From positions 12,608-76,607 of the forward strand of contig JBGVNN010000024.1 of assembly GCA_045125595.1 (NCBI GenBank): 64,000 nucleotides of DNA. The letters are read 5' to 3'. A model generated the notes under the pieces. It was not told where the DNA came from. It saw only the letters and a list, made by a program, of their open reading frames with translations, and did no database searches. The stretch is from Candidatus Egerieisoma sp. GTDB taxonomy: Bacteria > Bacillota > Clostridia > UBA1212 > UBA1255. The translations under genes and the position numbers were made by a program. Of this stretch, positions 1 through 64,000 are shown in pieces; positions within the stretch are counted from its first letter, which is position 1; the number at the start of each line of letters is the position of its first letter.

Positions 1-8592: not shown

Positions 8593-10125
8593 ATGATTAT
8601 TAATAAAATCACAGAAATAAATGATATTGTTAACTCTTTTATATGGGGACCATGGGGACTTGTTCTTCTTATTGTCACGGGTATTTTAATGACCTGTTGT
8701 ACTAAGGTTTTCCAAATAACTCACATAAGACATTGGTTTAAGGAAACAATAGGAAGTCTTTTTAAGAAAAACAGTAGTTCCACTAAAAAAACAGACAAAA
8801 AATCCATATCACAATTCCAGGCGCTTTGTACTGCACTTGCGGCGACTGTTGGTACAGGCAACATTGCTGGTGTTGCTGCCGCAATAGTTGTGGGTGGTCC
8901 TGGTGCTGTTTTTTGGATGTGGGTAGCAGCGTTTTTTGGCATGATGACAAACTATTCTGAGAATGTACTCGGAATATACTACCGCCGACGCAACAGTAGC
9001 GGAGAGTGGTCAGGCGGCGCCATGTATTATCTGAAAGACGGACTTGGAAGAAAAAAAGGATTTAAAACAATATCATCAATTCTTGCGATACTTTTTGCCT
9101 GTTTTACTATCTTTGCTTCTTTTGGTATCGGTAATATGGGACAAGTTAATAAAATCACCCTTAATATTCAATCTTCATTTTTCTCCAATGTGGATTTAGG
9201 AACAGTGGGTGGTATTTCCGTTTTGGGTTTAATAATCGGAGGAGTTTTGGTTATACTTGGAGGACTTATTATTCTCGGAGGATTACAAAGAATAGCATCC
9301 TTTGCTGAAAAAGTTGTTCCTTTTATGGCAGGGGCATATATTCTTGGAGCTTTGGCTATTATGTTTATTAACATTGGAAATGTTGGCTCAATGTTTGGAG
9401 CAATATTTAAATTTGCTTTTACTGAAAGGGCGGCTTTCGGCGGTGTTCTCGGTACTGTTATTAAAGCAATGACACAGGGTTTTAAAAGAGGCGTTTTTTC
9501 TAACGAGGCAGGTCTTGGTTCTTCGGTTATAGTACACAGTTCATCTAATGTAAGAGAACCTGTGCGTCAAGGAATGTGGGGAATTTTTGAGGTTTTCTTT
9601 GATACATTTATTGTATGTACAATGACAGCAATAGTTGTACTTTCATCCGGATATATTGATTTGAAGACAGGAAATCCGACAGTTGCCAATTTAGATGATT
9701 CTACATTGGTTTCAAGAACTTTCGGAGATATTTTTGGTGCACCGGGGCAATGGTTTGTTGCAATTGCGTTGTTACTTTTCGCTTTTACAACAGTTCTTGG
9801 ATGGTCGCAATATGGTTCAAAGGCAGTAGAGTATTTGTTTGGAACAAAAGCTGTTAAAGTATATAAAGTTGTTTTTGTACTTATGATTGTATCGGGAGCA
9901 ATAATGACTTCTTCTTTGGCATGGGATATTTCAGATACATTTAATGGATTTATGATGGTACCTAACCTTATTGCTGTTGTATCTCTTTGTCCGTTAGTTA
10001 TTAAAATAACAAAGAATTATATAAACAGAAAAATAAAGAAAAAAGACGAAACTCCTATGTTCTCATATGATGAAGAGCTTCAAAAAGAGGCTCAAGCGGC
10101 AGAGGCGGCAGAGCAAGAGGCATAA
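8593..10125 (+). CDS. Alanine/glycine:cation symporter (AGCS family) permease.
   Basis: RBS GAAGGAG. The motif TALAATVGTGNIAGVAAAIVVGGPGAVFWMW and the multi-TM topology are typical of AGCS transporters. Confidence 0.75.
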   Translation: MIINKITEINDIVNSFIWGPWGLVLLIVTGILMTCCTKVFQITHIRHWFKETIGSLFKKNSSSTKKTDKKSISQFQALCTALAATVGTGNIAGVAAAIVVGGPGAVFWMWVAAFFGMMTNYSENVLGIYYRRRNSSGEWSGGAMYYLKDGLGRKKGFKTISSILAILFACFTIFASFGIGNMGQVNKITLNIQSSFFSNVDLGTVGGISVLGLIIGGVLVILGGLIILGGLQRIASFAEKVVPFMAGAYILGALAIMFINIGNVGSMFGAIFKFAFTERAAFGGVLGTVIKAMTQGFKRGVFSNEAGLGSSVIVHSSSNVREPVRQGMWGIFEVFFDTFIVCTMTAIVVLSSGYIDLKTGNPTVANLDDSTLVSRTFGDIFGAPGQWFVAIALLLFAFTTVLGWSQYGSKAVEYLFGTKAVKVYKVVFVLMIVSGAIMTSSLAWDISDTFNGFMMVPNLIAVVSLCPLVIKITKNYINRKIKKKDETPMFSYDEELQKEAQAAEAAEQEA

Positions 10126-10128
10126 TTA

Positions 10129-10158
10129 TTGACATATTAAAATATGAAATGTTATAAT
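10129..10158 (+). promoter_or_regulatory. Near-consensus sigma-A promoter for trpS.
   Basis: TTGACA, an 18-nt spacer, then TATAAT, ~45 nt upstream of the trpS ATG. Confidence 0.55.
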
Positions 10159-10203
10159 TTTTGCTGTGTTTAAATAAAAATATTATTCAGCAGGTGAATT
10201 TTT

Positions 10204-11193
10204 ATGGATAGACTCTTAACAGGACTCCAACCGAGCGGTTGCCTTACAATAGGTAACTACAGCGGAGGTATAAAACAAGTAATAAATTATCAGGACAATT
10301 ATGAGACATTTTTGTTCGTGCCTGATATGCATGCCACAACGGTAACACAAGATCCCGATGAATTGAGAAAAAACATTAAAAGCGCAGTAGGTCTTTACTT
10401 GGCTTGCGGTGTAGATGTAAACAAACCTAATATGCATTTATATATTCAATCAGAGAATCTTTACCATGCAAATCTTTCGTGGATACTTGAGTGCCATTCT
10501 TATTACGGAGAAATGGCGAGAATGCATCAATTTAAAGAAAAGTCAAAGCTCCATGAGAATTTTACTTGTGGCCTTGTAACTTATCCTGTACTTATGGCAG
10601 CAGATATTTTGCTTTATGATGCGAAATATGTACCTACAGGCATCGATCAAAAACAACACGTTGAGCTTGCTCGTAATCTTGCAATACGTTTTAATAACAG
10701 ATATAAGGATGAGTTTTTTGTTATACCTGAGCCGCTTATGCCGACTGTAGGTGCTAAAATTCGCGATTTGCAAGAACCTACGAAAAAAATGAGCAAATCC
10801 ACAACAAACCCTAAGTCAGCAATTTTCCTTTTGGATACAGAGAAAGATATACGCAAAAAAATCATGAGTGCGCAGACTGACAGTGAAGCAAGAATTGCTT
10901 TCGATGAAGAAAACAAACCGGGAGTTTCAAACCTTCTTTCTATATACTCGGTTTTCAGCGGACTTTCTATTGAAGAATTAGTAGCTAAGTTTAGCGGTGG
11001 CGGATATGGTGACCTTAAAAAAGCTCTTGCTGAGGTTCTTGTAGAGAAACTTACAGGCATTCAGGATAACTATAATAAAATTATGCAATCAGGTATTATT
11101 GACGATGCTCTTGATGCGGGTCGCGATTATACAAATGCCATTGCTAAAGAAAAATATGAGAGAGTTCGTAAGGCTGTAGGTTACGGACGTTAA
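10204..11193 (+). CDS. trpS: Tryptophan--tRNA ligase.
   Basis: The N-terminal TGLQPSG..TIGNY motif (HIGH-type region) and the KMSKS motif are present. RBS AGGTGA. 329 aa. Confidence 0.9.
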   Translation: MDRLLTGLQPSGCLTIGNYSGGIKQVINYQDNYETFLFVPDMHATTVTQDPDELRKNIKSAVGLYLACGVDVNKPNMHLYIQSENLYHANLSWILECHSYYGEMARMHQFKEKSKLHENFTCGLVTYPVLMAADILLYDAKYVPTGIDQKQHVELARNLAIRFNNRYKDEFFVIPEPLMPTVGAKIRDLQEPTKKMSKSTTNPKSAIFLLDTEKDIRKKIMSAQTDSEARIAFDEENKPGVSNLLSIYSVFSGLSIEELVAKFSGGGYGDLKKALAEVLVEKLTGIQDNYNKIMQSGIIDDALDAGRDYTNAIAKEKYERVRKAVGYGR

Positions 11194-11292
11194 TCAAAGA
11201 TTAAATTTAAGATGAATTATTATTGCGGTGTATGGTCCTGCGTATGTGTTTGAAACATGTACGTGTGACGAATGCACCGCATAATTTTTTAC

Positions 11293-11322
11293 TTGATACA
11301 AAGAGTCGGCATGTGGTACAAT
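11293..11322 (+). promoter_or_regulatory. Sigma-A-type promoter for the lipoprotein/kinase/PqqD/NTase cassette.
   Basis: TTGATA, an 18-nt spacer, then TACAAT. Confidence 0.4.
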
Positions 11323-11370
11323 TATAGAGAATATATTATTTTTCAAAATAAAAGGAATGATTTTATTATT

Positions 11371-11877
11371 ATGAAAAAGGCTTATTTATCTGTAATTTTA
11401 ATTTTTACTTTAATACTTATGTGTTTATGTCTGGCTTCTTGCGGAGAGGTTGAGGGAATAGAAATAACACGTGATGTTACACCTACAGCAAGAACACAAC
11501 CTGTATCTACGCCAACACCAACAACTGTTATTACTCCTACTGAGTATTTAGGTGATGAAAATGAAGTAGCTACATTTGATATTCAAGAAGACCCGACTAC
11601 AGCTCCTGCTACGGGAGGAAGCACAAATCAAACCAGTCAAACTACAGCAGGAACTACAATAAATCCCACAAATGGACAACAAACATCAAATCCTACTTCC
11701 GTACCGACAACGACTCCGACTCAGACTAACGGAGCCACATCATCGGCTACAGCGAATGTTACGAACACTCCTACAGCACCGACAACAGAGAATCCAACAA
11801 CAAGTCCTACAAGCACTCCTGCACAAACACCTTCAAAGAAGACTCCGATTCGTCTTCCTATTATTTGGTTTGACTGA
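11371..11877 (+). CDS. Lipoprotein with a long Thr/Pro/Ser/Asn-rich low-complexity region and a hydrophobic C-terminal tail (PIRLPIIWFD).
   Basis: RBS AAAGGAATGA. The N-terminus MKKAYLSVILIFTLILMCLCLASCGE carries a lipobox (LASC). The stop overlaps the next start (ATGA). Confidence 0.7.
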   Translation: MKKAYLSVILIFTLILMCLCLASCGEVEGIEITRDVTPTARTQPVSTPTPTTVITPTEYLGDENEVATFDIQEDPTTAPATGGSTNQTSQTTAGTTINPTNGQQTSNPTSVPTTTPTQTNGATSSATANVTNTPTAPTTENPTTSPTSTPAQTPSKKTPIRLPIIWFD

Positions 11878-12608
11878 TGAGCAGTATTTTTTGTAAGACA
11901 TACAAGTTTGCTCAAATTTCTGTTTTGGCTAAATATAATTATAAATATCTTGATAGTCAATGCAGGGACTACTTGACGGATGAAGAACCAAAAATAGAAA
12001 TTGAGGTTACACAAGAAGATATTGAAAAAGAAAAAGTTACAATATCTAAAGAAGAAGGTACTTTTTCGGATGGTTATTTAGAATCATTGGCTTTTTATCG
12101 TAAATTATGTGCAAGACTTGCTATCGAAGATATTATTCTTTTTCATGGCGCTGCGGTTGAAGTAAATGGTAAAGCATATTTGTTTACTGCGCCGTCAGGG
12201 ACGGGAAAGACTACTCATATATCTTTATGGGGTAAGATTCTCAAGGATAAGATGACAATAATTAACGGAGACAAACCTCTTTTAAAAGTGTCAGATAAAA
12301 TTATTGTTTACGGTACACCGTGGGACGGCAAAGAAAAACAGAGTACAAATACTTTTGCTGAATTGGGAGGTATTTGTATAATTAAAAGAGGAATAGAAAA
12401 TAAAATCAAACAAATTACAGCAAACGAAGCGTTGGGGACATTAATGTCACAGACTTATAGGCCTGTTCAAAAAGAAAATATGAAAAAAGTTCTTGAAAAT
12501 GTATTGTTGCTTTCTTCAAAAGTACCTCTGTGGCAGTTGGAATGCAACATTTCCGAAGAGGCGGCTTGGACATCGTATAACGCAATGTGTAAGGAGGAGT
12601 TTATTTGA
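11877..12608 (+). CDS. HprK-related P-loop kinase (HPr kinase C-terminal-domain-like).
   Basis: Walker A LFTAPSGTGKTTHISLWG, in the context HGAAVEVNGKAYLF. The start is coupled to the upstream stop (ATGA) and the stop to the downstream TTG start (TTGA). Confidence 0.6.
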   Translation: MSSIFCKTYKFAQISVLAKYNYKYLDSQCRDYLTDEEPKIEIEVTQEDIEKEKVTISKEEGTFSDGYLESLAFYRKLCARLAIEDIILFHGAAVEVNGKAYLFTAPSGTGKTTHISLWGKILKDKMTIINGDKPLLKVSDKIIVYGTPWDGKEKQSTNTFAELGGICIIKRGIENKIKQITANEALGTLMSQTYRPVQKENMKKVLENVLLLSSKVPLWQLECNISEEAAWTSYNAMCKEEFI

Positions 12609-12859
12609 AACTTAAAGATGTAATTATCAGTGAAGCTAATGGAGAATATGTAGCAGTAAATATGGGTGGCTCGTTTAACGGCATGATAAAACTTAATGAA
12701 ACTGCTGCTTTTATTGCTGAAGCAATGCAAGAAGATACAACTGTTGAAGAAATTGCAAAAAAGCTTTGTGCTGAGTACGAAATCGATGAGGCTACTGCTG
12801 TGCAAAGTATTGAGGCGGTAGTAGAAAAACTTCGCGAAATAGGATTTATTGAGGAATGA
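12605..12859 (+). CDS. PqqD-family protein (RiPP precursor recognition element-like), 84 aa.
   Basis: Sequence VAVNMGGSF..IKLNETAAFIAEAMQEDTTVEEIAKKLCAEYEIDEATAVQSIEAVVEKLREIGFIEE resembles the PqqD/RRE family. RBS AAGGAGGAG precedes the TTG start. Confidence 0.65.
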   Translation: MKLKDVIISEANGEYVAVNMGGSFNGMIKLNETAAFIAEAMQEDTTVEEIAKKLCAEYEIDEATAVQSIEAVVEKLREIGFIEE

Positions 12860-14406
12860 GAGAAGCTGTATCAATAAAACAAGCACTTGAAAAAAACGGT
12901 TTTGTAATTCATAAAATTAAGGGTGGCAGTATGCTTCCTTTGCTTGATGAAGAAACTGATTTGGTCAGGCTTGAGGCTGTTGCTTGTAAAGACAAATTGA
13001 AAAAATATGATGTGCCGCTTTTTGTGAATGAAAGTAATGGCATGTTGATTCTCCATAGAATTATTGATGTTAAAAAGAATCATTACATCACATATGGGGA
13101 TAATTGCAAGCATTATGAAATTGTGCCTTTTGATACAGTTTTAGCTGTTGCTACAGGTTTTTATATAAAAGGAAAGTTTGTTTCCTGTAACGATCCGGAG
13201 TATTTGAAATATGTAGAAGAAAGATGTTCTTCTATAAAAAAACGCAAACTTTACCCGTTAAAAAGAAAACTTGCACCGGAGACAAAGGTGTTAGTTAAAT
13301 TATTCGTTGAAGCAGTCAAAAATGACGGCGTATCAATGAATGTTGAAAATGAGATTTCCGCACAATTCAATTGGCAAAAATTATTTGCGGAGGCAAAACG
13401 CCACAATATTGGGGCGATGCTGTATCCTTATGCCAAAAAAGCCGGCTGTCCGGAGCCTTTAATATCTGCGTGGAGTCAAATCGCTGATAAAGCATTGAGA
13501 AAAGAGCTTTTGTTTAATGCAGAAAGAAGCGCAATTATAAGTGAATTTGAAAAAGCCGGCATAAAATACATACCGCTTAAAGGAATAATAATTAAAGATT
13601 ATTATCCGAGAAAAGGTATGAGAGAATTTACGGATAACGATATGCTGTTAGAGGAAAAGTCGATCCCTGCAGCTACTCAAATAATGGAAAAAAGAGGATA
13701 CAGAAGTAATATAAATGAAGATTACACTGATTGTCCTTTTTATAAAGAGCCTATATTTAATTTCGAGTTGCACAGAGCGCTTTTTGCAAAAAATGTGCCG
13801 ATTGCCAAGTATTTCAAAGACCCGTGGAAAAAGGCTGTAAAAGATAACGATAGTAATTTTGGTTATCATATGACAAATGAGGATTTTTATATCCACGTTA
13901 TTACACACTTTTATAAACATTATGCAATCAGCAGAGGTGCGGGACTGAAATTTTTTGCTGATTTCCATTATTTACAAATAGGTTTGATTGACAGCCAAAA
14001 AGTTGATATAAATTATATAAAAAGAGAGTTTTCGAAATTAGGCATATTAGAATTTTATGAAAAAACTGTTGAAATGACAGAACGTCTGTTTAAAGGAGAC
14101 GAGACACTATTTACAAACGAAATGCTTCACTATGTTCTCTCGAGCGGAGCTTACGGCAATAAATCACAGGCAATTGCCAATAATATTAAAAACAATGGTA
14201 AATTTAAGTTTTGGTTTTCAAGACTTTTCCCAACGAAGGGATATATGGTAAAGGTTTTTCCTGTAATAAGAAAAGCCCCCGTGCTGTTGCCCTTTTTATG
14301 GATTGTGCGCCTCGTAAGAGCGCCGTTTACTAAATCGGGACGTGAAACATTTACACGGGAGCATAATATCTCAAAACATATTGATATATCTTCTGATAAA
14401 GATTAA
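12856..14406 (+). CDS. Fusion protein: N-terminal S24/S26-type (SipW/Sec11-like) peptidase domain plus a C-terminal uncharacterised polymerase-beta-superfamily nucleotidyltransferase (NTP_transf_5-like).
   Basis: KGGSMLPLL and LILHRII form the peptidase signature, with His in place of the SPase-I Lys. IPLKGIIIKDYYPRKGMREFTDNDMLL fits the hG..x(n)..DxD NTase motif. The start is coupled to the PqqD stop (ATGA). Confidence 0.6.
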   Translation: MREAVSIKQALEKNGFVIHKIKGGSMLPLLDEETDLVRLEAVACKDKLKKYDVPLFVNESNGMLILHRIIDVKKNHYITYGDNCKHYEIVPFDTVLAVATGFYIKGKFVSCNDPEYLKYVEERCSSIKKRKLYPLKRKLAPETKVLVKLFVEAVKNDGVSMNVENEISAQFNWQKLFAEAKRHNIGAMLYPYAKKAGCPEPLISAWSQIADKALRKELLFNAERSAIISEFEKAGIKYIPLKGIIIKDYYPRKGMREFTDNDMLLEEKSIPAATQIMEKRGYRSNINEDYTDCPFYKEPIFNFELHRALFAKNVPIAKYFKDPWKKAVKDNDSNFGYHMTNEDFYIHVITHFYKHYAISRGAGLKFFADFHYLQIGLIDSQKVDINYIKREFSKLGILEFYEKTVEMTERLFKGDETLFTNEMLHYVLSSGAYGNKSQAIANNIKNNGKFKFWFSRLFPTKGYMVKVFPVIRKAPVLLPFLWIVRLVRAPFTKSGRETFTREHNISKHIDISSDKD

Positions 14407-14407
14407 T

Positions 14408-15283
14408 TTAATCTACAAAAGCGATGCCGTCTTCGGTCTCCTCGATACGGAAAAGTCTGGGTCTCTCAAACGGTCTGCCGTTAGGTTGATGAAGTATAAG
14501 ATAAAGTTGATCATCGAAACCGCGGAAAATCATACCGTGACCGCCATCTTTCTTATGCATTGGGTCTTCTTGTTGTTTCCAAGGACCTTTAAGAGTACCA
14601 CTTTCGCTTACAGCATATGTTTGTACATATCCGAGTTTTGCAATAAAGCTTGACCAAAGCATTATCAACTTGCCGTTTTGTAAACGATGAAAGAATGGTC
14701 CGTCAGTAACATAGTGGCCATCTTCATCAGGGTTAAGAGAAAATACCCATTTTGCATCACTTGCAGGGAAAAGAAGCTCCGGTTCTCCTATTGTTTCACT
14801 TAAATCGTCGGAAAGACGTGTTGCACACATTGTGCCGTCTGCAATCTGTGTCCATTCGTGACAGAAAACAATCCAAGGTTTGTTTTCTTCGTCAACAAAC
14901 ATAGTACCGTCGAGACAAGACCATTCCGAAGGTGTTTGCGGGCCTTCACTGATAAGCTTGAAAGGACCCATGGGGCTGTCTGCACGCAAAATTTGTGAGG
15001 CACGATTGTGTGTTAAGCTACGGAAACTTGCGAACATATAATACGCACCTTTCCATTTGTGAACTTCCGGTGCAAAAAAGTCTCTGTCTGCCCAAAAACC
15101 TTCAGGGGTTGTAAAACATTCGTGGGGTTCGCTCCACTCAACAAGATCCTTACTGAGATATACATCAAGGCCTTCTCCCTGACGCGGTCCCAAAGGATGA
15201 TTCGCTCTCGTACCATACAAATAATATGTACCATCCTCGGCAAAAACAAAAGGATCTCTTATATGAATTTCATTTAATTTCAT
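14408..15283 (-). CDS. Glycoside hydrolase family 43 (beta-xylosidase/arabinofuranosidase-like).
   Basis: N-terminal IRDPFVFAEDGTYYLYGT. RBS AAGGAGAG. Convergent with the upstream gene, stops 1 nt apart. Confidence 0.7.
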   Translation of the reverse strand: MKLNEIHIRDPFVFAEDGTYYLYGTRANHPLGPRQGEGLDVYLSKDLVEWSEPHECFTTPEGFWADRDFFAPEVHKWKGAYYMFASFRSLTHNRASQILRADSPMGPFKLISEGPQTPSEWSCLDGTMFVDEENKPWIVFCHEWTQIADGTMCATRLSDDLSETIGEPELLFPASDAKWVFSLNPDEDGHYVTDGPFFHRLQNGKLIMLWSSFIAKLGYVQTYAVSESGTLKGPWKQQEDPMHKKDGGHGMIFRGFDDQLYLILHQPNGRPFERPRLFRIEETEDGIAFVD

Positions 15284-15442
15284 TTGAAATACTCTCCTTA
15301 TTTATGATATTGTAAATTTACACCATTACAATAGTGGAGTCAAGCAAAAAAATTTTATAACATTGCGATAAAAAACATTTTTGAAACATTAATAGATTGA
15401 AAGAAGGTAAACCGATGGCTTGGATTTTTACGATGAAAGAAG

Positions 15443-15478
15443 TACCAAAAAGGGCTGTAAAAAAACAGCCCTTTTTGT
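15443..15478 (-). terminator. Bidirectional hairpin terminator downstream of the M23 peptidase gene.
   Basis: AGGGCTGT-aaaaaaa-ACAGCCCT, flanked by A-runs and T-runs. Confidence 0.6.
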
Positions 15479-15511
15479 TTGTTATTTAGTTCACTGAGTT
15501 TTTTGCAAAAA

Positions 15512-16219
15512 TTATTTCCAATATTGAGAGGGGTCTAAAGGCTCGTTATTTTCCGTAAGTTCAAAGTGAAGATGTGCACCCTGTGCCTTTTCGCAGAAAA
15601 TATCGTCACCCAAAGTACCTATCACAGCACCTGCTTCAACTTTGTTGCCCGCAAGTAACCCGTCTGCCGTTTTGGCAAGTCCGCAATAAACAGTTGAGAA
15701 TCGTCTGCCGCTGACATCGTGCTCCATTACGACAGTGAGTCCGTATCTCGGGTCTGACTTTACTGCGGAAATTTTTCCGGTCGCCGCTGCTTTCACGGGA
15801 TTTCCGGAAGTACCTGCAATGTCAATGCCGGAATGTGTTCGCCATTCTTGTAAAGTGGAGTTGTATACAAGTTTTTTTGCAGCAAATTCAGATTGAATTT
15901 CGCCATCAACAGGCTTAATAATTGATATTTGACCCGGTTTTTGCTGATTTGAGCTTGGAGGATTATTGTTTTGAGAATCATCCACAGGTCTTGACGCGGA
16001 GGTGGATTGCGGTGGCTTAGTGTTGTCTGTTTTGTCGGGCGAATTTGTGGGAGAGACAGGTTTTGAAACCGATGTAGAATAAGAAATTACAGGTTCTTTA
16101 GGAGAATTGTTTCCCGTGTTTATTACGGAAATGCCTGCGACAATAACAGCTACAAGACAAACAAAAGCGATAATAATATACCCTTTGTTTTTTAAAAACT
16201 TAACAACAGTATCTTTCAT
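15512..16219 (-). CDS. Membrane-anchored M23-family metallopeptidase.
   Basis: HSGIDIA..., GLTVVMEHDV and HLHFEL motifs. An N-terminal TM segment and a Pro/Ser-rich linker are present. Confidence 0.75.
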   Translation of the reverse strand: MKDTVVKFLKNKGYIIIAFVCLVAVIVAGISVINTGNNSPKEPVISYSTSVSKPVSPTNSPDKTDNTKPPQSTSASRPVDDSQNNNPPSSNQQKPGQISIIKPVDGEIQSEFAAKKLVYNSTLQEWRTHSGIDIAGTSGNPVKAAATGKISAVKSDPRYGLTVVMEHDVSGRRFSTVYCGLAKTADGLLAGNKVEAGAVIGTLGDDIFCEKAQGAHLHFELTENNEPLDPSQYWK

Positions 16220-16390
16220 GTATAAAGCTTCCTTTCAAAAGTAAATTGATTTGTGAATATTATTGCCGGGAAATCAAAAGAATATACATTTTTTCCTTGC
16301 AATAATTTCGCTAAAAAGGTATCATATATCTGTATGCGTGTATGTTTGCGCAGCGATAAGAACAATCACAAGCAAGGAGGCCTTGTAATT

Positions 16391-17410
16391 ATGCAAAATA
16401 AATTAGAATCAATTAAGAAGGAGTTTGACGAGAGACTTTTAACTGTCACGGCACAGGACAAGCTCGAAGAGCTTAAAGTTGCGTACTTAGGCAAAAAAGG
16501 AGAACTTACTTCAATATTAAAAGGTATGGGACAACTCAGTCCCGAAGAGCGCCCCGTAGTAGGCCAGTTGGTAAATGCGGTAAGAGCTGATATGGAGCAA
16601 AAGATTTCCGAAAAGACAGAACAGCTTAAATCAGAAGCTATCGCAAAGAAGCTTGCTGAAGAGAAAGTGGACGTTACAATGCCGGGTAAAACAAAGAAGT
16701 CAGGCTCACTTCATCCTATAAATCAAATCAGCGACGAAATGAAAGACCTCTTTATCGGTATGGGTTATGAAATTGCCGACGGTCCCGAGGTTGAATTTGA
16801 TTATTATAACTTTGAGGCACTTAACTTGCCCGAAGGCCACCCTGCAAGAGACACACAAGATACATTCTATATTACAGAGAAGATGCTTTTGAGAACACAA
16901 ACTTCATCTGTACAGATTCGTGTAATGGAGAACAAAAAGCCTCCTATAAAAATTATTTGTCCCGGTAAAGTTTACAGAGCAGATAATGTTGACGCTACGC
17001 ACTCTCCGATTTTCCACCAGATAGAAGGACTTGTTGTGGATAAAGGCGTTACAATGGGAGATCTTAAAGGTACATTGGAAATTTATGCAAAGCATATGTT
17101 TGGACCCGAGACAAAAATTCGTCTTCGCCCGCACCACTTCCCGTTCACAGAACCCAGCGCAGAGGTTGACGTATCCTGCTGGACTTGCGGCGGTAAGGGT
17201 TGCAGAATGTGTAAAGGCGAAGGCTGGATAGAGGTACTCGGTTGCGGAATGGTGCACCCTGATGTTTTGCGCCGCTGCGGAATAGACCCCGAAGTATACA
17301 GTGGTTTTGCATTCGGAATCGGTGTCGAGAGAACAGCTATGGCACGCTTTGGCGTGACAGATATGCGCCAATTCTTTGAAGGCGACACACGTTTCTTGTC
17401 ACAGTTCTGA
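16391..17410 (+). CDS. pheS: Phenylalanine--tRNA ligase alpha subunit.
   Basis: RBS AAGGAGG precedes ATG 16391. Class II motifs are present ([24 protein letters not shown]). Confidence 0.9.
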
Positions 17411-17431
17411 TGTAAGAAAGGAGATATTAAA

Positions 17432-19882
17432 ATGATAGCACCGTTAAAATGGCTTTTAAGCTATACAGACTTAAATATAAATTCAAATGAAGAAATACAT
17501 GAGCTCGCAGATGAAATGACTCTTTCAGGTACTAAAGTAGAAGAAGTTGTTTCAAAAGGCGCAGATATCAGCCGTGTTGTTGTAGCAAAATGCTTGCAGG
17601 TAGAAAGACATGAAAATTCAGACCATTTGTTTGTTTGCCAGCTCGATATCGGAGCAGGAGAGCCTATACAAATCGTTACAGGCGCACAAAACATGAGAGT
17701 GGGCGCATACGTTCCGGCGGCACTTGACAATTCTACAATTTCAGAAGGCCGTACAATAAAAGCAGGCAAGTTAAGAGGCGTTCCGTCAAACGGTATGATG
17801 TGCTCATTCGAGGAAATCGGACTTGATTGCAATGATTATGAGAACGGAAATAATGACGGCATTATGATTTTGCAAGATTTAGGCGAGTTTAAGGATTGCA
17901 CAGAGGAGTACTTTGAGAGCATTATCGGTAAGGATATTATTCCTGTATTGGGAGCCGACGAGACAGTTATAGACTTTGAAGTAACATCTAACAGAGCAGA
18001 TTGTTTCAGCATTTTGGGACTTTCAAGAGAAGCTGCAATCACAATGCACGGCAAATTTACAAAGCCTGATGTTAAAGTTAAAGAAGAATGTGACGAGAAA
18101 GCTGCTGATTTGATTACAGTAGAAGTTCAGGCACCGGACCTTTGTCCTCGTTATGCGGCAAGAGTTGTTAAAGATGTTAAGATAGGACCTTCTCCTAAGT
18201 GGATGAAAGAGCGTTTGCAAGCAGCGGGCGTGCGTTCTATCAATAATATTGTTGATATAACAAACTATGTTATGCTTGAATACGGACAACCTATGCACGC
18301 ATTTGATAAGCGTACAATAAGAGGAAATAAAATTATCGTTCGCAGAGCTGAAGACGGCGAAAAGATTACGACTCTTGATGAGCAAGAGCGCAATCTTGAC
18401 AGTACAATGCTTGTTATCGCTGACGCTGAGGGCAGCACAGCAATTGCAGGTGTAATGGGTGGTCTTAATTCTGAAATTGAGTCCGATACAACAGAAATCG
18501 TATTTGAATCTGCGATTTTTGATGCGGTTACAGTTCGTAGAGGTGCTAAAAAAGTTGGCTTGAGAACAGAATCTTCTTCTCGTTTTGAAAAAGGTCTTGA
18601 TACTGTTCTTTGCCTTGAGGCGCTTGACAGAGCAGCACAGCTTGTTGAAGAGCTCGGCGCAGGTAAAGTTTGCAAGGGCGTTATTGATGTAAGCACAGGC
18701 GAAAAAGTAATGCCCAAAATCAAATGCAGCGTTGAAGGTATAAACACATTTATCGGTATTTCCGCAACACAAGCTGAAATGGAGAAAATTCTCACAGAGC
18801 TTGAGTGTGAGCCTCATTTCGATGAGGGATATGTTATCCCTCCCAGCTTCAGAGGCGACTTGCTTTGCGATGCCGATATAGCAGAAGAAATCGCAAGATT
18901 CTACGGATATAACAAGATTGAGTCTCGTTTGCTTAACGGATGTGCTACAACATTGGGTAGCAGAAATCGCAAGCAAAAGATTCAGGACCGTATGAGAAAA
19001 CAAATGACAGGAATGGGTTACAACGAGATGCTTACTTTCTCATTTATCAGCCCTTCTGTTTTCAATAAACTTAATCTTCCCGAGGATTGCAAGCTCCGTG
19101 ATGCTGTAGTTATCGAGAATCCTTTGGGAGAGGATTACAGTGTTATGAGAACAACAATGATGCCTTCTTTCTTGGAGTCAATAGCAAACAACCATGCTCA
19201 CAGAGTAGAAAGTGCCTCGTTGTTTGAAATTTCATATGTATATATTAAAACAGATAAATATCCCGATGAGCTTCCCGAACACAGAGAGATGATTACTTTC
19301 GGCGGATATGAAGCAGGCGGTAAAGCTGACTTCTTTGAGTTCAAGGGAGATGTTGAGGCTCTTCTTGAGACTCTTAAAATTACAAAATATGAATTCGAGC
19401 CTGAGAAAGAAATTACTTTCATGCATCCCGGCCGTACAGCAAGACTTTTTGTGGGCGGTAAAGATGCAGGTATATTTGGTCAGATTCATCCTGTTGTTGC
19501 CAAAAAGTGGGGATGTCCCGAAAACACAATGGTTGCAATGCTCAGAACAGACGTTCTTATTGCTAACGTTACAGATATTCCTAAGAATAAAGAGCTTCCC
19601 AAGTTCCCTGCAGTAACTCGTGATATAGCTGTTGTGCTTGATGCGGAAATTCCCGCAGGTCATGTAGAGAAACTTATTCGTCAACGTGGCGGTAAGGCTT
19701 TGGAAAAATGCACTTTGTTTGATTGCTACATCGGTTCACAAGTACCTGAGGGTAAAAAGAGCTTGGCATATGCATTGGCTTTCCGTGATGCAACAAAGAC
19801 ACTTACAGACGAAGATGTAAGCAAGTTTATGAAGAAGATTCTTAACGGACTTGAAATGCAATTTGGGGCAAGCCTCAGATAA
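17432..19882 (+). CDS. pheT: Phenylalanine--tRNA ligase beta subunit.
   Basis: 816 aa. N-terminal tRNA-binding, B3/B4 and B5 domains and a C-terminal FDX-ACB-like domain. Immediately follows pheS. Confidence 0.9.
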   Translation: MIAPLKWLLSYTDLNINSNEEIHELADEMTLSGTKVEEVVSKGADISRVVVAKCLQVERHENSDHLFVCQLDIGAGEPIQIVTGAQNMRVGAYVPAALDNSTISEGRTIKAGKLRGVPSNGMMCSFEEIGLDCNDYENGNNDGIMILQDLGEFKDCTEEYFESIIGKDIIPVLGADETVIDFEVTSNRADCFSILGLSREAAITMHGKFTKPDVKVKEECDEKAADLITVEVQAPDLCPRYAARVVKDVKIGPSPKWMKERLQAAGVRSINNIVDITNYVMLEYGQPMHAFDKRTIRGNKIIVRRAEDGEKITTLDEQERNLDSTMLVIADAEGSTAIAGVMGGLNSEIESDTTEIVFESAIFDAVTVRRGAKKVGLRTESSSRFEKGLDTVLCLEALDRAAQLVEELGAGKVCKGVIDVSTGEKVMPKIKCSVEGINTFIGISATQAEMEKILTELECEPHFDEGYVIPPSFRGDLLCDADIAEEIARFYGYNKIESRLLNGCATTLGSRNRKQKIQDRMRKQMTGMGYNEMLTFSFISPSVFNKLNLPEDCKLRDAVVIENPLGEDYSVMRTTMMPSFLESIANNHAHRVESASLFEISYVYIKTDKYPDELPEHREMITFGGYEAGGKADFFEFKGDVEALLETLKITKYEFEPEKEITFMHPGRTARLFVGGKDAGIFGQIHPVVAKKWGCPENTMVAMLRTDVLIANVTDIPKNKELPKFPAVTRDIAVVLDAEIPAGHVEKLIRQRGGKALEKCTLFDCYIGSQVPEGKKSLAYALAFRDATKTLTDEDVSKFMKKILNGLEMQFGASLR

Positions 19883-19914
19883 TATAATTAAAAAATATTT
19901 TAGGAGAATAACGC

Positions 19915-20862
19915 ATGAGTATTTATGATTATTTGAAGGATAAGACTCACGAAGAGATTGTAAATGAAGGTTACAGATTGCCTGACTTGGATATGCAGAT
20001 GGGAGATGTTTGGGTTCCCGGTGCATATGAGGGTACTCTTTTGCGCTCCAATGTGAGTACAAAGCTTCATACAATCATAAATTTTCTCACTGCGCTTGCT
20101 GTGAAGAAACAAGCATTGAAGCCTTCTGAAAAGCACAAGGCAAAGTTGGTGACGAGATTAAAAAAATATCCGGCAATTTCACTTGTTGACCCTGTTTGCT
20201 CTTATTGTTTTGCTTTTAAAATACCGCAAAATAAAGACAAAAAAGAGGCTTTGAGAGTATTGGCTCTTGATCTTGCAAAAAATTCAAATGACCGCGAACC
20301 CGTAAAAATGGGTTTGGCACTTCTGGGAATTGCAGGTAAAGAGGAAGATTTACACATTTTGGAAGCTTTGGGAAAACATGACGAATTTACTCTATATGCA
20401 GCAGGAGCTGCCGTGGGTATTTTAAAAAATAAAAAGAAAAATGATTTTCTTATTAAACTTGCCGAAAATGTTGAGGGTTGGGGTAAACTGTCAATACTTT
20501 ATGAGCTTGATTACAGCGATGAAGCTGCTCGCCTTTGGGCAGTAAAAAAAGGTTGCCGCAACAGCATAGGACTTTCGTACGCGGCAAATGTTTGCGCAAT
20601 TAAAGGCGGTATGGCAGAAATACTCAAGAAATTGAATGAGGGAGAATATTCACTCACAGAGGCTGAAGAGATTTATCACGGCGTATGCGATATTTTCACA
20701 GGCTTGTTATGGCCGGATGAGGGTCAAGACGGTATCAGAGAATATACAGAGGCTGTGTTTGCTCTCAGAGAGTTTAAAAAGATTACGGAAAATATGCCTG
20801 AATTATCATCTAAAGATGACAGAACAGCAAAAATTTTGGATTTCGGAGGACAATTTTTATGA
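19915..20862 (+). CDS. Hypothetical protein of unknown function.
   Basis: Clean ORF with an RBS. No motif recognised. Overlaps the start of the ABC ATPase gene. Confidence 0.5.
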   Translation: MSIYDYLKDKTHEEIVNEGYRLPDLDMQMGDVWVPGAYEGTLLRSNVSTKLHTIINFLTALAVKKQALKPSEKHKAKLVTRLKKYPAISLVDPVCSYCFAFKIPQNKDKKEALRVLALDLAKNSNDREPVKMGLALLGIAGKEEDLHILEALGKHDEFTLYAAGAAVGILKNKKKNDFLIKLAENVEGWGKLSILYELDYSDEAARLWAVKKGCRNSIGLSYAANVCAIKGGMAEILKKLNEGEYSLTEAEEIYHGVCDIFTGLLWPDEGQDGIREYTEAVFALREFKKITENMPELSSKDDRTAKILDFGGQFL

Positions 20863-21815
20863 TTGAGATAAAAAATCTCACGAAGCGATATGGACAGATA
20901 AAAGCAGTAAATGACATATCTCTTACAATAAAAAAAGGCGAAATATTAGGATTCCTGGGACCTAACGGTGCGGGAAAGTCTACGACTATGAATATCCTTA
21001 CGGGATATCTTGCGGCGACATCAGGTACAGTAACCATTGACGGCTTCGACATAATGGATTCTCCTCAAGAAGCTAAAAAATTAATAGGATATCTTCCTGA
21101 ATTGCCCCCGCTCTATCAAGATATGACGGTTAATGAATACTTGAAATTCATTTCTGAACTTAAAAGCGTGCCTTTCAAACAACGCAAGCGCCAATTAGAC
21201 GAGATTTTATATCTGGTTAAACTCGGTGACATGAAAGACCGTCTTATTAAAAACTTATCTAAAGGTTACAAACAAAGAGTCGGTGTAGCTCAAGCGCTTG
21301 TAGGTAATCCGCAGGTACTCGTTTTAGACGAGCCTACTGTAGGACTTGACCCCAAGCAAATAATAGAAATAAGAAAATTAATAGGTGCGTTAAAACATGA
21401 ACACACCATTATCTTAAGTACACACATATTGCAAGAAGTTAACGCCGTTTGCAGCAGTGTTGCGGTAATTAATAAAGGTAAACTTGCGGCAACCGGCTCG
21501 GTTTCCGACTTTACAGCATCTGAAGGTACTGTAAACAAATTTATAATCAGCCTTGTGGGAGCAACTGCTAAAGCAGACGCACAAAAAGCCCTTGAAAGTG
21601 TTGATGGTGTAAGACGCGTTGACTTTATCAGAATGGACAAAGATGCATACATATTCAATGTAGAATCAGAAAGAAAAACAGATGTGCGCCGCGGAGTGTT
21701 TAATGCAGTTTCAAATGCAAATATGGCAATTATTGAGCTTAAACCGGTGGGCCGTACTCTTGAAGAGATATTCATTGATATAGTAAGCAATGAACAAAGC
21801 TCAGAAGAGCAATAA
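20859..21815 (+). CDS. ABC transporter ATP-binding protein (GldA-like).
   Basis: Walker A GPNGAGKST, signature LSKGYKQRV, Walker B VLVLDEP. Confidence 0.85.
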   Translation: MIEIKNLTKRYGQIKAVNDISLTIKKGEILGFLGPNGAGKSTTMNILTGYLAATSGTVTIDGFDIMDSPQEAKKLIGYLPELPPLYQDMTVNEYLKFISELKSVPFKQRKRQLDEILYLVKLGDMKDRLIKNLSKGYKQRVGVAQALVGNPQVLVLDEPTVGLDPKQIIEIRKLIGALKHEHTIILSTHILQEVNAVCSSVAVINKGKLAATGSVSDFTASEGTVNKFIISLVGATAKADAQKALESVDGVRRVDFIRMDKDAYIFNVESERKTDVRRGVFNAVSNANMAIIELKPVGRTLEEIFIDIVSNEQSSEEQ

Positions 21816-21829
21816 GCGGAGGTGTTATT

Positions 21830-22543
21830 ATGTTGACTATTTATAAAAGAGAAATGGGATCGTATTTCCGCTCGCCCGTTGCGTATTGCATTATAGGCTT
21901 TTTTATGGCGATTGTAGGTTTGATGTTCTGGGTAAATTCCATTTTGCAAACATCGGCACAGTTTTCGAAAACATTAAGCTCTATTGGAGTTTATCTTACA
22001 TTTATAATCCCGATTATTACAATGAGACTTTTATCGGATGAGAAGAAAAACGGCACAGAGGTGCTTTTGAGAACCTGCCCCGTACCAATGTGGAGAATTG
22101 TACTCGGTAAATATTTAGCAGCAGTATCACTCTTTTTTGTGATGACCGTGCTGACTTGCATATACCCTGTTTTGATTGCTTTTCTCGTAGAAGAAGGTGC
22201 GGTTGTAGGTTCAGCGCAAGACTTCGGCAGCTATATCGGTTTCTTTATGCTCGGCATGGCATATCTTGCAGTAAGCTTGTTTGTTTCTTCCTTTACGGAA
22301 AGTCAGTCGGTAGCCGCTGTTTCAGGTATAGTTGTACTTCTTATATTGTACTTTTTGCAGTCAATCGGAGCATCACTCGGCACAACATTCGGCGCAGCAC
22401 TTCAATGGATTGCACCGCTTACAAGATATCAGGACTTTACAGTAGGTTCTTTTAACATAGCATCACTTATTTTCTATTTAACATTCTCAGCTATGTTTGT
22501 ATTCTTGACATACGTAAACCTTGAAAGGAAAAGAGTAATATGA
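21830..22543 (+). CDS. ABC-2-type permease (GldF-like).
   Basis: Six predicted TM helices. Lies between the ATPase gene and the GldG-like gene. Confidence 0.7.
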   Translation: MLTIYKREMGSYFRSPVAYCIIGFFMAIVGLMFWVNSILQTSAQFSKTLSSIGVYLTFIIPIITMRLLSDEKKNGTEVLLRTCPVPMWRIVLGKYLAAVSLFFVMTVLTCIYPVLIAFLVEEGAVVGSAQDFGSYIGFFMLGMAYLAVSLFVSSFTESQSVAAVSGIVVLLILYFLQSIGASLGTTFGAALQWIAPLTRYQDFTVGSFNIASLIFYLTFSAMFVFLTYVNLERKRVI

Positions 22544-23997
22544 GTAAAGATAATAAAAAAGGTTCACTTAAAAAACGTATTAATTACGGCGTAGGCTACA
22601 TTTTACTCATAGTAGCAATAGTTGTCGTATTTGTTGTGGTAAATATCATTCTCGAGCAACTTCCGATGTCTCTTGACTTCACAACAAACAAGCAATTCTC
22701 TATAACAGAAGAGACAGAGAAGCTCTTGGGCGAACTTAAAGAAGATGTAGAGATAATAGCTTTGTATGACAGAGTTAAGGGCGAAGCCGATGAAGAGAAA
22801 GCAGAGATAATCAGGATACTTGATATTTATGACAGAAATGATCATATAGATGTATCTTATGTTTCCTTGGATGTTAATCCTAATATAGTAAATGATTCGG
22901 TAGGAGCAGCAACAGCCGGCACATATTCCGAAGGAGACTATATAGTAAAAAGTGCGAAGAGAAACAAGCGTATAGCAGCAAATGAGATGTTTGACACAGA
23001 GATTGGCTATATAGGAAATATTTTGCCTCTCAGTTATAATGTCGGCAATAAAACGGAGCAAAGAGTAAGTACAGCTATAAAGTATGTTACACGAGATATA
23101 ATACCTAATCTTTATGTATCCACAGGACTTCAGGAAACATCAAAGGATAAATACGGTATGATTTTTGAAAATATTGATAATATGAATATCAATATAAAAG
23201 AAATTGACTTATCCAAGATTGAAAAAATGCCTGAAGATGCCGGTGCTCTTGTTTTCTTGAGTCCTAAAAGAGACCTTTCTGAAAAAGAATTTGATATGCT
23301 CCATCAGTGGCTCTCTTTTGACGGAGGTATGGTTTTTGCAGCATTTGATTCTGATATGACAGGCGTTAAGATGACTCGCTTTAATGCACTTTTGTCTGAG
23401 CTTTACGGTATGGAAATTAAAAACGATATTGTTACGGACGACGAAAATTATCAAATTACTGCTGCCGCAAAGCCTTCTGTAATTACAGCTACAGAGTTAA
23501 AATACGGACCGTTGGCAGAAAATGCGCTCCCCAACACATATATATCTTTTGACTCCAGAAGTATCAATATGTTAAATACAACAGACTATTTTGAATCACA
23601 TTCTTTGATTCAGACATCAAAAACAGGTAAGAGTACAGAATATGTTACAGGTGAGGAATTTACCGGTATTTCAACTTTGGCTGCTTGCGGAGAACATTTT
23701 GCAAACGGAAAACACTCGAGAGTTGTTGTGTTGGGTTCAAGTTTAGGATTACAAGATGCGTATATTAATAAATATGCAAATTCATCATCAGAGCTTTTAT
23801 TCTTATACAGTATTGACTGGATGATGGGCGAAGACACCATGGAATCACTTGATATCGAAGCCAAAACATACAACACAACTACCGTTACGGTAGATAAGAC
23901 ACAAAACAAATGGATATTTGCATTCTCGGTAATTATTTATCCTTTGGCAATTGTCGGAGTAGGCGTTTTTGTGTGGTTTAGAAGACGTCATCTTTAA
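22540..23997 (+). CDS. GldG-like ABC-transporter auxiliary protein.
   Basis: N-terminal and C-terminal TM anchors with a large extracytoplasmic domain. Overlapping start. Family assigned from the typical architecture. Confidence 0.6.
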   Translation: MSKDNKKGSLKKRINYGVGYILLIVAIVVVFVVVNIILEQLPMSLDFTTNKQFSITEETEKLLGELKEDVEIIALYDRVKGEADEEKAEIIRILDIYDRNDHIDVSYVSLDVNPNIVNDSVGAATAGTYSEGDYIVKSAKRNKRIAANEMFDTEIGYIGNILPLSYNVGNKTEQRVSTAIKYVTRDIIPNLYVSTGLQETSKDKYGMIFENIDNMNINIKEIDLSKIEKMPEDAGALVFLSPKRDLSEKEFDMLHQWLSFDGGMVFAAFDSDMTGVKMTRFNALLSELYGMEIKNDIVTDDENYQITAAAKPSVITATELKYGPLAENALPNTYISFDSRSINMLNTTDYFESHSLIQTSKTGKSTEYVTGEEFTGISTLAACGEHFANGKHSRVVVLGSSLGLQDAYINKYANSSSELLFLYSIDWMMGEDTMESLDIEAKTYNTTTVTVDKTQNKWIFAFSVIIYPLAIVGVGVFVWFRRRHL

Positions 23998-24031
23998 TAA
24001 TACTTTAAAAGTATAATTGAGAGGAAATTTT

Positions 24032-25456
24032 ATGAAACAATATAAAACAACAATTATTTCTTTAATTGTAATAGCTGTGATGATTGCAGGCTTTTTTGTA
24101 GTATCATCCTTAATAAATAAGGATGATACATCCAATGCACCTGTGCCGACTGCGCAAGTGCAGGAAACAGAAAGGGTTTTTAACTTCAATTCAGTAAGCC
24201 AAGTACAAAAATATGAATGCAATATTGTTGATGACATTAAGTTAGAACGTGAAGGAGAGAAAAGCTGGGTATGTCCAACATATGCAGAAATTGACCTGTA
24301 TACAACCGGCATTAATACAGCACTCAACTCCGTCAGATCTTGTATGGCAGCTGTTGTTTATGAAGGTGAAATAACAGAAGAAATCATAAAAAACTATGAT
24401 ATATCTCGCACCGAATATATAAAAATAACACTTAAAGACGGCACGACATATACTTTGCGTTTTGGTATGCAAAAACCGGGCACGGCAATGTATTTTGCAG
24501 TGGTTGAAGAAAGTAAAAAGGTTTATCTTATAAACAGCACATACAAAGAAGTTACTGTCTTAACAAAAGAAAATTTATTATACACAAAAATCTTTGATTT
24601 TAACGATAAAGGAAAAATCAAAGACATGGAAGTGTACAAAAAAGGACAGAAGTTTTTGTCTCTCAGCAGTACATTTACAGAGGAAAGTAAAACATGGACA
24701 ATGAATTACCCACTTTCAAGACCGGGTGAAGATTCATATATAGGAGAGATTATTGATGCTGTATCGGCTTTGTATACGTCAGAGTACATTGAGGGTGATT
24801 GTAAAGACTTATCAAAATACGGACTCGATAATCCCGCATATGTTTTAAAACTTACTGATAATAAGGGTGAACAAACTCTTACATTGGGCAACAAAGTGCC
24901 CGAAGGCGGAGCTTATTATTGTATTTTCGGAGACGGAAATAATATATTTACGGTATCTATGGATTCTGTTGCTTTTACAGATGACTCGGTTATTAAATAT
25001 ATGAGCCCGTTTATTTTCACAAGAATGTATACAGAGCTTAAATCCATAAAAGCAGAAATTACATGTGCAAATATAAACGAAACTTTTGAAATGGGCTTCG
25101 ATATAAAGGAAGACGGAGAACAACTCTATTTTAATAATCAGCCTGTTACTGATTCAGCAGCGATAAAGGCTTTCAGAAGGATCAATACAGCATTATATTC
25201 AATTGATATTGTCGGTCTTGATGAAGAACCTGCAGAAAAAGGCGAGCTTTTGATAAAAATAACATACACCATGTCAAAAGATGGCGAAGTTGTAGTTGTT
25301 GAAGGTTATCGCGCAGATGAAACCACAATGCATCTTTATGAAAACGGCAAATATTGCGGAGGTTATGACTATATAAGACAAATAACCGGTGACAATAACA
25401 GCTATGGCATTATGGGAACGCTTGAAAACTTCAAAACAATTTCAGGCATGAAATAA
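24032..25456 (+). CDS. DUF4340-like protein, the usual partner of GldG modules.
   Basis: An N-terminal TM segment. Position directly after the GldG-like gene. RBS GAGAGGAAA. Confidence 0.5.
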   Translation: MKQYKTTIISLIVIAVMIAGFFVVSSLINKDDTSNAPVPTAQVQETERVFNFNSVSQVQKYECNIVDDIKLEREGEKSWVCPTYAEIDLYTTGINTALNSVRSCMAAVVYEGEITEEIIKNYDISRTEYIKITLKDGTTYTLRFGMQKPGTAMYFAVVEESKKVYLINSTYKEVTVLTKENLLYTKIFDFNDKGKIKDMEVYKKGQKFLSLSSTFTEESKTWTMNYPLSRPGEDSYIGEIIDAVSALYTSEYIEGDCKDLSKYGLDNPAYVLKLTDNKGEQTLTLGNKVPEGGAYYCIFGDGNNIFTVSMDSVAFTDDSVIKYMSPFIFTRMYTELKSIKAEITCANINETFEMGFDIKEDGEQLYFNNQPVTDSAAIKAFRRINTALYSIDIVGLDEEPAEKGELLIKITYTMSKDGEVVVVEGYRADETTMHLYENGKYCGGYDYIRQITGDNNSYGIMGTLENFKTISGMK

Positions 25457-25583
25457 TAAAAACAACATATTATTTAAGGAACGCTGATATAAAGAGCTGT
25501 TTCTTATCAAAAATTCATTTATACTCGGCGCCGTATATCTTTCTGCGATAATCGGCGCCGGTTTTGCAACAGGCAGAGAAATA

Positions 25584-26522
25584 ATGACATATTTTGCCTG
25601 TTTTGGTTATTACGGAACGATAGGGCTTTTTCTTTCTTGTGCTGTCATAGCTTTTTGCGGTGCAAAGGCTCTCGTTGTAGTGCGTGAAAATGACATTAAA
25701 GACCCACATTCTTTCAACAAAACAATCGGAGGAAAATTCGGGGGCAAAGTCTTAACCGTATGCTGCGGATTGTTTTCATATTCTGCTTATATCATTGTAC
25801 TCGCCGGGGTTAAGCAACTCTGCGGCGGAAGTATTGTTTCGGTGATTATTGCAAGTTTCTGTGCTTATTTTGTGCTTTGTCGCGGCTTCGGAACGCTTGT
25901 TGATATTTGCGGCATCTGTGCGCCGGTTCTTGCGGGGATAATAGCAATTATTGCGTTAGTTGGGGCTGTTTTCGGGGACAGACATATAAGCTCTCCTGAG
26001 GTTGATTATATGATGCCTTCTGCAATGATGGGAATGAAAATTCTGTTGTATGCAGGTTATAATGTCCTTACTTCAATATGTGTGCTCGGCAGGTGCAGAG
26101 AACTGCTCTCAACAAGAAAAAATGCAATATTAGGGGGAGTTTTAGGCGGCGTGATGCTTTTTGTATCGGGCGGAGCAGTGCTTTTGGGAATGGTATACGG
26201 TAAAATTCCTCCCGGAAAATACGAAATGCCCGTGGCGGAGCTTTTTGCGGATATACAAAAATTTCCGGGTGTATATTTTATGATAAACGCAGTGATTTTT
26301 ACAGCGATGTTTTTGTCGGTAATATCAGGTTTAACAGGGACTTGTGTGTTTTTTACAGAATACATAGATGAGAAAAAACTTGGGCTGATTCTCGGACTGA
26401 TAGCTATTCCTGCAACATATTTAAGTTTCGGCAAACTTATGGATGTTTTGTATCCAATCTTTGGTTTGGTAGGAATATTTTTAATTATTGTACTTGCGCT
26501 ATGGGGGAATAAAAAGGTATAA
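25584..26522 (+). CDS. YkvI-like integral membrane transporter. The N-terminus is uncertain.
   Basis: The in-frame upstream translation (..NSFILGAVYLSAIIGAGFATGREI-MTYF..) looks like genuine protein but has no canonical start codon before the ATG at 25584. Confidence 0.55.
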   Translation: MTYFACFGYYGTIGLFLSCAVIAFCGAKALVVVRENDIKDPHSFNKTIGGKFGGKVLTVCCGLFSYSAYIIVLAGVKQLCGGSIVSVIIASFCAYFVLCRGFGTLVDICGICAPVLAGIIAIIALVGAVFGDRHISSPEVDYMMPSAMMGMKILLYAGYNVLTSICVLGRCRELLSTRKNAILGGVLGGVMLFVSGGAVLLGMVYGKIPPGKYEMPVAELFADIQKFPGVYFMINAVIFTAMFLSVISGLTGTCVFFTEYIDEKKLGLILGLIAIPATYLSFGKLMDVLYPIFGLVGIFLIIVLALWGNKKV

Positions 26523-26530
26523 TACAAAGG

Positions 26531-27793
26531 ATGACAAAAAGAGAGGACGGGGACGCTTTGCCATATACAAATGATAAAGACAAAAACGAGACAAAAGTAA
26601 TAGAAAAAAAAGAAATTGAAAAACGCAGAGAAGTTTTGAACAAAAACAAAAAGCGCTTTATAATTATCGGATTGGCAGTAGCGGCAGTAATATTTCTTAT
26701 AGTTTTCTTCGCTGCAGGAGGATATGAGAAAATATTAGACCTTTTTGGCATAGAAAGAGATGTGAAAGTGACACCGAAGGTACTTTCCGTAGAAGCAGAG
26801 ATTAAAGGCACACCGGTACTTGCAGGAAAAGGCGGGGTGTCGATAGTATATGACGAGCAAGGAGTTACCGGCTACGGCGTTGACGGCAAATGGAAATGGC
26901 ATGTTGAATGCTCCGTTAACAATCCCGGATTTACTGACTGTGGCGATTTTGCGGTTATTGCAGACATAGGTGGTACGGCAGCATATGCTTTTGATAAAAA
27001 TGGTGCAGTTTGGAAATATGGCAGCGGCAATGTTATTAAATCAGTTTTTGGCAGAGGTAAATACGTTTGTATTGTACACGAGGAGAAAGAGTACCTTTCT
27101 GCTGCTACCGTATATGAATTTGAATCTAAAACATCGACTTTGAAAGAGCTTTTTACAAGAAAATTCGGTTCACACTATATACTCACCGGTGCGATAAGTA
27201 AAGATTGTAAACAAATGGTACTTTCGGGGGTATTTTCCGACAGTGGAGATGCAAGAGGCAGTGTGTCGTTTATAAGGCTTTCTGACGGAGAAATTTTCGC
27301 AAATGAAGATGTTAATAATAATATTTATGTAAGAATGTTTTATTCCGATAATAATACTGTTTTTGCTGCAAACAGCGATTCTGTACAAACTTTTTATAAA
27401 TCTTTAAGTGTATCGACTGACGGAGATAAAAAAAGTGAACTCTGGAGCAGAAATAATATGCAAAGCAGTATAACAGATGTTGCGATGGTCGAGAATAAAT
27501 ATTGTTTGGTGGCTATCGGCAATGATAGTGCGGATAAAACTACTGTTAAGGCGTTTGATGCTTCAGGCAAGGAGAAATTAAGCTTTGAAGTTTCAGGAAA
27601 TGTTATCGGTGTTGATTCTGTAGGAGATACTTTTATGGTATATACAAAGACGCATGTTTCTTTGTATAACAGTAAGGGTCTTTTTATCGGAACTGCTGAG
27701 GCTGGGTTTAAAATTGACTATGCTGTTTGTGCTGACAGTCGAAATGTTGCTGTTTGCGGAGAAGGCAAGTTGTTGACGGTGTCATTTAATTAA
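26531..27793 (+). CDS. Hypothetical membrane-anchored protein with a probable beta-rich extracytoplasmic domain.
   Basis: A charged N-terminus, a single TM helix (FIIIGLAVAAVIFLIVFFAAGG), then ~350 aa rich in G/D/S/V. Confidence 0.5.
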   Translation: MTKREDGDALPYTNDKDKNETKVIEKKEIEKRREVLNKNKKRFIIIGLAVAAVIFLIVFFAAGGYEKILDLFGIERDVKVTPKVLSVEAEIKGTPVLAGKGGVSIVYDEQGVTGYGVDGKWKWHVECSVNNPGFTDCGDFAVIADIGGTAAYAFDKNGAVWKYGSGNVIKSVFGRGKYVCIVHEEKEYLSAATVYEFESKTSTLKELFTRKFGSHYILTGAISKDCKQMVLSGVFSDSGDARGSVSFIRLSDGEIFANEDVNNNIYVRMFYSDNNTVFAANSDSVQTFYKSLSVSTDGDKKSELWSRNNMQSSITDVAMVENKYCLVAIGNDSADKTTVKAFDASGKEKLSFEVSGNVIGVDSVGDTFMVYTKTHVSLYNSKGLFIGTAEAGFKIDYAVCADSRNVAVCGEGKLLTVSFN

Positions 27794-27807
27794 GGAGGTT
27801 TTGATTT

Positions 27808-28491
27808 ATGATAGTAGACATTATTTTAATTGCAATTATGGCTATAGCTGTTTTTGTCGGATGGAAACGCGGATTGGTAATGTCGGTTTTTCTTCTTGGT
27901 GCAACAATCATTGCTATATTTGTTGCGAGTGTATTATCTCCGGTTGTTGCGACCGGATTGGAAAAATTAGGTGTAGCCGACGCAATGGCGCCTAAATTTT
28001 CGTCGATTGTAGAAGAAAATTTAATGGAAGAGTACAATGAAAATGGAGCTGTGGATGTAAATTCTGCAATAGAAAAATTGCCGTTACCTTCATTTTTAAC
28101 AGAGAAGATTTCGTCAGGGGTCAACGATAAGGCAGAAGAATCCATTTCAAAAATCTCAGCAGATATAGGCGCGAAAGCCGCAACGTTGGCATGTGCAGTA
28201 ATAGCTTTTATAATAATTTTTGTTCTTGTCATCATTGTGATGCAGGTACTGAAGATTGCACTGAAAATTGCGGTGAAATTACCACTTGTCAAACAGACAG
28301 ATAAAATCGGTGGTATTTTGGTGGGATTTTTACAAGGAGCTTTATTTGTACTTGTGTTATTGCTCTTTGTGTCAACATTATCTTCGACAGAGTTCATGTC
28401 GGGTATTGTGAAAGAGATAGAAAATTCAACAATAACAGCCTTTTTGTATGAAAGTAATTTTATTGGAAAAATATTTTCGGCTTTAATGTAA
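27808..28491 (+). CDS. cvpA: CvpA-family membrane protein.
   Basis: N-terminus MIVDIILIAIMAIAVFVGWKRGLV. RBS AGGAGG. Confidence 0.7.
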   Translation: MIVDIILIAIMAIAVFVGWKRGLVMSVFLLGATIIAIFVASVLSPVVATGLEKLGVADAMAPKFSSIVEENLMEEYNENGAVDVNSAIEKLPLPSFLTEKISSGVNDKAEESISKISADIGAKAATLACAVIAFIIIFVLVIIVMQVLKIALKIAVKLPLVKQTDKIGGILVGFLQGALFVLVLLLFVSTLSSTEFMSGIVKEIENSTITAFLYESNFIGKIFSALM

Positions 28492-28566
28492 AAAGGGGTT
28501 GACAAAACAAGAGCTAATGTGTTACATTAGTCAATGCGCTTTAGGCGATGGAGGTGTTAAGTAACA

Positions 28567-28716
28567 TGAGAGTAAAAGTAACAATGGCTTGTACTGAGTG
28601 CAAACAACGTAATTACACAACAATGAAAAACAAAAAAAATAACCCTGACAGAATTGAAATGAGCAAATATTGTAAGTTCTGTAAGAAACACACAGCACAC
28701 AGAGAAACAAAGTAAT
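28567..28716 (+). CDS. rpmG: 50S ribosomal protein L33.
   Basis: [49 protein letters not shown], 49 aa. Not in the ORF track because it is under 60 aa. RBS GGAGGTG. Confidence 0.85.
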
Positions 28717-28772
28717 ATTTCTGTGGATGTAGTTTCACATTCGGGTGTTAATAAATTAAGGATGTGTTTAAA

Positions 28773-29009
28773 ATGGCTAAAGAGAAAAAAGAAAACAAAC
28801 CTAATATTTTCAAAAGAATAGGTAGTGCAATTGCCGGATTTTTTAAAGGTATTGTAGCTGAGATTAAAAAAGTTACATGGCCTACAAAGAAACAAGTTGC
28901 ACTTAACACGCTTTCTGTTTTGGCTTTTTGCTTGGTTATAGGAGCTATTATATGGCTCTCAGATTTCGGTCTGGATGCTTTGATGGGGTTAATCGCAAGA
29001 TTAAGCTGA
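28773..29009 (+). CDS. secE: Preprotein translocase subunit SecE.
   Basis: A short basic N-terminus plus a single TM helix (LSVLAFCLVIGAIIWL). Lies between rpmG and nusG. Confidence 0.8.
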   Translation: MAKEKKENKPNIFKRIGSAIAGFFKGIVAEIKKVTWPTKKQVALNTLSVLAFCLVIGAIIWLSDFGLDALMGLIARLS

Positions 29010-29078
29010 TAAGGATACGATAAATCGGTAATAAAAGCTCAAAATGATTCGTGCAAAATATTTGAAAGGAGGACAATC

Positions 29079-29612
29079 ATGTTTTTAGAGGATGTTTCGA
29101 GTGAGCCTTTGTGGTATGTAGTTCATACTTATTCAGGCTACGAAGACAAAGTTAAAAAAAGTCTTGAGACAGTTATAAAGAACAGAGGAATGCAAGATTA
29201 TTTCTTTGATATTATTATTCCTATGTTAGAAGAAGTGGAGATTAAAGACGGACGCGAAAAGTCTGCTCTTAAAAAGATATTTCCCGGATATGTCCTCGTT
29301 AAGATGATTCTTACCGATGACACTTGGTATGTTGTGCGCAATATACGTGGTGTTACAAGCTTCGTCGGTTTTGGTAATAAACCTCAAAGCTTATCAGATG
29401 AAGAGGTTTGCGCTTTGGGCGTGGATCAGACAAAGACTGTGGATTACGAGATTGGAGATACTGTGCGTATTATTTCAGGTCCTTTGGAGAATTTCACAGG
29501 TGTGGTTGAAAACATTAATGTTGAAAAATCACAAGTTAAGGTACTCGTTTCCATGTTTGGACGCGAGATTTCAGCTGAATTGGAATATTCTCAAATTCAG
29601 AGAATATTTTAA
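29079..29612 (+). CDS. nusG: Transcription termination/antitermination factor NusG.
   Basis: WYVVHTYSGYEDKVK NGN domain and a C-terminal KOW domain (GDTVRIISGPLENFTGVV). Confidence 0.9.
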   Translation: MFLEDVSSEPLWYVVHTYSGYEDKVKKSLETVIKNRGMQDYFFDIIIPMLEEVEIKDGREKSALKKIFPGYVLVKMILTDDTWYVVRNIRGVTSFVGFGNKPQSLSDEEVCALGVDQTKTVDYEIGDTVRIISGPLENFTGVVENINVEKSQVKVLVSMFGREISAELEYSQIQRIF

Positions 29613-29654
29613 TTATAAATTAATTGTTTCTTAAATTTTTTGGGAGGTGGAAAC

Positions 29655-30080
29655 ATGGCTAAAAAAGTAGTAGCATTGGTAAAGTTGCAGATTCCGGCAG
29701 GAAAGGCTGCACCGACACCACCGGTTGGACCAGCATTGGGTCAGCATGGCCTTAATATCATGGGTTTCTGTAAAGAATTCAATGAAAGAACAAAGAATGA
29801 TATGGGATTAATTATTCCTGTTGTCATCACTGTTTACGCCGATAAGACGTTTTCATTCATTACAAAGACTCCTCCTGCAGCAGTTCTTTTAAAGAAAGCT
29901 TGCAAGATTGAGACCGGCTCAGGTAAACCTAACCGTGACAAAGTTGCAAAGATCGCTAAAGCAGATCTTTTGAAGATTGCAGAGCAGAAAATGGCTGACA
30001 TGAACGCAGGTTCAGTTGAAGCAGCTGCAAGCATGCTGGCAGGTACAGCAAGAAGCATGGGTATAGTTGTTGAAGGCTAA
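29655..30080 (+). CDS. rplK: 50S ribosomal protein L11.
   Basis: [55 protein letters not shown]. Confidence 0.9.
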
Positions 30081-30114
30081 TCCCACGGATTTTTTGTAAA
30101 GGAGAGTGAACAAC

Positions 30115-30804
30115 GTGTTCAGAGGTAAAAAATATCAAGACAGCGCTAAACTTGTAGACAGCGCAAAACTTTATGATCCTTCCGAAGCTCTTGATCTTGT
30201 AGTGCAGACTGCAAAAGCTAAATTTGATGAAACTGTAGAAGTTCATATCAGACTTGGTGTTGACTCAAGACATGCGGATCAGCAAGTTAGAGGTGCCGTA
30301 GTTCTTCCTAACGGTACAGGTAAGACAAAGAAAGTTCTTGTTTTTGCTAAAGGTGATAAAGCTGCTGAGGCAGAGGCTGCAGGTGCAGATTTTGTTGGTG
30401 CAGAAGATCTTGTTGCAAAGATTCAAGGAGAGAATTGGTTTGGATTTGACGTAGTAGTAGCTACACCTGACATGATGGGTCTTGTAGGTCGTCTCGGTAA
30501 AGTACTCGGACCTAAAGGATTAATGCCTAACCCTAAAGCAGGTACTGTTTCAATGGATGTTAAAAAAGCAATTGAGGAATTGAAAGCCGGTAAAATTGAG
30601 TACCGTTTGGACAAGACCAACATTATTCACTGCCCCTTGGGTAAAGCATCTTTTGGCGCAGAGAAGTTGATGGAAAACTACACTACACTTTATGATGCAG
30701 TATTAAAGGCTAAACCTGCTGCAGCAAAAGGCCAATACATGAAGAGCATTGTTATTTCTACAACAATGGGCCCCGGCATCAAAATCAATCCTGCAAAGGG
30801 TTAA
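30115..30804 (+). CDS. rplA: 50S ribosomal protein L1.
   Basis: [24 protein letters not shown]. Start is probably GTG 30115 (RBS AAAGGAG), or alternatively GTG 30106. Confidence 0.85.
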
Positions 30805-30829
30805 TTAGATTCGGTTTAAAACAATAAAA

Positions 30830-30990
30830 ACAGAATAATTTCGCCGAAGACAGCAGGCATCGTTAGTACGTATAAGTCCGGCCGAGGTTAACTGATTTTA
30901 TAATCACAACCCTTTTGTGTCTTTGGCATGAAAGGGTTTTCTGATTTTTATACAATGATGGGACAATTTTACAAGGAGGTGTTTGTAAGG
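30830..30990 (+). promoter_or_regulatory. rplJ (L10) leader, the probable L10(L12)4 autoregulatory region.
   Basis: A ~185-nt structured intergenic region upstream of rplJ holds a hairpin (cacaaccctttt..aaagggttttctg). Confidence 0.4.
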
Positions 30991-31485
30991 ATGCCAAGCG
31001 AGAAAATTTTAAAAGAGAAAGAAGCAGTTGTTGCTTCAATAGTAGAAGATATCAAAGATGCGGCTACTGTAGTTTTCGTTGATGCGAGAGGTTTAACAGT
31101 AGATAAAGATACTGAGCTCAGAGCAGCTCTTCGTAAAGCTGATGTTAGCTATAAAGTTCGTAAAAACACATTAACAACAAAAGCAGTTGCTCAGTTGGGT
31201 CTTGAAGGTGTTGAAGAGTTTCTTAAAGGACCTACAGCTATCGCAGCTTGCCCTACTTTGACAGATGCAGCTAAAATCATCAATGACTTTGCTAAAGAGA
31301 ACAAAGCAGTTGAGATTAAAGGCGGTATAATGGAAGGTAAGGCTATTTCAGCAGAAACTGTTAAGGAACTCGCAAGTTTGCCTTCAAAAGAAGTTCTTAT
31401 CGCAAGACTCTTGGGCAGCTTGAACGGACCTATTACAGGACTTACTATTGCGCTTAATGAATACGCTAAAAAGCTTGAAGCCTGA
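30991..31485 (+). CDS. rplJ: 50S ribosomal protein L10.
   Basis: MPSEKILKEKEAVVASIVEDIKDAATVVFVDARGLTV. RBS AAGGAGG. Confidence 0.9.
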   Translation: MPSEKILKEKEAVVASIVEDIKDAATVVFVDARGLTVDKDTELRAALRKADVSYKVRKNTLTTKAVAQLGLEGVEEFLKGPTAIAACPTLTDAAKIINDFAKENKAVEIKGGIMEGKAISAETVKELASLPSKEVLIARLLGSLNGPITGLTIALNEYAKKLEA

Positions 31486-31546
31486 GTTAAGCTAAAAAAC
31501 AGGCAACAAATTATTAAATTAAAATATTAATTGGAGGAAATTTAAA

Positions 31547-31930
31547 ATGGCTAGTGAAAAAATACAAAAATTTATTGACGATGTTAAAGCTTTAACAGTA
31601 ATCGAACTTAACGAGCTCGTTAAAGCTATGGAAGAAGAGTTTGGTGTATCTGCATCTGCTGCTGTAGCAGTTGTTGCAGGTCCTGCAGCAGGCGGAGATG
31701 CTCCTGCAGCTGCTGAGCAAACAGAGTTCGACGTTATCCTTAAGAGCGCAGGCCCCAACAAGATGAACGTTATCAAAGTTGTTAAAGAAATTACAGGCGC
31801 TTCACTTATGGAAGCTAAGAAAATCGTTGACGAAGCTCCGAAGCCTCTCAAAGAGAAAGTTAGCAAAGACGATGCAGCTGCTATCGAAGCTAAACTTAAA
31901 GAAGCTGGAGCAGAAGTTGAGGTTAAGTAA
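31547..31930 (+). CDS. rplL: 50S ribosomal protein L7/L12.
   Basis: An Ala-rich hinge and a C-terminal domain ([27 protein letters not shown]..). Confidence 0.9.
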
Positions 31931-31961
31931 TTTATTTACTTAAATTGTACCATCAATAATA

Positions 31962-32005
31962 AAACCGGATTTTCGCGTTATGCGTAAATCCGGTTTTCTG
32001 TTTTT
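31962..32005 (+). terminator. Rho-independent terminator after rplL.
   Basis: AACCGGATTT..loop..AAATCCGGTT followed by TTCTGTTTTT. Confidence 0.7.
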
Positions 32006-32015
32006 AATAGTATAT

Positions 32016-32240
32016 TTAGTCCATTATCTTCGGTATCATAGATTCCAAAGGGCTCTGGGTAGCGTCAGCAGTTGGATTTGCTGTCATTGTGGAAATAGGA
32101 GCTGTTGTAGATGGTGAAGAAGTTGTATGATTTGGATTGTCACCTACGTCTCCGTCTTTTTTTGTACAACCACAAAGGAAAAGAGCCATACATATAACAG
32201 CGATTGTTATTATGCTCAAAATAATTTTTTTTGTGTTCAT
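32016..32240 (-). CDS. Small lipoprotein.
   Basis: MNTKKIILSIITIAVICMALFLCGC lipobox, followed by a Thr/Ser/Pro-rich tail. Confidence 0.5.
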   Translation of the reverse strand: MNTKKIILSIITIAVICMALFLCGCTKKDGDVGDNPNHTTSSPSTTAPISTMTANPTADATQSPLESMIPKIMD

Positions 32241-32395
32241 AGTAAACCTCCGAAAGTTTTATATTAGAGAAATATCTCTTATTGATAATATTTGTTAAAA
32301 AAAGAATTTTATACAAAAATGTTGATTTTATGCTTGCATATTGAAGAAAAATAAGAGATAATATATAAGAAATCAAATTTATGGAGGTTTTTGTA

Positions 32396-32854
32396 ATGGC
32401 TTTTTGTGAGAAATGCGGCAAAGAGATTTCTAATGGTTCAGTTTGCACAGAATGCGCTTCAAAGGCAAATTCAAACACTGAGAAATCATTTTTTCAAACT
32501 ATTTTAGATACTAAGGATACTACAGCAGACTTTAGCAAAGAGGAAATTGAGAAAAATAAAGTAGTATGTGGTTTAGCATATATTCCGATTCTTTTCTGGC
32601 TTCCTTTGGTTGCCGGTACAAAGGGATCAAAATATTGTAAATTCCATTCAAATAATGGACTTTTACTCTTAATACTTGATGTTGTACTCGGTATAGTAAG
32701 CAGCTTGTTAGGTCTTATTCCTTTTGTTGGCGCTGTTTTGGGTTCTGTACTCGGTTTACTTACAGTAGGATATATAGTATTCGGTATGGTATTTACTTTC
32801 CAAGGTAAAGTTAAAGAGCTTCCTTTTATCGGAGGAATCAAGATTATTTCTTAA
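32396..32854 (+). CDS. Zinc-ribbon plus DUF4870-like small membrane protein.
   Basis: CEKCGKEI..CTEC zinc ribbon, then two to three TM helices. RBS TGGAGG. Confidence 0.6.
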   Translation: MAFCEKCGKEISNGSVCTECASKANSNTEKSFFQTILDTKDTTADFSKEEIEKNKVVCGLAYIPILFWLPLVAGTKGSKYCKFHSNNGLLLLILDVVLGIVSSLLGLIPFVGAVLGSVLGLLTVGYIVFGMVFTFQGKVKELPFIGGIKIIS

Positions 32855-33633
32855 TAATCAACTGAATTAGAATAGTTCAAACGGAGCTGATCTGCGATTA
32901 AAGCGATCAGCTCTTTTGCATTTAAAGAATAATTGGCGGCATCTACACTATATCCTAAAATGGTATTCAATATATAATCTTTAGTGCAAATTTCATTAAT
33001 GTAGTTAACACTCTTCAAAATAGCCCTTTCTACTTGTCGCGAATTTGAATTGTACTCTTTAGCGACTTTTTCATATAATCGACAAGAAACATCAGGTAGT
33101 TTAGTCTCTCTCTTTGCAATATGTATAATTGCGCTTTTCAAAAAATAATAACCTGAAAAGTGTACAGGTAACTTAAGTTTGTGAAGAAGTTCATCTACTT
33201 TTTGAGTATAAAATAAATCGATGTTCTTTTTATCTTGAGAGAAAAAGCCTCGACCACTTATGACGCGAAGCGTACTGCGAAGAATATCAGGATTATCAAG
33301 ATTCTCCATAAATAAGTCGGCTCCGTTTTTTATAGAATCGGATATAAGAGTTTCTCCTTCTTTAGAAGAAGCAGTAGCTATTACTTTCACGGAATGATTC
33401 TTTGCGTTACAAATTTCTTTTATTTTATTATTAACATTGTCATCTTTTCCCGATAAATCATAAATGAGGATATCAGGAGATAATAACGAACATAATTCCA
33501 CGATATTTGTAGTATTTCGAGAAGAAGCGACCACAGAAGCATTGTTTAACTGAGCGATGTTTCCGGCAACTTTTTTCAAATAATCATTATTTTCAATTAC
33601 AGTTATTATGCGTAAAGCATTTTCTTGAATCAA
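32851..33633 (-). CDS. Spo0A paralogue: an atypical, degenerate receiver domain plus a Spo0A_C-type DNA-binding domain.
   Basis: The C-terminus LPVHFSGYYFLKSAI..RQVERAI..ELIALIADQLRL parallels Spo0A_C (VPAHIKGYLYLREAI..SRVERAI..EFIAMVADKLRL). The N-terminal acidic pocket reads IENND, not DD. Confidence 0.6.
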   Translation of the reverse strand: MIQENALRIITVIENNDYLKKVAGNIAQLNNASVVASSRNTTNIVELCSLLSPDILIYDLSGKDDNVNNKIKEICNAKNHSVKVIATASSKEGETLISDSIKNGADLFMENLDNPDILRSTLRVISGRGFFSQDKKNIDLFYTQKVDELLHKLKLPVHFSGYYFLKSAIIHIAKRETKLPDVSCRLYEKVAKEYNSNSRQVERAILKSVNYINEICTKDYILNTILGYSVDAANYSLNAKELIALIADQLRLNYSNSVDY

Positions 33634-33868
33634 GAGAAACCTCCCTAATAGAAATCACTACCATATACTAACATAAAGTACGAAAAAAGTCAAACATTAC
33701 ATCGAAATTTACAGAATATGGTAAAAGAATAACGCACAAAAAATATTTCCCGGGAAATAATGTGGTTTTTTGACATAAGAGTATGTTATGTGTTAGAATG
33801 CGCCCACTCGGTAATACAAAGAAAAGTCGCAGCACGCCGATATTATTCACAAAAGAAAACATATACAA

Positions 33869-34696
33869 ATGAGAAAGGTGATTGCTGTGAGAAAAGATTC
33901 TTATTCAGTTTTAATTGTTGATGCAGACTGTGAGTTTGCTGATACATTAGGTTTGCGAGTTATAGAACGCAATAATTTGTCGTTATGTGGCAAAGTATAC
34001 AGCGGAGATGCTGTTTTGCCCGTAGTTAAAGAAAAAATGCCGGACATTATTATAATGGATTTAACTTTACCGGCGCTTGATGGTATAAGTGTTATACGAA
34101 TGCTTCAAAAAGATTTAAAGTACAAACCGGTTATTATCATTACGTCGGCATATTCAAATGATATGCAAAGATATTTGATAAACGATATTCCTAACGCATA
34201 TTTCGTCAGGAAACCAATTTCTTGTGAGCATCTTCTCGACAGAGCCGGTGATTTGGTAAAAGCAGCGACAGGCCTTTACGCAAAAGCAGCAGGAGAGAAT
34301 ATTGATGCTGAGAGAGCTTTTTATAGGATTTTAAAATACAATAACGAAGATTCTACTTTTAAAAGAGTTACAAATTTATTGCATGACTTGGGAGTTCCGG
34401 CACATCTGACCGGGTATGTATATCTAAGAGAAGCCGTTTGTATGGTAATAGATAATCCGATGTTGATTAACCACATGACAAAAACTGTTTATCCGAGTTT
34501 GGCAGACAGACATGGTAAAACAACTGCAAGTGTTGAAAAAGCAATAAGAACAGCAGTTGAAGTATCATGGAACAGAGGTAAAGTAGAGATATTAGAAGAA
34601 ATATTCGGCTTTACGGTAAATATGCAAAAAGGAAAGCCCACCAACACAGAGTATATTGCTATGCTGGCGGACCGTTATAATGTCTGGATGAAATAA
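33869..34696 (+). CDS. spo0A: Stage 0 sporulation protein A-like response regulator (receiver plus Spo0A_C).
   Basis: Receiver LIVDAD..IIIMDLTLPALDG. C-terminal GVPAHLTGYVYLREAV..ASVEKAIRTAVEVSWNRG..FGFTVNMQKGKPTNTEYIAMLADR. The true start may be GTG 33887. Confidence 0.8.
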   Translation: MRKVIAVRKDSYSVLIVDADCEFADTLGLRVIERNNLSLCGKVYSGDAVLPVVKEKMPDIIIMDLTLPALDGISVIRMLQKDLKYKPVIIITSAYSNDMQRYLINDIPNAYFVRKPISCEHLLDRAGDLVKAATGLYAKAAGENIDAERAFYRILKYNNEDSTFKRVTNLLHDLGVPAHLTGYVYLREAVCMVIDNPMLINHMTKTVYPSLADRHGKTTASVEKAIRTAVEVSWNRGKVEILEEIFGFTVNMQKGKPTNTEYIAMLADRYNVWMK

Positions 34697-34712
34697 TATT
34701 TATAAAAATATA

Positions 34713-36104
34713 TCAGAAAAGTGCTGAGCCTGTTGTTCTTGGGAAAGGAAGGACATCACGAATGTTCGGAATTCCTGTAGCGTACATAATGAGACGCTCA
34801 AAACCGAGTCCGAAACCTGCGTGCTTTGTGCCACCAAAACGGCGAAGGTCAAGATACCATTCATAACCTTCTTTTTCAAGACCCAGCTCAGCAATTCTGT
34901 TTTCAAGAATATCAATACGTTCTTCACGCTGGCTACCACCGATAATTTCACCGATGCCGGGAACAAGAAGGTCCATAGCAGCAACAGTCTTACCATCGTC
35001 ATTAAGACGCATATAGAAAGCTTTGATTTCCTTGGGATAATCTGTAACAAATACAGGTTTCTTGAAAATTTTCTCTGTAAGACAGCGCTCGTGCTCTGTT
35101 TGCAAATCGCAGCCCCAGAATACTTTATATTCAAACTGATCATTGTAAGGCTCAAGTAATTTAATTGCCTCTGTGTATGTTACATGACCGAAATCAGAGG
35201 AAGCAACGAATTTAAGTCTTTCAATAAGCTCTTTATCATAGAATTGATTGAGGAACTCAAGATCTGCAGGGCATGACTCTAAAATATAATTGAGAACATA
35301 TTTAATCATTTCCTCAGCAAGCTTCATGTCGTCTGCAAGATCCGCAAAAGCAATCTCGGGTTCAATCATCCAAAACTCTGCTGCATGACGAGCTGTATAC
35401 GATTGTTCCGCACGGAAAGTTGGTCCAAAAGTATAAATTTTGCCGAAAGCCATTGCCATAGCCTCTCCCTGAAGCTGACCTGATACTGTAAGGTACGCAC
35501 TCTTTCCGAAGAAGTCTTGTGAATAATCAACGGCGCCATCTTTCATAGGCGGATTGTCCACATCCAAAGTTGTTACGCGGAACATTTCTCCGGCACCCTC
35601 GCAGTCACTGCAAGAAATGAGCGGTGTATGTGCATAAACAAATCCGTTTGAATTAAAGAATTGATGAATTGCAAAAGCAGCGGCCGAACGAATACGAAAG
35701 GCTGCGCTGAAAGTATTTGCACGCGGACGCAAATGCGCAATTGTTCTCAAATATTCCATTGAGTGACGCTTTTTCTGAAGCGGATACTCAGGTGAAGAAG
35801 AACCTTCAACAAAAATTTCTTCTGCTTTAATCTCAAAAGGCTGCTTTGCCTCAGGAGTGAGTACTAATGTACCTGTAACCACAAGAGCAGTACCTACGTT
35901 TTGTTTTGCGATTTCCGTAAAATTATTTATAGCTTGTTCTTCAAAAACAATTTGTATTCCTTTAAAATAACTACCGTCATTTAAGTCAATAAAACCAAGC
36001 GCCTTTGAGTCGCGAATAGTACGCACCCAACCGCACACAGTTATTTTCTTATCTGCAAAGTCATTCGGTGAACTGTAAATCTTGGCAATTTCTATTCTTT
36101 GCAT
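34713..36104 (-). CDS. asnS: Asparagine--tRNA ligase.
   Basis: An N-terminal OB anticodon-binding domain ([12 protein letters not shown]) and class II motifs ([21 protein letters not shown]). RBS GAAAGGAA precedes ATG 36104. Confidence 0.8.
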
Positions 36105-36290
36105 ATTACCATTCCTTTCAAATAATTCAAAAGTCATTAATATAAAATTGTGCTTTAATGCACCTTCCTCTTATAATAACACAATATTGATTTAATATCA
36201 ATTATTAGAAAAGGTCGTTTTTTGCCGTGTGCGGAAAGTGGTCGCTCGCCGTGGGCTTGAGTGCAGAAACTTAACTCGTCTACATGTTGA

Positions 36291-36489
36291 TGCTTGGATT
36301 TTCTCCCACAAAAGGCCGGATTTGTTAGAGAAAAAGTCTCTCAAAGTCGCTTGAAACGGCTTTGAAGTGCCTTGAAGCAGCGTTTTCTCACAAATAACGC
36401 CCATTTTGGGGAGAAAGTTTTCTTTTTACTCCCACAAAAACGCATTTCTTGTGAATAAAAATCGTTGACAAAATTTCGGGGGGGGGATA
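36291..36489 (+). repeat. Dispersed ~195-bp intergenic repeat, copy 1. The second copy is at 54461-54654.
   Basis: About 90% identical to 54461-54654 in the same orientation. It contains an internal CTCCCACAAAA direct repeat and the hairpin GCGTTTT-ctcacaaa-TAACGC. Confidence 0.8.
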
Positions 36490-36534
36490 GCGATGCTATC
36501 GCTATAAAAATAAACAAAGGAGAGATTTGATTTT

Positions 36535-36804
36535 ATGAAATCTATATCCAAAATACTTATCTTAATTCTTGTATCTATGATGTTATTAACATCTTGTGAA
36601 ACTGATGACAAGAAAGAAGAAAATAAAGCAACAGCGCCGGCAACTGCAACTGTTACAGCAACGGCAGATAGCACCGAAACTTGTGGCGAGCGACCACTTT
36701 CCGTAGTAATAAAACGAGAAAACGTCACCAAAACGTCATACTTTTATGTTATAATTATAAAAAATAAAAGTTTGATGGAGAGATTGGAATGTCTAAGATA
36801 TTGA
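36535..36804 (+). CDS. Small lipoprotein.
   Basis: MKSISKILILILVSMMLLTSC lipobox. RBS AAAGGAGAG. Confidence 0.5.
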   Translation: MKSISKILILILVSMMLLTSCETDDKKEENKATAPATATVTATADSTETCGERPLSVVIKRENVTKTSYFYVIIIKNKSLMERLECLRY

Positions 36805-37469
36805 TAGCTGACGATAATAAACAGATAACATCCGTACTTACGGAGTATGCGAAAAAAGAAGGGTACACGGTAGAAGTTGCAACGGATGGCGTTGAAGCAA
36901 TGGAGAAATATAAAAGCTTTGAGCCCGATTTGATTTTGCTTGATGTTATGATGCCGAGAATGGATGGGTTTGAAGTTTGCAGAGATATAAGAAGGGAATC
37001 CAATGTGCCTATTATAATGGTTACGGCAAGAGGCGAAGATTTTGAAAAAATTATGGGTCTTGATATAGGCGCAGACGATTACATAGTAAAGCCGTTTTCG
37101 TGCGGGGAAGTTATGGCAAGAGTAAGAGCTATACTTCGAAGAATCAATATAAGCAAAGAAAATGATAAAATATTCAAATGCGGCAATCTCACAATTAATC
37201 TTGAAAATTATGTTGTTGAGATAGATAACATTCCGCTCAGACTTACAAAAAAAGAAATAGAAATACTGTGGACACTTTCAAATAATTCAAATAAGGTGTT
37301 TTCAAGAGATTCGCTTTTGGATAAATTGTGGGGATATGATTTTTATGGAGACAGCAGAACAGTTGATTCGCATATAAAGAGACTTCGTGCAAAATTGGAC
37401 GAACACCCGCATCAAGGATGGGAAATTGAGACAATTTGGGGAGTAGGCTACAAGTTTGCCATTAAATAA
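36789..37469 (+). CDS. OmpR-family response regulator.
   Basis: Receiver LIADDN..LLDVMMPRMDG..KPF, plus a winged-helix C-terminus (VDSHIKRLRAKL, GVGYKF). Confidence 0.9.
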   Translation: MSKILIADDNKQITSVLTEYAKKEGYTVEVATDGVEAMEKYKSFEPDLILLDVMMPRMDGFEVCRDIRRESNVPIIMVTARGEDFEKIMGLDIGADDYIVKPFSCGEVMARVRAILRRINISKENDKIFKCGNLTINLENYVVEIDNIPLRLTKKEIEILWTLSNNSNKVFSRDSLLDKLWGYDFYGDSRTVDSHIKRLRAKLDEHPHQGWEIETIWGVGYKFAIK

Positions 37470-39018
37470 TATGAAAAATAATAAAAAAAAGAAATTAAAA
37501 TTTAAAATATCAGCCAAGCTCACACTTTGCTTTACGGCGGCGATTTTGCTTTTTGCTATTGTGATAAGTTCTGCGTTTACCGTGCTGTTTAACGATTATA
37601 CTGAGTCACTTTATCATGATAAAATGACGGAAACGGCACGCTCTGTTTCGGCTGCGGTGACAAGCGCGATTTATGACGGCAGAACAGGCGCTAAATGGGA
37701 AGCTTTTACAAACAATGAACCGCCTGAATTTCCGGGAAATAAAGGGCCGAGCGGGTCAGTTTATCTCGACGGACCACGCCTTATTCGTTTCGTTAAAGAA
37801 ATTACAGATGCAGATGTGTGGCTTATTGATTCAAAGTATACAATTCTTACTACATCACAAGACTCGCAAACAGAATACAGCTCGAGATTTGCTTTTAAAG
37901 ATTTGCCCATGGATTCAAAAGCATTTATTTATAAGGTTTGCGAAGGTAGAGGAAATGAAATATATGACGACCGCTTTTCAAAGACATTGGGCGATGAGTA
38001 TTTGACAATGGGAGTACCTTTGTATACACAAAAAGGTGAAGTGACGGGCGCCGTACTTTTGCATACGCCTAAAAGTGAATTGTCAGAAGCATTTGACAAC
38101 GGTATCTTTATATTGTTTATCAGTACAATATTAGCTTTTGCAATAGGCATATTAATTTCAATAATTATTTCAAGAACTATTGCAAAGCCGCTTAAAAAGA
38201 TAAATAAGACAGCATTGCAAATTTCCGAAGGAAACTATGCAGCGAAAACAGACGTAAAAGGTACAGACGAAATAGGTGAACTCGCCCAAACGATGGACGA
38301 AATGGGCGATAAGCTGCGTCAAGCAGAAATTGAAAGCGAAAAGCTTCAAAAAATGCGACAAGACTTTGTGGCAAATATTTCGCACGAATTGAGAACGCCC
38401 GTTACAGTAATCAGGGGCTCGCTTGAAGCGATTTGCGACAAAGTGGTGACTGAACCTGAAATGGTTGAAGAATACCACCGTCAGCTGTTGGGAGAAAGTA
38501 TTTATATGCAAAGATTGGTAAATGATTTGCTTGACCTTTCGAGACTTCAAAATCCTGATTTCAGCATAAATATTACGGAGTTTAATCTGTGTGATTGCAT
38601 TAGTGATGCGGTTAGAAGCGGCAGAAGAATTGCGGTAGATAAAAATATAAATATTGAATTTTCAAACGATGAGAATGTTTACATGATTAAAGGAGATTAT
38701 GACAGAATTCGCCAAATGCTTCTGATTATTATTGATAACGCCATTAAATTTACGGATAATCCTGAAAATGCCGTTGGCATTGAGTTGAAAGAAAATACGG
38801 TTAGCGTGACAAACATTGGTGTAGGTATCAATAAAGAAGATTTACCTATGGTTTTTGAAAGATTTTATAAATCGCGCTCTGAAAAAAATAAAAACGGTAC
38901 GGGGCTTGGTCTTGCCATAGCAAAGCAAATTGCGACAAGACACGATATTGATGTATCAGTCACCAGCGTGGAGGGTGGAGAGACAACATTTAGATTTGTA
39001 TTTCCGCCCAAAATGTGA
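37456..39018 (+). CDS. Sensor histidine kinase (TM segments, HAMP, HisKA, HATPase_c).
   Basis: H-box ISHELRTP. N and G boxes present (IIIDNAIKFT, GTGLGLAI). Overlaps the regulator gene. Confidence 0.9.
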   Translation: MPLNNMKNNKKKKLKFKISAKLTLCFTAAILLFAIVISSAFTVLFNDYTESLYHDKMTETARSVSAAVTSAIYDGRTGAKWEAFTNNEPPEFPGNKGPSGSVYLDGPRLIRFVKEITDADVWLIDSKYTILTTSQDSQTEYSSRFAFKDLPMDSKAFIYKVCEGRGNEIYDDRFSKTLGDEYLTMGVPLYTQKGEVTGAVLLHTPKSELSEAFDNGIFILFISTILAFAIGILISIIISRTIAKPLKKINKTALQISEGNYAAKTDVKGTDEIGELAQTMDEMGDKLRQAEIESEKLQKMRQDFVANISHELRTPVTVIRGSLEAICDKVVTEPEMVEEYHRQLLGESIYMQRLVNDLLDLSRLQNPDFSINITEFNLCDCISDAVRSGRRIAVDKNINIEFSNDENVYMIKGDYDRIRQMLLIIIDNAIKFTDNPENAVGIELKENTVSVTNIGVGINKEDLPMVFERFYKSRSEKNKNGTGLGLAIAKQIATRHDIDVSVTSVEGGETTFRFVFPPKM

Positions 39019-39044
39019 TATTGTAAATACTAATATTTCGCATT

Positions 39045-41123
39045 TTGAAATGGCGGTATTTTATGTTTGACAGACAATGGATTTTTAATATAAAACAGCA
39101 TAACGAGTATATTGATTCTTGCCAAAACAAAAGTAAAAAAATGACTTTTGTTGATGAAATTATGCATAAAAGAGGCATATTCGGTAAAACAGGAGGTGTT
39201 GAGACACTTTCTGACCCATACATATTGCCGGACATGGCAGGTGCTGTCGACAGAATTTTAAATGCAGTCGAAGAAGGCGAATTGATTGCTGTTTTCGGCG
39301 ATTATGATGCTGACGGTGTGACTGCAGCTGCTGTTTTGTGCCATTTTTTGCAAAAGGTAATGTCAGCAGAGGTTATTCCGTATATTCCCGACAGAATTTC
39401 AGAGGGTTACGGCATGTCAGCAGAGGCCATCGACAAACTTTCCGAAGAAGGAGTAACTCTTATAGTAACAGTGGATAACGGCATAGTAGCGTTCGAGCAA
39501 ATTGAGTACGCTATAAGCCTCGGCATGGATGTTGTTGTCACAGACCATCATAAATGTGCGGAACGTTTGCCGGAGTGCTCGGCTGTTGTGGATCCTTGTA
39601 TTTTAAAAGAAGATACACCTCTCAGCCAACTTTGCGGCGCAGGCGTGGCTTTTACGCTAATAAGGGCGCTTGCTGAAGAAATCGGAGCGAATGAAGAGAT
39701 AGCACGATATATTCCGATTGTTATGATAGGCACTTTGGGTGATGTTGTGCCGCTTGTGGGAGATAACAGGGTTATTGTAAAATACGGCTTGGAGCATATA
39801 CACGATTTTAATTGGGTAGGTCTTGAAAAGTTGCTTAATATCATAAACGAAGGTAAAACTTCCCAACCGAGTATATCTTCTATGTTTATATCTTTTCAGC
39901 TTGTGCCTAAATTGAATGCGGCAGGCAGGCTCGGAAATGCGATGCGTGCTTTTGAACTTCTTGTTTGTGATGATGACAGCGAAGCAGAACAGCTTGCCAG
40001 AGAGCTTATGAATGAAAATGCCAAAAGACAAGAAACTGAGGCGGAAATTGCAGAAAAAGCAATGCAAGAAGAAAATCTTAAAACGACCGATGCAGATGCG
40101 GTTGTAGTGGCTTTGGGAGAAGATTGGCATCATGGTGTTATAGGTATTGTGGCATCAAGGCTTACAGATAAATATAAAAAAACATCATTTGTTTTGACAG
40201 TAGACAATAATGATGAAGGCAGAAATGATGTGGCAAAAGGTTCTGCGAGGGCTGTTAAGGGATTTGATTTACATAAGGCGCTCACAGGGTGCGCTCATTT
40301 GCTTGAAAAATTCGGCGGACATGAAATGGCGGCAGGACTTACAATAAAGGTTGAGAATATACCGAAGTTTATTGAGTATATGAATGATTATGCAAGAGAT
40401 AATCTGGTATGTCATTTGCCCGCAAATATTGAAATAGACGCTGTGGTTATGCCTGAAGAAATAACATTAGAAGAAGTTGAACGTCTTTCTGATTTAGAGC
40501 CGCACGGCACGGGAAATCCGGCACCGATGCTATGTGTGAGAAATTTGCAACCGATAAGATGTGCTAAAGTGGGAGAAAGCGGTAAACATTTGAAAATGAC
40601 TTTTTGTACCGAAGATGCAACCGGCAGGAGATTGACTTTTGAAGGTATTGCTTTTTCGCAAGGTACATATGAAGATATGATAAAAAGTATCGGTAAAAAG
40701 TGTAGTGTTGTATGCAAGGCAGAGATAAATGTTTGGCAAGGAAGAAAAAGTATTTCTTTGCTGATTTCTGATATACATGATGCTGATTATAATATTGATA
40801 ACAATATAAAATGTGTGTATAATAGCGATTACATTACGGACAGAGGATTTTTACTTGATAGAAATACTTTGGCCGCCATGTATAAGCATTTTATTTCATA
40901 CGGAGAGTCTTTTAAGTTTAACGATTTATATCGTATCAGAGAAAGCATGAGACGCATGGGTATACTCTGTACTTGGTATGAGATACGTTGCGGTTTAGAT
41001 GTTTTTATTGAACTTGGTTTGATAAAAAGAAAAGATAAGCAAACTTTCTTTATTGTAAAAAATGCAGAGAAAGTTAATTTGTCACAATCTTGTATTTATA
41101 ACATGGCGCAAGCGGAGGTGTAA
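39045..41123 (+). CDS. recJ: Single-stranded-DNA-specific exonuclease RecJ.
   Basis: DHH motifs (AVFGDYDADGVT, VVTDHH) and a DHHA1 C-terminal region. Start is TTG 39045 or ATG 39063. Confidence 0.85.
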   Translation: MKWRYFMFDRQWIFNIKQHNEYIDSCQNKSKKMTFVDEIMHKRGIFGKTGGVETLSDPYILPDMAGAVDRILNAVEEGELIAVFGDYDADGVTAAAVLCHFLQKVMSAEVIPYIPDRISEGYGMSAEAIDKLSEEGVTLIVTVDNGIVAFEQIEYAISLGMDVVVTDHHKCAERLPECSAVVDPCILKEDTPLSQLCGAGVAFTLIRALAEEIGANEEIARYIPIVMIGTLGDVVPLVGDNRVIVKYGLEHIHDFNWVGLEKLLNIINEGKTSQPSISSMFISFQLVPKLNAAGRLGNAMRAFELLVCDDDSEAEQLARELMNENAKRQETEAEIAEKAMQEENLKTTDADAVVVALGEDWHHGVIGIVASRLTDKYKKTSFVLTVDNNDEGRNDVAKGSARAVKGFDLHKALTGCAHLLEKFGGHEMAAGLTIKVENIPKFIEYMNDYARDNLVCHLPANIEIDAVVMPEEITLEEVERLSDLEPHGTGNPAPMLCVRNLQPIRCAKVGESGKHLKMTFCTEDATGRRLTFEGIAFSQGTYEDMIKSIGKKCSVVCKAEINVWQGRKSISLLISDIHDADYNIDNNIKCVYNSDYITDRGFLLDRNTLAAMYKHFISYGESFKFNDLYRIRESMRRMGILCTWYEIRCGLDVFIELGLIKRKDKQTFFIVKNAEKVNLSQSCIYNMAQAEV

Positions 41124-41128
41124 TCGTT

Positions 41129-43336
41129 ATGGAATATGTGGCCCAATTTGAAGAATTAAGAAAATATTTGTATGAAAAGCATCCGGGCGCAGATCTTTCT
41201 GTTCTTGAGAAGGCATTCAAACTTGCAGATGAAAAGCATGTTGCGCAAAAGAGAAAATCAGGAGAGCCGTTTATTATACATCCGGTTGCTGTTGCTACAA
41301 TGCTTGCCGAAATGGATATGGATATGCCGTCGATTGTTGCCGGTATGCTTCATGATGTAATAGAAGATACATCTGTTACAACTGAGGAAATGCGAGAAAT
41401 TTTCGGAGAGGAGATAACTTATCTCGTTGACGGAGTAACAAAGCTCAAAAGAATACCGACATCAACCAAAGAAGAACTGCAAGCAGAAAACTTGCGTAAA
41501 ATGTTCTTGTCCATGGCATCTGATATACGAGTTATCGTAATCAAATTGGTAGACAGATTGCACAATATGAGAACGCTTCAGTATATGAATACAGATTCTC
41601 AAATCACAAAAGCAAGAGAAACATTGGAAATATATACTCCTTTGGCTCACCGCCTTGGTATGACAAAGATTAAATGGGAGCTTGAGGACTTGTGCTTTAA
41701 GTACTTAGAACCTGAGTATTATAATAACTTAGTGGCACAAATTACACAAAGAAGAGATCAACAAGAAGCATATATAAAGAAAGTTCTTGATGCGATTCGC
41801 ACAAGACTTGACGATGCACAGATTAAGGCTTTCCTTGACGGCAGACCGAAGCATTTTTACAGTATTCACAAAAAAATGATAGCTCAAAACAAATCGCTTA
41901 GCCAAATTTATGACTTATTGGCTATAAGAGTTATTGTTGACACTGTGCAAGAATGCTACACGGTACTTGGTATAATACATGAAATGTATACTCCTATGCC
42001 GGGCAGATTTAAAGATTATATTGCTATGCCAAAGCCGAATATGTATCAGTCTTTGCACACTACGCTCATAGGTCCTGACGGACAGCCGTTTGAGGCGCAG
42101 ATTCGTACTTGGGAAATGCACAAGACGGCGGAAATTGGTATCGCGGCTCATTGGAAGTATAAAGAAAAAGGAAACAGCAAAAGCTCGCAAGATAAAAATT
42201 CGGAATATGAAGGCAAGCTTGAGTGGGTGCGTAATCTTCTTGATAACCAAAAAGAAATCGAGGACCCCGATGAATTTGCGCAGACATTTAAAATGGACCT
42301 CTTTACAGACGAGGTATTTGTGTTTACGCCAAAAGGCGATGTTAAATGTTTACCTAAGGGCTCAACTCCTATTGACTTTGCGTATGCAATTCACAGTGCG
42401 GTAGGCAACAAAATGATTGGAGCAAGGGTAAACGGCGAGATTAAGCCGCTTAACCACAAGCTTCGCACAGGTGATTTTGTTGAAATTATCACATCACAAT
42501 CACAAAATCATGGTCCAAGCAGAGATTGGCTCAATGTAGTAAAAAGCTCAGAAGCCAAAAGTAAAATTCGTCAATGGTTTAAAAAAGAGTGTCGTGACGA
42601 AAATATAGAGCGCGGTCGAGAGATTATTGACAGAGAGCTTAAAAAGCAAGGATATAAATATGAACAACTCATCAAAAATGAGTGGTTAGAACCTATTTTG
42701 AGAAAATACAGATTCTCTTCTTATGAAGATTTGCTTAATGTTATAGGTTTTGGCGAGATAAGCGCTCAAAAGATTATAAACATTCTCAAAGAAGAATATA
42801 ATAAATCCGTAAGCGGCAGCAAAGAAGAAGAGCTCCTTGCTAAATTAGAGAATAATAAGAATAAAAAAGAAAAACAAAAGCAGACATCAGACCACGGTAT
42901 TATTGTTAAAGGCATTGATAACTGTCTTGTGAGACTCTCAAGATGTTGTAATCCGGTACCGGGAGACTCAATTGTAGGATATGTTACGAGAGGGCGAGGC
43001 GTTTCCGTACACAGAACGGACTGCCCTAATATTGTAGCAATGAATGAAATCGAAAACAGAGTAATTGATGTTCGCTGGGCAGAAAAGAGCAAAAGCACAT
43101 ATATTGTTGATATTTCCATACAAGCTGTGGACAACAGCTCGTTGCTCCTTCAAATTGCAAAGCTTATTGCAGATATGAAGCTCCCAATGAAGGCAATAAA
43201 TGCCAGAACTACCAGAGATAACTATGAGCTCATCGACCTTACAATAGAGATTACTGACAGAAGCGAATTGGATAAACTCATCAAGAAGATTAACTCTCTT
43301 GAGAATGTATTTGATGTAAGCAGAACGGTAAAATAA
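41129..43336 (+). CDS. relA: Bifunctional (p)ppGpp synthetase/hydrolase.
   Basis: HD domain (HDVIEDT), a RelA_SpoT synthetase region, then TGS and ACT domains. 735 aa. Confidence 0.9.
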   Translation: MEYVAQFEELRKYLYEKHPGADLSVLEKAFKLADEKHVAQKRKSGEPFIIHPVAVATMLAEMDMDMPSIVAGMLHDVIEDTSVTTEEMREIFGEEITYLVDGVTKLKRIPTSTKEELQAENLRKMFLSMASDIRVIVIKLVDRLHNMRTLQYMNTDSQITKARETLEIYTPLAHRLGMTKIKWELEDLCFKYLEPEYYNNLVAQITQRRDQQEAYIKKVLDAIRTRLDDAQIKAFLDGRPKHFYSIHKKMIAQNKSLSQIYDLLAIRVIVDTVQECYTVLGIIHEMYTPMPGRFKDYIAMPKPNMYQSLHTTLIGPDGQPFEAQIRTWEMHKTAEIGIAAHWKYKEKGNSKSSQDKNSEYEGKLEWVRNLLDNQKEIEDPDEFAQTFKMDLFTDEVFVFTPKGDVKCLPKGSTPIDFAYAIHSAVGNKMIGARVNGEIKPLNHKLRTGDFVEIITSQSQNHGPSRDWLNVVKSSEAKSKIRQWFKKECRDENIERGREIIDRELKKQGYKYEQLIKNEWLEPILRKYRFSSYEDLLNVIGFGEISAQKIINILKEEYNKSVSGSKEEELLAKLENNKNKKEKQKQTSDHGIIVKGIDNCLVRLSRCCNPVPGDSIVGYVTRGRGVSVHRTDCPNIVAMNEIENRVIDVRWAEKSKSTYIVDISIQAVDNSSLLLQIAKLIADMKLPMKAINARTTRDNYELIDLTIEITDRSELDKLIKKINSLENVFDVSRTVK

Positions 43337-43363
43337 GCGTTTTTATAGATTTAAGGTGTTTTT

Positions 43364-43990
43364 ATGATAAAATTCAAACGATTTACACAAGGCTTGTTAG
43401 GCTCAAACACATATGTAGTGTGGGATGATGCCACGCTTGAGGCGGCAGTAATTGATGCAGGCAATGACACGGCGCTTATAAAGAGCGTTACGGACACAGA
43501 GAAATTAAAATTGAAATATATTATTCTCACACACGCACATTATGACCATATACATTTTTTGCCTGAATATAAAGAAACTTTCCAATCAGCAAAAGTCGTA
43601 ATTCATGAGCTTGATGATGAAATGTTGCCGAATCCTCGCCTAAATGCCTCTGTTCTTTTTGGTCCCGCCCATGTTTATGACAGAGCAGATATTGCCGTAA
43701 AAGACGAAGACGTGCTTAATCTCGGCAATGAAACCTTGAAAATTGTCCACACACCGGGTCATACACCGGGAGGTATATGCATACTCGCAGGCGATATGCT
43801 CTTTTCGGGTGATACGCTATTTTATGCAGGCTTTGGCAGAACAGATTTAGGTGCGGGCGATGTCAAATTGATGGCATCATCAATAGAAAAGTTGTATTCT
43901 CTTGACGGAAATATTACTGTCTACCCCGGCCACGGCACAAAAACAACAATTGCAAAAGAAAGAGATACTAATCCTTATCTTTATTTTTAA
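43364..43990 (+). CDS. MBL-fold metallo-hydrolase.
   Basis: THAHYDH and HTPGHTPG motifs. Confidence 0.75.
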   Translation: MIKFKRFTQGLLGSNTYVVWDDATLEAAVIDAGNDTALIKSVTDTEKLKLKYIILTHAHYDHIHFLPEYKETFQSAKVVIHELDDEMLPNPRLNASVLFGPAHVYDRADIAVKDEDVLNLGNETLKIVHTPGHTPGGICILAGDMLFSGDTLFYAGFGRTDLGAGDVKLMASSIEKLYSLDGNITVYPGHGTKTTIAKERDTNPYLYF

Positions 43991-43995
43991 AATAT

Positions 43996-45453
43996 TTGAT
44001 TATCAAAGTGAGTGCTATGTCAGACACAAATAATTTTTCAGAGAATAAAATTTATATGGGCTTTCCAAACGATTTGCCGCCCCATTACGCATATGAGGCA
44101 GTGCAGATTTTTAATGACTGTGGCGCTTTTCCGGAGTTTGTGCCGTTTTCCGCTACGGAAAGTGGAGCACATAGCGGCATTTGGCTGCAAAAAGGTGAAA
44201 AGAGATATGACATTCCGTATTTTGGTGAAAAAGACGAGAAGCTTGAGCATAAGTTGCAAAAACGCGAGATGTACAAAATTATGCAGAATTTTACAGGCTA
44301 CAGTTCGCCGTGGGGATGCATGACAGGTGTGCGTCCTGCCAAAATTGTAAATGGTTTGTTTGCCGCCGGTATGTCGTATGACGAAGCCGTTGCGGAGCTT
44401 GAAAATTTTTATATGGTACAGCACGAAAAAGCCGTGCTTGCCGCGACTACTGCGTGTAATCAAGATGTTTTTTTGAAAAATCAAGAGGAAAATCCGCAAA
44501 ATATAGCAATTTATGTGGGAATACCTTTTTGTCCCACAAGATGTTTGTATTGCTCTTTTACATCACATCCTATAAGTAAATATGTTAAAATTGTTGACCA
44601 ATATTTGGAGCTTTTGGAAGAAGAACTGCGCACCGTAGTACCACTTTTGGTAGAAAAAGGATATAAAATTGAGACGTTTTATATAGGTGGAGGCACACCG
44701 ACATCACTTTCTGAGACTGCCTTTGAGAAATTTATGGGATTTGTTACAGATGTTGTAAATCCTGCAGAATTAAAGGAATTTTCACTTGAAGCCGGCAGAC
44801 CTGACAGCATTACGCCCAAGAAACTTGAAATTGCAAAGAGAATGGGAGTTACAAGAATAAGTGTTAATCCTCAAACAATGAACAATGCGACATTAGAACT
44901 TATCGGCCGCCGTCATACTGCGGAGGATATTGAAAGGGCGTATGCTATGGCTCGTGACGCCGGGTTTGATAATATAAATATGGATATTATTGCAGGACTT
45001 CCCGGAGAGGAAATAAGCCATTTTGAATATACTTTAGATAAAATTTCCCAAATGAAGCCTGACGGTCTAACAGTTCACACTTTGAGCGTTAAACGTGCGG
45101 CGGACTTAAAACAAGATGCTAAAGCAGAAATGTTAAGACATGACATTACAGGAAAAATGCTTTTGGAATCGCAAAAAACAGCCGCTGAAATGGGAATGCA
45201 TCCTTTTTATATGTACAGGCAAAAAAATATGCTTGGAAATCACGAAAATGTTTCATATTGCCGCCCCGGTTGTGAGAGTCCGTACAACATACATATAATG
45301 GAAGAAGATCAAAGCATTTTTGCTTTTGGTGCCGGCGGCGTTACCAAGATATGCCAAAATAGGGAAATAGTTCGCTCGTTTAATGTAAAAAGTGTAGAAG
45401 ATTACATGAGACGATCAAAAGAAATGGCAGAACGCAAATTAAATCTTATTTGA
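43996..45453 (+). CDS. HemN/HemZ-family radical SAM protein (oxygen-independent coproporphyrinogen-oxidase-like).
   Basis: GIPFCPTRCLYCSF CxxxCxxC motif. Start is at 43996 or ATG 44017. Confidence 0.7.
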   Translation: MIIKVSAMSDTNNFSENKIYMGFPNDLPPHYAYEAVQIFNDCGAFPEFVPFSATESGAHSGIWLQKGEKRYDIPYFGEKDEKLEHKLQKREMYKIMQNFTGYSSPWGCMTGVRPAKIVNGLFAAGMSYDEAVAELENFYMVQHEKAVLAATTACNQDVFLKNQEENPQNIAIYVGIPFCPTRCLYCSFTSHPISKYVKIVDQYLELLEEELRTVVPLLVEKGYKIETFYIGGGTPTSLSETAFEKFMGFVTDVVNPAELKEFSLEAGRPDSITPKKLEIAKRMGVTRISVNPQTMNNATLELIGRRHTAEDIERAYAMARDAGFDNINMDIIAGLPGEEISHFEYTLDKISQMKPDGLTVHTLSVKRAADLKQDAKAEMLRHDITGKMLLESQKTAAEMGMHPFYMYRQKNMLGNHENVSYCRPGCESPYNIHIMEEDQSIFAFGAGGVTKICQNREIVRSFNVKSVEDYMRRSKEMAERKLNLI

Positions 45454-46518
45454 ATCAGAAAATATACCGCTCACAAGCTCGCATGCTTCATCAAGTGTGC
45501 GAGCTTTAAATATGCGATCGCGCATTGCCGCTGCACCTTTGACACCTTTAGTGTACCAAGCAAGGTGCTTGCGCATTTCCGTAATGCCGTGCTGCTCGCC
45601 TTTGAAACGAACAGCATATTCAATGTGGGAATTTATTGTATTAATTATATCCTCAGTGGTAGGAGAGTAAGGATTTTCCGCAGGAGTAAGAAGTTGTCTG
45701 AAAAACCACGGTCTGCCAAGAGCGCCACGACCAATCATAATGCCGTCGCAACCGGTAGTTTTAAACATTTTAAGAGCAGACTCTGCGGAAATTATATCGC
45801 CGTTGCCTATCACAGGAATTTTAAGAGCTGCTTTTACCCTTGCGATGGCCTCTGTATCGCAAACACCCGAATAATATTCATCACGAAACCTACCGTGCAC
45901 CGTAACAGCAGCTGCCCCGCCTGACTCAGCGGCCAAGGCAGCCTCTACGCAGAGTTCGCGGCCTATTTCGTAGCCTTTTCTGATTTTGACGGTGACAGGT
46001 AAACCGCACGCTTCTGATACAGCACTGACAATTTTTTCTATAAGAGGGGGATTTTTTAAAAGCGCACTTCCTTCGCCGTTTGATGTGACTTTTTGCATAG
46101 GACAGCCCATATTAATGTCTATTGCTTTTACTCCTCTGTCACGGAAAGTCTGTGCGCACTCTGCCATTATTTCAGGCTCAGAACCGAAAATTTGTACGCT
46201 TAAAGGTGCTTCTTTTGGGTCTGAATCTGCAAGGGCAATGCTGTTGTTGCCTTTGTAATGAACGCCTTTGGCGCTGATCATTTCTGAAAAAACGAGACCG
46301 GGAGAATAGGGTGAACAAGGAGAAGCTTTGCACATAATACGAAACGGCAAGTCTGTTACACCTGCAAGAGGTGCAAGCCAAACATTATTATCTACCGTAA
46401 GACTTGTTTCCTTGCCTTGAAGAGTAATTGGATGCACATGTTGCTGAAATTCTTTGAGAATCAACGGATTCTCTGAATTTGTATGATTTTTTATTTCTCC
46501 GCTTCTTTCAAAATTCAT
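45439..46518 (-). CDS. dusB: tRNA-dihydrouridine synthase (DusB-like).
   Basis: LAPLAGVTDLPFR, DINMGCP and HGR motifs. The true start is MNFERSG at 46518. The ORF-track extension to 46815 is an artefact of the tandem repeat. Confidence 0.8.
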   Translation of the reverse strand: MNFERSGEIKNHTNSENPLILKEFQQHVHPITLQGKETSLTVDNNVWLAPLAGVTDLPFRIMCKASPCSPYSPGLVFSEMISAKGVHYKGNNSIALADSDPKEAPLSVQIFGSEPEIMAECAQTFRDRGVKAIDINMGCPMQKVTSNGEGSALLKNPPLIEKIVSAVSEACGLPVTVKIRKGYEIGRELCVEAALAAESGGAAAVTVHGRFRDEYYSGVCDTEAIARVKAALKIPVIGNGDIISAESALKMFKTTGCDGIMIGRGALGRPWFFRQLLTPAENPYSPTTEDIINTINSHIEYAVRFKGEQHGITEMRKHLAWYTKGVKGAAAMRDRIFKARTLDEACELVSGIFSDSNKI

Positions 46519-46542
46519 TATAAACCCTCTCGTAAAGTAATG

Positions 46543-46850
46543 CGTTTGTCCCCAAAATCGCCGATTTTTCGTACAAACTGTCGACGCACGGAAACGTTTG
46601 TCCCCAAAATCGTTGATTTTTCGTACAAACTGTCGACGCACGGAAACGTTTGTCCCTAAAATCGTTGATTTTTCGTACAAACTGTCGACGCACGGCTGCG
46701 TTTGTCCCCAAAACCGCTGATTTTTCGTACAAAGTGTCGACGTATGGCTGCGTTTGTCCCCAAAACCGCCGATTTTTCGTACAAACTTTCGACGCACGGA
46801 AACGTTCGTCCCCAAAACCGTTGGTTTTTCGTACGAACTCGGAATGTGTT
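46543..46850 (+). repeat. Tandem array of a 52-bp unit, ~5.8 copies (GTTTGTCCCCAAAATCGTTGATTTTTCGTACAAACTGTCGACGCACGGAAAC).
   Basis: Periodicity is visible directly in the sequence. Units are near-identical with no interspersed unique spacers, and each can fold as a hairpin (GTTTGT...ACAAAC). Confidence 0.85.
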
Positions 46851-46925
46851 CTAAAATAAAAAGTCTCGCAATTTCTCACGAAACTACGAGACAGTTTAAT
46901 CAATTAATCTGACAAAGTCAATCAA

Positions 46926-47747
46926 TTAATTTTCTTTTTTCTTAGCTACTACTGTGCAAGCTGAAAGAGCTGAGAAAGCAAGAACTGCAAGGCTGATTAC
47001 GTCGCCTGAAGGGGGGTTCTGCTCATTATCGTCACCTGCATCATCGTTGCCTGCATCATCGTTACCTGCATCATCGCTTGAACCTTCAACGAAAGAGTAA
47101 CCACCGGGAATAGTTTCCATTTTGAAACCTTCGCCTGCAACGAAAGCTGTGTCAGTTGTAGTGTAAGTTGTGTTGTCGCTGCCGATGGTGAGTTCGCCGT
47201 TAACGATAGCACCGTTTACAGTAATGAAGCTGTCGTTGTTAACTTTCATACCGTTAGGTGCAGAATAATCGCCGCCGTTAACTGTCATTGTGCCACCTTT
47301 GTTTTGGATAGCTGAGCTGAGAGCAGAAATTGTGCAGTTGTTGATAACAATCTCGCCGCCTTTAGCGAAGATACCGTCGCAACCACCTGCGTTACCTGCG
47401 ATTGTTATCTCAGTAGTTGTGAGCTTACCGCTTTCAATAATGATAACGTCGTTGTCATCTGATGTCATGAGACCGTATTTGTTTGAGTCTGAATCAGTAA
47501 TAGTAACGTCAGCACCTTGGATTTTAAGAGTGCCTTTCCACTCATAACCAGCAAGGTCAATTTTGTATGTACCTTCTGAAAGAACAACCTCGCCTGTGAT
47601 ATCGTCAGCGAGTGTGTAATCGCCTGCAGCACCGAAATCTTCTGCAGCTGAAACCTCTGTTGCTGCAAAAGCTGTCATTGTGCCTAAAAGCATCATTGAT
47701 GCAACTATAGTAGCAATCAAAGCAATTCTGAAAAATGATTTTTTCAT
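46926..47747 (-). CDS. Secreted beta-helix-like protein with a C-terminal acidic stretch, a hydrophobic helix and a basic tail.
   Basis: Signal peptide MKKSFFRIALIATIVASMMLLGTMTAFA. G/N/T-rich repeats. C-terminus GNDDAGNDDAGDDNEQNPPSGDVISLAVLAFSALSACTVVAKKKEN. Confidence 0.6.
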   Translation of the reverse strand: MKKSFFRIALIATIVASMMLLGTMTAFAATEVSAAEDFGAAGDYTLADDITGEVVLSEGTYKIDLAGYEWKGTLKIQGADVTITDSDSNKYGLMTSDDNDVIIIESGKLTTTEITIAGNAGGCDGIFAKGGEIVINNCTISALSSAIQNKGGTMTVNGGDYSAPNGMKVNNDSFITVNGAIVNGELTIGSDNTTYTTTDTAFVAGEGFKMETIPGGYSFVEGSSDDAGNDDAGNDDAGDDNEQNPPSGDVISLAVLAFSALSACTVVAKKKEN

Positions 47748-47855
47748 GTGAATAACCTCCTATAATAAAGTATATTTAGGTAAGTTTATCATATGAAGCC
47801 GATTTGTCAATAAAAAATTTGACGAAAAAAGTCGAAACGAGACGAACGAAAGTTC

Positions 47856-49019
47856 TTGATTTATGAAGTAAAAGAGAATATAGTGTTAAAAACAAAGAAG
47901 GGAGGTGTTTTCATAGATGAGAAACATTTGATTGAAATAGTTAACAAAAAGCTTTCGCAACGCATGGATATGACCCGCGAATACAGCGATGCGGAGCTGA
48001 AAAATTTAATTGGCATATGTATTGAAAACATTATGGTTAAGATACCCGGAGTGAATATTAATGCAAAGAGTTTACTTACTGAGGTATTTAACAGCAGACG
48101 CCGTATGGGACTTATACAACCATTTATTGAAAATCCTGCGGTGAATGAAATAATGATAAACGGTACAGATAATATTTTTATAGAAGTAGATGGCGTGACG
48201 AAGGATTCAGGTTTGCGCTATGACAATAAAGAAGAACTTTTTCATAATATACAGGCTATGCTTTCGCAAAGTAACCGTTCGGTAAGTGAAAGTAATCCGA
48301 TCGTTGATGCAGTATTGCAGGGAGGTTCCAGGATAAATGTAGTTTTAAATCCGGTAGCAATCAACGGGCCTATAGTAACAATCAGAAAATTTACAAAGCA
48401 ACAATACACAATAGAAGACTTCATAAAAAATGATACACTGACAGAAGAAATGGCAGGTTATATTAAACATGCAGTTTTTCGAGGTAAAAGTATTATTATT
48501 TCAGGCAGTACATCATCGGGAAAGACTACTTTTATGAATATGATAGCAGGATTTATACCGGACGATAAAAGGATAATCACTATAGAAGATTCTGCTGAGT
48601 TAAACATAAAAAGTAAAAATGTAGTGCGTTTAGAAACGAGAAATGCCAATACGGAGGGAAATGGAGAAATAAAAATGAGAGCATTAATTAAGGCGGCTCT
48701 CAGAATGAGACCGGACAGATTATTGATAGGAGAAGTGAGAGATGAAAGTGCTCTCGAATTGTTGACAGCGATGTGTACCGGCCATAGTGGCTCAATGTCT
48801 ACTATACATGCAAATTCTGCCGAAGATACCCTTGTGAGACTTGAGACGATGGCTTTGTGGGAAGGACACGTACATTCGGAAGCGATAAAAAGAATGATTG
48901 TTTCCGGAGTGGATGTTGTTGTCTTTCTTGAAAGAAACGAAAAGGGGAGACGAGTTAAAGAAATTGCGGAGGTATGCAAAAATGAAAAAGAAAAAATATG
49001 TCTTAAAAAAATATTTTAA
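47856..49019 (+). CDS. CpaF/TadA-family secretion ATPase.
   Basis: Walker A SGSTSSGKTT, and GHSGSMSTIHANS (His box). The start codon is uncertain. Confidence 0.85.
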   Translation: MIYEVKENIVLKTKKGGVFIDEKHLIEIVNKKLSQRMDMTREYSDAELKNLIGICIENIMVKIPGVNINAKSLLTEVFNSRRRMGLIQPFIENPAVNEIMINGTDNIFIEVDGVTKDSGLRYDNKEELFHNIQAMLSQSNRSVSESNPIVDAVLQGGSRINVVLNPVAINGPIVTIRKFTKQQYTIEDFIKNDTLTEEMAGYIKHAVFRGKSIIISGSTSSGKTTFMNMIAGFIPDDKRIITIEDSAELNIKSKNVVRLETRNANTEGNGEIKMRALIKAALRMRPDRLLIGEVRDESALELLTAMCTGHSGSMSTIHANSAEDTLVRLETMALWEGHVHSEAIKRMIVSGVDVVVFLERNEKGRRVKEIAEVCKNEKEKICLKKIF

Positions 49020-49725
49020 CCTTAACAGTAAGTTGGTTTGCTTTATGTGTTTTTATATTGCATTAGCTGTATTTGTTTTTATGGTTGTTTTTGAAAAGTG
49101 GACAATAAGCATATCTCTTGCTTTGTGCGGATTGCCTCTTTTTGTAAAAAAAACTAAATTATGGTTAAAAAAGAAACGACAAGAAGCAACAGAAGCAGAA
49201 TTTTATGTGTTGTTGACTCAACTTTCAATGGCAATGTCATCAGGAATGTCGTTGGAAAATGCCATAAGAGAAGCTGTTGTTGCAGGTAAAAAAGAATACA
49301 AGATATTAAGAGCGGAGTTAGAAGGTATGTACCGCCTGCTCCAAAACAATTATTCTCCTGAGTATGTATTTGGCGTTTTAGCTAAAAAGACGGAGAATCA
49401 AGAAATTAAAACTTTTTCGGAAATTCTTTCTGTGGGCATGCCGGCCGGGATTAATATGGCGGGGTTAATGAGGTGGCTTACATCTGCTTACAGAATGAAA
49501 ATTGATACAGAAAGTGAAATTTCGAGGATTCTCAATGCGCCGAAATATAACAATCGTATTATATTAGCGATGCCTGTAGTATGTATTGTGCTGTTCAAGC
49601 AAATTGCACCTTCATATATGCAACCGCTGTATGCTGGAGCAGGAAGAATAATAATGGTATTTGTAGTTTTTGTTATTGCTTTGGCTTGGTGGCTGGGAGA
49701 AAAAATAAGCAAAATTGATTATTAA
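48982..49725 (+). CDS. TadB-like T2SS-F-domain membrane protein.
   Basis: RBS GCGGAGG precedes ATG 48982. TM helices flank a cytoplasmic domain (LLTQLSMAMSSGMSLENAIREA). Confidence 0.65.
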   Translation: MKKKKYVLKKYFNLNSKLVCFMCFYIALAVFVFMVVFEKWTISISLALCGLPLFVKKTKLWLKKKRQEATEAEFYVLLTQLSMAMSSGMSLENAIREAVVAGKKEYKILRAELEGMYRLLQNNYSPEYVFGVLAKKTENQEIKTFSEILSVGMPAGINMAGLMRWLTSAYRMKIDTESEISRILNAPKYNNRIILAMPVVCIVLFKQIAPSYMQPLYAGAGRIIMVFVVFVIALAWWLGEKISKIDY

Positions 49726-49744
49726 AAAGATTTAAAGGAGAAAA

Positions 49745-50368
49745 ATGAAAAAAACTTATATATTTTTATTGTGCGGAGCGTTCTTTTTTGTTGTTTCTTT
49801 GGTAATGCAAGAGAATATAGTTTTTTGCTTTATAATGGGATTTACAGCCACAACGCTTAGTTTTGCATTGAATAAAGTTATTGTACAAAAAAAGACAAAG
49901 CAGATAAATCAAAGCTATGAAATGGATTTACCTGATCTCATGGTACATATAGCTATGTTTGCTGAGGCAGGCATGGGAATACAAGATGCTGTAGAAAGAG
50001 CAGTACTTTCCGGAGAAAAAAGAAAGAAACTTTATGCAGACCTTTTTATGGTATTTGAAAACATAAGAAAAGGATACACAAAAGACTTCATAACTGGCTT
50101 GGAAGAATTGGCGGATTTAAGAAAATCACCTGTTTTAAGTAACTTTTGTATAACTGTAGTGCAAAATATGCGTAAAGGCAGCGGTGAATTAAGTGCGCTT
50201 TTTATGTCGCAAGCACAGCTTCAGCGTAATGAAAGGAGAAGACTTGCAGGAAAGATGGCTGATGAAGCAGCAACTTTGTTGATTATCCCATCTACACTTG
50301 TATTGATTGCTTTGATTGTTTTGTTGCTTGCGCCTGCTGTCTTGGAGATGTTTAAGGGTATGAAATAA
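49745..50368 (+). CDS. TadC-like T2SS-F-domain membrane protein.
   Basis: Similar architecture to TadB. RBS AAAGGAG. Confidence 0.6.
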   Translation: MKKTYIFLLCGAFFFVVSLVMQENIVFCFIMGFTATTLSFALNKVIVQKKTKQINQSYEMDLPDLMVHIAMFAEAGMGIQDAVERAVLSGEKRKKLYADLFMVFENIRKGYTKDFITGLEELADLRKSPVLSNFCITVVQNMRKGSGELSALFMSQAQLQRNERRRLAGKMADEAATLLIIPSTLVLIALIVLLLAPAVLEMFKGMK

Positions 50369-50379
50369 AGGGAGGTTTT

Positions 50380-50589
50380 ATGATAGGTATAAAAATGTAT
50401 ATCAAATTAAAATATTGTTTTGAAAAATTGTTTAAAGATGAATCGGGTATGGGTACCATAGAGGTAATTATTATTATTGCTGTGTTGGTTTCTTTGGCTC
50501 TTGTATTCAGGAATTTTATAATGGATATGGCAGGTATGGTTTTTGATAAGATTAAAGCAAAAACAGATGCAACGATTAATTCTTTATAG
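50380..50589 (+). CDS. Flp-family pilin.
   Basis: SGMGTIEVIIIIAVLVSLALVF resembles the Flp G/xxxEY-type class III signal plus hydrophobic core. RBS GGGAGG. Confidence 0.6.
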   Translation: MIGIKMYIKLKYCFEKLFKDESGMGTIEVIIIIAVLVSLALVFRNFIMDMAGMVFDKIKAKTDATINSL

Positions 50590-50612
50590 GCTTTTTGTAT
50601 GAGGGTTAAAAG

Positions 50613-51596
50613 ATGAGAATTAATAAAGAAAGAACAGGAGTGGGAGTTTCTTTTAAGACAAAATACTCACAGCAAGAATTAAAAGATAAAATGAATACAG
50701 TGTCTGAATACTTAACGGGAGTTTTTGTGCCGTCAGATGTGAGTTGGGAGGGGGTGAACTATTCTTTTTATATTACTCACAGGCAATCGTTAAGAGAATA
50801 TATAAATGAAAACGGGATTACAAATAACGATTTTTTTCTTTTTATAAACAGCCTGATATCTTTGTTGGAAAAAGCAGAGGAATATAATATTGATCTTCAT
50901 GAATTCGTATTTGATTATGAATGTGTTTTTGTTGGTGATTCTCTGGCTGAAACGGAGTTTATATACGCACCTGATGCTGAAGCGTATAAAGATGATTATG
51001 TTGTGCATAATAAGTGTAGTGATATGGCATCTATTGTTTCTCTCCACATCGATATGCATGGGTCGAATTTTAATAAACCTGAAGAAAATATTTCCGAAAT
51101 ATTGCGCATATTATATGAGTGGGAAAATAAACCTTTGTCAAAGAAAGTGCCTTTTCCGAAAGAAGAATTGATGTCTTTGATAGCAAAGTCCAAAATGTTT
51201 TTTGATGTAGGAGAATACTTAAAAGAAAAACTTCAAAGAGCATATGATGTTTTTTTGAAAGTTTTTAATTCAAAAGGAGAACTTTACATGAAATTAAACG
51301 GGGTAATGATGTTAAAGGGAGTAAAATATATATGCGAAAGTGAAAAAGATAGTGAAATAAACATAGGTCGAGATGATGAATGGGCAGATTTAGCTGTTGG
51401 CATGATGTTTATCAGTCGTAAACACGCGACAATCTACAGAGAAAACGGGGTGTGGTATATAAAAGATTTAAATTCAAAAAACGGTACATTTGTAAATGGC
51501 GCAAGGATTGTCGCCGACAGACCTTTTTCGCTGAATGACGGATATGAAATTTCGCTTGGCTTGTCTGAGTCAAAATTGATTTTCTGCTTGCCCTAA
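50613..51596 (+). CDS. FHA-domain protein (unknown N-terminal domain, C-terminal FHA).
   Basis: C-terminus INIGRDDEWADLAVGMMFISRKHATIYRENGVWYIKDLNSKNGTFVNG. Immediately downstream of the pilin gene. Confidence 0.7.
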   Translation: MRINKERTGVGVSFKTKYSQQELKDKMNTVSEYLTGVFVPSDVSWEGVNYSFYITHRQSLREYINENGITNNDFFLFINSLISLLEKAEEYNIDLHEFVFDYECVFVGDSLAETEFIYAPDAEAYKDDYVVHNKCSDMASIVSLHIDMHGSNFNKPEENISEILRILYEWENKPLSKKVPFPKEELMSLIAKSKMFFDVGEYLKEKLQRAYDVFLKVFNSKGELYMKLNGVMMLKGVKYICESEKDSEINIGRDDEWADLAVGMMFISRKHATIYRENGVWYIKDLNSKNGTFVNGARIVADRPFSLNDGYEISLGLSESKLIFCLP

Positions 51597-51654
51597 AAAA
51601 AAGCTTATGGTAATATTTAGCAGAATATAATATGTGTAATTAGGGGGCTTTTAA

Positions 51655-52677
51655 ATGGGCTTTTTTAAACAAAATATAGCAATAGATTTAGGTACGGCAA
51701 CAGTTCTTGTCAGCGTTGGTGATAAGGGTGTTGTTATAAAAGAGCCATCTATTGTAGCAGTTAAAGAAGGTACAAATGAGGTTATTGCTATTGGAGAAGA
51801 AGCCAGACTCATGATGGGAAGAACGCCTTTCGATATTAAAACTGTTCGTCCCGTACAAAACGGCGTTATTTCAAGTTACACTATTACCAGAAAAATGATA
51901 GCGTATTATCTTAATAAAGCTATTACAAATCCGATTGCAAGAAAATTCAAACCGGATGTTCTTGTTTGTATCCCCAGCAATACAACGAATGTTGAAAAAA
52001 GAGCCGTTTATCAAGCAGCAATGAGTGCCGGAGCGGGTCGTGTTTTCTTGGTAGAGGAGCCTTTGGCTGCTGCTGTCGGTGCAGGTTTGGACATATCGAG
52101 ACCTACGGGTAATATGATAATAGATATCGGTGGAGGTACTACGGATATTGCCGTGATTTCCTACGAAGGTATCGTAAACAGTAAAAGTGTTAGAGTTGCA
52201 GGAGAATCTTTTGATGACACAATAAAAAGTTATCTTAAAAAGAAACATAATCTTATGATTGGCGACAGTACAGCAGAGGAAATTAAAATCGAAGTCGGCT
52301 GTCTCTATCACGGAGCAAAGAAAAGTTCTATAGAAATCAGAGGAAGTGACCTTATTACAGGTCTTCCGAGTGAAAGAATAATTACTTCAGAGGAAATTCT
52401 TGAGCCGCTTATAGATACAGCAGTACCGATTCTTGACGGTATTCACGCAGTTCTTGAGGAAACTCCTCCGGAGCTTGCGGCTGATATTTATTGTAAGGGC
52501 ATAGTTATGACAGGAGGCGGCGCACAGATTGCCGGCTTTGACGAACTCATTCGCAAAAGTACAGGTGTAGATGTAATGCTCGCTGAAAATCCACAGTATT
52601 GCGTTGTTCAAGGTTGTGTAAGTATCTTGAATGACATGGATAACGATAAAAAACGCAGATATGCCATAACGAGATAA
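51655..52677 (+). CDS. mreB: Rod-shape-determining protein MreB/Mbl.
   Basis: IDLGTATVLV, an actin-fold phosphate loop, and MTGGGAQIAG. Confidence 0.9.
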   Translation: MGFFKQNIAIDLGTATVLVSVGDKGVVIKEPSIVAVKEGTNEVIAIGEEARLMMGRTPFDIKTVRPVQNGVISSYTITRKMIAYYLNKAITNPIARKFKPDVLVCIPSNTTNVEKRAVYQAAMSAGAGRVFLVEEPLAAAVGAGLDISRPTGNMIIDIGGGTTDIAVISYEGIVNSKSVRVAGESFDDTIKSYLKKKHNLMIGDSTAEEIKIEVGCLYHGAKKSSIEIRGSDLITGLPSERIITSEEILEPLIDTAVPILDGIHAVLEETPPELAADIYCKGIVMTGGGAQIAGFDELIRKSTGVDVMLAENPQYCVVQGCVSILNDMDNDKKRRYAITR

Positions 52678-52686
52678 GAAAAATCT

Positions 52687-54057
52687 TTATTTAATAATTT
52701 CAGGTATTATTTTATTAACATCGCCGGCGCCTATCGTTATTACGATATCGCCGCGATTTGCTTTTTGGCGCATAAGTGAAGCAATTTCACTAAAATCAGA
52801 TAAATGAATTGCATTGATGCCGTTCTTGACAAATAATTCGGCTATTGATTTGCCGGAAATTGTACCGGGATCTTTTTCTCTCGCAGAAAAAATGTCAGTT
52901 ACAACAACATAGTCGGCCTTTTTAAAAGCTTCTGTAAATTCATTTAAAAAAGAAAGAGCACGAGAATATGTATGAGGTTGAAAAATAGCATATATTTTAT
53001 TGTTTTTTGCAACTTCTCTTGCGGCGGAAAGTGTTGCGCGTATTTCCGTAGGGTGATGAGCATAATCATCTATGACTATTGCTCCGTTATATTCGCCTTT
53101 TTTCTCAAAACGTCTGCCGGTGCCTGTAAATGCTTCTAAACCATCTTTAATGCTTTCTTTCGAGCAACCCAATTGAAAAGCTGCAGCCGCCGCGGCAACC
53201 GAGTTGGAAATGTTGTGAATTCCGGGCACGTTAAGATTGATTTCTGTAAGAGGATTTCCTTTGTAGCAAAGAGTGTAAGATGAATTTGTGCCGCATTGAA
53301 CTATGTTTGTTGCACAGAAAGTGGCAGAAATATCTTTTACGCTATATGTAATTATGTTTGTTTTTGCTGATTGGATGGCTTTTAAAGCATTTTCGTCATC
53401 AAAGCAAACAACTATGAAACCTTCGCTCGGACAATATGTTGCAAATTCAGAAAAACAATCCATAATGTGATTTAAATCTCTGTAGTAATCAAGATGCTCT
53501 GCTTCAATATTGAGAATAATCTCTCCAAAAGGATGCAGATTAAGAAAATTAGCATGGTACTCGCACGCTTCTGTTACAAAATAATCGCCGTTTGAAGCAA
53601 GTACATTACTGCCGATTCGCGGAAACACACCGCCTATATGTATGGCCGGACTGAGCTCTGCTGACAACATGATAGAGCTGAGCATAGATGTAGTGGATGT
53701 CTTGCCGTGTGTACCGGCTACAGCTACAGAATATTTATAGTGGGAGCAGATTTGTCCGAGGTAAGCTCCTCTTTCTATTATCGGAATGTTTCTGTTTGCT
53801 GCCTCTATAAGCTCGGGATTGTCTGCGGAAACAGCCAAAGTGTATACAACGAGGGATACTGTATCGCTAATGTTCTCGGCAGAGTGGAAAGGATAAACCG
53901 TGATACCCTTTTCTTCAAGAGTTTTAAGTTTGTCAGAATCGCTTCTGTCTGAACCACTTACAATATAGCCTTGCTTTAAAGCAATTTCGGCTATACCGCT
54001 CATGCTTGAACCTCCGATACCTACGAAATGTATATGTCCTTTTGCTGTACTGTTCAT
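52687..54057 (-). CDS. murC: UDP-N-acetylmuramate--L-alanine ligase.
   Basis: HFVGIGGSSMSGIAE and VAVAGTHGKTSTTSM motifs. 456 aa. Confidence 0.9.
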   Translation of the reverse strand: MNSTAKGHIHFVGIGGSSMSGIAEIALKQGYIVSGSDRSDSDKLKTLEEKGITVYPFHSAENISDTVSLVVYTLAVSADNPELIEAANRNIPIIERGAYLGQICSHYKYSVAVAGTHGKTSTTSMLSSIMLSAELSPAIHIGGVFPRIGSNVLASNGDYFVTEACEYHANFLNLHPFGEIILNIEAEHLDYYRDLNHIMDCFSEFATYCPSEGFIVVCFDDENALKAIQSAKTNIITYSVKDISATFCATNIVQCGTNSSYTLCYKGNPLTEINLNVPGIHNISNSVAAAAAAFQLGCSKESIKDGLEAFTGTGRRFEKKGEYNGAIVIDDYAHHPTEIRATLSAAREVAKNNKIYAIFQPHTYSRALSFLNEFTEAFKKADYVVVTDIFSAREKDPGTISGKSIAELFVKNGINAIHLSDFSEIASLMRQKANRGDIVITIGAGDVNKIIPEIIK

Positions 54058-54460
54058 ATGTAATCTCCTCGCGTAAAATCTTTACAGTAAAGAATATGCT
54101 CTAACGAAGATAAAGTATAACATATGATATTATTAATTTCTATAATATATTTATAAAAAGGATTATTGCAATTATGTCGGATAACGGTTGTGTAAATTGT
54201 ATAAAATGCTAAAATTCAAACAGAGCAAGATTTTTATGGAAGCGATAGAACATGTGCTATTTGATTGCTAAAAATATAGATATTGTCAGATGTATTGCGT
54301 TGCGAACAACACATGGGAAGCATCTTTCTGAGTTTAAAAGAAAATTTGAAAAGTCTGTGGGATGTGAAAAGATTCAGCTTGTTACTATTAGCTGACCTTC
54401 TGCATATGGAGAATATGAACCATATAACTTTGCCGAAACATATGAACGAAAATAATATAG

Positions 54461-54654
54461 TGCTTGAATTTCTCCCACAAAAGGTCGGATTTGTTAGAGA
54501 AAAAGTCTCTTGCGGGCGCTTGAAACAGTTTTGAAATGCCTTGAAGCAGCGCTTTCTCACAAAAAGCGCCCGTTTTTGGGAAAATTTTTTCTTTTTTCTC
54601 CCACAAAAACGCATTTCTTGTGAAGAAAAAATCGCAGACAAAATTCGGGGATAG
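54461..54654 (+). repeat. Dispersed ~195-bp intergenic repeat, copy 2.
   Basis: Aligns with 36291-36489. It contains a perfect hairpin GCGCTTT-ctcaca-AAAGCGC followed by CCGTTTTT. Confidence 0.8.
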
Positions 54655-54942
54655 GCAATTTCGTACTTATAGATAGGTAAAAAGTACGAAAATCTCGGCC
54701 AGTGTAGCTTGCAACAGTATTTTCGTACTTTTAGGTATGCAAAAGGTACGAAAATTTTCTCGGGGTTTAACTCAGAGGTAGAGTAGCACATCAAAAATGT
54801 AGTTACTGCTGTAAAAGTGAGCTTATTTGTGTTTTGGAAACCTTTGGAAAAGATTGGGAATGATTTGATAACTTAGAATTGCGTGTTTTGATTTACAATG
54901 GTATAATCAAGAATGAATGACTTTGTGTTGGGAGAAAAAATT

Positions 54943-55992
54943 ATGAGTTCAATGCAAGAATTTTTCAGAAGAATAAAGATAAGACCCTTTGTATATTTCG
55001 GGATGCTGATACTTACCTTGATTTTGGGAGCCTTTGAAGCATATAATCCGATTATTAAAAACTATGGGTCATTCAGTTATATATTGGATCGCAATTATAT
55101 ACAAGCGTTGTCCGGGTGGACCGTTGATATAAATGCATTTTTTGGTGGCAGAAATGCAATCTCAACTATATTGATTGCATTGTTGTTGATGCTTTTGTTT
55201 TCAGCAGTTATTTCCGTATTGTTGTCGGGATATATTAATATATTCATTAATGCTGTTGATGATAAAGAAAAAAGAAAAGGTGAGTTTGTCAAAGGATTAG
55301 AGAAAAACTTCTTTAAAACGATGCTGTACTTATTTGTGGGTATGGTTATGTCAATTCCTCTTTTCTATGTGGTGTTATATTCTGCTGTACCGACAATTTT
55401 CATGATAAAACAATTTTTAGACGGCGATACGGGCGTTATTTTTACAATGCTCCTTATGGCATTGCTTACTTTGGTAGTTGTCCTTTTTGCAATTATCTTT
55501 TTTGCGATGTATTTTACTTATGTTTTGCCGGCTATTGCAGGTTTAAAAAGACGGAATGCTCGCTCGGGAATTAAGATGACAAATACATATTTGTGGTATT
55601 TACTTCCCAAAACAGTGCTCTTCTTGTTTGTTTGCGCAATAATCAGAGTTTCGCTGTTTGCAATACATTACGGACATCAATCTGTTGTACTCAGCATAAT
55701 TGTTTTATTACTTACAGCAATATTGCGTTCAATTGTTTATTATTTATATACTTATTTCGTATTCAACACTTTTATTGCAATGCGCGAGGATTTATATCCT
55801 GACTACGATGAGGATGTACCTGCACCGCAAAAACACTTAGCACGCGTGCCGCAACAAAGAAAAAAAGAAGAGCCCCTTGAGCCGGAAACGGTTTCTGATA
55901 CTTCGGAAAGTTCTGAAGTTTCCGAAGTTTCCGAAGTGCGCGATGAGAACGAAGTCATTGATGACGAATATGATGATTCGTTTGATGATTAA
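54943..55992 (+). CDS. Polytopic membrane protein with a highly acidic C-terminal tail.
   Basis: RBS GGGAGA. Extended -10 TGGTATAAT upstream. C-terminus SESSEVSEVSEVRDENEVIDDEYDDSFDD. Confidence 0.6.
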   Translation: MSSMQEFFRRIKIRPFVYFGMLILTLILGAFEAYNPIIKNYGSFSYILDRNYIQALSGWTVDINAFFGGRNAISTILIALLLMLLFSAVISVLLSGYINIFINAVDDKEKRKGEFVKGLEKNFFKTMLYLFVGMVMSIPLFYVVLYSAVPTIFMIKQFLDGDTGVIFTMLLMALLTLVVVLFAIIFFAMYFTYVLPAIAGLKRRNARSGIKMTNTYLWYLLPKTVLFLFVCAIIRVSLFAIHYGHQSVVLSIIVLLLTAILRSIVYYLYTYFVFNTFIAMREDLYPDYDEDVPAPQKHLARVPQQRKKEEPLEPETVSDTSESSEVSEVSEVRDENEVIDDEYDDSFDD

Positions 55993-56027
55993 TATCGCTT
56001 ATACAAAAGAAAAGGAACGGTATTTTT

Positions 56028-57124
56028 ATGGATTCAGAAAATAAAACGCGTCAAAGTGTAATAGTTTTGTGTTGTTGCATTGTTTGTGTTATAACAGCAG
56101 TGATTTGTGTTGTCTTATTTTTGTCCGCAAAGAATAAGAATGATGATAAGATTATAGGAAATAAAGTTGTTGTTTCACTTGGTGAAGATAAAATTACAGA
56201 AAGTCAGTTTGAGTTTTTTGCGAGACTTATATTAAATCAAGAAGAAAACACGGTAAAAGAGCTTTATGCATCAAAAGATAAATCAGATAAAGACGAGTTG
56301 AAGAAATATACTTCAAACTTTATAAACGAATATCTTGTGCGTGTAAATGAAGCTGAAAAAGCAGGTGTTTCTTTAACAGAACAAGAGAAAGAATCTTTAA
56401 ATAAACAATTTGATGAGGATTATGAAAAAAACAAAAAGACAGATGAAGGTGAACTTTCAAAAGATGATTTTTATCTGTATTATTATGGTATAACAGAATC
56501 TCAATATAAAACTTTTTGGAAAAATTGGTACATAATAGATAAACATACTTCTTTGTTAGAAAAAGAAGCAGATGTCAGCGAAAAAACACAACAGCTTGCT
56601 TTTCAGGAATATTATGATTATCTATATTCTTATACTACTTCTGTAATACCACTTCATGTTGATGCTGAAAACACAAAAGAATCCCTTATCGAAAAAGCAA
56701 ATAACATAGTAAGTCAATTAAAGTCAGGCGCTGACTTTGTGACATTATTAAAAGAAAATTGCGAAGATAAAGATCTTGTTGAAAAAAACGGAGTATCTGA
56801 CTTTTATCCGGTTTACAAGAATGAATTTGTTGAAATGTATGATTTCGTTAGGACGAGTGAAATAGGAGAAATCAGTGTTGTCAGTACGGATTATGATGTA
56901 TATGTTGTGAGACTTGATGGTATAAAAGATTTTGAAAAGTTGAAAAACACTGACGAACTTTTGAAATGGACAAGAACTTTTTATGTTAATAAAGCCGTAA
57001 GTGATATGCTTGAATCTGATAAATATGTATATAAAATTGAAAAAGAAGTATATGATGCAATTGATTTGAGTAAGATTCTTGAAGAGGCATACAAATATTG
57101 GCAGTCGATTTGGGAGGATAAGGC

Positions 57125-57128
<4 letters not shown>
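56028..57128 (+). CDS. Membrane-anchored PrsA/SurA-like chaperone with a degenerate parvulin-type PPIase domain.
   Basis: N-terminal TM segment, a SurA_N-like region, and a C-terminal segment resembling parvulin folds ([20 protein letters not shown]). Confidence 0.45.
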
Positions 57129-59372
<2,244 letters not shown>

Positions 59373-59834
59373 ATGAAAAACAGTGTTAAAAAAATACTTT
59401 CATTTGTAATGATAATGGCAATCGCAATGCTTTCTCTTTCTATGGTAGCATTTGCAACAGATGCCGCTGCAACACAGGCTCCCGCAGCAGGTAGTCCGGC
59501 AGCAGCAACAAACGGTGCACAGGCACAACAACCGAAGGGTATGAATCCTTGGATAATGATTGTTATCTATATTCTTTTCTTTGTGGTAGTAGGTTATTTC
59601 CTTATCTACAGACCTAACAAGAAGCGTAAGAAACAAGAAGAAGAACTCAAAAACAGCATTATGCTTGGTGATGAGGTTACTACAATCGGTGGTATTGTAG
59701 GTAAAGTAGTTAACATTAAGGATGATAATATCACTGTTGAAACATCAATTGATAAAACTCTTATGGAGTTCAAAAATTGGGCAATCCGTGATGTTAAAAA
59801 ACTTATAACAGACGACGAGCCTGAGAGCAAATAA
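59373..59834 (+). CDS. yajC: Preprotein translocase subunit YajC with an N-terminal Ala/Gln-rich extension.
   Basis: Core IMIVIYILFFVVVGYFLIYRPNKKRKKQEEEL..GDEVTTIGGIVGKVV. RBS GGAGGAAAA. Confidence 0.8.
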   Translation: MKNSVKKILSFVMIMAIAMLSLSMVAFATDAAATQAPAAGSPAAATNGAQAQQPKGMNPWIMIVIYILFFVVVGYFLIYRPNKKRKKQEEELKNSIMLGDEVTTIGGIVGKVVNIKDDNITVETSIDKTLMEFKNWAIRDVKKLITDDEPESK

Positions 59835-59944
59835 TATTAAAAAAGATACATCGACTGTCCGCCGTATCCGAATTTAATGTCGGGTATTGGCGGACTGTTT
59901 GGGTTTATTGAGTAGTTGTAAAATTCAGGAAGAGATGGATTAAT

Positions 59945-64000: not shown

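Follow-up and report, generated by a model that had tools for sequence, protein, structure and literature searches.

An LPP-type enzyme cassette coupled to a lipoprotein gene in a Clostridial genome, and the lipoprotein as its possible substrate

LPP clusters and the enzyme cassette of the window

The closest described systems are the linear polyphosphorylated peptide (LPP) clusters of Bacilli, such as lppA-K-B-S-D-N in Paenibacillus alginolyticus DSM5050 (Popov et al., Nat Commun 2026, PMC13381572). The family combines an HprK-like kinase, a discrete RRE, an archaeal-type SpI peptidase, and an NTP_transf_5 protein; the kinase modifies a Ser in the core by polyphosphorylation, and the leader is cleaved off by the SpI-like peptidase acting with the RRE (PMC13381572). 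The activities of LppK, LppB, and LppS were demonstrated in Paenibacillus alginolyticus, whereas no activity was detected there for LppN (PMC13381572). The RRE-binding consensus is [Y/W]xxPx[LVIFA] (PMC13381572). LppB D70 hydrogen-bonds the leader Tyr, and canonical RRE-guided cleavage requires a site located approximately 13 residues from YxxP on its C-terminal side. The family was described with the models PqqD, NTP_transf_5, TIGR02228, and TIGR04249, the HprK-like kinase being annotated via TIGR04249/ScmC, while the few Clostridial SpI proteins in the authors' SSN were placed in clusters 4 and 9 and not classed as LPP (PMC13381572).

The DNA analyzed here, referred to as the window, is a 64,000-nucleotide (64-kb) stretch from Candidatus Egerieisoma sp. 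It carries four coupled ORFs at 11371-14406 (+), all intact. A first-pass annotation had described the genes as linked by overlapping stop and start codons behind a single promoter. The kinase/PqqD junction (TTGA, 12605-12608) and the PqqD/fusion junction (ATGA, 12856-12859) were found exactly as described. The first junction, between the lipoprotein and kinase genes, is TGATG rather than ATGA; the stop TGA (11875-11877) and the start ATG (11877-11879) overlap by 1 nt. A strong Shine-Dalgarno sequence, AAGGAGG, precedes the TTG start of the PqqD gene. The promoter-like site TTGATA-18-TACAAT is present at 11293..11322 (+) with an extended -10 TG and a 10/12 match, and it is the strongest match on the + strand upstream of the operon. 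However, promoter-type matches in this AT-rich stretch were not enriched over shuffled sequences (11 versus 12.5 ± 3.0), and thus its assignment as the operon promoter is only plausible.

The 243-aa product of the second gene (11877..12608, +) is an HprK-fold P-loop kinase-like protein homologous to LppK and belonging to the Pfam ScmC family PF27840. Its Walker A motif, APSGTGKTT, occupies residues 105-113 (12189..12215, +), and A105, P106, S107, G108, T109, G110, K111, T113, and H114 were invariant among 33 homologues. The clade HMM matched LppK at 56 bits and the lasso kinases lower, with 30 bits for BsfK and 27 bits for PbaK.

The third gene (12605..12859, +) encodes an 84-aa PqqD-type RiPP recognition element homologous to LppB and lasso B1 proteins, which matched PF05402 at 68.3 bits against a cutoff of 23.4. 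Its RRE profile matched TbiB1 (2e-10), TfuB1 (2e-8), LppB (9x8z, 9e-5), and PbaB1 (1e-4) in the PDB. The Asn responsible for fixing the Pro kink (N33 in LppB) was invariant at the aligned position. Most loci with Tyr motifs have Asp at the position of LppB D70, and the clade of the window, where the proposed RRE ligand starts with Ile, has Ser; L015, L017, and L019 are exceptions, having Gly although their leaders contain Tyr. As the change from D70 to Ser is essentially confined to one clade, it counts as one evolutionary event.

The 516-aa product of the fourth gene (12856..14406, +) joins a SipW/Sec11-type (archaeal-type SpI) peptidase domain homologous to LppS (12865..13191, +) to an NTP_transf_5 nucleotidyltransferase-fold domain of the LppN/PsmN type (13363..14352, +). 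The peptidase boxes GGSMLP (residues 23-28), LHRII (66-70), and GDN (81-83) and the nucleotidyltransferase boxes LKG (241-243) and DND (260-262) were all located, and the catalytic residues were invariant in 29 fused homologues. Glu88 aligns with the acid D93 of LppS. Since the catalytic Ser is residue 25, the peptidase domain has no N-terminal membrane anchor. The nucleotidyltransferase domain matched NTP_transf_5 (PF14907) at 141.9 bits over residues 170-412, while the best NCBIfam matches of peptidase residues 5-104, NF046067 (24.5 bits, cutoff 190) and TIGR02228 (33.1 bits, cutoff 51.85), were both below cutoff. The clade HMM matched LppS at 48.6 bits, LppN at 26.7 bits, and PbaN at 38 bits, and the folds agree with the LPP-enzyme assignments. 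The first reading of these three proteins as a P-loop/HprK-like protein, a PqqD-like protein, and a SipW/Sec11-type peptidase fused to a nucleotidyltransferase was thus borne out.

The models used in the LPP definition were also the top matches for the window proteins. The cassette contains an anchor-less SpI-like peptidase (TIGR02228) with a Ser/His/acid triad (Ser/His/Asp in the LPP description), a discrete RRE adjacent to the peptidase, an HprK-like kinase, and NTP_transf_5; the window contains neither an LppD exporter nor a precursor with an N-terminal leader of the YxxPxVLxHQxIxFETxxS type. The first-pass annotation had also mentioned a kinase/PqqD/nucleotidyltransferase trio of unknown function, and two such families were compared. 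The scores fell far below the curated cutoffs for SynChlorMet (ScmA-F; TIGR04249, 18.3 versus 125; TIGR04248, 13.6 versus 100; no radical SAM/SPASM partner of the ScmE/F kind among the four ORFs of the operon) and HPr-rel-A (TIGR04352, 15.6 bits versus 200; TIGR04353, 30.4 versus 35), and neither membership is supported. The earlier view that no known RiPP class would allow the product to be predicted is outdated; this enzyme set defines LPP. Judged by sequence homology, the enzyme cassette is related to LppK, LppB, LppS, and LppN, and its class is no longer unknown.

The lipoprotein gene, its tail, and related loci

The first gene of the operon (11371..11877, +) encodes a 168-aa protein with no Pfam match. 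Direct sequence reading identified a lipoprotein signal peptide, MKKAYLSVILIFTLILMCLCLASC (11371..11442, +), composed of MKK, an 18-residue hydrophobic stretch, and the lipobox L-A-S-C with Cys24. This agrees with the sequence criterion for bacterial lipoproteins (Lgt/Lsp substrates), namely, a basic n-region, a hydrophobic h-region, and a lipobox [LVI][ASTVI][GAS]C within approximately 35 residues, and lipidation is predicted. The mature protein consists of 84% T/S/P/E/A/Q/N/G/D/K and is a mucin-like chain with a linker of approximately 135 aa; it is disordered and Thr/Pro/Ser-rich, as the first-pass annotation had noted. The protein ends in PIRLPIIWFD (11845..11874, +; peptide form ...KKTPIRLPIIWFD), a phi-x-L-P-phi-phi tail at the extreme C-terminus. 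The sequence IRLPIIWFD fits the RRE-binding consensus in a Tyr-less form, starting with Ile.

Only the signal peptide and the tail are conserved in these lipoproteins. M1, K2, K3, and C24 were invariant across the proteins of the window, L008, and L088, and I160, L162, P163, and W166 of the tail were invariant in relatives, while the linker was otherwise 31-35% identical. An internal segment, EYLGDENEVATFDIQEDPTTA (residues 58-78; 11542..11604, +), resembles the leader and cleavage region of LppA-type precursors (...EMEIVEFET/EDIITTS, where the slash marks the cut). In Smith-Waterman comparisons with 19 leaders, using shuffles, p was approximately 0.01 for the window and < 0.005 for L008, and the other lipoproteins were not significant. 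V-x-T-F-D-I is retained in the window, L008, and L088, and the leader HMM detected no leader in the lipoproteins. The internal segment is only suggestive of a leader- or cleavage-like element.

The gene neighborhood was compared across 92 fetched related loci and the window, comprising 594 neighbor proteins. The trio of kinase, PqqD, and fused peptidase-nucleotidyltransferase recurs in unrelated genomic contexts, and the order of the four genes is kept in relatives whose enzymes are 61-73% identical; L088 is syntenic with the window, and its fused protein is 61% identical. Across 29-33 homologues of the enzymes, which are only 30-80% identical overall, the catalytic and nucleotide-binding residues are invariant. 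The lipoprotein gene lies directly 5' of the kinase gene, overlapping it or within approximately 25 nt, in the window, L001, L002, L004, L008, L088, and L090.

The tail motif was found on 32 of the 370 signal-peptide ORFs of the loci, or 31 after one false match was removed, with 1.1 expected; it is approximately 29-fold enriched among cluster-linked signal-peptide proteins. It is found on lipoproteins or on small proteins with a dockerin, and 19 tail-bearing proteins have a lipobox. The tail reads IRLPIIWFD in the window and, for example, YELPFIPN or IELPFVPAF elsewhere. It has no conserved nucleophile. The last residue of the tails is D, N, K, I, F, V, or R, so that, in contrast to the lasso peptides, the acceptor cannot be a C-terminal Ser. 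In many genomic contexts, the machinery is accompanied by a signal-peptide protein that has a conserved C-terminal tail and whose gene is adjacent or translationally coupled, which gives real comparative support to the earlier idea that the Thr-rich lipoprotein is the substrate.

The partners usual in other clusters were searched for as well. In agreement with the first-pass annotation, no lasso cyclase was found in the 64 kb (no PP-loop SGGxDS ORF), no such family recurred among the 594 neighbor proteins, and no LppA-type leader ORF was present in the 64 kb, where the leader HMM reached 6.3 bits at best. The four ORFs of the operon include no radical SAM gene, and BLASTP with the cluster ABC exporter revealed no homologue of the MsbA-like exporter (LppD) in the 64-kb window. 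No neighbor family beyond the kinase, the nucleotidyltransferase/peptidase, and the ABC exporter was recurrent in the 594 proteins from the 92 loci and the window; the related loci thus showed no recurrent family of B2, the transglutaminase-like Cys leader peptidase of lasso clusters. The exporter occurs in 33 sister loci. It is present in 18 of the 24 unfused loci with short peptides and was absent by BLASTP from all seven loci with only tail proteins. L091 combines a fused enzyme, a short peptide, and the exporter. The short LppA-like precursors of sister loci have the form MKE.YE.PEMEIVEFETEDIITTS-core.

Proposed mechanism and alternative explanations

On balance, we lean toward an LPP-type RiPP-like system that, in this lineage, may have been rewired onto a lipoprotein exported by Sec, in place of a short peptide that bears a leader. 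We infer that the lipoprotein is the substrate and that it would be modified before export. The first gene, translationally coupled to the next, would supply an excess of the pre-lipoprotein. The PqqD-type RRE would dock in the cytoplasm on the C-terminal tail I-R-L-P-I-I-W-F-D as a Tyr-less form of [Y/W]xxPx-phi, the motif bound by the RREs of lasso and LPP systems. The HprK-fold kinase may then phosphorylate, possibly polyphosphorylate, a Ser/Thr of the Thr-rich linker or one close to the tail, and the NTP_transf_5 domain may add a further group to the phosphate, most likely a sugar. The fused SpI-like peptidase would trim the substrate. Since nothing lies C-terminal of the tail, it could not act in the known register; the candidate site in the clade is the internal ...V-A-T-F-D-I/Q, which mimics the F-E-T/ junction of leaders. 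A cytoplasmic cut at FDI/Q, however, would separate the Thr-rich part from the export signal. Because the product would leave through Sec, lipid-anchored at the lipobox Cys, the proposal would account for a cassette with no ABC exporter. A weak point is that the general Sec pathway is not known to export phosphorylated or glycosylated chains. Once outside, the modified tail would be presented at the end of a tether that is long, flexible, and mucin-like.

Alternatively, the enzymes may be of the LPP type and the lipoprotein not their substrate, which we consider unlikely. In that case, another part of the genome would encode the true precursor, a short peptide of the LppA kind, and the lipoprotein would be an accessory tethered to the surface, for instance a mimic, decoy, receptor, or immunity factor with the epitope of the secreted peptide. 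Characterized RRE systems have so far used N-terminal leaders, approximately 45 related loci carry short leader peptides, and no tail protein was seen near the fused trio of L006 and L013. Moreover, L028, L050, L030, and L012 pair short peptides with tail proteins sharing ELPFVP or LP.DEF, which fits a ligand-and-mimic pair. However, this explanation sits poorly with the 64 kb having no leader-type ORF, with the RRE of the clade having lost its Tyr-binding Asp, and with the usual precursor position being taken, in seven loci, by a lipoprotein gene whose translation is tightly coupled to that of the kinase. Moreover, the lipoprotein-only loci have no exporter and, therefore, no dedicated way out for a short product. 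The paired loci also bear on a further possibility, rated just as doubtful, in which the lipoprotein is the substrate but its tail is not where the RRE docks. Together with the Ser/Thr immediately upstream, the tail would instead be the modified and displayed core, a counterpart of the core TAS-G-ELPFVPAE in short precursors, recognition occurring via another element, such as the internal EYLGDENEVATFDI segment, or via the kinase or the nucleotidyltransferase. Within a locus, tails and short-peptide cores covary at more than the phi-x-L-P-x-phi consensus, as in L050 (core GELPFVPAE, tail IELPFVPAF) and L012 (core NIVLPPDEF, tail EIDLPWDEF). Their carriers are minimal anchors, either a lipobox with a linker or a signal peptide with a dockerin, which suggests that the tail is the payload. 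In L056 and L082, tail proteins adjoin NTP_transf_5 genes that stand alone, without a PqqD gene in the vicinity, and the leader-like segments of the window and L008 are marginally significant. The lipoproteins of L002 and L090, however, are only 56-59 aa, comprising a signal peptide, approximately 30 disordered residues, and the tail, and have no space for another recognition element. The empty leader HMM search also weighs against this possibility, as do the Ruminococcus loci, where the tail (Y-E-L-P-F-I) fits the RRE consensus very well and the short-peptide leaders have no Pro (YERL).

The absence of a cyclase, an exporter, and a canonical precursor could also be expected of a decaying, functionless remnant of a lasso or LPP cluster with an unrelated lipoprotein gene as its neighbor. 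This is very improbable given the intact, translationally coupled ORFs, the invariance of catalytic and nucleotide-binding residues among such divergent homologues, the four-gene order kept both in relatives and in unrelated contexts, and the enrichment of the tail.

Comparison with known systems

The rewired LPP-type system preferred here can be set beside several described systems. The archaeal/ER-type signal peptidase I SipW of Bacillus subtilis shares with the window peptidase its fold and the GxSMxP, HR-phi-phi, and GDN boxes; the window domain, unlike SipW, has no N-terminal anchor, is predicted to be cytoplasmic, and is fused to a nucleotidyltransferase. The serine-rich-repeat adhesins GspB/Fap1 are glycosylated in the cytoplasm before export. 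They offer an analogy only, in that a Ser/Thr-rich disordered surface protein undergoes operon-encoded cytoplasmic modification, followed by export and anchoring; GtfA/B are unrelated enzymes, export uses the accessory SecA2/Y2, and no RRE, kinase, or peptidase is involved.

The kinship with paeninodin-type phosphorylated lasso clusters of Firmicutes, proposed at the outset, was upheld. In the clusters for phosphorylated and phosphoglycosylated lasso peptides, paeninodin (PadeK) and pseudomycoidin (PsmK, PsmN), the target of the HprK-like kinase is a Ser of the precursor, and in pseudomycoidin, the NTP_transf_5 enzyme PsmN places a hexose on the phosphate. The PqqD protein B1 of lasso clusters reads a [Y/W]xxP leader and is comparable to that of the window, and B2-NTase fusions have been seen in lasso clusters (PMC8498205). 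Unlike these clusters, the window has no cyclase, and its leader peptidase is of the serine SpI type.

Compared with the LPP clusters, the window has a fused peptidase and nucleotidyltransferase, no LppD, and no short YxxP-leader precursor. Its first gene encodes a lipoprotein with a C-terminal phi-x-L-P-phi-phi tail, D70 of the RRE is replaced by Ser, and D93 of LppS corresponds to Glu88. Moreover, LPP hosts are Bacilli, whereas the window derives from a gut or rumen Clostridia lineage. On the other hand, YxxP...phi-x-F-E-T and T-[TA]-S-G are common to LPP precursors and those of the Clostridial sister loci, and the window shares with LPP clusters all four enzyme modules, the lack of a macrolactam cyclase, and the gene order kinase-RRE-peptidase.

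Organization and domain content of the cassette

The cassette consists of four coupled ORFs on the forward strand (11371-14406, +). ORF1 (11371-11877, +) encodes a 168-aa lipoprotein that begins MKKAYLSVILIFTLILMCLCLASC, with a basic n-region, a hydrophobic core and the lipobox L-A-S-C24, and ends ...SKKTPIRLPIIWFD; after the lipobox, 84% of approximately 135 residues are T, S, P, E, A, Q, N, G, D or K, and the C-terminal tail peptide spanning I160 and P163 is KKTPIRLPIIWFD. ORF2 (11877-12608, +; 243 aa) contains the Walker A motif APSGTGKTT, and ORF3 (12605-12859, +; 84 aa) uses a TTG start with an AAGGAGG Shine-Dalgarno sequence ahead of it. ORF4 (12856-14406, +; 516 aa) carries GGSMLP, LHRII and GDN within residues 1-90 and LKG...DND further on. 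The TTGA and ATGA junctions were as described in the first-pass annotation, but the first junction is TGATG with a 1-nt overlap instead of the ATGA reported there. The promoter-like TTGATA-18-TACAAT with an upstream TG (11293-11322) is a match of a kind that shuffled sequence yields equally often.

The operon lies between trpS, which ends at 11193, and a convergent GH43 gene (14408-15283, minus strand). The stops of ORF4 and the GH43 gene are one base apart (14404-14410), with no terminator-like structure between them. An upstream riboswitch or leader RNA was rejected, with zero Rfam matches within 9500-17500, as was an attenuator or terminator hairpin in the 3' end of ORF1 (11838-11857), which had a fold z-score of -0.9 and was not kept in four related loci (L008, L088, L001 and L004).

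ORF3 matched Pfam PqqD at 68.3 bits and residues 170-412 of ORF4 matched NTP_transf_5 at 141.9 bits; ORF1 and ORF2 had zero Pfam matches. The best NCBIfam models were TIGR04249 (ScmC) and TIGR04352 (HprK-related kinase A) for the P-loop region of ORF2, and TIGR02228 (archaeal-type signal peptidase I) and SipW for ORF4 residues 5-104, all sub-threshold. A PDB search by sequence alone gave weak matches at most for the kinase and the fusion protein; therefore, folds were needed. The predicted structure of ORF4 (pLDDT 87.5) resembled the signal-peptidase/LexA fold (SipA, 10.6; E. coli SPase I, 8.9; SEC11A, 7.3, at 24% identity) in one domain and pol-beta-type nucleotidyltransferases (NTases; ANT(2''), 10.1; MenT1, 10.0; LnuA, 8.5) in the second. 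Across 29 full-length ORF4 homologues, G23, S25, M26, P28, H67, R68, G81, D82, N83 and E88 of the peptidase part and K242, R256, D260, D262, E304, H306, H351 and H355 of the NTase part were invariant, and the Walker A and several further motifs of ORF2 were invariant in 33 homologues. As the ORF, profile, fold and conservation data agree, the four-ORF cassette proposed from the DNA was confirmed in all substantive points.

Membership of the Haft HPr-rel-A or SynChlorMet groups was rejected, as scores fell far under the cutoffs and the operon has no radical SAM partner. Literature under the name ScmC returned unrelated acronyms only, and that on SynChlorMet, NTP_transf_5 and PF14907 returned phosphonate biosynthesis work only.

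Kinship with linear polyphosphorylated peptide clusters and layouts of related loci

Linear polyphosphorylated peptide (LPP) clusters were defined in Bacilli in 2026 (Popov et al., Nat Commun, PMC13381572). They comprise the precursor LppA (consensus YxxPxVLxHQxIxFETxxS), the HprK-like kinase LppK, the discrete RRE LppB, the archaeal-type SpI/SipW-like leader peptidase LppS (catalytic S29, H68 and D93), the MsbA-like pump LppD and the NTP_transf_5 enzyme LppN (PMC13381572). Core Ser3 receives up to four phosphates from LppK, LppS cleaves after T-1 in an LppB-dependent manner, and LppN activity was not visible in the heterologous host (PMC13381572). PsmN-type hexosylation of phosphoserine has been demonstrated (PMC8498205).

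The models matching the window proteins are exactly those in the domain table of PMC13381572, namely, PqqD, NTP_transf_5, TIGR02228 and TIGR04249. Reference sequences were taken from Supplementary Data 1 (LppS, LppB and LppA) and Supplementary Fig. 23 (LppK and LppN) of that paper. HMMs of the window clade scored LppS at 48.6 bits and LppK at 56 bits, versus 30 and 27 bits for the lasso kinases BsfK and PbaK; LppN scored 26.7 bits and PbaN 38 bits, and the RRE profile gave 9e-5 for LppB (9x8z) and 2e-10 for lasso B1 proteins. LppS S29, H68 and D93 align to window S25, H67 and E88. A few Clostridial SpI proteins fall in SSN clusters 4 and 9, unclassed as LPP (PMC13381572); the peptidase HMM scored these at 70-81 bits, above LppS. 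It had been claimed that the product could not be predicted from known RiPP classes, which no longer holds: the shared domain models and the HMM scores against Lpp proteins make the cassette assignable to LPP, so its class is already known and not categorically new. A lasso cluster was rejected, as a PP-loop ORF is absent from the window and the Asn-synthase-like cyclase family was not recurrent among neighbours.

ORF4 has 166 database homologues, approximately 30 of them full-length fusions (487-550 aa) and the rest ~375-aa NTases that lack the peptidase domain. ORF2 has 2496 homologues in the metagenome database; the best 120 of the 2496 all carry PF27840 (ScmC), and the few of these 120 with a source name are called 'hypothetical'. 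Around fused homologues, the ScmC-PqqD-fusion trio recurs across very different genomic contexts, and L088, a relative with 61% identity, shares with the window the gene order cysK, symporter, trpS, ..., lipoprotein, trio, GH43. The related-loci scan, based on an 11-sequence alignment with one genome per species, gave 80 additional loci, all from gut or rumen Clostridia or Bacilli MAGs and isolates. HMMs made from the window clade distinguished three layouts: that of the window (kinase, PqqD, fused peptidase-NTase); the commonest, with kinase, PqqD, a separate peptidase (~148 aa), an ABC exporter (~570 aa) and an NTase (~380 aa); and a Ruminococcus layout with PqqD and fused peptidase-NTase but no adjacent kinase. 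The ABC exporter was present in 33 loci. As the window and its relatives show, gut and rumen Clostridia carry the LPP family far more widely than the Bacilli set studied to date.

In L023 (1135-5945, Lachnospira sp. UBA3212), the kinase-PqqD pair is separated from the fused peptidase-NTase by two large secreted proteins, one of 680 aa with LamG and Flg_new and the other of 903 aa with GH43, GH43_C and Flg_new. The two have in common a conserved C-terminus unlike the tail (...TTVTGTTRVLTPSEGF and ...TTVTGTARVLTIAEAL), and the system may handle full-size enzymes with another tail type too. L063 (6977-10316) encodes a radical SAM-like 375-aa CxxxCxxC-type protein, a 459-aa ScmC-like and PqqD-like protein, a second PqqD, a separate peptidase and two NTP_transf_5 genes, and is closer to a SynChlorMet-like arrangement. 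P0031, a partial 670-aa protein from a Clostridia bacterium MAG, joins the C-terminal half of a ScmC-like kinase (PSGGGKST...) straight to the peptidase-NTase, with PqqD missing in between, and is a possible three-module fusion of kinase, peptidase and NTase. A class I SAM methyltransferase gene (238 aa), absent from the window, lies directly 3' of the fused gene in L002 (9501-10217) and L090 (7499-8215) and may supply an extra tailoring enzyme. Nine loci of the Ruminococcus type, among them L029 (3899-4603), encode a conserved membrane protein of 234 aa, with zero Pfam matches, after the fused peptidase-NTase; all nine lack the ABC exporter, and the protein could serve in export by another route or in immunity.

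Stand-alone NTP_transf_5 genes (~380 aa), with PqqD, peptidase and kinase absent nearby, occur around 5800-7200 in each of L043, L059, L062, L071-L073, L076 and L079, in surroundings that look like capsule or exopolysaccharide loci. Among these neighbours, only the Bac_transf sugar transferase was Pfam-confirmed (L059 as representative); dehydrogenase-, flippase-, glycosyltransferase- and epimerase-like proteins were judged by N-terminal sequence. This setting echoes the remark that LPP clusters sit in polysaccharide loci (PMC13381572), and hints at sugar-phosphate chemistry for the NTP_transf_5 family.

Exported carriers, short precursors and the C-terminal tail

A lipoprotein gene immediately precedes the kinase gene, overlapping it or lying about 25 nt or less from it, in the window, L001, L002, L004, L008, L088 and L090. 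The disordered linkers of these seven proteins differ greatly in length (56 to 189 aa for the whole protein), and each protein ends in a short hydrophobic tail (IRLPIIWFD, IELPRLPLK, EIILPRI, EIVFPKI, IVLPPVWIDR, IDLPVDWWN and EILLPRI). Among the three closest relatives, the lipoproteins are only 31-35% identical, versus 61-73% identity to the window for the fused enzymes, and the invariant positions fall in the signal peptide and, within the tail, at I160, L162, P163 and W166. In the other two layouts, the tail occurs on lipoproteins up- or downstream of the cluster (IELPFVPAF, IKLPFVPAV, EYELPFIPN and KYELPFIPD). The pattern [YFIVLW]x[LF]Px[IVLFMD] was found in the last 12 residues of 32 of the 370 signal-peptide-like ORFs of the loci, whereas internal windows predict 1.1; a single one of these matches is false, and 19 tail-bearing proteins carry a lipobox. 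Tail-bearing exported proteins are strongly and non-randomly associated with the machinery, and the lipoprotein is part of the system.

Other carriers of 113-139 aa combine a signal peptide, a type I dockerin and a YELPFIP or IELPRLPLK tail (L001:6022-6402, L029:4617-5003, L021:2739-3080 and L056:5346-5765). The dockerin call was above the Pfam cutoff in L029, came from precomputed annotation in L001 and was sub-threshold in L021 and L056. These proteins suggest that the tag is displayed via cohesin-dockerin scaffolds too.

Short precursors were located by regex and then by HMM, the leader HMM being made from 19 sister-locus precursors. LppA-like short ORFs with the pattern MKE.YE.PEMEIVEFETEDIITTS and then 8-30 variable residues occurred in approximately 45 loci, with E-values down to 4e-16. 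Since YxxP, phi-x-F-E-T and T-[AT]-S-G are common to them and Bacilli LppA (e.g., MKKVYEAPQVLAHQMIQFETTASG), they are LppA homologues that carry an insertion of four residues. For the window, a concealed short precursor was rejected, the leader HMM finding none in 64 kb (best 6 bits); the earlier remark that no such ORF was obvious therefore stands. All seven loci with tail-bearing Sec proteins only lacked an ABC exporter, which was present in 18/24 unfused loci with short peptides and in L091, the sole fused locus with a short peptide downstream. The pattern fits Sec for carrier proteins and ABC export for free peptides.

Residues 58-78 of the window lipoprotein (EYLGDENEVATFDIQEDPTTA) align to leaders, KYIAPEMEIVEFEAEDVITTS among them, with a shuffling p of about 0.01. 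The corresponding segment of L008, ETPTIDFGPVQTFDIPT, gave p < 0.005, and L088 retains EVTFDI. F-D-I would take the place of F(-3)-E(-2)-T(-1) at the cleavage junction. The segment may be a relic or a working peptidase site in the window clade only. An LppA-like leader general to all the lipoproteins was rejected: the HMM was negative, and shuffling was significant only for the window and L008, and marginally for L004.

Concerning its role, the tail matches the RRE-binding consensus [Y/W]xxPx[L/V/I/F/A] quoted in PMC13381572. The Ruminococcus tails, Y-E-L-P-F-I, fit it perfectly, and the short-peptide leaders there lack the Pro (YERL); in the window clade, position 1 is Ile, not Tyr. In LppB, N33 holds the Pro kink and D70 hydrogen-bonds the Tyr hydroxyl. 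Among 60-odd aligned RREs, the residue at N33 is invariant, and that at D70 is Asp in most Tyr-motif loci, Ser throughout the window clade and Asn in L012, which has Phe leaders. The pattern is suggestive, although it amounts to roughly a single evolutionary event and exceptions exist. The tail may also be a displayed payload because its carriers amount to minimal anchors, either a lipid anchor with its linker or a dockerin; docking and payload roles are not exclusive. Core and tail of the same locus are alike beyond the consensus in L050 (GELPFVPAE/IELPFVPAF), L030 (NELPTVPIQ/IELPFVPAE) and L012 (NIVLPPDEF/EIDLPWDEF). The tail Tyr as a nucleotidylation acceptor was rejected because the window clade has Ile there. 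In L082 (5893-7526) and L056 (5346-6975), a tail-bearing lipoprotein or dockerin protein adjoins a stand-alone NTP_transf_5 gene and an RRE is absent from the 13-kb locus; because of these loci, the tail could be read by the NTase instead of the RRE.

Proposed mechanism and comparison with known systems

In the proposed mechanism, the predicted RRE would dock on the pre-lipoprotein through the tail, a nearby Ser or Thr would be phosphorylated, the NTase domain would add further decoration and the peptidase domain would possibly trim the substrate. The modified lipoprotein would then leave by Sec, passage of the modified chain being a supposition, and become lipid-anchored. All modules show homology and intact active sites, and the operon is conserved. 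The peptidase register is a weak point: no residues follow the tail on its C-terminal side, and cutting at an internal site in the cytoplasm would leave the product stranded.

More broadly, it is tentatively proposed, as a reading somewhat more likely to fail than to hold, that gut and rumen Clostridia repurposed the RRE/HprK-like kinase/SpI-like peptidase/NTP_transf_5 machinery as a protein-tagging system. A short C-terminal tag, [Y/I]-x-L-P-phi-phi-P, would serve as an RRE signal of the follower type for cytoplasmic phosphorylation or phosphoglycosylation of Sec-exported carriers, which would include mucin-like lipoproteins, small dockerin modules and large glycoside hydrolases (L023); the modified epitope would then reside on the membrane or cellulosome-like scaffolds, or be freed as a peptide. 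If true, exported lipoproteins would for the first time be known as targets of RRE-guided modification, and orphan LppN/NTP_transf_5 enzymes would gain a natural substrate.

The machinery is repeatedly tied, beyond small peptides, to exported carriers with a conserved C-terminal tag, which suggests that RRE-guided chemistry extends as far as exported surface proteins. If the lipoprotein is modified, RiPP chemistry of this kind would reach the cell surface, a three-enzyme, one-substrate operon would offer a simple setting in which to see LppN chemistry, and abundant gut anaerobes would display a new kind of decorated, tethered surface epitope.

A fused, exporter-less arrangement with a lipoprotein goes undiscussed in PMC13381572. 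The window cassette is a distinct LPP variant: whereas the Bacilli clusters have separate LppS and LppN and the LppD pump, the window combines an S-N fusion, the lack of an exporter and a C-terminally tagged lipoprotein carrier.

Follow-up and report, generated by a model that had tools for sequence, protein, structure and literature searches.

The closest described systems are the linear polyphosphorylated peptide (LPP) RiPP clusters LppA/K/B/S/D/N of Bacilli (Popov et al., Nat Commun 2026; PMC13381572). The kinase LppK polyphosphorylates one Ser beside the point where the leader is cleaved, and Thr is not a substrate. Reported precursors reach 200 aa, the C-termini of LPPs are described as highly variable, and an MBP-LppA-TrxA fusion was bound and cleaved, which provides a precedent for an internal leader. 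LPP clusters are reported to be associated with capsule loci, and work on them has been confined to Bacilli. The main text of that paper does not contain "lipoprotein," "lipobox," "membrane," or "Clostridi...", and clostridial SpI proteins appear in it only in unstudied network clusters. A second point of reference is the tailoring of lasso peptides such as paeninodin and pseudomycoidin (PadeK/PsmK kinase, B1, and PsmN), in which an HprK-type kinase acts on a precursor Ser and, in the pseudomycoidin type, an NTP_transf-type enzyme adds a hexose to the phosphate, the transferase sometimes being fused to the leader peptidase (PMC8498205, PMC6993621). A third is the bufferins, MNIO-modified RiPPs whose precursors carry Sec signals, are modified in the cytoplasm, and are exported by the general pathway without a dedicated pump (PMC11626156).

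We examined a four-gene operon in a 64-kb stretch of clostridial DNA (the window) that, judged by homology and fold, is a clostridial relative of the LPP cassette. Its first gene (positions 11371–11877, forward strand, as are all features below) encodes a 168-aa lipoprotein that we propose as the anchored, precursor-type partner of the cassette. The stop codon (TGA, 11875–11877) and the start codon (ATG) of the following gene (11877–12608) have one base in common, giving TGATG, and start/stop overlaps join all four genes. In related loci, the distance between lipoprotein and kinase genes ranges from −4 to +31 nt; the overlap itself, which a preliminary description of this DNA had pointed out, is not kept, and the linkage is always tight. 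The reading frame is a real gene and not a chance ORF, because its position and architecture are conserved in nine related sequences with invariant residues.

The ATG at 11371 is a credible start and is preferred over an alternative ATG at 11272. From it, the protein reads MKK, an 18-residue hydrophobic core, and then L-A-S-C24. This signal peptide with lipobox (11371–11442) reaches a Kyte-Doolittle hydropathy of 2.75 over 19 residues, coincides with a helix (residues 3–24) in the AlphaFold2 model, and ends in a Cys that is unchanged in all 10 orthologue sequences, the window included. A basic n-region, a hydrophobic h-region, and a lipobox of the form [LVI][ASTVI][GAS]C around this conserved Cys are thus all present, and a strict PROSITE-style lipobox pattern fails only at position −4, where the window protein has Cys. 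By these features, the product is predicted to be a bacterial lipoprotein, that is, a substrate of Lgt and Lsp. Pfam, NCBIfam, and PADLOC hold no family for it (PADLOC returned no defence-system match), and Rfam gave no match near the gene. Searched by sequence, 5.8 billion clusters yielded a single relative, and 1.84 billion representatives yielded two real ones. We therefore traced orthologues by synteny, as sequence search detects close relatives only.

The gene directly downstream (11877–12608) encodes a P-loop kinase-like protein, the counterpart of LppK, which carries the precomputed Pfam annotation PF27840 ("ScmC") and a Walker A motif (APSGTGKTTH). Public data contain 2,496 clusters of homologous kinases, the majority from gut and rumen metagenome-assembled genomes. 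The AlphaFold2 model (pLDDT 93.5) matched ATP-PEPCK (5e-7) and HprK/P (1kkl, 4.5e-6) in Foldseek, the PEPCK and HprK/P matches ranging from 5e-7 to 1e-5; the predicted kinase identity is thus one of fold (PEPCK/HprK) and Walker A motif only. The NCBIfam models HprK_rel_A (TIGR04352) and ScmC (TIGR04249) aligned to some 30 residues at the P-loop only, with 15.6 and 18.3 bits where their cut-offs are 200 and 125. A full-length match above cut-off, the mark of an HPr-rel-A or SynChlorMet cassette, is thus absent. The label "ScmC" of PF27840 covers the whole family.

The third gene (12605–12859) encodes a PqqD-family RiPP recognition element (RRE; PF05402, 7.5e-19), the counterpart of LppB and of lasso B1. 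Its matches in the PDB include TfuB1 (1.2e-5) and PbaB1 (2e-3), with LppB (9x8z) not among them; compared directly with an LPP RRE, it is 35% identical over 48 aa (E = 9e-9). The Asp that binds the leader Tyr (the equivalent of LppB D70) is replaced by Ser68. Across related loci, an Asp at this position co-occurs with Tyr-containing leaders in 34 of 34 cases; all nine loci of the window clade have Ser or Gly there, without a canonical leader peptide.

The fourth gene begins with a SipW/archaeal-type signal-peptidase-like domain without a membrane segment (12856–13275; TIGR02228 at 4.7e-8, below cut-off), the counterpart of LppS. Its motifs G..SM.P, LHR, and GDN, which make up the Ser/His/Asp set, are at least 90% conserved in 96 family sequences. 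The domain is 38% identical to an LPP-cluster SpI from SSN cluster 1 (E = 1e-10); a Ruminococcus SpI shows the same degree of identity (E = 6e-14). The hydropathy of the domain does not exceed 1.42. Fused to it is an NTP_transf_5 nucleotidyltransferase (NTase) domain (13363–14091; PF14907, 3.4e-41), the counterpart of LppN and PsmN. The preliminary description had placed a kinase and an NTase next to the lipoprotein; this holds for the kinase, whereas the NTase is the C-terminal domain of the fourth gene, with the PqqD gene lying between kinase and fusion. Three close relatives (L081/82, L085/86, and L002) have lost the NTase domain in a clean deletion while retaining the lipoprotein. Downstream of it, a conserved amphipathic C-terminal segment (14167–14397; ..KAPVLLPFLWIVRLV..) is retained in relatives even without the NTase domain; it is 53% identical to the C-terminal end of the L081 protein (222 aa), and its hydropathy peaks at 1.42. 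A hydropathy scan found no signal peptide or membrane segment in the cassette enzymes. PDB sequence searches with the kinase and the peptidase-transferase fusion returned nothing useful, and a literature search on SynChlorMet, NTP_transf_5, and the leader strings found nothing.

The enzyme set matches that of the LPP clusters: both have an HprK-like kinase, a discrete PqqD RRE, an NTP transferase, and a leader peptidase of the SipW/archaeal type with a Ser/His/Asp set, and both lack a macrolactam cyclase. The window peptidase domain and PqqD protein are homologous to published LPP proteins, and related clostridial loci contain LppA-like precursors with the leader pattern Y..P......FET. There are also differences. 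No MsbA-like exporter lies in or beside the window operon, and among 171 related loci, just 6 have a fused ABC exporter in their flanks. In the window, the transferase is joined to the peptidase; it is dispensable in relatives. The leader of clostridial precursors is 3 residues shorter, and the window RRE lacks the Tyr-binding Asp. The sole candidate precursor of the window starts with a lipoprotein signal, contains at most a degenerate internal leader, and ends in a conserved C-terminal tail. Lasso tailoring shares the leader logic [Y/W]xxPxL, and the window PqqD matches lasso B1 structures; in contrast, the residue modified there is a C-terminal Ser, and window-type tails do not end in Ser. 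A lasso cluster proper was rejected, as the 64-kb window has no SGGxDS PP-loop ORF and neither an Asn-synthetase-like macrolactam cyclase (C) nor the transglutaminase-like cysteine protease B2 is among the conserved families of 87 loci. Bufferins resemble the window protein in being small protein precursors with an N-terminal Sec signal, but differ in enzymes and chemistry, in having type I signal peptides and not a lipobox, and in being folded Cys-rich proteins and not disordered tethers.

The mature lipoprotein comprises 144 aa, including 41 Thr, 10 Ser, and 19 Pro; 51 residues are thus Ser or Thr, and 73% are T/P/S/N/Q/A/G. The T/P/S/N/Q-rich spacer (residues 72–155; 11584–11835) accounts for 38 of the Ser/Thr and 12 of the Pro and has only 3 hydrophobic residues among its 84; at the DNA level, this stretch of the window contains no tandem repeat. 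AlphaFold2 modeled one helix (residues 3–24) and otherwise coil at pLDDT 36–60, with only two sequences behind the model and hence as a weak proxy for disorder; the mature part is predicted to be disordered. The low-complexity, disordered lipoprotein with an LASC lipobox and a distinct tail that the preliminary description had outlined is thus borne out.

All nine related sequences with upstream DNA contain the lipoprotein gene. In the eight relatives with the kinase gene on the contig, the kinase is 65–80% identical to that of the window, and where the contig is longer, the trpS...pheS synteny of the window is found as well. Alignment of the 10 orthologues revealed only six invariant residues, C24, F69, P150, I160, L162, and P163, of which all except P150 lie outside the spacer. 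The gene thus evolves fast. The spacer is hypervariable in length and composition and spans roughly 20 to 110 residues in the window clade; in other clades it is D/S/E-rich or E/A/P-rich, that is, acidic and not Thr-rich. The conserved C-terminal tail KKTPIRLPIIWFD (11836–11874) contains the invariant I160-x-L162-P163 and no conserved Ser/Thr. The preliminary description had proposed to compare homologues in just this respect, the C-terminal end against the T-rich region. The short conserved motif x-I-E-L-P-F-I-P is found in no curated family.

Two further islands precede the spacer or overlap its start. One follows the lipobox (GEVEGIEITRDVTPT; V-E-G-[IV]-E-x-T...V-[ST]-P; 11443–11487) and is kept in 7 of 10 orthologues, with E31 nearly invariant. 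The other, Y59–A78 (YLGDENEVATFDIQEDPTTA; 11545–11604), contains the invariant F69 in the string TFD and is a candidate degenerate leader with cleavage motif. Aligned by eye and without gaps to the clostridial leader YEAPEMEIVEFETEDVITTS, it shows 6 identities and 6 similar residues out of 20; hhalign gave a score of 10.5, which was reached by 8 of 300 column shuffles and amounts to a weak profile-profile similarity. A leader HMM built from 21 short precursors gave nothing above shuffles on 12 lipoproteins, and a precursor with an N-terminal YxxPx[VL]...FET leader was not matched by this model in the window or in any lipoprotein. In other clades, the internal island resembles a second ELP-type (tail) motif and not a leader.

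We then surveyed 171 related loci. Canonical leaders (Y..P......FET) occur in 56 related loci, on 85 peptides. A membrane-anchored disordered protein occupies the precursor slot in about one-eighth of the sampled loci, and about 85% of related cassettes lack one. The preliminary description had proposed that homologous cassettes without such a lipoprotein would speak against a substrate role; most distant cassettes indeed lack it and have short leader peptides instead, whereas every close relative with upstream sequence has one. Where present, anchored disordered proteins with a hydrophobic-x-L-P C-terminal tail lie recurrently directly upstream of the kinase; of the genes for 25 anchored tail proteins, 17 lie on the kinase strand and stop fewer than 160 nt ahead of the kinase gene. 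These anchored proteins are non-homologous apart from the common tail, and they adjoin the kinase in about 20 distinct loci with differing genomic surroundings. The tail motif class is found on 24 of 32 anchored polar proteins compared with about 5 of roughly 1,260 other ORFs, and several anchored proteins contain two or three ELP-type motifs. A large database searched with a profile of 21 tails yielded only three fragments, all of tail proteins already in the sample. In L008, L009, and L013, what looked like conserved peptide ORFs ahead of the kinase were set aside, as they are in fact a conserved promoter region.

The same tail motif also occurs in the cores of short precursors. In L057, the lipoprotein tail matches the core of a 44-aa leader peptide with 13 of 18 identities (E = 7e-9), and cores with the motif are present in L070 (AIDLPDDLF), L035 (GGGAVDLPFEPV), and L123 (GVINLPFVPVGK). 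An anchored protein and leader-bearing precursors occur together in L016, L057, L070, L107, L123, and L158, and in four of these (L016, L057, L070, and L123) the genes for the anchored protein and for short precursors are arranged in tandem. No short precursor was found within 5–6 kb in the window clade or in many other loci. The absence of an exporter was rejected as a mark that separates anchored from leader loci, since exporters are rare in both. The earlier suggestion that the tail could be the recognized part of the protein is thus borne out: I-x-L-P is invariant among orthologues and recurs both on non-homologous anchored proteins and in the cores of leader-bearing short precursors.

We give an even chance to the reading that this is the "A" gene of a clostridial LPP relative with four genes and encodes a lipid-anchored, disordered substrate of the precursor type, with the T/P stretch as a spacer. 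Because only the lipid-attachment Cys, the internal motif, and the tail are conserved, the tail and the F69 motif, rather than the Thr/Pro-rich stretch, are likely the business ends of the protein. By analogy with LPP, from which we infer chemistry, cleavage site, and topology, the PqqD element would present the lipoprotein to the enzymes before Sec export, and the Phe69 island (..V-x-T-F-D-I) may take the role of the F-E-T cleavage motif of the leader. The kinase would place phosphate onto a nearby Ser or Thr, the NTase, where present, may add to that phosphate, and the serine peptidase would cut the lipoprotein. The Thr/Pro-rich stretch would serve as a length-variable spacer that keeps the tail off the membrane anchor and would itself not be a target. 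The final product may be lipid-tethered on the cell surface or cut free. In favor of this reading, the lipoprotein gene occupies the precursor slot, and kinase, PqqD, and intact peptidase are kept with it as the only candidate substrate in the window clade. The core-like tail, the co-variation of the RRE with the leader, and the Sec-exported bufferin precursors speak for it too. Against it stands the lack of a canonical leader and of a significant leader-HMM match in any lipoprotein. The weak profile similarity of the F69 island, its tail-like counterpart in other clades, and the roughly 85% of related cassettes without such a protein count against it as well. The positive-inside rule places the tail outside the cell, while the enzymes have no signal peptide; because tail and enzymes are predicted on opposite sides of the membrane, modification would have to precede export. 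A cytoplasmic cut after F-D-I would part the tail from its export signal, and the tail has no conserved Ser/Thr, while LppK is Ser-specific (PMC13381572). A more specific version, which we regard as tentative and rather doubtful, is that RiPP machinery (RRE, kinase, and SipW-like protease, with or without NTase) acts on a Sec-exported lipoprotein to give a polyphosphorylated, possibly glycosylated peptide displayed on a lipid-anchored tether, one enzyme set producing the same core in tethered and free form.

The predicted topology, the missing leader, and the coexistence with leader-bearing precursors in six loci would also suit an accessory surface protein that is not a substrate at all. Such a protein would expose a copy of the core motif on the cell's outside, where the free peptides made from the short precursors could dock or find a receptor partner, or where it could serve as a decoy or immunity element. 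The two or three ELP-type motifs per protein are also reminiscent of a multivalent binding surface. We consider this role unlikely, as it would leave the enzymes of the window clade and of many other loci without an operon substrate, the gene occupies the precursor slot, and the Tyr-binding residue of the RRE is changed specifically in this clade. The preliminary description favored the many Ser/Thr hydroxyls of the tether as targets of O-phosphorylation, nucleotidylylation, or glycosylation, which would make the lipoprotein a mucin-like tether modified by kinase and NTase at many positions. Such a role is in keeping with 51 Ser/Thr in a disordered region and with pseudomycoidin, where a related NTase puts hexoses on a phosphoserine (PMC6993621). 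It is now improbable: the spacer is hypervariable and acidic in other clades, the conserved positions lie outside it, the three NTase deletions left the lipoprotein in place, and LppK acts on one Ser and rejects Thr (PMC13381572).

A signal peptide combined with a short conserved hydrophobic motif at the extreme C-terminus is also what a Sec-exported pro-peptide would show, its tail being freed by extracellular proteases as a PapR-like signal with no direct chemistry by the cassette. PapR of Bacillus cereus, from RRNPP quorum sensing, has a Sec signal peptide and the active C-terminal peptide ADLPFEF, which we take the tails and cores xIELPFIPA, AVDLPFEPV, and AIDLPDDLF to resemble. PapR, however, needs no kinase, PqqD, or peptidase cassette. 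The four-gene operon of the window contains no TPR-type receptor gene, and an unsystematic look beside the cassette brought up no RRNPP-type receptor or Opp genes. The pro-peptide reading would leave the tight, recurrent kinase linkage unexplained, the same motif stands behind cytoplasmic-type leaders that need PqqD and peptidase, and we think it holds little promise. That an unrelated lipoprotein gene merely shares the operon is very improbable: homology is detectable only in close relatives and disordered lipoproteins are common in Firmicutes, but chance neighbors would not be expected to recur as non-homologous, same-tail anchored proteins beside the kinase, nor to match the cores of co-encoded precursors.

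The window provides an entry to a large clostridial branch of the LPP family. If the lipoprotein is a true substrate, it would link RiPP enzymes to lipoprotein biogenesis and would offer a natural example of a leader that is internal or degenerate, paired with an RRE whose Tyr-binding residue has changed. It would also hint at a function in cell-surface display, in keeping with the reported association of LPP clusters with capsule loci. If display on a tether holds true, gut Clostridia would use RiPP chemistry to decorate their cell surface.

Two possible regulatory sites lie at the ends of the lipoprotein gene. A promoter-like site (TTGATA-18-TACAAT with TG; 11293–11322) is located about 50 nt upstream of the start; it is a consensus match only, from a scan that found 13 such sites against 15.7 expected in shuffles, and it has positional value because it falls between the candidate ATGs at 11272 and 11371. 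Within the tail codons, a 6-bp hairpin is followed by a T-rich run (11838–11857). The scan found 2 terminator-like sites against 3.1 expected, so this hairpin may be chance; it could otherwise be an attenuator between the precursor and enzyme genes.

The lipoprotein gene (11371-11877, + strand) is an ORF of 168 aa, with the N-terminus MKKAYLSVILIFTLILMCLCLASC and the C-terminus KKTPIRLPIIWFD. A promoter-like site at 11293-11322 favors a start at ATG 11371 rather than at the in-frame upstream ATG 11272. As reported in the preliminary description, the stop codon overlaps the kinase start, the TGA and ATG having one base in common, and the protein is T/P-rich, with 41 Thr, 10 Ser, and 19 Pro in its 144 mature residues. 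Within the T/P-rich spacer (residues 72-155), 3 of 84 residues are hydrophobic. AlphaFold2 predicted a signal-peptide helix only and the remainder with low confidence; the alignment was shallow, which makes the prediction a weak proxy for disorder. The lipoprotein matched no curated family in Pfam, NCBIfam, or PADLOC. At 11838-11857, within the last lipoprotein codons, a 6-bp hairpin containing GC precedes a T-rich run. This element might limit read-through to the downstream enzyme genes; sites of this type are no more frequent in the region than expected by chance.

Start-to-stop overlaps join all four genes of the cassette. The second gene (11877-12608) encodes a kinase-like protein with a Walker A motif and the precomputed Pfam label PF27840 'ScmC', whose structural model (pLDDT 93.5) matches HprK/P and ATP-dependent PEP carboxykinases. 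The third encodes a PqqD-family recognition element (RRE) homologous to the lasso B1 proteins TfuB1 and PbaB1. In the fourth, a SipW/archaeal-type signal-peptidase-like domain that lacks a membrane segment is fused to an NTP_transf_5 domain; the peptidase motifs SM, LHR, and GDN are at least 90% conserved among 96 relatives. Hydropathy showed no transmembrane-like stretch in any of the three enzymes. The transferase, put forward earlier as a possible modifying enzyme, is not essential: in the related cassette loci L081/82, L085/86, and L002, gene 4 has lost residues ~141-437, the entire transferase catalytic domain, and has kept the peptidase domain together with an amphipathic segment at the C-terminus. 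In the window, this segment (..KAPVLLPFLWIVRLVRAPF.., 14167-14397, aa 438-514) contains V-L-L-P-F-L-W-I, which is similar to I-R-L-P-I-I-W-F of the substrate tail. The segment might serve as a membrane-associating helix or as a pseudo-substrate; alternatively, the likeness could be due to chance.

In lasso peptide biosynthesis, HprK homologs phosphorylate a precursor Ser, and a related transferase, sometimes fused to the leader protease, puts a hexose on the phosphate (PMC8498205, PMC6993621). We rejected a lasso cluster, as neither lasso cyclase nor B2 protease was found in the 64-kb window or among the conserved gene families of 87 loci. We group the cassette with the recently described linear polyphosphorylated peptide (LPP) clusters of Bacilli, which encode an SpI-like peptidase (LppS), an RRE (LppB), an HprK-like kinase (LppK), an NTP transferase (LppN), and an exporter (LppD) (Popov et al. 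2026, PMC13381572). The peptidase domain and PqqD of the window are homologous to proteins from the supplement of that study. LPP precursors, 35-200 aa in length, carry the leader YxxPxVLxHQxIxFET. Core Ser3 is polyphosphorylated by LppK, for which Thr is not a substrate, and LppS cleaves after T-1, requiring LppB and depending on F-3, E-2, and T-1 (PMC13381572). Binding and cutting still occur when the precursor is placed between MBP and TrxA (PMC13381572). The window cassette differs from LPP clusters in having neither an exporter nor a precursor with a canonical leader. The main text of PMC13381572 does not mention 'lipoprotein', 'lipobox', 'membrane', or 'Clostridi...', and clostridial peptidases appear there only within network clusters that its authors left unstudied. 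The anchored precursor-like protein of this cassette was not described in the literature searched.

Using the kinase as a probe, we gathered 170 related loci (L numbers; coordinates following them are positions in that locus). Their conserved genes encode the kinase, PqqD, an S26-like peptidase, and one or two NTP_transf_5 proteins; exporters are rare (6/171). In 56 loci there are 85 short precursors, in which diverse cores follow M(E/K)KY..PEMEIVEFETEDVITTS. They are clearly LppA-like, with a Tyr-to-Phe spacing three residues shorter than in LppA; they matched nothing in Pfam or NCBIfam, and their leader strings were not found in the literature searched. Tandem arrays of up to six such genes (L027:2329-3223, L117:4110-4852, L038, L106, L131, L138-L146) have near-identical leaders (MEKY.KAQMEVIEFE.EDVITTS) and very diverse cores, some Cys-rich, e.g., GCNGVNAGIGGWGCGTDDPSCSKYCWEFDVS; neither Pfam nor NCBIfam includes any of them. 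Ruminococcus/Kandleria loci (L041:4796-5161, L045:1670-1996, L046:2510-2851, L099, L129, L135, L159) encode precursors of ~120 aa with a shortened leader lacking YxxP and folded-protein-like cores of ~95 aa; in their RREs, Met or Phe replaces the Tyr-binding Asp. In Faecousia-type loci (L008:5700-6010, L009:5690-5995, L013:5690-5995), the conserved block preceding the kinase gene was rejected as a small ORF; it is a conserved promoter-like region, TTGACG-17-TATACT.

Sequence searches for lipoprotein relatives detected almost nothing. By synteny (trpS...pheS), a lipoprotein gene lies directly 5' of the kinase gene in every close relative with upstream sequence; the eight relatives with the kinase gene on the contig have kinases 65-80% identical to that of the window. 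In a 10-way lipoprotein alignment, Cys24, Phe69, Pro150, Ile160, Leu162, and Pro163 are invariant, and the T/P-rich stretch ranges from ~20 to ~110 residues. The earlier view of the tail as the recognized part is supported, and that of the T/P-rich tether as the modification target is not.

All loci together contain 1,290 ORFs of 90 aa or more, and 26 of these have the C-terminus [ILVM]-x-L-P-x(1-9); some 20 of the 26 are highly polar, N-terminally anchored (lipobox or TM), and adjoin the cassette. The motif occurs in 24 of 32 anchored polar proteins, and for 17 of 25 anchored tail proteins the gene is on the kinase strand, <160 nt 5' of the kinase gene. Their consensus is G-x-I-E-L-P-F-I-P-A, and none matched a curated family. 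The tail also recurs as the core of leader-bearing short precursors in L035, L057, L070, and L123; in L057, the lipoprotein tail matches the core of a neighboring 44-aa precursor at 13 of 18 positions (E 7e-9). Other tail types are likewise common to anchored and short forms (L047 DQYETPII versus L071 LEQDETPIM; anchored DSWED tails versus short DPWEG cores). Two proteins encoded directly upstream of the kinase (L035:5271-5993, L054:930-1889) have the reverse architecture, with a type I signal peptide, a C-terminal TM anchor, and a KRKK stop-transfer; that of L035 has E-L-P-F-V-P at its mature N-terminus.

LppB D70 forms a hydrogen bond to the leader Tyr (PMC13381572), and we mapped the equivalent PqqD position via structure/LPP RRE alignments. 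Asp at this position accompanies Tyr leaders in 34/34 loci; Ser, Met, Phe, Asn, or Ala accompanies leaders with Phe or without an aromatic residue. In the window clade, the residue is Ser or Gly (9/9 loci), and no canonical leader peptide lies within 5-6 kb. Across the loci, the recognition element co-varies with its substrate. Lipoprotein residues Y59-A78 give an ungapped alignment with the clostridial leader and junction (6 identical and 6 similar of 20), with invariant F69 at the LPP F-3 position. The hhalign score of this island against the leader (10.5) was reached by 8 of 300 column shuffles, which is weak statistical support, and a leader HMM had no significant match on the lipoproteins. 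The corresponding island of several other clades is a second ELP-type motif instead. We treat Y59-A78 as a putative degenerate internal leader, a lead and not a result.

The most economical reading, whose chances we judge to be about even, is that the lipoprotein is a precursor-type substrate of the cassette with the T/P stretch as a spacer; the anchor, F69 island, and tail are its conserved parts. By analogy with LPP, the RRE would present the lipoprotein to the enzymes, Ser/Thr phosphorylation would occur near the junction, the peptidase would cut the protein, and the transferase may make an optional addition. The main difficulty is topology, with cytoplasmic enzymes and a tail predicted to lie outside the cell. 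Bufferins are RiPPs that undergo cytoplasmic modification and then Sec export (PMC11626156). A cytoplasmic cut after F-D-I would uncouple the tail from the export signal; therefore, a tethered and a released product are both possible.

The predicted outside location would also suit an accessory surface protein, a rather unlikely role, as the cassette enzymes of the window clade would then have no substrate in the operon. Multi-site modification of the tether would draw on its many Thr and Ser residues and is improbable given its variable length. There is a similarly slim chance that the lipoprotein is a Sec-exported, PapR-like pro-peptide. That it is an unrelated neighbor, as the scarcity of detectable relatives might suggest, is highly improbable beside the recurrence of the tail next to the kinase in other loci and its match to the cores of co-encoded precursors.

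Elsewhere in the window, an 825-aa ORF (5136-7613) appears to be a fusion of two parts, the N-terminal one sugar-phosphate-isomerase/TIM-barrel-like and the other acyl-CoA synthetase-like; L040 has a similar ORF of 841 aa that ends right at the kinase start. ORF 3716-5149 is preceded by a T-box leader (3441-3687, 123.9 bits), and the rplJ region by a ribosomal protein L10 leader (30826-30951). An M23 peptidase gene (15512-16219, - strand; SpoIIQ-like, below cut-off) is syntenic with the cassette in close relatives, and its product combines a membrane anchor at the N-terminus with an S/P/T/N/Q-rich linker of its own.

Follow-up and report, generated by a model that had tools for sequence, protein, structure and literature searches.

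Why should a protease that resembles signal peptidases be joined to a nucleotidyltransferase, and on what substrate could such an enzyme act? One gene in the window (the whole stretch of DNA that was analysed, 64,000 nucleotides) raises these questions. An earlier note had read its product as a fusion of a signal-peptidase-like domain with a nucleotidyltransferase. The Pfam match to PF14907, the NCBIfam matches to TIGR02228 and SipW, residue conservation among homologues and the AlphaFold2/Foldseek results all agreed with this reading, and we confirmed that the protein combines an S26B-type signal-peptidase-like protease and an NTP_transf_5 nucleotidyltransferase in one chain (Table 1). The AlphaFold2 model of the fusion protein had a pLDDT of 91.5 and a pTM of 0.82, and a sequence search of the PDB with the whole protein gave no match. 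In current annotation the fused proteins are called only "nucleotidyltransferase family protein", and the peptidase domain is not visible there.

Table 1. Features of the cassette, in window coordinates.
Feature	Coordinates	Strand	Description
Promoter-like site	11293..11322	+	TTGATA, 18-nt spacer, TACAAT, upstream TG; ahead of the lipoprotein gene
Predicted lipoprotein (class A)	11371..11877	+	168 aa; stop overlaps the kinase ATG by 1 nt (TGATG)
HprK/PEPCK-fold kinase	11877..12608	+	243 aa; ScmC-family P-loop protein, LppK-like
RiPP recognition element (RRE)	12605..12859	+	84 aa; PqqD family, LppB/lasso-B1-like
Fusion ORF	12856..14406	+	516 aa; ATG start
N-terminal domain	12856..13230	+	Residues 1-125; soluble S26B-type (SipW/Sec11/archaeal) protease, LppS-like
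Putative catalytic residues	12928-12930; 13054-13056; 13099-13101		Ser25; His67; Asp82
Linker	13231..13275	+	Residues 126-140, between the two domains
C-terminal domain	13276..14406	+	Residues 141-516; NTP_transf_5 nucleotidyltransferase-fold enzyme, LppN/PsmN-like
Predicted metal-binding residues	13633-13635; 13639-13641; 13765-13767		Asp260; Asp262; Glu304

Domains of the fused protein

The N-terminal domain carries a box B-type motif (K22-G-G-S25-M-L-P28) and a box D-type motif (L64-I-L-H67-R-I-I70). The best NCBIfam matches for residues 5-100 were TIGR02228, the archaeal-type signal peptidase I (E=4.7e-8, 33.1 bits, curated cut-off 51.85), and SipW NF046067 (E=1.7e-5, 24.5 bits, curated cut-off 190). 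All scores against signal-peptidase models were under the curated cut-offs, and the domain had no match in Pfam. Across 45 fused or stand-alone peptidase modules sharing 21-79% identity, G23, S25, M26, P28, D35, L55, L66, H67, R68, G81 and D82 were invariant. The profile of these modules was colinear with human SEC11A (E=7e-4) and SEC11C (E=4e-4) over SM.P, HR[VI] and GDN, and it also matched SpsB (E=3e-4).

The window domain thus shares with the SipW/Sec11/archaeal type I signal peptidases (MEROPS S26B; TIGR02228, NF046067) the Ser nucleophile in SM.P, the box D HR whose His is the general base, the Asp of the box E GDN and a beta-rich fold common with SpsB, LexA and UmuD'. It differs from them in being only about 125 residues long, in its scores below cut-off and in having no membrane anchor: the protein begins MREAVSIKQALEKNGFVIHKIKGGSMLP, and no hydrophobic stretch precedes Ser25. 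In the AlphaFold2 model a soluble beta-domain leads straight into the transferase. Unlike these enzymes, it would be cytoplasmic and, by homology, would depend on an RRE and cleave a RiPP-type leader instead of a Sec signal peptide.

The C-terminal domain matched Pfam NTP_transf_5 (PF14907) over residues 170-412 (E=3.4e-41, 141.9 bits, cut-off 31.2 bits) and includes the motif I238-P-L-K-G243...F-T-D260-N-D262-M-L. In 76 sequences K242, R256, D260, D262, H306, H351, H355, G361, G363 and D369 were invariant; there are three conserved carboxylates, D260 and D262 being invariant and E304 invariant or nearly so. The helical C-terminal region closes with a conserved hydrophobic helix, PVLLPFLWIVRLV, in which L477 and P479 are invariant. 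Foldseek searches with this domain of the AlphaFold2 model retrieved LnuA (4fo1) and ANT(2'')-Ia (5kqj/4xje/5cfs), with FKRP also among the fold matches; 5cfs and 4xje are also the templates reported for PsmN, the transferase of the pseudomycoidin lasso cluster (PMC6993621). PsmN and the window transferase have in common this ANT(2'')-like fold and a DxD metal site. PsmN is required for the addition of 162 Da to phospho-Ser, and its D134A/D136A mutant is inactive (PMC6993621).

Between the helices 114-125 and 141-155 the AlphaFold2 model has no regular secondary structure, and residues 131-140 had a block mean pLDDT of 80. In the alignment of stand-alone and fused modules, the linker lies at the position of a C-terminal amphipathic basic helix of the stand-alone peptidases. 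Both active sites are preserved in 26 full-length fused homologues (31-73% identity), whose invariant residues include G23, S25, M26, P28, L66, H67, R68, G81, D82 and N83 in the peptidase and K242, R256, D260, D262, E304 and H306 in the transferase.

The motifs quoted in the earlier note (GGSMLP, LILHRII and IPLKG..FTDNDML) are thus where it placed them and contain residues invariant in homologues, and its assignment to a SipW/Sec11-like type with His in place of Lys is borne out by the invariance of H67 in the 45 modules and the colinearity with SEC11A and SEC11C. Two points need amendment. Ser25 and His67, its catalytic pair, are invariant, but with the conserved Asp82 the site reads as a Ser/His/Asp set and not as a bare dyad. 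The DxD of its G-x(9-13)-DxD signature is likewise invariant (D260/D262), but G243 and D260 are 16 residues apart instead of the canonical 9-13. The note had also proposed domain searches and a structure prediction expected to reveal an S24/S26 fold and a nucleotidyltransferase fold. The former found NTP_transf_5 for the C-terminal domain and only sub-cut-off NCBIfam signal-peptidase matches for the N-terminal one; in the latter, Foldseek matched the N-terminal domain to SpsB, LexA (3k2z) and UmuD' (1umu) and the C-terminal domain to LnuA and ANT(2'').

The operon and its relatives

The fusion is the last gene of an operon in which it follows, in this order, the lipoprotein, kinase and RRE genes, with frames overlapping by 1 nt or 4 nt; the RRE gene has 4-nt overlaps with both neighbours. 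To judge by these frames, the four-gene operon is translationally coupled. It possibly starts at the promoter-like site, which has 10 of 12 matches and is weak, since the regional count of such sites was 11 against 12.5 expected after shuffling. The flanking ORFs read as cysteine synthase-like, Na/Ala symporter-like, TrpS, GH43, M23 peptidase, PheS and PheT (GH43 and M23 confirmed by Pfam), and the operon lies outside any polysaccharide locus. No MsbA-like ABC exporter was found between or beside the cassette genes and no radical-SAM gene in the window.

The kinase has a Walker A motif, APSGTGKTTH (residues 105-114), followed by N130-G-D132-K-P; H90, A105, S107, G110, K111, T113, H114, N130, D132, K133 and P134 are invariant. 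All of its approximately 2,500 homologues fall into PF27840 ScmC, and its matches to NCBIfam ScmC, HprK_rel_A and HprK_rel_B were weak. By sequence, the kinase-like profile showed generic P-loop similarity only to the PDB, and it was the fold search that placed the protein: with an AlphaFold2 model of pLDDT 94.3, all 50 Foldseek PDB matches listed were ATP-dependent PEPCK or HprK/P (E=2e-6 to 3e-4). The RRE matched Pfam PqqD (E=7.5e-19), and its best NCBIfam matches were lasso PqqD chaperones, under cut-off. Among solved structures it is closest to the lasso B1 proteins TfuB1 (E=1.2e-5), PbaB1 9x90 (E=2e-3) and TbiB1; LppB (9x8z) was not among the structure-database matches at E<=1.

Starting from an alignment of 8 sequences, we located 79 related loci in species-representative genomes. 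Peptidase and transferase were partners in all of them, either fused, adjacent or one or two genes apart, and the gene order was conserved, with kinase, RRE and peptidase in front and the transferase last, either directly after the peptidase or set off from it by an ABC exporter or radical-SAM genes. The peptidase was strictly linked to the PqqD RRE. An ABC exporter was found in many of these loci, and radical-SAM/SPASM or ATP-grasp maturases join the cassette in some. The fused architecture without exporter occurs in more than 12 species-level genomes, and the fusion of LppS-LppN type probably arose in a single event. Stand-alone versions of the peptidase module are abundant. Peptidase and kinase each form about 2,500 protein clusters, and the best 120 matches of the peptidase-module profile were all from gut and rumen relatives.

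The lipoprotein gene occupies the slot that the precursor gene lppA has in the LPP clusters discussed below. Its product has a signal peptide (MKKAYLSVILIFTLILMCLCLASC), a lipobox LASC, a low-complexity body rich in Thr, Pro, Asn and Gln and a C-terminal tail ...TPIRLPIIWFD (an example of the tail peptide is SKKTPIRLPIIWFD). The combination of a signal peptide, an S/T/acid-rich body and an [IV]-x-LP-x-[ILWP] tail was found in 16 ORFs of the 79 related loci. All 16 lie in cassette-bearing loci, and in 12 cases the kinase gene follows immediately. We derived the tail pattern post hoc; used as the sole criterion, it picks out 1.06% of all ORFs of at least 40 aa. The class A lipoprotein is a candidate substrate or a companion protein. 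The candidates for the substrate are this lipoprotein, encoded just upstream, or else a peptide encoded beyond the 64-kb window.

Within the window, a regular-expression scan of all six frames for the LppA-type leader YxxPxVLxHQxIxFETxxS ([Y/W]xxP...) found none, and the best match of a related-leader HMM among its 2,265 stop-to-stop segments had an E of 1.5. Several of the related loci encode a short precursor of conventional type beside the lipoprotein. An HMM of 13 short-precursor leaders searched against approximately 9,600 ORFs retrieved further short precursors and no lipoprotein tail. We rejected the idea that the RRE-bound leader motif L-E-I-I-E-F-E recurs at the C-terminus as the lipoprotein tail L-P-I-I-W-F-D, a likeness seen by eye only.

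Resemblance to LPP, lasso and SCM systems

The closest described system is the linear polyphosphorylated peptide (LPP) cluster lppA-K-B-S-D-N of Paenibacillus alginolyticus DSM5050 (Popov et al., Nat Commun, May 2026; PMC13381572). There, the SipW-like LppS acts in trans on LppA and cuts the leader only in the presence of the RRE LppB, and inefficiently without prior phosphorylation; its S29A, H68A and D93A mutants are inactive, and core Ser3 is polyphosphorylated by LppK (PMC13381572). Deletion of lppN had no effect in the heterologous system and changed no peptide product (PMC13381572). The supplementary data of that study name NTP_transf_5, PqqD, TIGR02228 and TIGR02203, and its main text makes no mention of a fusion between a SipW-like peptidase and a transferase (PMC13381572).

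By its protein families and their order, the window cassette matches a variant of an LPP-type cluster. The same four families occur in the same order, HprK-like kinase, discrete PqqD RRE, SipW/archaeal-type peptidase and NTP_transf_5, with a cytoplasmic, RRE-linked Ser/His/Asp peptidase and no lasso cyclase in both. The N-terminal helix of the fusion (residues 7-14) is the positional counterpart of LppS helix alpha-1, which contacts the RRE. In contrast to the LPP cluster, the counterparts of LppS and LppN form one polypeptide in the window, the N-terminal domain is more divergent (33 bits to TIGR02228), the MsbA-like exporter is absent, no LppA-type precursor was found in the 64 kb, and a lipoprotein gene stands at the lppA position. 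The host is of gut/rumen Clostridia type and not one of the Bacilli. Published LPP clusters lie within capsular polysaccharide loci (PMC13381572); the window operon has no capsule locus around it.

Lasso clusters of the paeninodin/pseudomycoidin type (PadeK/PsmK, B1, B2, PsmN, D) also have a recurring set of kinase, RRE, protease, transferase and exporter, in which the transferase gene adjoins the protease gene (PMC8498205). Fusions of the B2 leader protease to an NTP transferase were reported "in several cases" from lasso clusters of Firmicutes in 2016 (PMC8498205). The protease of the window is of the serine S26B type and not the transglutaminase-like cysteine protease B2. Neither B2 nor an Asn-synthetase-like macrolactam cyclase was present in the window or the cassette loci, and a search of 12 related loci found no ORF of lasso cyclase size. 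The product of the window cannot be a lasso peptide, and we discarded the idea that these loci are lasso clusters taken for something else, since they have neither enzyme. The lack of a characterised relative that the earlier note implied is superseded by the four-component LPP system of May 2026 (PMC13381572) and the B2-transferase fusions of 2016 (PMC8498205).

A third resemblance is to the SynChlorMet (SCM) cassette with ScmC and ScmD (TIGR04249, TIGR04248; PF27840): the window kinase belongs to Pfam ScmC and is paired with a PqqD-like protein, but it reaches only 18 bits in NCBIfam against a cut-off of 125. The SCM cassette has radical-SAM/SPASM maturases, as do some related loci but not the window. 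To our knowledge, SCM cassettes have not been described with an S26-like peptidase or NTP_transf_5.

Proposed maturation route and its alternatives

We consider it likely that the fusion naturally joins the two enzymes that act last in an LPP-type, RiPP-like maturation cassette. By homology, the PqqD RRE would bind a ribosomally made substrate at a recognition segment, and a Ser of this substrate would be phosphorylated by the HprK-fold kinase, as LppK, PadeK and PsmK suggest. The RRE would then hand the substrate to the SipW/Sec11-type domain for a cytoplasmic cut by Ser25/His67/Asp82, a step modelled on LppS, the three residues being conserved in our alignments. Finally, the attached NTP_transf_5 domain would decorate the same substrate by means of its Asp260/Asp262/Glu304 metal site. 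The likeliest reaction would be transfer of a sugar or another group from a nucleotide-activated donor to the phosphate, as by PsmN in pseudomycoidin, from which the chemistry of the LPP-type transferase is here extrapolated. Joined in one chain, peptidase and transferase would be coupled 1:1 on a single substrate docked at the RRE. The earlier note had already suggested that cleavage of a precursor is coupled to its modification, and this gains support from the RRE and kinase in the operon, from the partnership in 79 loci and, by analogy, from the LPP experiments (PMC13381572).

For the fused exporter-less clade we tentatively propose, as a possibility that we rate below an even chance, that the LPP-type machinery, once serving a small peptide with a leader, was repurposed for a secreted lipoprotein, which would dock by its [IV]-x-LP-x tail, be phosphorylated and decorated (phosphoglycosyl-type) in the cytoplasm and then be exported by Sec and lipidated. 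A dedicated exporter would then not be needed. The DAG-RiPPs, which are RiPP-lipoprotein hybrids (PNAS 2026; PMC13056109), combine a lipobox signal peptide with a conserved extreme C-terminal motif, as the candidate substrate does, and here as there the neighbouring enzymes have no signal peptides, so that any modification of the lipoprotein would come before export. Their enzyme families are wholly different, MNIO as against kinase, peptidase and transferase (PMC13056109), and the window lipoprotein is a candidate for modification, conventional precursors accompanying such lipoproteins in other loci.

The transferase could instead have as its main target a cell-surface glycan or lipid, transferring a phospho-alcohol or sugar-phosphate to polysaccharide in the manner of LicD/FKRP, with peptidase, RRE and kinase as accessories. 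NTP_transf_5 paralogues without the cassette do occur in polysaccharide loci, amid sugar-nucleotide enzymes, flippases and glycosyltransferases, and given these a non-peptide acceptor is possible; the capsular setting of the published LPP clusters, the FKRP fold match and the unchanged peptide products after deletion of lppN (PMC13381572) point the same way. We nevertheless regard this as improbable, since the window operon lies outside polysaccharide loci, a transferase physically joined to an RRE-dependent peptidase speaks for one peptide or protein substrate common to both, and PsmN acts on peptide-bound phosphate (PMC6993621).

It is very unlikely that the cassette is a decaying or orphan LPP-type remnant which, with its precursor and exporter gone, has ceased to yield a product. 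Such decay would account for an operon with no ABC exporter, no LppA-type leader within 64 kb and housekeeping genes on its flanks, but all frames are intact with overlaps of 1-4 nt, and every catalytic residue is invariant in the 26 fused homologues, down to 31% identity. Moreover, more than 12 species-level genomes have preserved the fused form without exporter, and a lipoprotein gene with the conserved tail is retained upstream in several diverged members.

We give slightly less credit still to the idea that the N-terminal domain is an ordinary SipW-like secretory signal peptidase for Sec signal peptides, such as that of the neighbouring lipoprotein, with the transferase as unrelated cargo. 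The best family matches are indeed archaeal/SipW-type signal peptidase I, and the upstream gene product carries a signal peptide. However, the scores are far under the equivalog cut-offs, and the domain has no transmembrane anchor or signal sequence, beginning 24 residues before the catalytic Ser. It is also fused to a nucleotide-using enzyme, which places the fused protein in the cytoplasm. The upstream lipoprotein, with its lipobox, would be expected to be processed by signal peptidase II. The strict linkage to a PqqD RRE also argues against a secretory role, the homologous LppS needing its RRE for leader cleavage (PMC13381572). Equally slight is the chance of a LexA/UmuD-like self-cleaving, regulatory or scaffolding module that controls the transferase and has no separate substrate, since against the Foldseek matches to LexA and UmuD' and a weak Pfam Peptidase_S24 match of a stand-alone homologue (E=0.066) stand a general base His instead of the S24-family Lys, a box E GDN of S26B type, abundant stand-alone versions attached to nothing regulable and the action of LppS in trans on LppA (PMC13381572).

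The joining of two late maturation enzymes in an LPP-type cassette, the reading that we favour, matters because the published LPP study found neither the activity of LppN, nor the final product, nor the biological role of the clusters (PMC13381572). Fusion of the transferase to a leader peptidase that depends on an RRE provides Rosetta-stone evidence of one docked substrate shared by the two enzymes, and the minimal four-gene operon, located away from polysaccharide loci, would be a cleaner system for the missing LPP chemistry. The module of SipW-like peptidase, RRE, kinase and transferase extends far past the Bacilli into many gut and rumen Clostridia, and a family of tail-tagged lipoproteins not remarked on before is associated with it. 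If the repurposing proposed above is true, it would represent a DAG-RiPP-like route to a modified surface lipoprotein in gut Clostridia.

Domain composition and conservation of the fusion protein

From motifs, the earlier note had described an ER-type (Ser/His) signal-peptidase-like domain fused to a nucleotidyltransferase. The reading frame was present as described (see table), and the domain search that the note had proposed bore out the transferase, residues 170-412 matching NTP_transf_5 in Pfam (PF14907, E=3.4e-41). The N-terminus had no match in the Pfam search; its top NCBIfam matches, neither of which reached its curated cut-off, were to archaeal-type signal peptidase I (TIGR02228, E=4.7e-8) and to SipW (E=1.7e-5), and the peptidase reading of the motifs was therefore right. 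Fused homologues carry only the NCBI name "nucleotidyltransferase family protein" and stand-alone peptidase modules are named "S24/S26 family peptidase" without a Pfam assignment: the N-terminal domain is missed by standard annotation. A partial 670-aa protein from a Clostridia MAG (P0031) is named "nucleotidyltransferase family protein, partial".

AlphaFold2, fed an alignment of 76 sequences, gave a confident two-domain model (pLDDT 91.5, pTM 0.82) in which a beta-rich domain, its strands lying between residues 16 and 110, is followed by a helix (114-125), a short linker and a second domain of alpha/beta plus helical character. In Foldseek searches against the PDB, the modelled N-domain matched SpsB, LexA and UmuD', consistent with the S24/S26 fold that the earlier note had predicted, and the C-domain matched LnuA and ANT(2'')-Ia (target-normalised TM-score <=0.66), its matches including 5cfs and 4xje, the templates reported for the lasso-cluster transferase PsmN. 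The E-values, between 2e-3 and 1e-1, were modest, which is to be expected when the query has two domains.

The full-length fused homologues that we recovered among 5.8 billion proteins fell into about 30 clusters (487-550 aa, 31-95% identity); numerous unfused transferases of ~375 aa were recovered as well. In 26 fused sequences, the N-domain invariants G23-x-S25-M26-x-P28, L66-H67-R68 and G81-D82-N83 coincided exactly with boxes B, D and E of ER/archaeal/SipW-type enzymes, and K242, R256, D260, D262, E304, H306, H351 and H355 were invariant in the C-domain. S25, H67 and D82 were still invariant in a set of 45 peptidase modules (21-79% identity) that included both fused and stand-alone forms and whose profile was colinear with human SEC11A and SEC11C and with SpsB (E ~3e-4 to 7e-4). 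The His-type assignment thus held, and by sequence the module is a distant yet true S26 relative whose presumed base is His.

Operon, related loci and origin of the fusion

The fusion gene is coupled in an operon as the last of four reading frames with successive overlaps of 1, 4 and 4 nt, flanked by housekeeping or unrelated genes; no exporter was found in the operon. The nearest solved relatives of the PqqD protein, a RiPP recognition element (RRE), are lasso B1 RREs. The P-loop protein was modelled (pLDDT 94.3) with the PEPCK/HprK kinase superfamily fold, the 50 structural matches listed all being PEPCK or HprK/P.

Coordinates of the cassette genes (window positions) and of short precursors in numbered related loci (positions internal to each locus)
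Feature	Location	Coordinates	Strand	Remarks
Predicted lipoprotein	window	11371..11877		168 aa
P-loop protein	window	11877..12608		243 aa; Pfam ScmC
PqqD protein	window	12605..12859		84 aa; Pfam E=7.5e-19
Fusion ORF	window	12856..14406	+	ATG; 516 aa
Short precursor	L037	1276-1362
Short precursor	L045	4843-4944
Short precursor	L049	2474-2560
Short precursor	L050	4830-4925
Short precursor	L054	1339-1425
Short precursor	L061	3575-3670
Short precursor	L062	4692-4796
Short precursor	L082	503-586
Short precursor	L033	2978-3094
Short precursor	L036	2849-2950
Short precursor	L036	2984-3097
Short precursor	L046	4320-4427
Short precursor	L072	2794-2886

A hairpin (GAAGACTCCGATTCGTCTTC) and, 3' of it, a T-rich stretch (window 11838-11857), inside the 3'-terminal 40 nt of the lipoprotein gene and just 5' of the kinase start, could attenuate read-through and so favour the first gene product over the enzymes; such sites are no more numerous than in shuffled sequence. 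A T-box leader (3441-3687, +, 123.9 bits) and a ribosomal protein L10 leader (30826-30951, +, 52.5 bits) belong to the usual regulatory RNAs of Firmicutes and have no connection with the cassette.

The two modules are evolutionarily linked. In 79 related loci from species-representative genomes, nearly all gut or rumen MAGs of Clostridia, Bacilli and Erysipelotrichaceae, the order kinase-RRE-peptidase was constant; the transferase that follows was fused to the peptidase, encoded by an adjacent separate gene, or separated by an ABC exporter (~547 aa) or by 2-3 radical-SAM/SPASM maturases. Certain transferases bore a C-terminal TupA-like ATP-grasp domain, and no lasso cyclase was found in the cassette loci. 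A quick neighbour-joining tree built from the transferase domains placed every fused form in one clade, which suggests essentially a single fusion event, in a lineage mostly without the exporter.

Two fused-type loci had no ScmC-type kinase and a different gene immediately 5' of the RRE: in L012 an APH-family phosphotransferase (4738-5616, Pfam E=4.5e-35), perhaps a non-orthologous substitute for the kinase, and in L015 an inorganic pyrophosphatase (5139-5741, E=1.8e-60). Tandem NTP_transf_5 paralogue pairs without kinase, RRE or peptidase (L026-L028, L030, L047, L048; e.g. L026 5977-7107 and 7109-8281) lay in cell-surface polysaccharide loci beside sugar-nucleotide enzymes and acyltransferase-like membrane proteins, which hints that the ancestral acceptor of the family may be a glycan. 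In nine Ruminococcus loci (L031, L035, L039, L043, L057, L058, L068, L073, L075), in which no lipoprotein or short precursor was seen, the cassette was preceded by a conserved gene pair resembling a polymorphic toxin/immunity pair, namely the C-terminal domain of a larger protein (...HIFDGTINSKGKATGYHY...) and a ~107-aa protein (e.g. L031 3633-4334 and 4337-4660).

Candidate substrates

No leader of the LppA type (the precursor of linear polyphosphorylated peptides, LPP) or related to it was found anywhere in the 64-kb window, whose precursor slot holds the lipoprotein, in which a Thr/Pro-rich body separates the lipobox LASC from the tail TPIRLPIIWFD. Sixteen ORFs of related loci had a tail [IV]-x-LP-x-[ILWP] together with a signal peptide and an S/T/acid-rich body, the tail pattern being set post hoc and present on its own in 1.06% of all ORFs >=40 aa; all 16 lay in cassette loci, 12 of them directly 5' of the kinase gene. 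Cytoplasmic enzymes can modify lipoprotein-type precursors with C-terminal motifs, as in DAG-RiPPs (PMC13056109). A leader HMM (Y-x-T-P-x-[LV]-E-[IV]-[IV]-x-F...T-x, then the core; lasso-like) found conventional precursors adjoining such lipoproteins in L083, L034, L071, L009 and L029; in L020 and L023 the precursor lay 5' of the lipoprotein gene. The lipoprotein may therefore be not the substrate but a companion protein. The core of the L009 precursor starts with NIVLPPDEF, which resembles the lipoprotein tail EIDLPWDEF, a likeness that hints at a shared functional motif. On balance we regard the lipoprotein as a rather unlikely substrate.

In L008, two tandem signal-peptide proteins 5' of the kinase gene (4001-4381 and 4392-4946) have unrelated bodies, one with dockerin-like repeats (GDANSDGEINAKDVAIIRRYIVG) and one of low complexity; both end in ELPRLPLK, which suggests a portable tag. 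Two Bacilli-type fused loci (L003 4593-6980, L016 4191-4967) encode a large beta-lactamase/PHP-domain protein directly 5' of the kinase, whose C-termini (…GLNPINVK, …GIRPINIKDR) loosely recall the lipoprotein tails, perhaps by coincidence.

The tabulated short precursors (27-38 aa) share the lasso-like leader MKE.YE.P.[LMV]E[IV][IV]E[FI]....[DE][IV].{2,3}[TA][SG], followed by cores that are short and acidic (GIYE, VEWGNPSGVE, GGIPESGA) or Cys-rich. Their cassettes add 2-3 radical-SAM/SPASM maturases, or a fusion of transferase and TupA-like ATP-grasp with extra ATP-grasp genes, and seem to be additional RiPP classes based on the kinase/RRE/SipW-like-peptidase/transferase module.

Comparison with LPP and lasso systems

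The LPP family (lppA-K-B-S-D-N) was described in May 2026: LppK polyphosphorylates core Ser3, the SipW-like LppS removes the leader only if the RRE LppB presents it, LppS mutants S29A, H68A and D93A are inactive, deletion of the NTP_transf_5 enzyme LppN made no visible difference, and the study established neither the final product nor a biological role (PMC13381572). Its supplementary tables list NTP_transf_5, PqqD, TIGR02228 and TIGR02203 (PMC13381572), the same models that we found. In Firmicutes lasso clusters the homologous-type transferase PsmN is required for hexose addition to a phospho-Ser made by an HprK-like kinase (PMC6993621), and transferases of this kind occur in some cases as fusions with the B2 leader protease (PMC8498205). 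Accordingly, the best reading of the window's protein is LppS fused to LppN. The earlier note had not recognised the architecture from characterised systems; the cassette has in fact been described as LPP. The LPP main text makes no mention of peptidase-transferase fusions, Clostridia or lipoproteins (PMC13381572).

Judging from homologues, the RRE would bind the substrate, the kinase would phosphorylate a substrate Ser, the N-domain would act in the cytoplasm to cut the substrate presented by the RRE, and the attached transferase would decorate the phosphate from a nucleotide-activated donor, the fusion serving to enforce the coupling of cleavage and decoration. Operon coupling, the linked modules and the LPP homologues support such coupled cleavage and modification of a precursor, the interpretation first offered from the sequence. 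The system is not categorically new: it is a fused, exporter-less variant of the LPP kind known since 2026, with a substrate that is presumably non-canonical or unlinked. The fusion cassette is a minimal natural construct bearing on LppN function, and the kinase/RRE/peptidase/transferase module is far wider and more varied in distribution than published.

Follow-up and report, generated by a model that had tools for sequence, protein, structure and literature searches.

The window, by which we mean the whole 64-kb stretch of DNA analyzed here, carries two Spo0A-family genes back to back, and this pair is a conserved two-gene module of uncultured gut Clostridia related to Candidatus Egerieisoma (GTDB order UBA1212). 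Spo0A governs the initiation of sporulation as its master regulator. The strongest candidate for it is the plus-strand gene, which encodes the divergent Spo0A-family response regulator of this lineage. The minus-strand gene, here called the paralogue, encodes an old, separately evolving member of the same family, an atypical response regulator. We favor the explanation, at a probability of roughly 0.6, that it acts as a phosphorylation-independent Spo0A_C protein beside the lineage's Spo0A.

Results

The ORF listing of the window contains two divergent genes (Table 1), each of which encodes a receiver-like N-terminal domain joined to a Spo0A_C DNA-binding domain. The initial annotation had described them as a divergent pair of Spo0A_C regulators, one with a degenerate receiver, and had asked whether the pair is conserved in relatives. 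The description is borne out by the Pfam and NCBIfam profiles and by the predicted fold, and the divergent arrangement is kept in all 13 distinct related loci with enough flanking sequence. These loci come from gut metagenome-assembled genomes (MAGs) of a UBA1212-like GTDB order, sampled from buffalo, deer, chicken, rabbit, and human. The paralogue is chromosomal and sits between rplL and asnS, with a two-component system, recJ, and relA as further neighbors. No phage-like features were recognized among the window ORFs scanned, and a phage-borne truncated Spo0A was rejected in view of these neighbors and of the N-terminal domain that is present. Likewise, no sporulation genes were recognized among the ORFs scanned in the 64-kb window, where the one hit was a weak match of an M23 peptidase to SpoIIQ (62 bits; cutoff, 250). 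The usual position of sigH is upstream of rpmG-secE-nusG; in the window it is absent from there.

TABLE 1 Features of the divergent Spo0A-family locus, in window coordinates
Feature	Position	Strand	Details
Paralogue CDS, atypical Spo0A-family regulator	32851..33633	-	260 aa, TTG start; ORF, Pfam/NCBIfam, 22-member family alignment
Spo0A_C DNA-binding domain of paralogue	32884..33198	-	Residues 146-250; PF08769; recognition helix SRQVERAILK
Pseudo-receiver domain of paralogue	33259..33615	-	Residues 7-125; AF2 model, Foldseek, residue mapping
Shine-Dalgarno sequence (SD) of paralogue	33640-33645	-	GGGAGG, ahead of TTG start
Sigma-A-type promoter of paralogue	33665..33693	-	TTGACT-17-TAGTAT with TG; 9/12 plus TG
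Invariant block	33681..33697	.	CGAAAAAAGTCAAACAT; overlaps paralogue -35 and spacer
Perfect palindrome, candidate operator	33744..33759	.	TATTTCCCGGGAAATA; 10 nt upstream of Spo0A-like -35, centered about -54.5
Sigma-A-type promoter of Spo0A-like gene	33770..33799	+	TTGACA-18-TAGAAT, TG extension; predicted TSS near 33806
Leader element	33828..33838	+	CGCAGCACGCC; complementary to SD plus start codon (GGTGATTGCTGTG, 33877-33889)
Spo0A-like response regulator CDS	33887..34696	+	Probable GTG start, 269 aa; longest ORF from ATG 33869, 275 aa
Receiver domain of Spo0A-like protein	33908..34243	+	Pocket V-D-A-D; phospho-Asp (IIMD), Ser/Thr (ITS), K-P (RKP) kept
Spo0A_C domain of Spo0A-like protein	34367..34675	+	KPTNTEYIAM signature; recognition helix ASVEKAIRTAVE; tail ADRYNVWMK

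Translation of the plus-strand gene most likely begins at the GTG codon, which is invariant across loci together with the SD AAAGGTGA; the upstream ATG reads AAG in six loci, and the NCBI product call is also 269 aa. The protein passes the Spo0A equivalog model TIGR02875 by a narrow margin (214.7 against a cutoff of 200; profile positions 4 to 257 of 262). It scores 125 bits for Spo0A_C (PF08769) and 52 bits for Response_reg, and its Spo0A_C domain aligns to 1FC3 and 1LQ1 with 119 bits. Both window proteins resemble Spo0A of B. subtilis and C. difficile (TIGR02875; 1QMP, 1FC3, 1LQ1) in that a receiver fold is joined to Spo0A_C and in that the DNA-binding fold has six helices. In the plus-strand protein, the likeness extends to the KPTNxE(F/Y)IAM signature.

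The same gene had been called a canonical Spo0A. While the equivalog score, the PTNTEYIAM signature, and the phospho-Asp speak for Spo0A, the protein departs from the canonical form in its D-A-D pocket, its recognition helix, and its ADRYNVWMK tail, and neither spoIVB nor recN adjoins the gene. Aligned to the receivers of B. subtilis and G. stearothermophilus Spo0A, it has V-D-A-D where B. subtilis has A-D-D-N. D18-A19-D20 corresponds to B. subtilis D10-D11-N12, such that the second residue of the acidic pair (DD2) has become Ala and the invariant Asp lies one position on. VD[AGS]D is conserved in the clade alignment of plus-strand receivers, and judging from its sequence the protein is probably still phosphorylatable. 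Its recognition helix reads ASVEKAIRT against the canonical SRVERAIRH, with Lys at the equivalent of R214 and Thr at that of H218. We take E213, R214, R217, and H218 to be the B. subtilis Spo0A numbers of these positions, in agreement with the PDB alignments. In the literature on 1LQ1, the contacted bases are G2, C4, and G5.

The paralogue had been credited with an equally clear Spo0A_C domain, and this holds. PF08769 matches over its full profile (positions 1 to 104 of 104) with 59.1 bits against a cutoff of 25, the sequence comparison with 1FC3 and 1LQ1 gives an E value of about 1e-12, and the peptide motifs that had been quoted are present. Since the fold search with the full-length model was dominated by receiver matches, the C-terminal domain was modeled separately (pLDDT, 90.6; pTM, 0.84). 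The sole significant PDB matches of this model were 1FC3 and 1LQ1 (TM, 0.72 to 0.82; probability, 1.00), which settles the concern that the domain might not model as Spo0A_C. The VERAI core of the recognition helix (E202, R203, A204, I205) is invariant or nearly so in the 22-member family alignment, and the ADxLRL tail is retained, both as in Spo0A. However, the protein scores only 77 against the TIGR02875 cutoff of 200, SLNAKELIAL stands in place of the KPTN signature, and the R217 equivalent is lost.

In its C-terminal domain, the paralogue is only 22 to 32% identical to any other Spo0A and 25% identical to its neighbor, to which it is thus no closer than to the rest, and we therefore rejected a recent tandem duplication. 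The dN/dS ratio of 0.07 to 0.10, with synonymous sites saturated, indicates purifying selection. At the protein level, the paralogue evolves some nine times faster than the neighboring spo0A, as measured by dN between the window and locus L002 (0.167 versus 0.019). More than 20 sequence clusters have an intact ORF for it. Small genes encoding only Spo0A_C near distant Spo0A-like genes (L017 and L019) were rejected as orthologues of the paralogue at 9 to 20% identity.

The N-terminal domain of the paralogue scores 17.8 bits for Response_reg, below the cutoff of 30.2. In the AF2 model of the full-length protein (pLDDT, 85.6), it nevertheless adopts the (beta/alpha)5 topology, and Foldseek matches it to CheY and Spo0A receivers (TMt, 0.80 to 0.87), as expected for a CheY-like receiver fold. 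The canonical Lys of a receiver binds a phosphoryl oxygen. In the paralogue, this position is occupied by N111, or by E110 in some alignments, with Lys or Arg at neither in 21 of the 22 family members. The acidic pair is E13-N14, meaning that DD2 is lost as well. Conversely, at least 90% of the family has the phospho-accepting D59 (P0021 and P0022 have Glu there), T87 is invariant, and the small residue after it (A88) and the aromatic residue three positions before the Lys position (F108) are kept. In one family member, P0020, none of the D-D, D, T, K residues is missing. The loops following beta3, beta4, and beta5, which form the active site, are the best-conserved parts of the domain. DD2 contacts the catalytic metal directly, and a pseudo-receiver is defined as a receiver in which any one of DD, D, T, or K is missing (PMC12632262). 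With Asn at both DD2 and K, the domain qualifies as a pseudo-receiver by this published definition, as read from its sequence; because the phospho-Asp is retained, it is not an aspartate-less receiver. Proper alignment thus does not restore an intact receiver, although the degeneration is milder than first described: of the acidic pair, it is the second residue that has gone while the first is Glu and D59 stands, and of the Thr/Lys context, the Lys has gone but the Thr has stayed.

Intact orthologues without any receiver occur in the same synteny, namely L014 (120 aa), in which the receiver-coding DNA is absent, and P0026 and P0027 (150 to 155 aa). Because these have deleted the receiver entirely, phosphorylation is probably not the switch of the paralogue, and the earlier suggestion of phosphorylation independence gains comparative support. 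The series from the full set in P0020 to the receiver-less orthologues may represent progressive loss.

The shared intergenic region was said to hold a sigma-A-like promoter. This is indeed the best promoter match of the region (11/12 plus TG; read here with an 18-nt spacer), it serves the Spo0A-like gene, and its -35 element and TGnTAnAAT are invariant in 11 orthologous loci. L017 and L019, two distant loci, show the same architecture. On the other side, the loci show no variation in the -35 element of the paralogue, in the spacer next to it, or in its SD. The palindrome TATTTCCCGGGAAATA occurs once in the window and is invariant in 10 of the 11 orthologous loci. At an equal distance from the -35 element, it also precedes Spo0A-like genes that are 38 to 40% identical (P0063 and P0066) and lie in another genomic context (L017 to L020). 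It is therefore linked to the Spo0A-like gene, and the link holds also in a lineage that has no paralogue. Matches in the window with up to two mismatches lie mostly inside genes. A metagenome scan for the palindrome plus -35 element returned 11 loci, four of which are Spo0A-like promoters. The others lie ahead of unrelated genes or of no ORF, in roughly the number expected by chance (by a rough estimate, 2), and therefore no regulon can be defined.

The paralogue promoter carries an invariant CGAAAAAAGTCAAAC block. The 14-mer CGAAAAAAGTCAAA is found once in every locus with a full-length paralogue and in no other locus, a strict co-occurrence. A second CGAAA (33703-33707), part of the CATCGAA element noted previously, lies 22 bp from the block CGAAAAAAGTCAAACAT, and this phasing recurs in the window, L010, and L013. 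The CGAAA block might be bound by any regulator or be no more than part of the promoter context. In the leader of the Spo0A-like gene, RNAalifold predicts 11 pairs, all invariant and without covariation, and the single-sequence fold has an energy of -16.5 kcal/mol (z = -2.1); both sides of the pairing are altered in L014. No Rfam family matched in the leader or the shared region. The exact 0A box (TGTCGAA) is absent from the intergenic region, and matches with up to two mismatches number 6 against 6.4 expected. The elements CATCGAA and GTCGCA, previously thought to resemble 0A boxes, each differ from TGTCGAA at two positions and show no positional conservation as 0A boxes, and we take them to be at chance level.

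Discussion

With its phosphorylation pocket incomplete, the paralogue probably works without phosphorylation. Because the metal-binding Asp and the Lys are lost, its receiver would be incapable of normal phosphotransfer. It would bind DNA through its Spo0A_C helix-turn-helix domain without the need to be phosphorylated, and its activity would depend mainly on how much of it is produced under its own sigma-A-type promoter. Instead of acting as a phospho-switch, the pseudo-receiver would then have a conformational role or serve protein interactions. Since its recognition helix is unlike that of its neighbor, the paralogue probably reads related but non-identical sites. One candidate is the CGAAA block over its own -35 element and spacer, binding to which would result in negative autoregulation. 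Functional coupling to the neighboring Spo0A is suggested by conserved adjacency, the one observation that points to it, and the roles of anti-activator or alternative master regulator, proposed in the initial annotation, are speculative.

Possibly, the pseudo-receiver forms a mixed dimer with the Spo0A-like protein through the receiver of the latter, and this dimer recognizes composite sites or alters Spo0A output, similar to WhiI-BldM in Streptomyces development. The strictly conserved adjacency and the shared control region would fit such a heterodimer, as would the beta5-alpha5 region, a usual dimer surface of receivers, which is the best-conserved part of the N-terminal domain (0.83 and 0.75). 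There is also precedent for a heterodimer of an atypical and a typical response regulator that steers development (PMC4125116). However, the persistence of receiver-less orthologues in the same synteny implies that receiver-receiver pairing is not the essential function, and we consider this explanation unlikely.

Alternatively, the paralogue might act as a competitor or anti-activator that occupies the 0A boxes of Spo0A without activating transcription. It has the Spo0A_C fold and a conserved E-R pair in its recognition helix, and the isolated DNA-binding domain of Spo0A is known to bind legitimate targets in the unphosphorylated state (PMC3485338). In contrast, the recognition helices of the two window proteins differ at several positions (ERAILK versus EKAIRT, within RQVERAILK versus ASVEKAIRT), the shared region offers no consensus 0A box and near-matches only at chance level, and each gene has a private, different cis-element. 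Because the helices differ and the invariant cis-elements are distinct, we do not favor competition for shared 0A boxes, which we regard as distinctly improbable.

A kinase-controlled paralogue that still accepts a phosphoryl group in an unconventional pocket is improbable to a similar degree. The retention of D59, T87, A88, and F108, combined with the high conservation of the active-site loops, leaves room for unconventional phosphorylation or a ligand-binding role, and P0020 has the complete residue set. Yet, the metal-binding DD2 (PMC12632262) and the phosphoryl-binding Lys are both absent in the clade of the window, the Response_reg score falls below its cutoff, and some orthologues have no receiver to phosphorylate.

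More tentative still, and in our estimate a long shot, is the idea that ancestral Spo0A functions have been split over two obligately linked proteins. One would be a phosphorylatable Spo0A that autoregulates via the palindrome TATTTCCCGGGAAATA instead of 0A boxes, and the other a phosphorylation-independent paralogue that preserves the ancestral E-R pair and ADxLRL tail. Together, perhaps in a heterodimer or by way of operators that interlock within the shared region of about 250 bp, they would form a bistable developmental or lifestyle switch. Finally, that the paralogue is a decaying, functionless relic of a duplicated spo0A, as its roughly ninefold faster protein evolution and the loss of receiver residues, or in some lineages whole receivers, might suggest, is largely refuted by the dN/dS of about 0.1 at saturated synonymous sites, the intact ORFs, the invariant promoter and SD, and the confident models of the full-length protein and its C-terminal domain.

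A phosphorylation-independent paralogue, the reading we prefer, resembles other atypical response regulators such as WhiI and BldM (PMC4125116) and CmrT of C. difficile (PMC12548384). It has a receiver fold that falls short of some of the DD/D/T/K residues, a DNA-binding output, and no partner kinase encoded alongside, and like the WhiI/BldM type it may act with a related regulator. It differs in that its output domain is Spo0A_C, not of the NarL/LuxR or OmpR type, and in that it keeps the phospho-Asp. The term "spo0a" is absent from the main text of the review of atypical regulators (PMC12632262). More than one Spo0A-family gene per genome is a feature shared with other gut Clostridia: two copies were reported in 10 of 118 Spo0A-positive Clostridiales genomes and three in Anaerostipes hadrus (Galperin et al., 10.1101/2022.02.25.481979), and Faecalibacterium duncaniae expresses three homologues (PMC13020158). 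These reports, however, describe no receiver degeneration, conserved divergent arrangement, or cis-elements. Truncated spo0A homologues have also been found in gut viromes (PMC10294663). Stand-alone proteins are annotated by NCBI as [quoted passage not shown]. In these, the effector is freed from the receiver, the exact architecture of L014, P0026, and P0027, whereas the window paralogue keeps a conserved pseudo-receiver and is chromosomal.

In conclusion, what is novel here is a divergent Spo0A-type gene back to back with a pseudo-receiver paralogue, a variant within known regulator types that represents no new kind of system and overturns no current concept. Endospore formation has Spo0A as its textbook master regulator, and the protein is widespread in gut Clostridia that are not known to sporulate. 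To our knowledge, the additional Spo0A copies tallied in genomes have so far gone without an explanation. The locus described here presents a Spo0A-family protein that remains under selection although its phosphorylation pocket is no longer canonical and sister lineages have lost the receiver altogether, and that is physically tied to the main Spo0A gene of its lineage. Each of the two genes also has a short, invariant cis-element of its own, ready for use in binding assays. Hence, the locus provides a tractable entry to the function of Spo0A paralogues and to the divergence of Spo0A DNA specificity beyond the Bacillus and Clostridium models.

Two divergent Spo0A_C genes

The divergent pair of regulators sharing the Spo0A C-terminal domain (Spo0A_C), proposed in the initial annotation, is borne out: both ORFs occupy the expected span, and Pfam detects Spo0A_C in the Spo0A-like protein (125 bits) and in its minus-strand paralogue (59 bits; gathering score, 25). 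Likewise, the solved Spo0A C-domains 1FC3/1LQ1 match both proteins (119 and 50 bits, respectively). When the paralogue C-domain was modelled separately (pLDDT, 90.6; pTM, 0.84), the only significant PDB matches were Spo0A_C structures (TM, 0.72 to 0.82; next match, E = 0.44); this domain is therefore Spo0A_C, the structural challenge to that assignment having left it standing. The receiver domain exceeds its Pfam threshold (30.2) only in the Spo0A-like protein (52 bits versus 17.8 for the paralogue).

The description of the Spo0A-like protein as a canonical Spo0A holds in part. It passes the cutoff of 200 for TIGR02875, the NCBIfam Spo0A equivalog (214.7 versus 77 for the paralogue), but its pocket, recognition helix, tail and homologue identities are atypical. 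The pocket reads D18-A19-D20 against D10-D11-N12 in Bacillus subtilis Spo0A, with the pattern VD[AGS]D fixed across the clade; the recognition helix ASVEKAIRTAVE has Lys at the equivalent of R214 and Thr at that of H218; and the C-terminal tail is ADRYNVWMK instead of the ADKLRLEHK of model Spo0A. The B. subtilis residue numbering agrees with the PDB alignments. Homologue identities are at least 68%, then fall to 48% and to 38 to 43%. We regard this protein as the best Spo0A candidate here, within a divergent subfamily. Its gene most likely starts at 33887, since ATG 33869 is not conserved (AAG in six loci), the SD sequence AAAGGTGA and GTG 33887 are invariant, and the NCBI product on a 189-kb contig is 269 aa long, matching this start.

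Coordinates of the features discussed (window positions unless a locus is named)
Feature	Position	Strand	Remarks
Paralogue ORF	32851-33633	-	260 aa, TTG start
Spo0A-like longest ORF	33869-34696	+	275 aa
Paralogue promoter TTGACT-17-TAGTAT	33693-33665	-	Embedded in invariant block CGAAAAAAGTCAAACAT
Perfect palindrome TATTTCCCGGGAAATA	33744-33759		10 nt upstream of Spo0A-like -35; unique in window
Spo0A-like promoter TTGACA-18-TAGAAT, TG extension	33770-33799	+	Best promoter match of the region
Leader element CGCAGCACGCC	33828-33838	+	Complementary to SD and GTG start (33877-33889)
Zinc-ribbon membrane protein gene	32381-32854	+	157 aa; convergent with paralogue, 4-bp overlap
CvpA-like gene, then rpmG, secE, nusG	27808-29612		rpmG 28548-28715; secE 28764-29009; nusG 29079-29612
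T2SSE ATPase, T2SSF-like membrane protein, FHA/DUF6382 protein	47856-51596		Clustered, adjoining mreB
Palindrome elsewhere	L017 7882-7899; L019 7873-7890		10 nt before TTGACA-18-TGnTAnnnT promoter
Spo0A-like genes, second gut lineage	L017/L018 8001-8786; L019/L020 8001-8774
Small Spo0A_C-only gene, second gut lineage	L017/L018 11253-11660; L019/L020 11310-11831		135-173 aa, VEKSIRVAI helix; 2.5 kb downstream
Swapped palindrome halves GGGAAATTATTTCCC; CGAAAAAA three times	L013 6740-6800 (window orientation)		CGAAAAAA copies at exact 22-bp intervals
Palindrome plus promoter before other genes	L028 405-434; L029 169-198; L024 8206-8235

A degenerate receiver in the paralogue

In the full-length paralogue model (pLDDT, 85.6; 22-sequence family alignment), six helices come after a (beta/alpha)5 domain; this N-domain aligns structurally with the receivers of CheY and Spo0A (TMt, 0.80 to 0.87). 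In the alignments, the active-site positions are E13 (DD1), N14 (DD2, the metal-binding Asp), D59 (the phospho-acceptor, retained in at least 90% of the family), T87 (invariant, with the small A88 at T+1) and N111 (K), a register that places the aromatic F108 at K-3; alternative alignments put E110 at the K position. The degeneracy noted at first thus concerns the acidic pair and the Lys but not the Thr, and proper alignment recovers D59 and T87 as intact but neither DD2 nor K. As any one of DD, D, T, or K missing defines a pseudo-receiver (PMC12632262), the N-domain is by sequence a pseudo-receiver and not an aspartate-less receiver.

DD2 and K are lost in the window's clade of the family. 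Four other members (P0013, P0015, P0018, and P0019) retain DD2 and score as Response_reg, and P0020 has D-D, D, T, and Lys all present. In locus L014, with synteny unchanged, an intact 120-aa orthologue consists of Spo0A_C only; the gap between it and its Spo0A-like neighbour is just 279 bp, promoters included, which means that the DNA for the receiver has been lost there. P0026 and P0027 (150 to 155 aa) resemble this orthologue. Where the N-domain is retained, its conservation is 0.66 versus 0.69 for the C-domain, with peaks in the beta3, beta4, and beta5 loops and in alpha5.

As we read these sequences, the essential function of the paralogue would reside in its DNA-binding domain, phosphotransfer is probably not its switch, and the retained pseudo-receiver may still be active somehow, via conformational control or partner binding. 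We favor, with a probability of roughly 60%, a phosphorylation-independent DNA-binding regulator of the Spo0A family. A heterodimer of the paralogue and the Spo0A-like protein, of the BldM-WhiI type (PMC4125116), would be an attractive analogy, but it is weakened by the receiver-less orthologues and we consider it unlikely. An unconventional phosphorylation of the paralogue seems slightly less probable still.

The shared control region

Several blocks of this region are invariant despite saturated synonymous divergence among the genomes, namely the Spo0A-like promoter, the palindrome, the block CGAAAAAAGTCAAACAT around the paralogue promoter, and the leader element. The sigma-A-like promoter predicted here was confirmed, with the spacing and -10 element listed in the table. 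The palindrome ahead of it recurs, at the same spacing to TTGACA-18-TGnTATCCT, upstream of Spo0A-like genes encoding proteins of 38 to 40% identity (P0063 and P0066), which lie in the different context tig-clpP-clpX-bacA-tsaD; no paralogue-family member was found beside them. As a candidate operator, it would be specific to the Spo0A subfamily with the VEKAIRT helix and ADRY tail; because it accompanies the Spo0A-like gene from one genomic context to another, the simplest reading is that it may be an autoregulatory operator of that gene. The most divergent full-length locus, L013, has the palindrome halves swapped (GGGAAATTATTTCCC). The same arrangement of palindrome and promoter is also present ahead of a small protein (LEKQTQSEV...NIIRWNNGRKKLDIRVW...), which by eye we take to be PC4/YdbC-like, in a high-GC gut bacterium (L028/L029; human gut, 515-kb contig), and a gene judged by eye to be amidohydrolase-like in a low-GC gut bacterium (L024); such matches may be fortuitous or may mark sites for a regulator of wider distribution.

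The 14-mer block CGAAAAAAGTCAAACAT occurs once in each locus with a full-length paralogue and in no other locus; some loci have a second CGAAA 22 bp off, and in L013 there are three. Judging by how the palindrome and this block are distributed, each gene of the pair has its own predicted cis-element. The 0A-box-like elements claimed for the region did not hold up: exact TGTCGAA is absent from it (whole window, 4 observed versus 8 expected), and matches with up to two mismatches number 6 against 6.4 expected. The suggestion that the paralogue competes with the Spo0A-like protein for 0A boxes is doubtful, as the recognition helices of the two proteins and the private cis-elements of their genes differ.

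The leader element may exert translational control on the Spo0A-like gene. It can form 11 invariant pairs with the SD and start, without covariation (single-sequence fold, -16.5 kcal/mol; z = -2.1); in L014, both partners are altered.

Conservation of the pair

The paralogue belongs to a small family, with 41 word-indexed matches; only 16 representatives among 1.84 billion reach an E value of 1e-30 or lower, some of them unrelated multi-domain proteins. The loci come from MAGs of uncultured Clostridia in the gut of buffalo, deer, chicken, rabbit, and human, among them Candidatus Egerieisoma (GTDB order UBA1212, family UBA1255). Pairing in relatives, suggested for checking by the initial annotation, is upheld: the order rplL, zinc-ribbon membrane protein, paralogue, divergent Spo0A-like gene, asnS is kept in all 13 distinct loci with sufficient flank (L002-L008, L010-L014, and L022, leaving out L026 and L027, near-identical to L011 and L005, respectively). 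The conserved zinc-ribbon protein, syntenic in all related loci, has an N-terminal zinc ribbon (CEKCG...CTEC) and membrane domain and no match in a Pfam scan.

Elsewhere in the window, sigH is absent from the position ahead of rpmG-secE-nusG, its usual place in Bacillus and Clostridium, which hints weakly at a reduced or rearranged sporulation-initiation apparatus. The T2SSE, T2SSF-like, and FHA/DUF6382 genes resemble a pilus or secretion cluster of the Tad/Flp type.

Compared with the window proteins, the Spo0A-like proteins of these loci are 69 to 97% identical and the AsnS proteins 85 to 98%, but the paralogues only 39 to 72%. With a dN/dS of 0.07 to 0.10 (Nei-Gojobori; synonymous sites saturated) and a dN between the window and L002 of 0.167, versus 0.019 (Spo0A-like gene) and 0.007 (asnS), the paralogue is, on these estimates, constrained yet fast-evolving. 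This low dN/dS and the invariant expression signals effectively exclude a decaying relic. A recent duplication is ruled out by the 25% C-domain identity to its neighbour (22 to 32% to other Spo0A proteins); by sequence, the paralogue is an old lineage.

Relation to other Spo0A_C proteins

Extra Spo0A copies are known from Clostridiales (two in 10 of 118 genomes, three in one; 10.1101/2022.02.25.481979) and Faecalibacterium, which expresses three homologues (PMC13020158), and gut viromes carry receiver-less spo0A homologues (PMC10294663). Pseudo-receivers are common (reviewed in PMC12632262), and the name "Spo0A C-terminal domain-containing protein" is already in use at NCBI. We found no description in the literature of a pseudo-receiver fused to Spo0A_C, of obligate divergent pairing of such a paralogue with the lineage's Spo0A gene, of receiver loss inside one orthologous family, or of either cis-element. 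In a second gut lineage, the receiver of the Spo0A-like protein lacks even the phospho-Asp (Asn in P0061 and P0065-P0067); its small Spo0A_C-only gene was rejected as a paralogue-family member (9 to 20% identity). Tandem Spo0A_C proteins with three to five domains and no receiver (P0197, 454 aa, four domains, 393 bits; P0198; P0200; P0204; P0219, 849 aa, five domains) look like a covalent mimic of a tandem-bound Spo0A oligomer.

As a phosphorylation-independent regulator, the paralogue would have its level set by its own promoter and would share a circuit with the neighbouring Spo0A-like protein, the target sites of the two being related, not identical.
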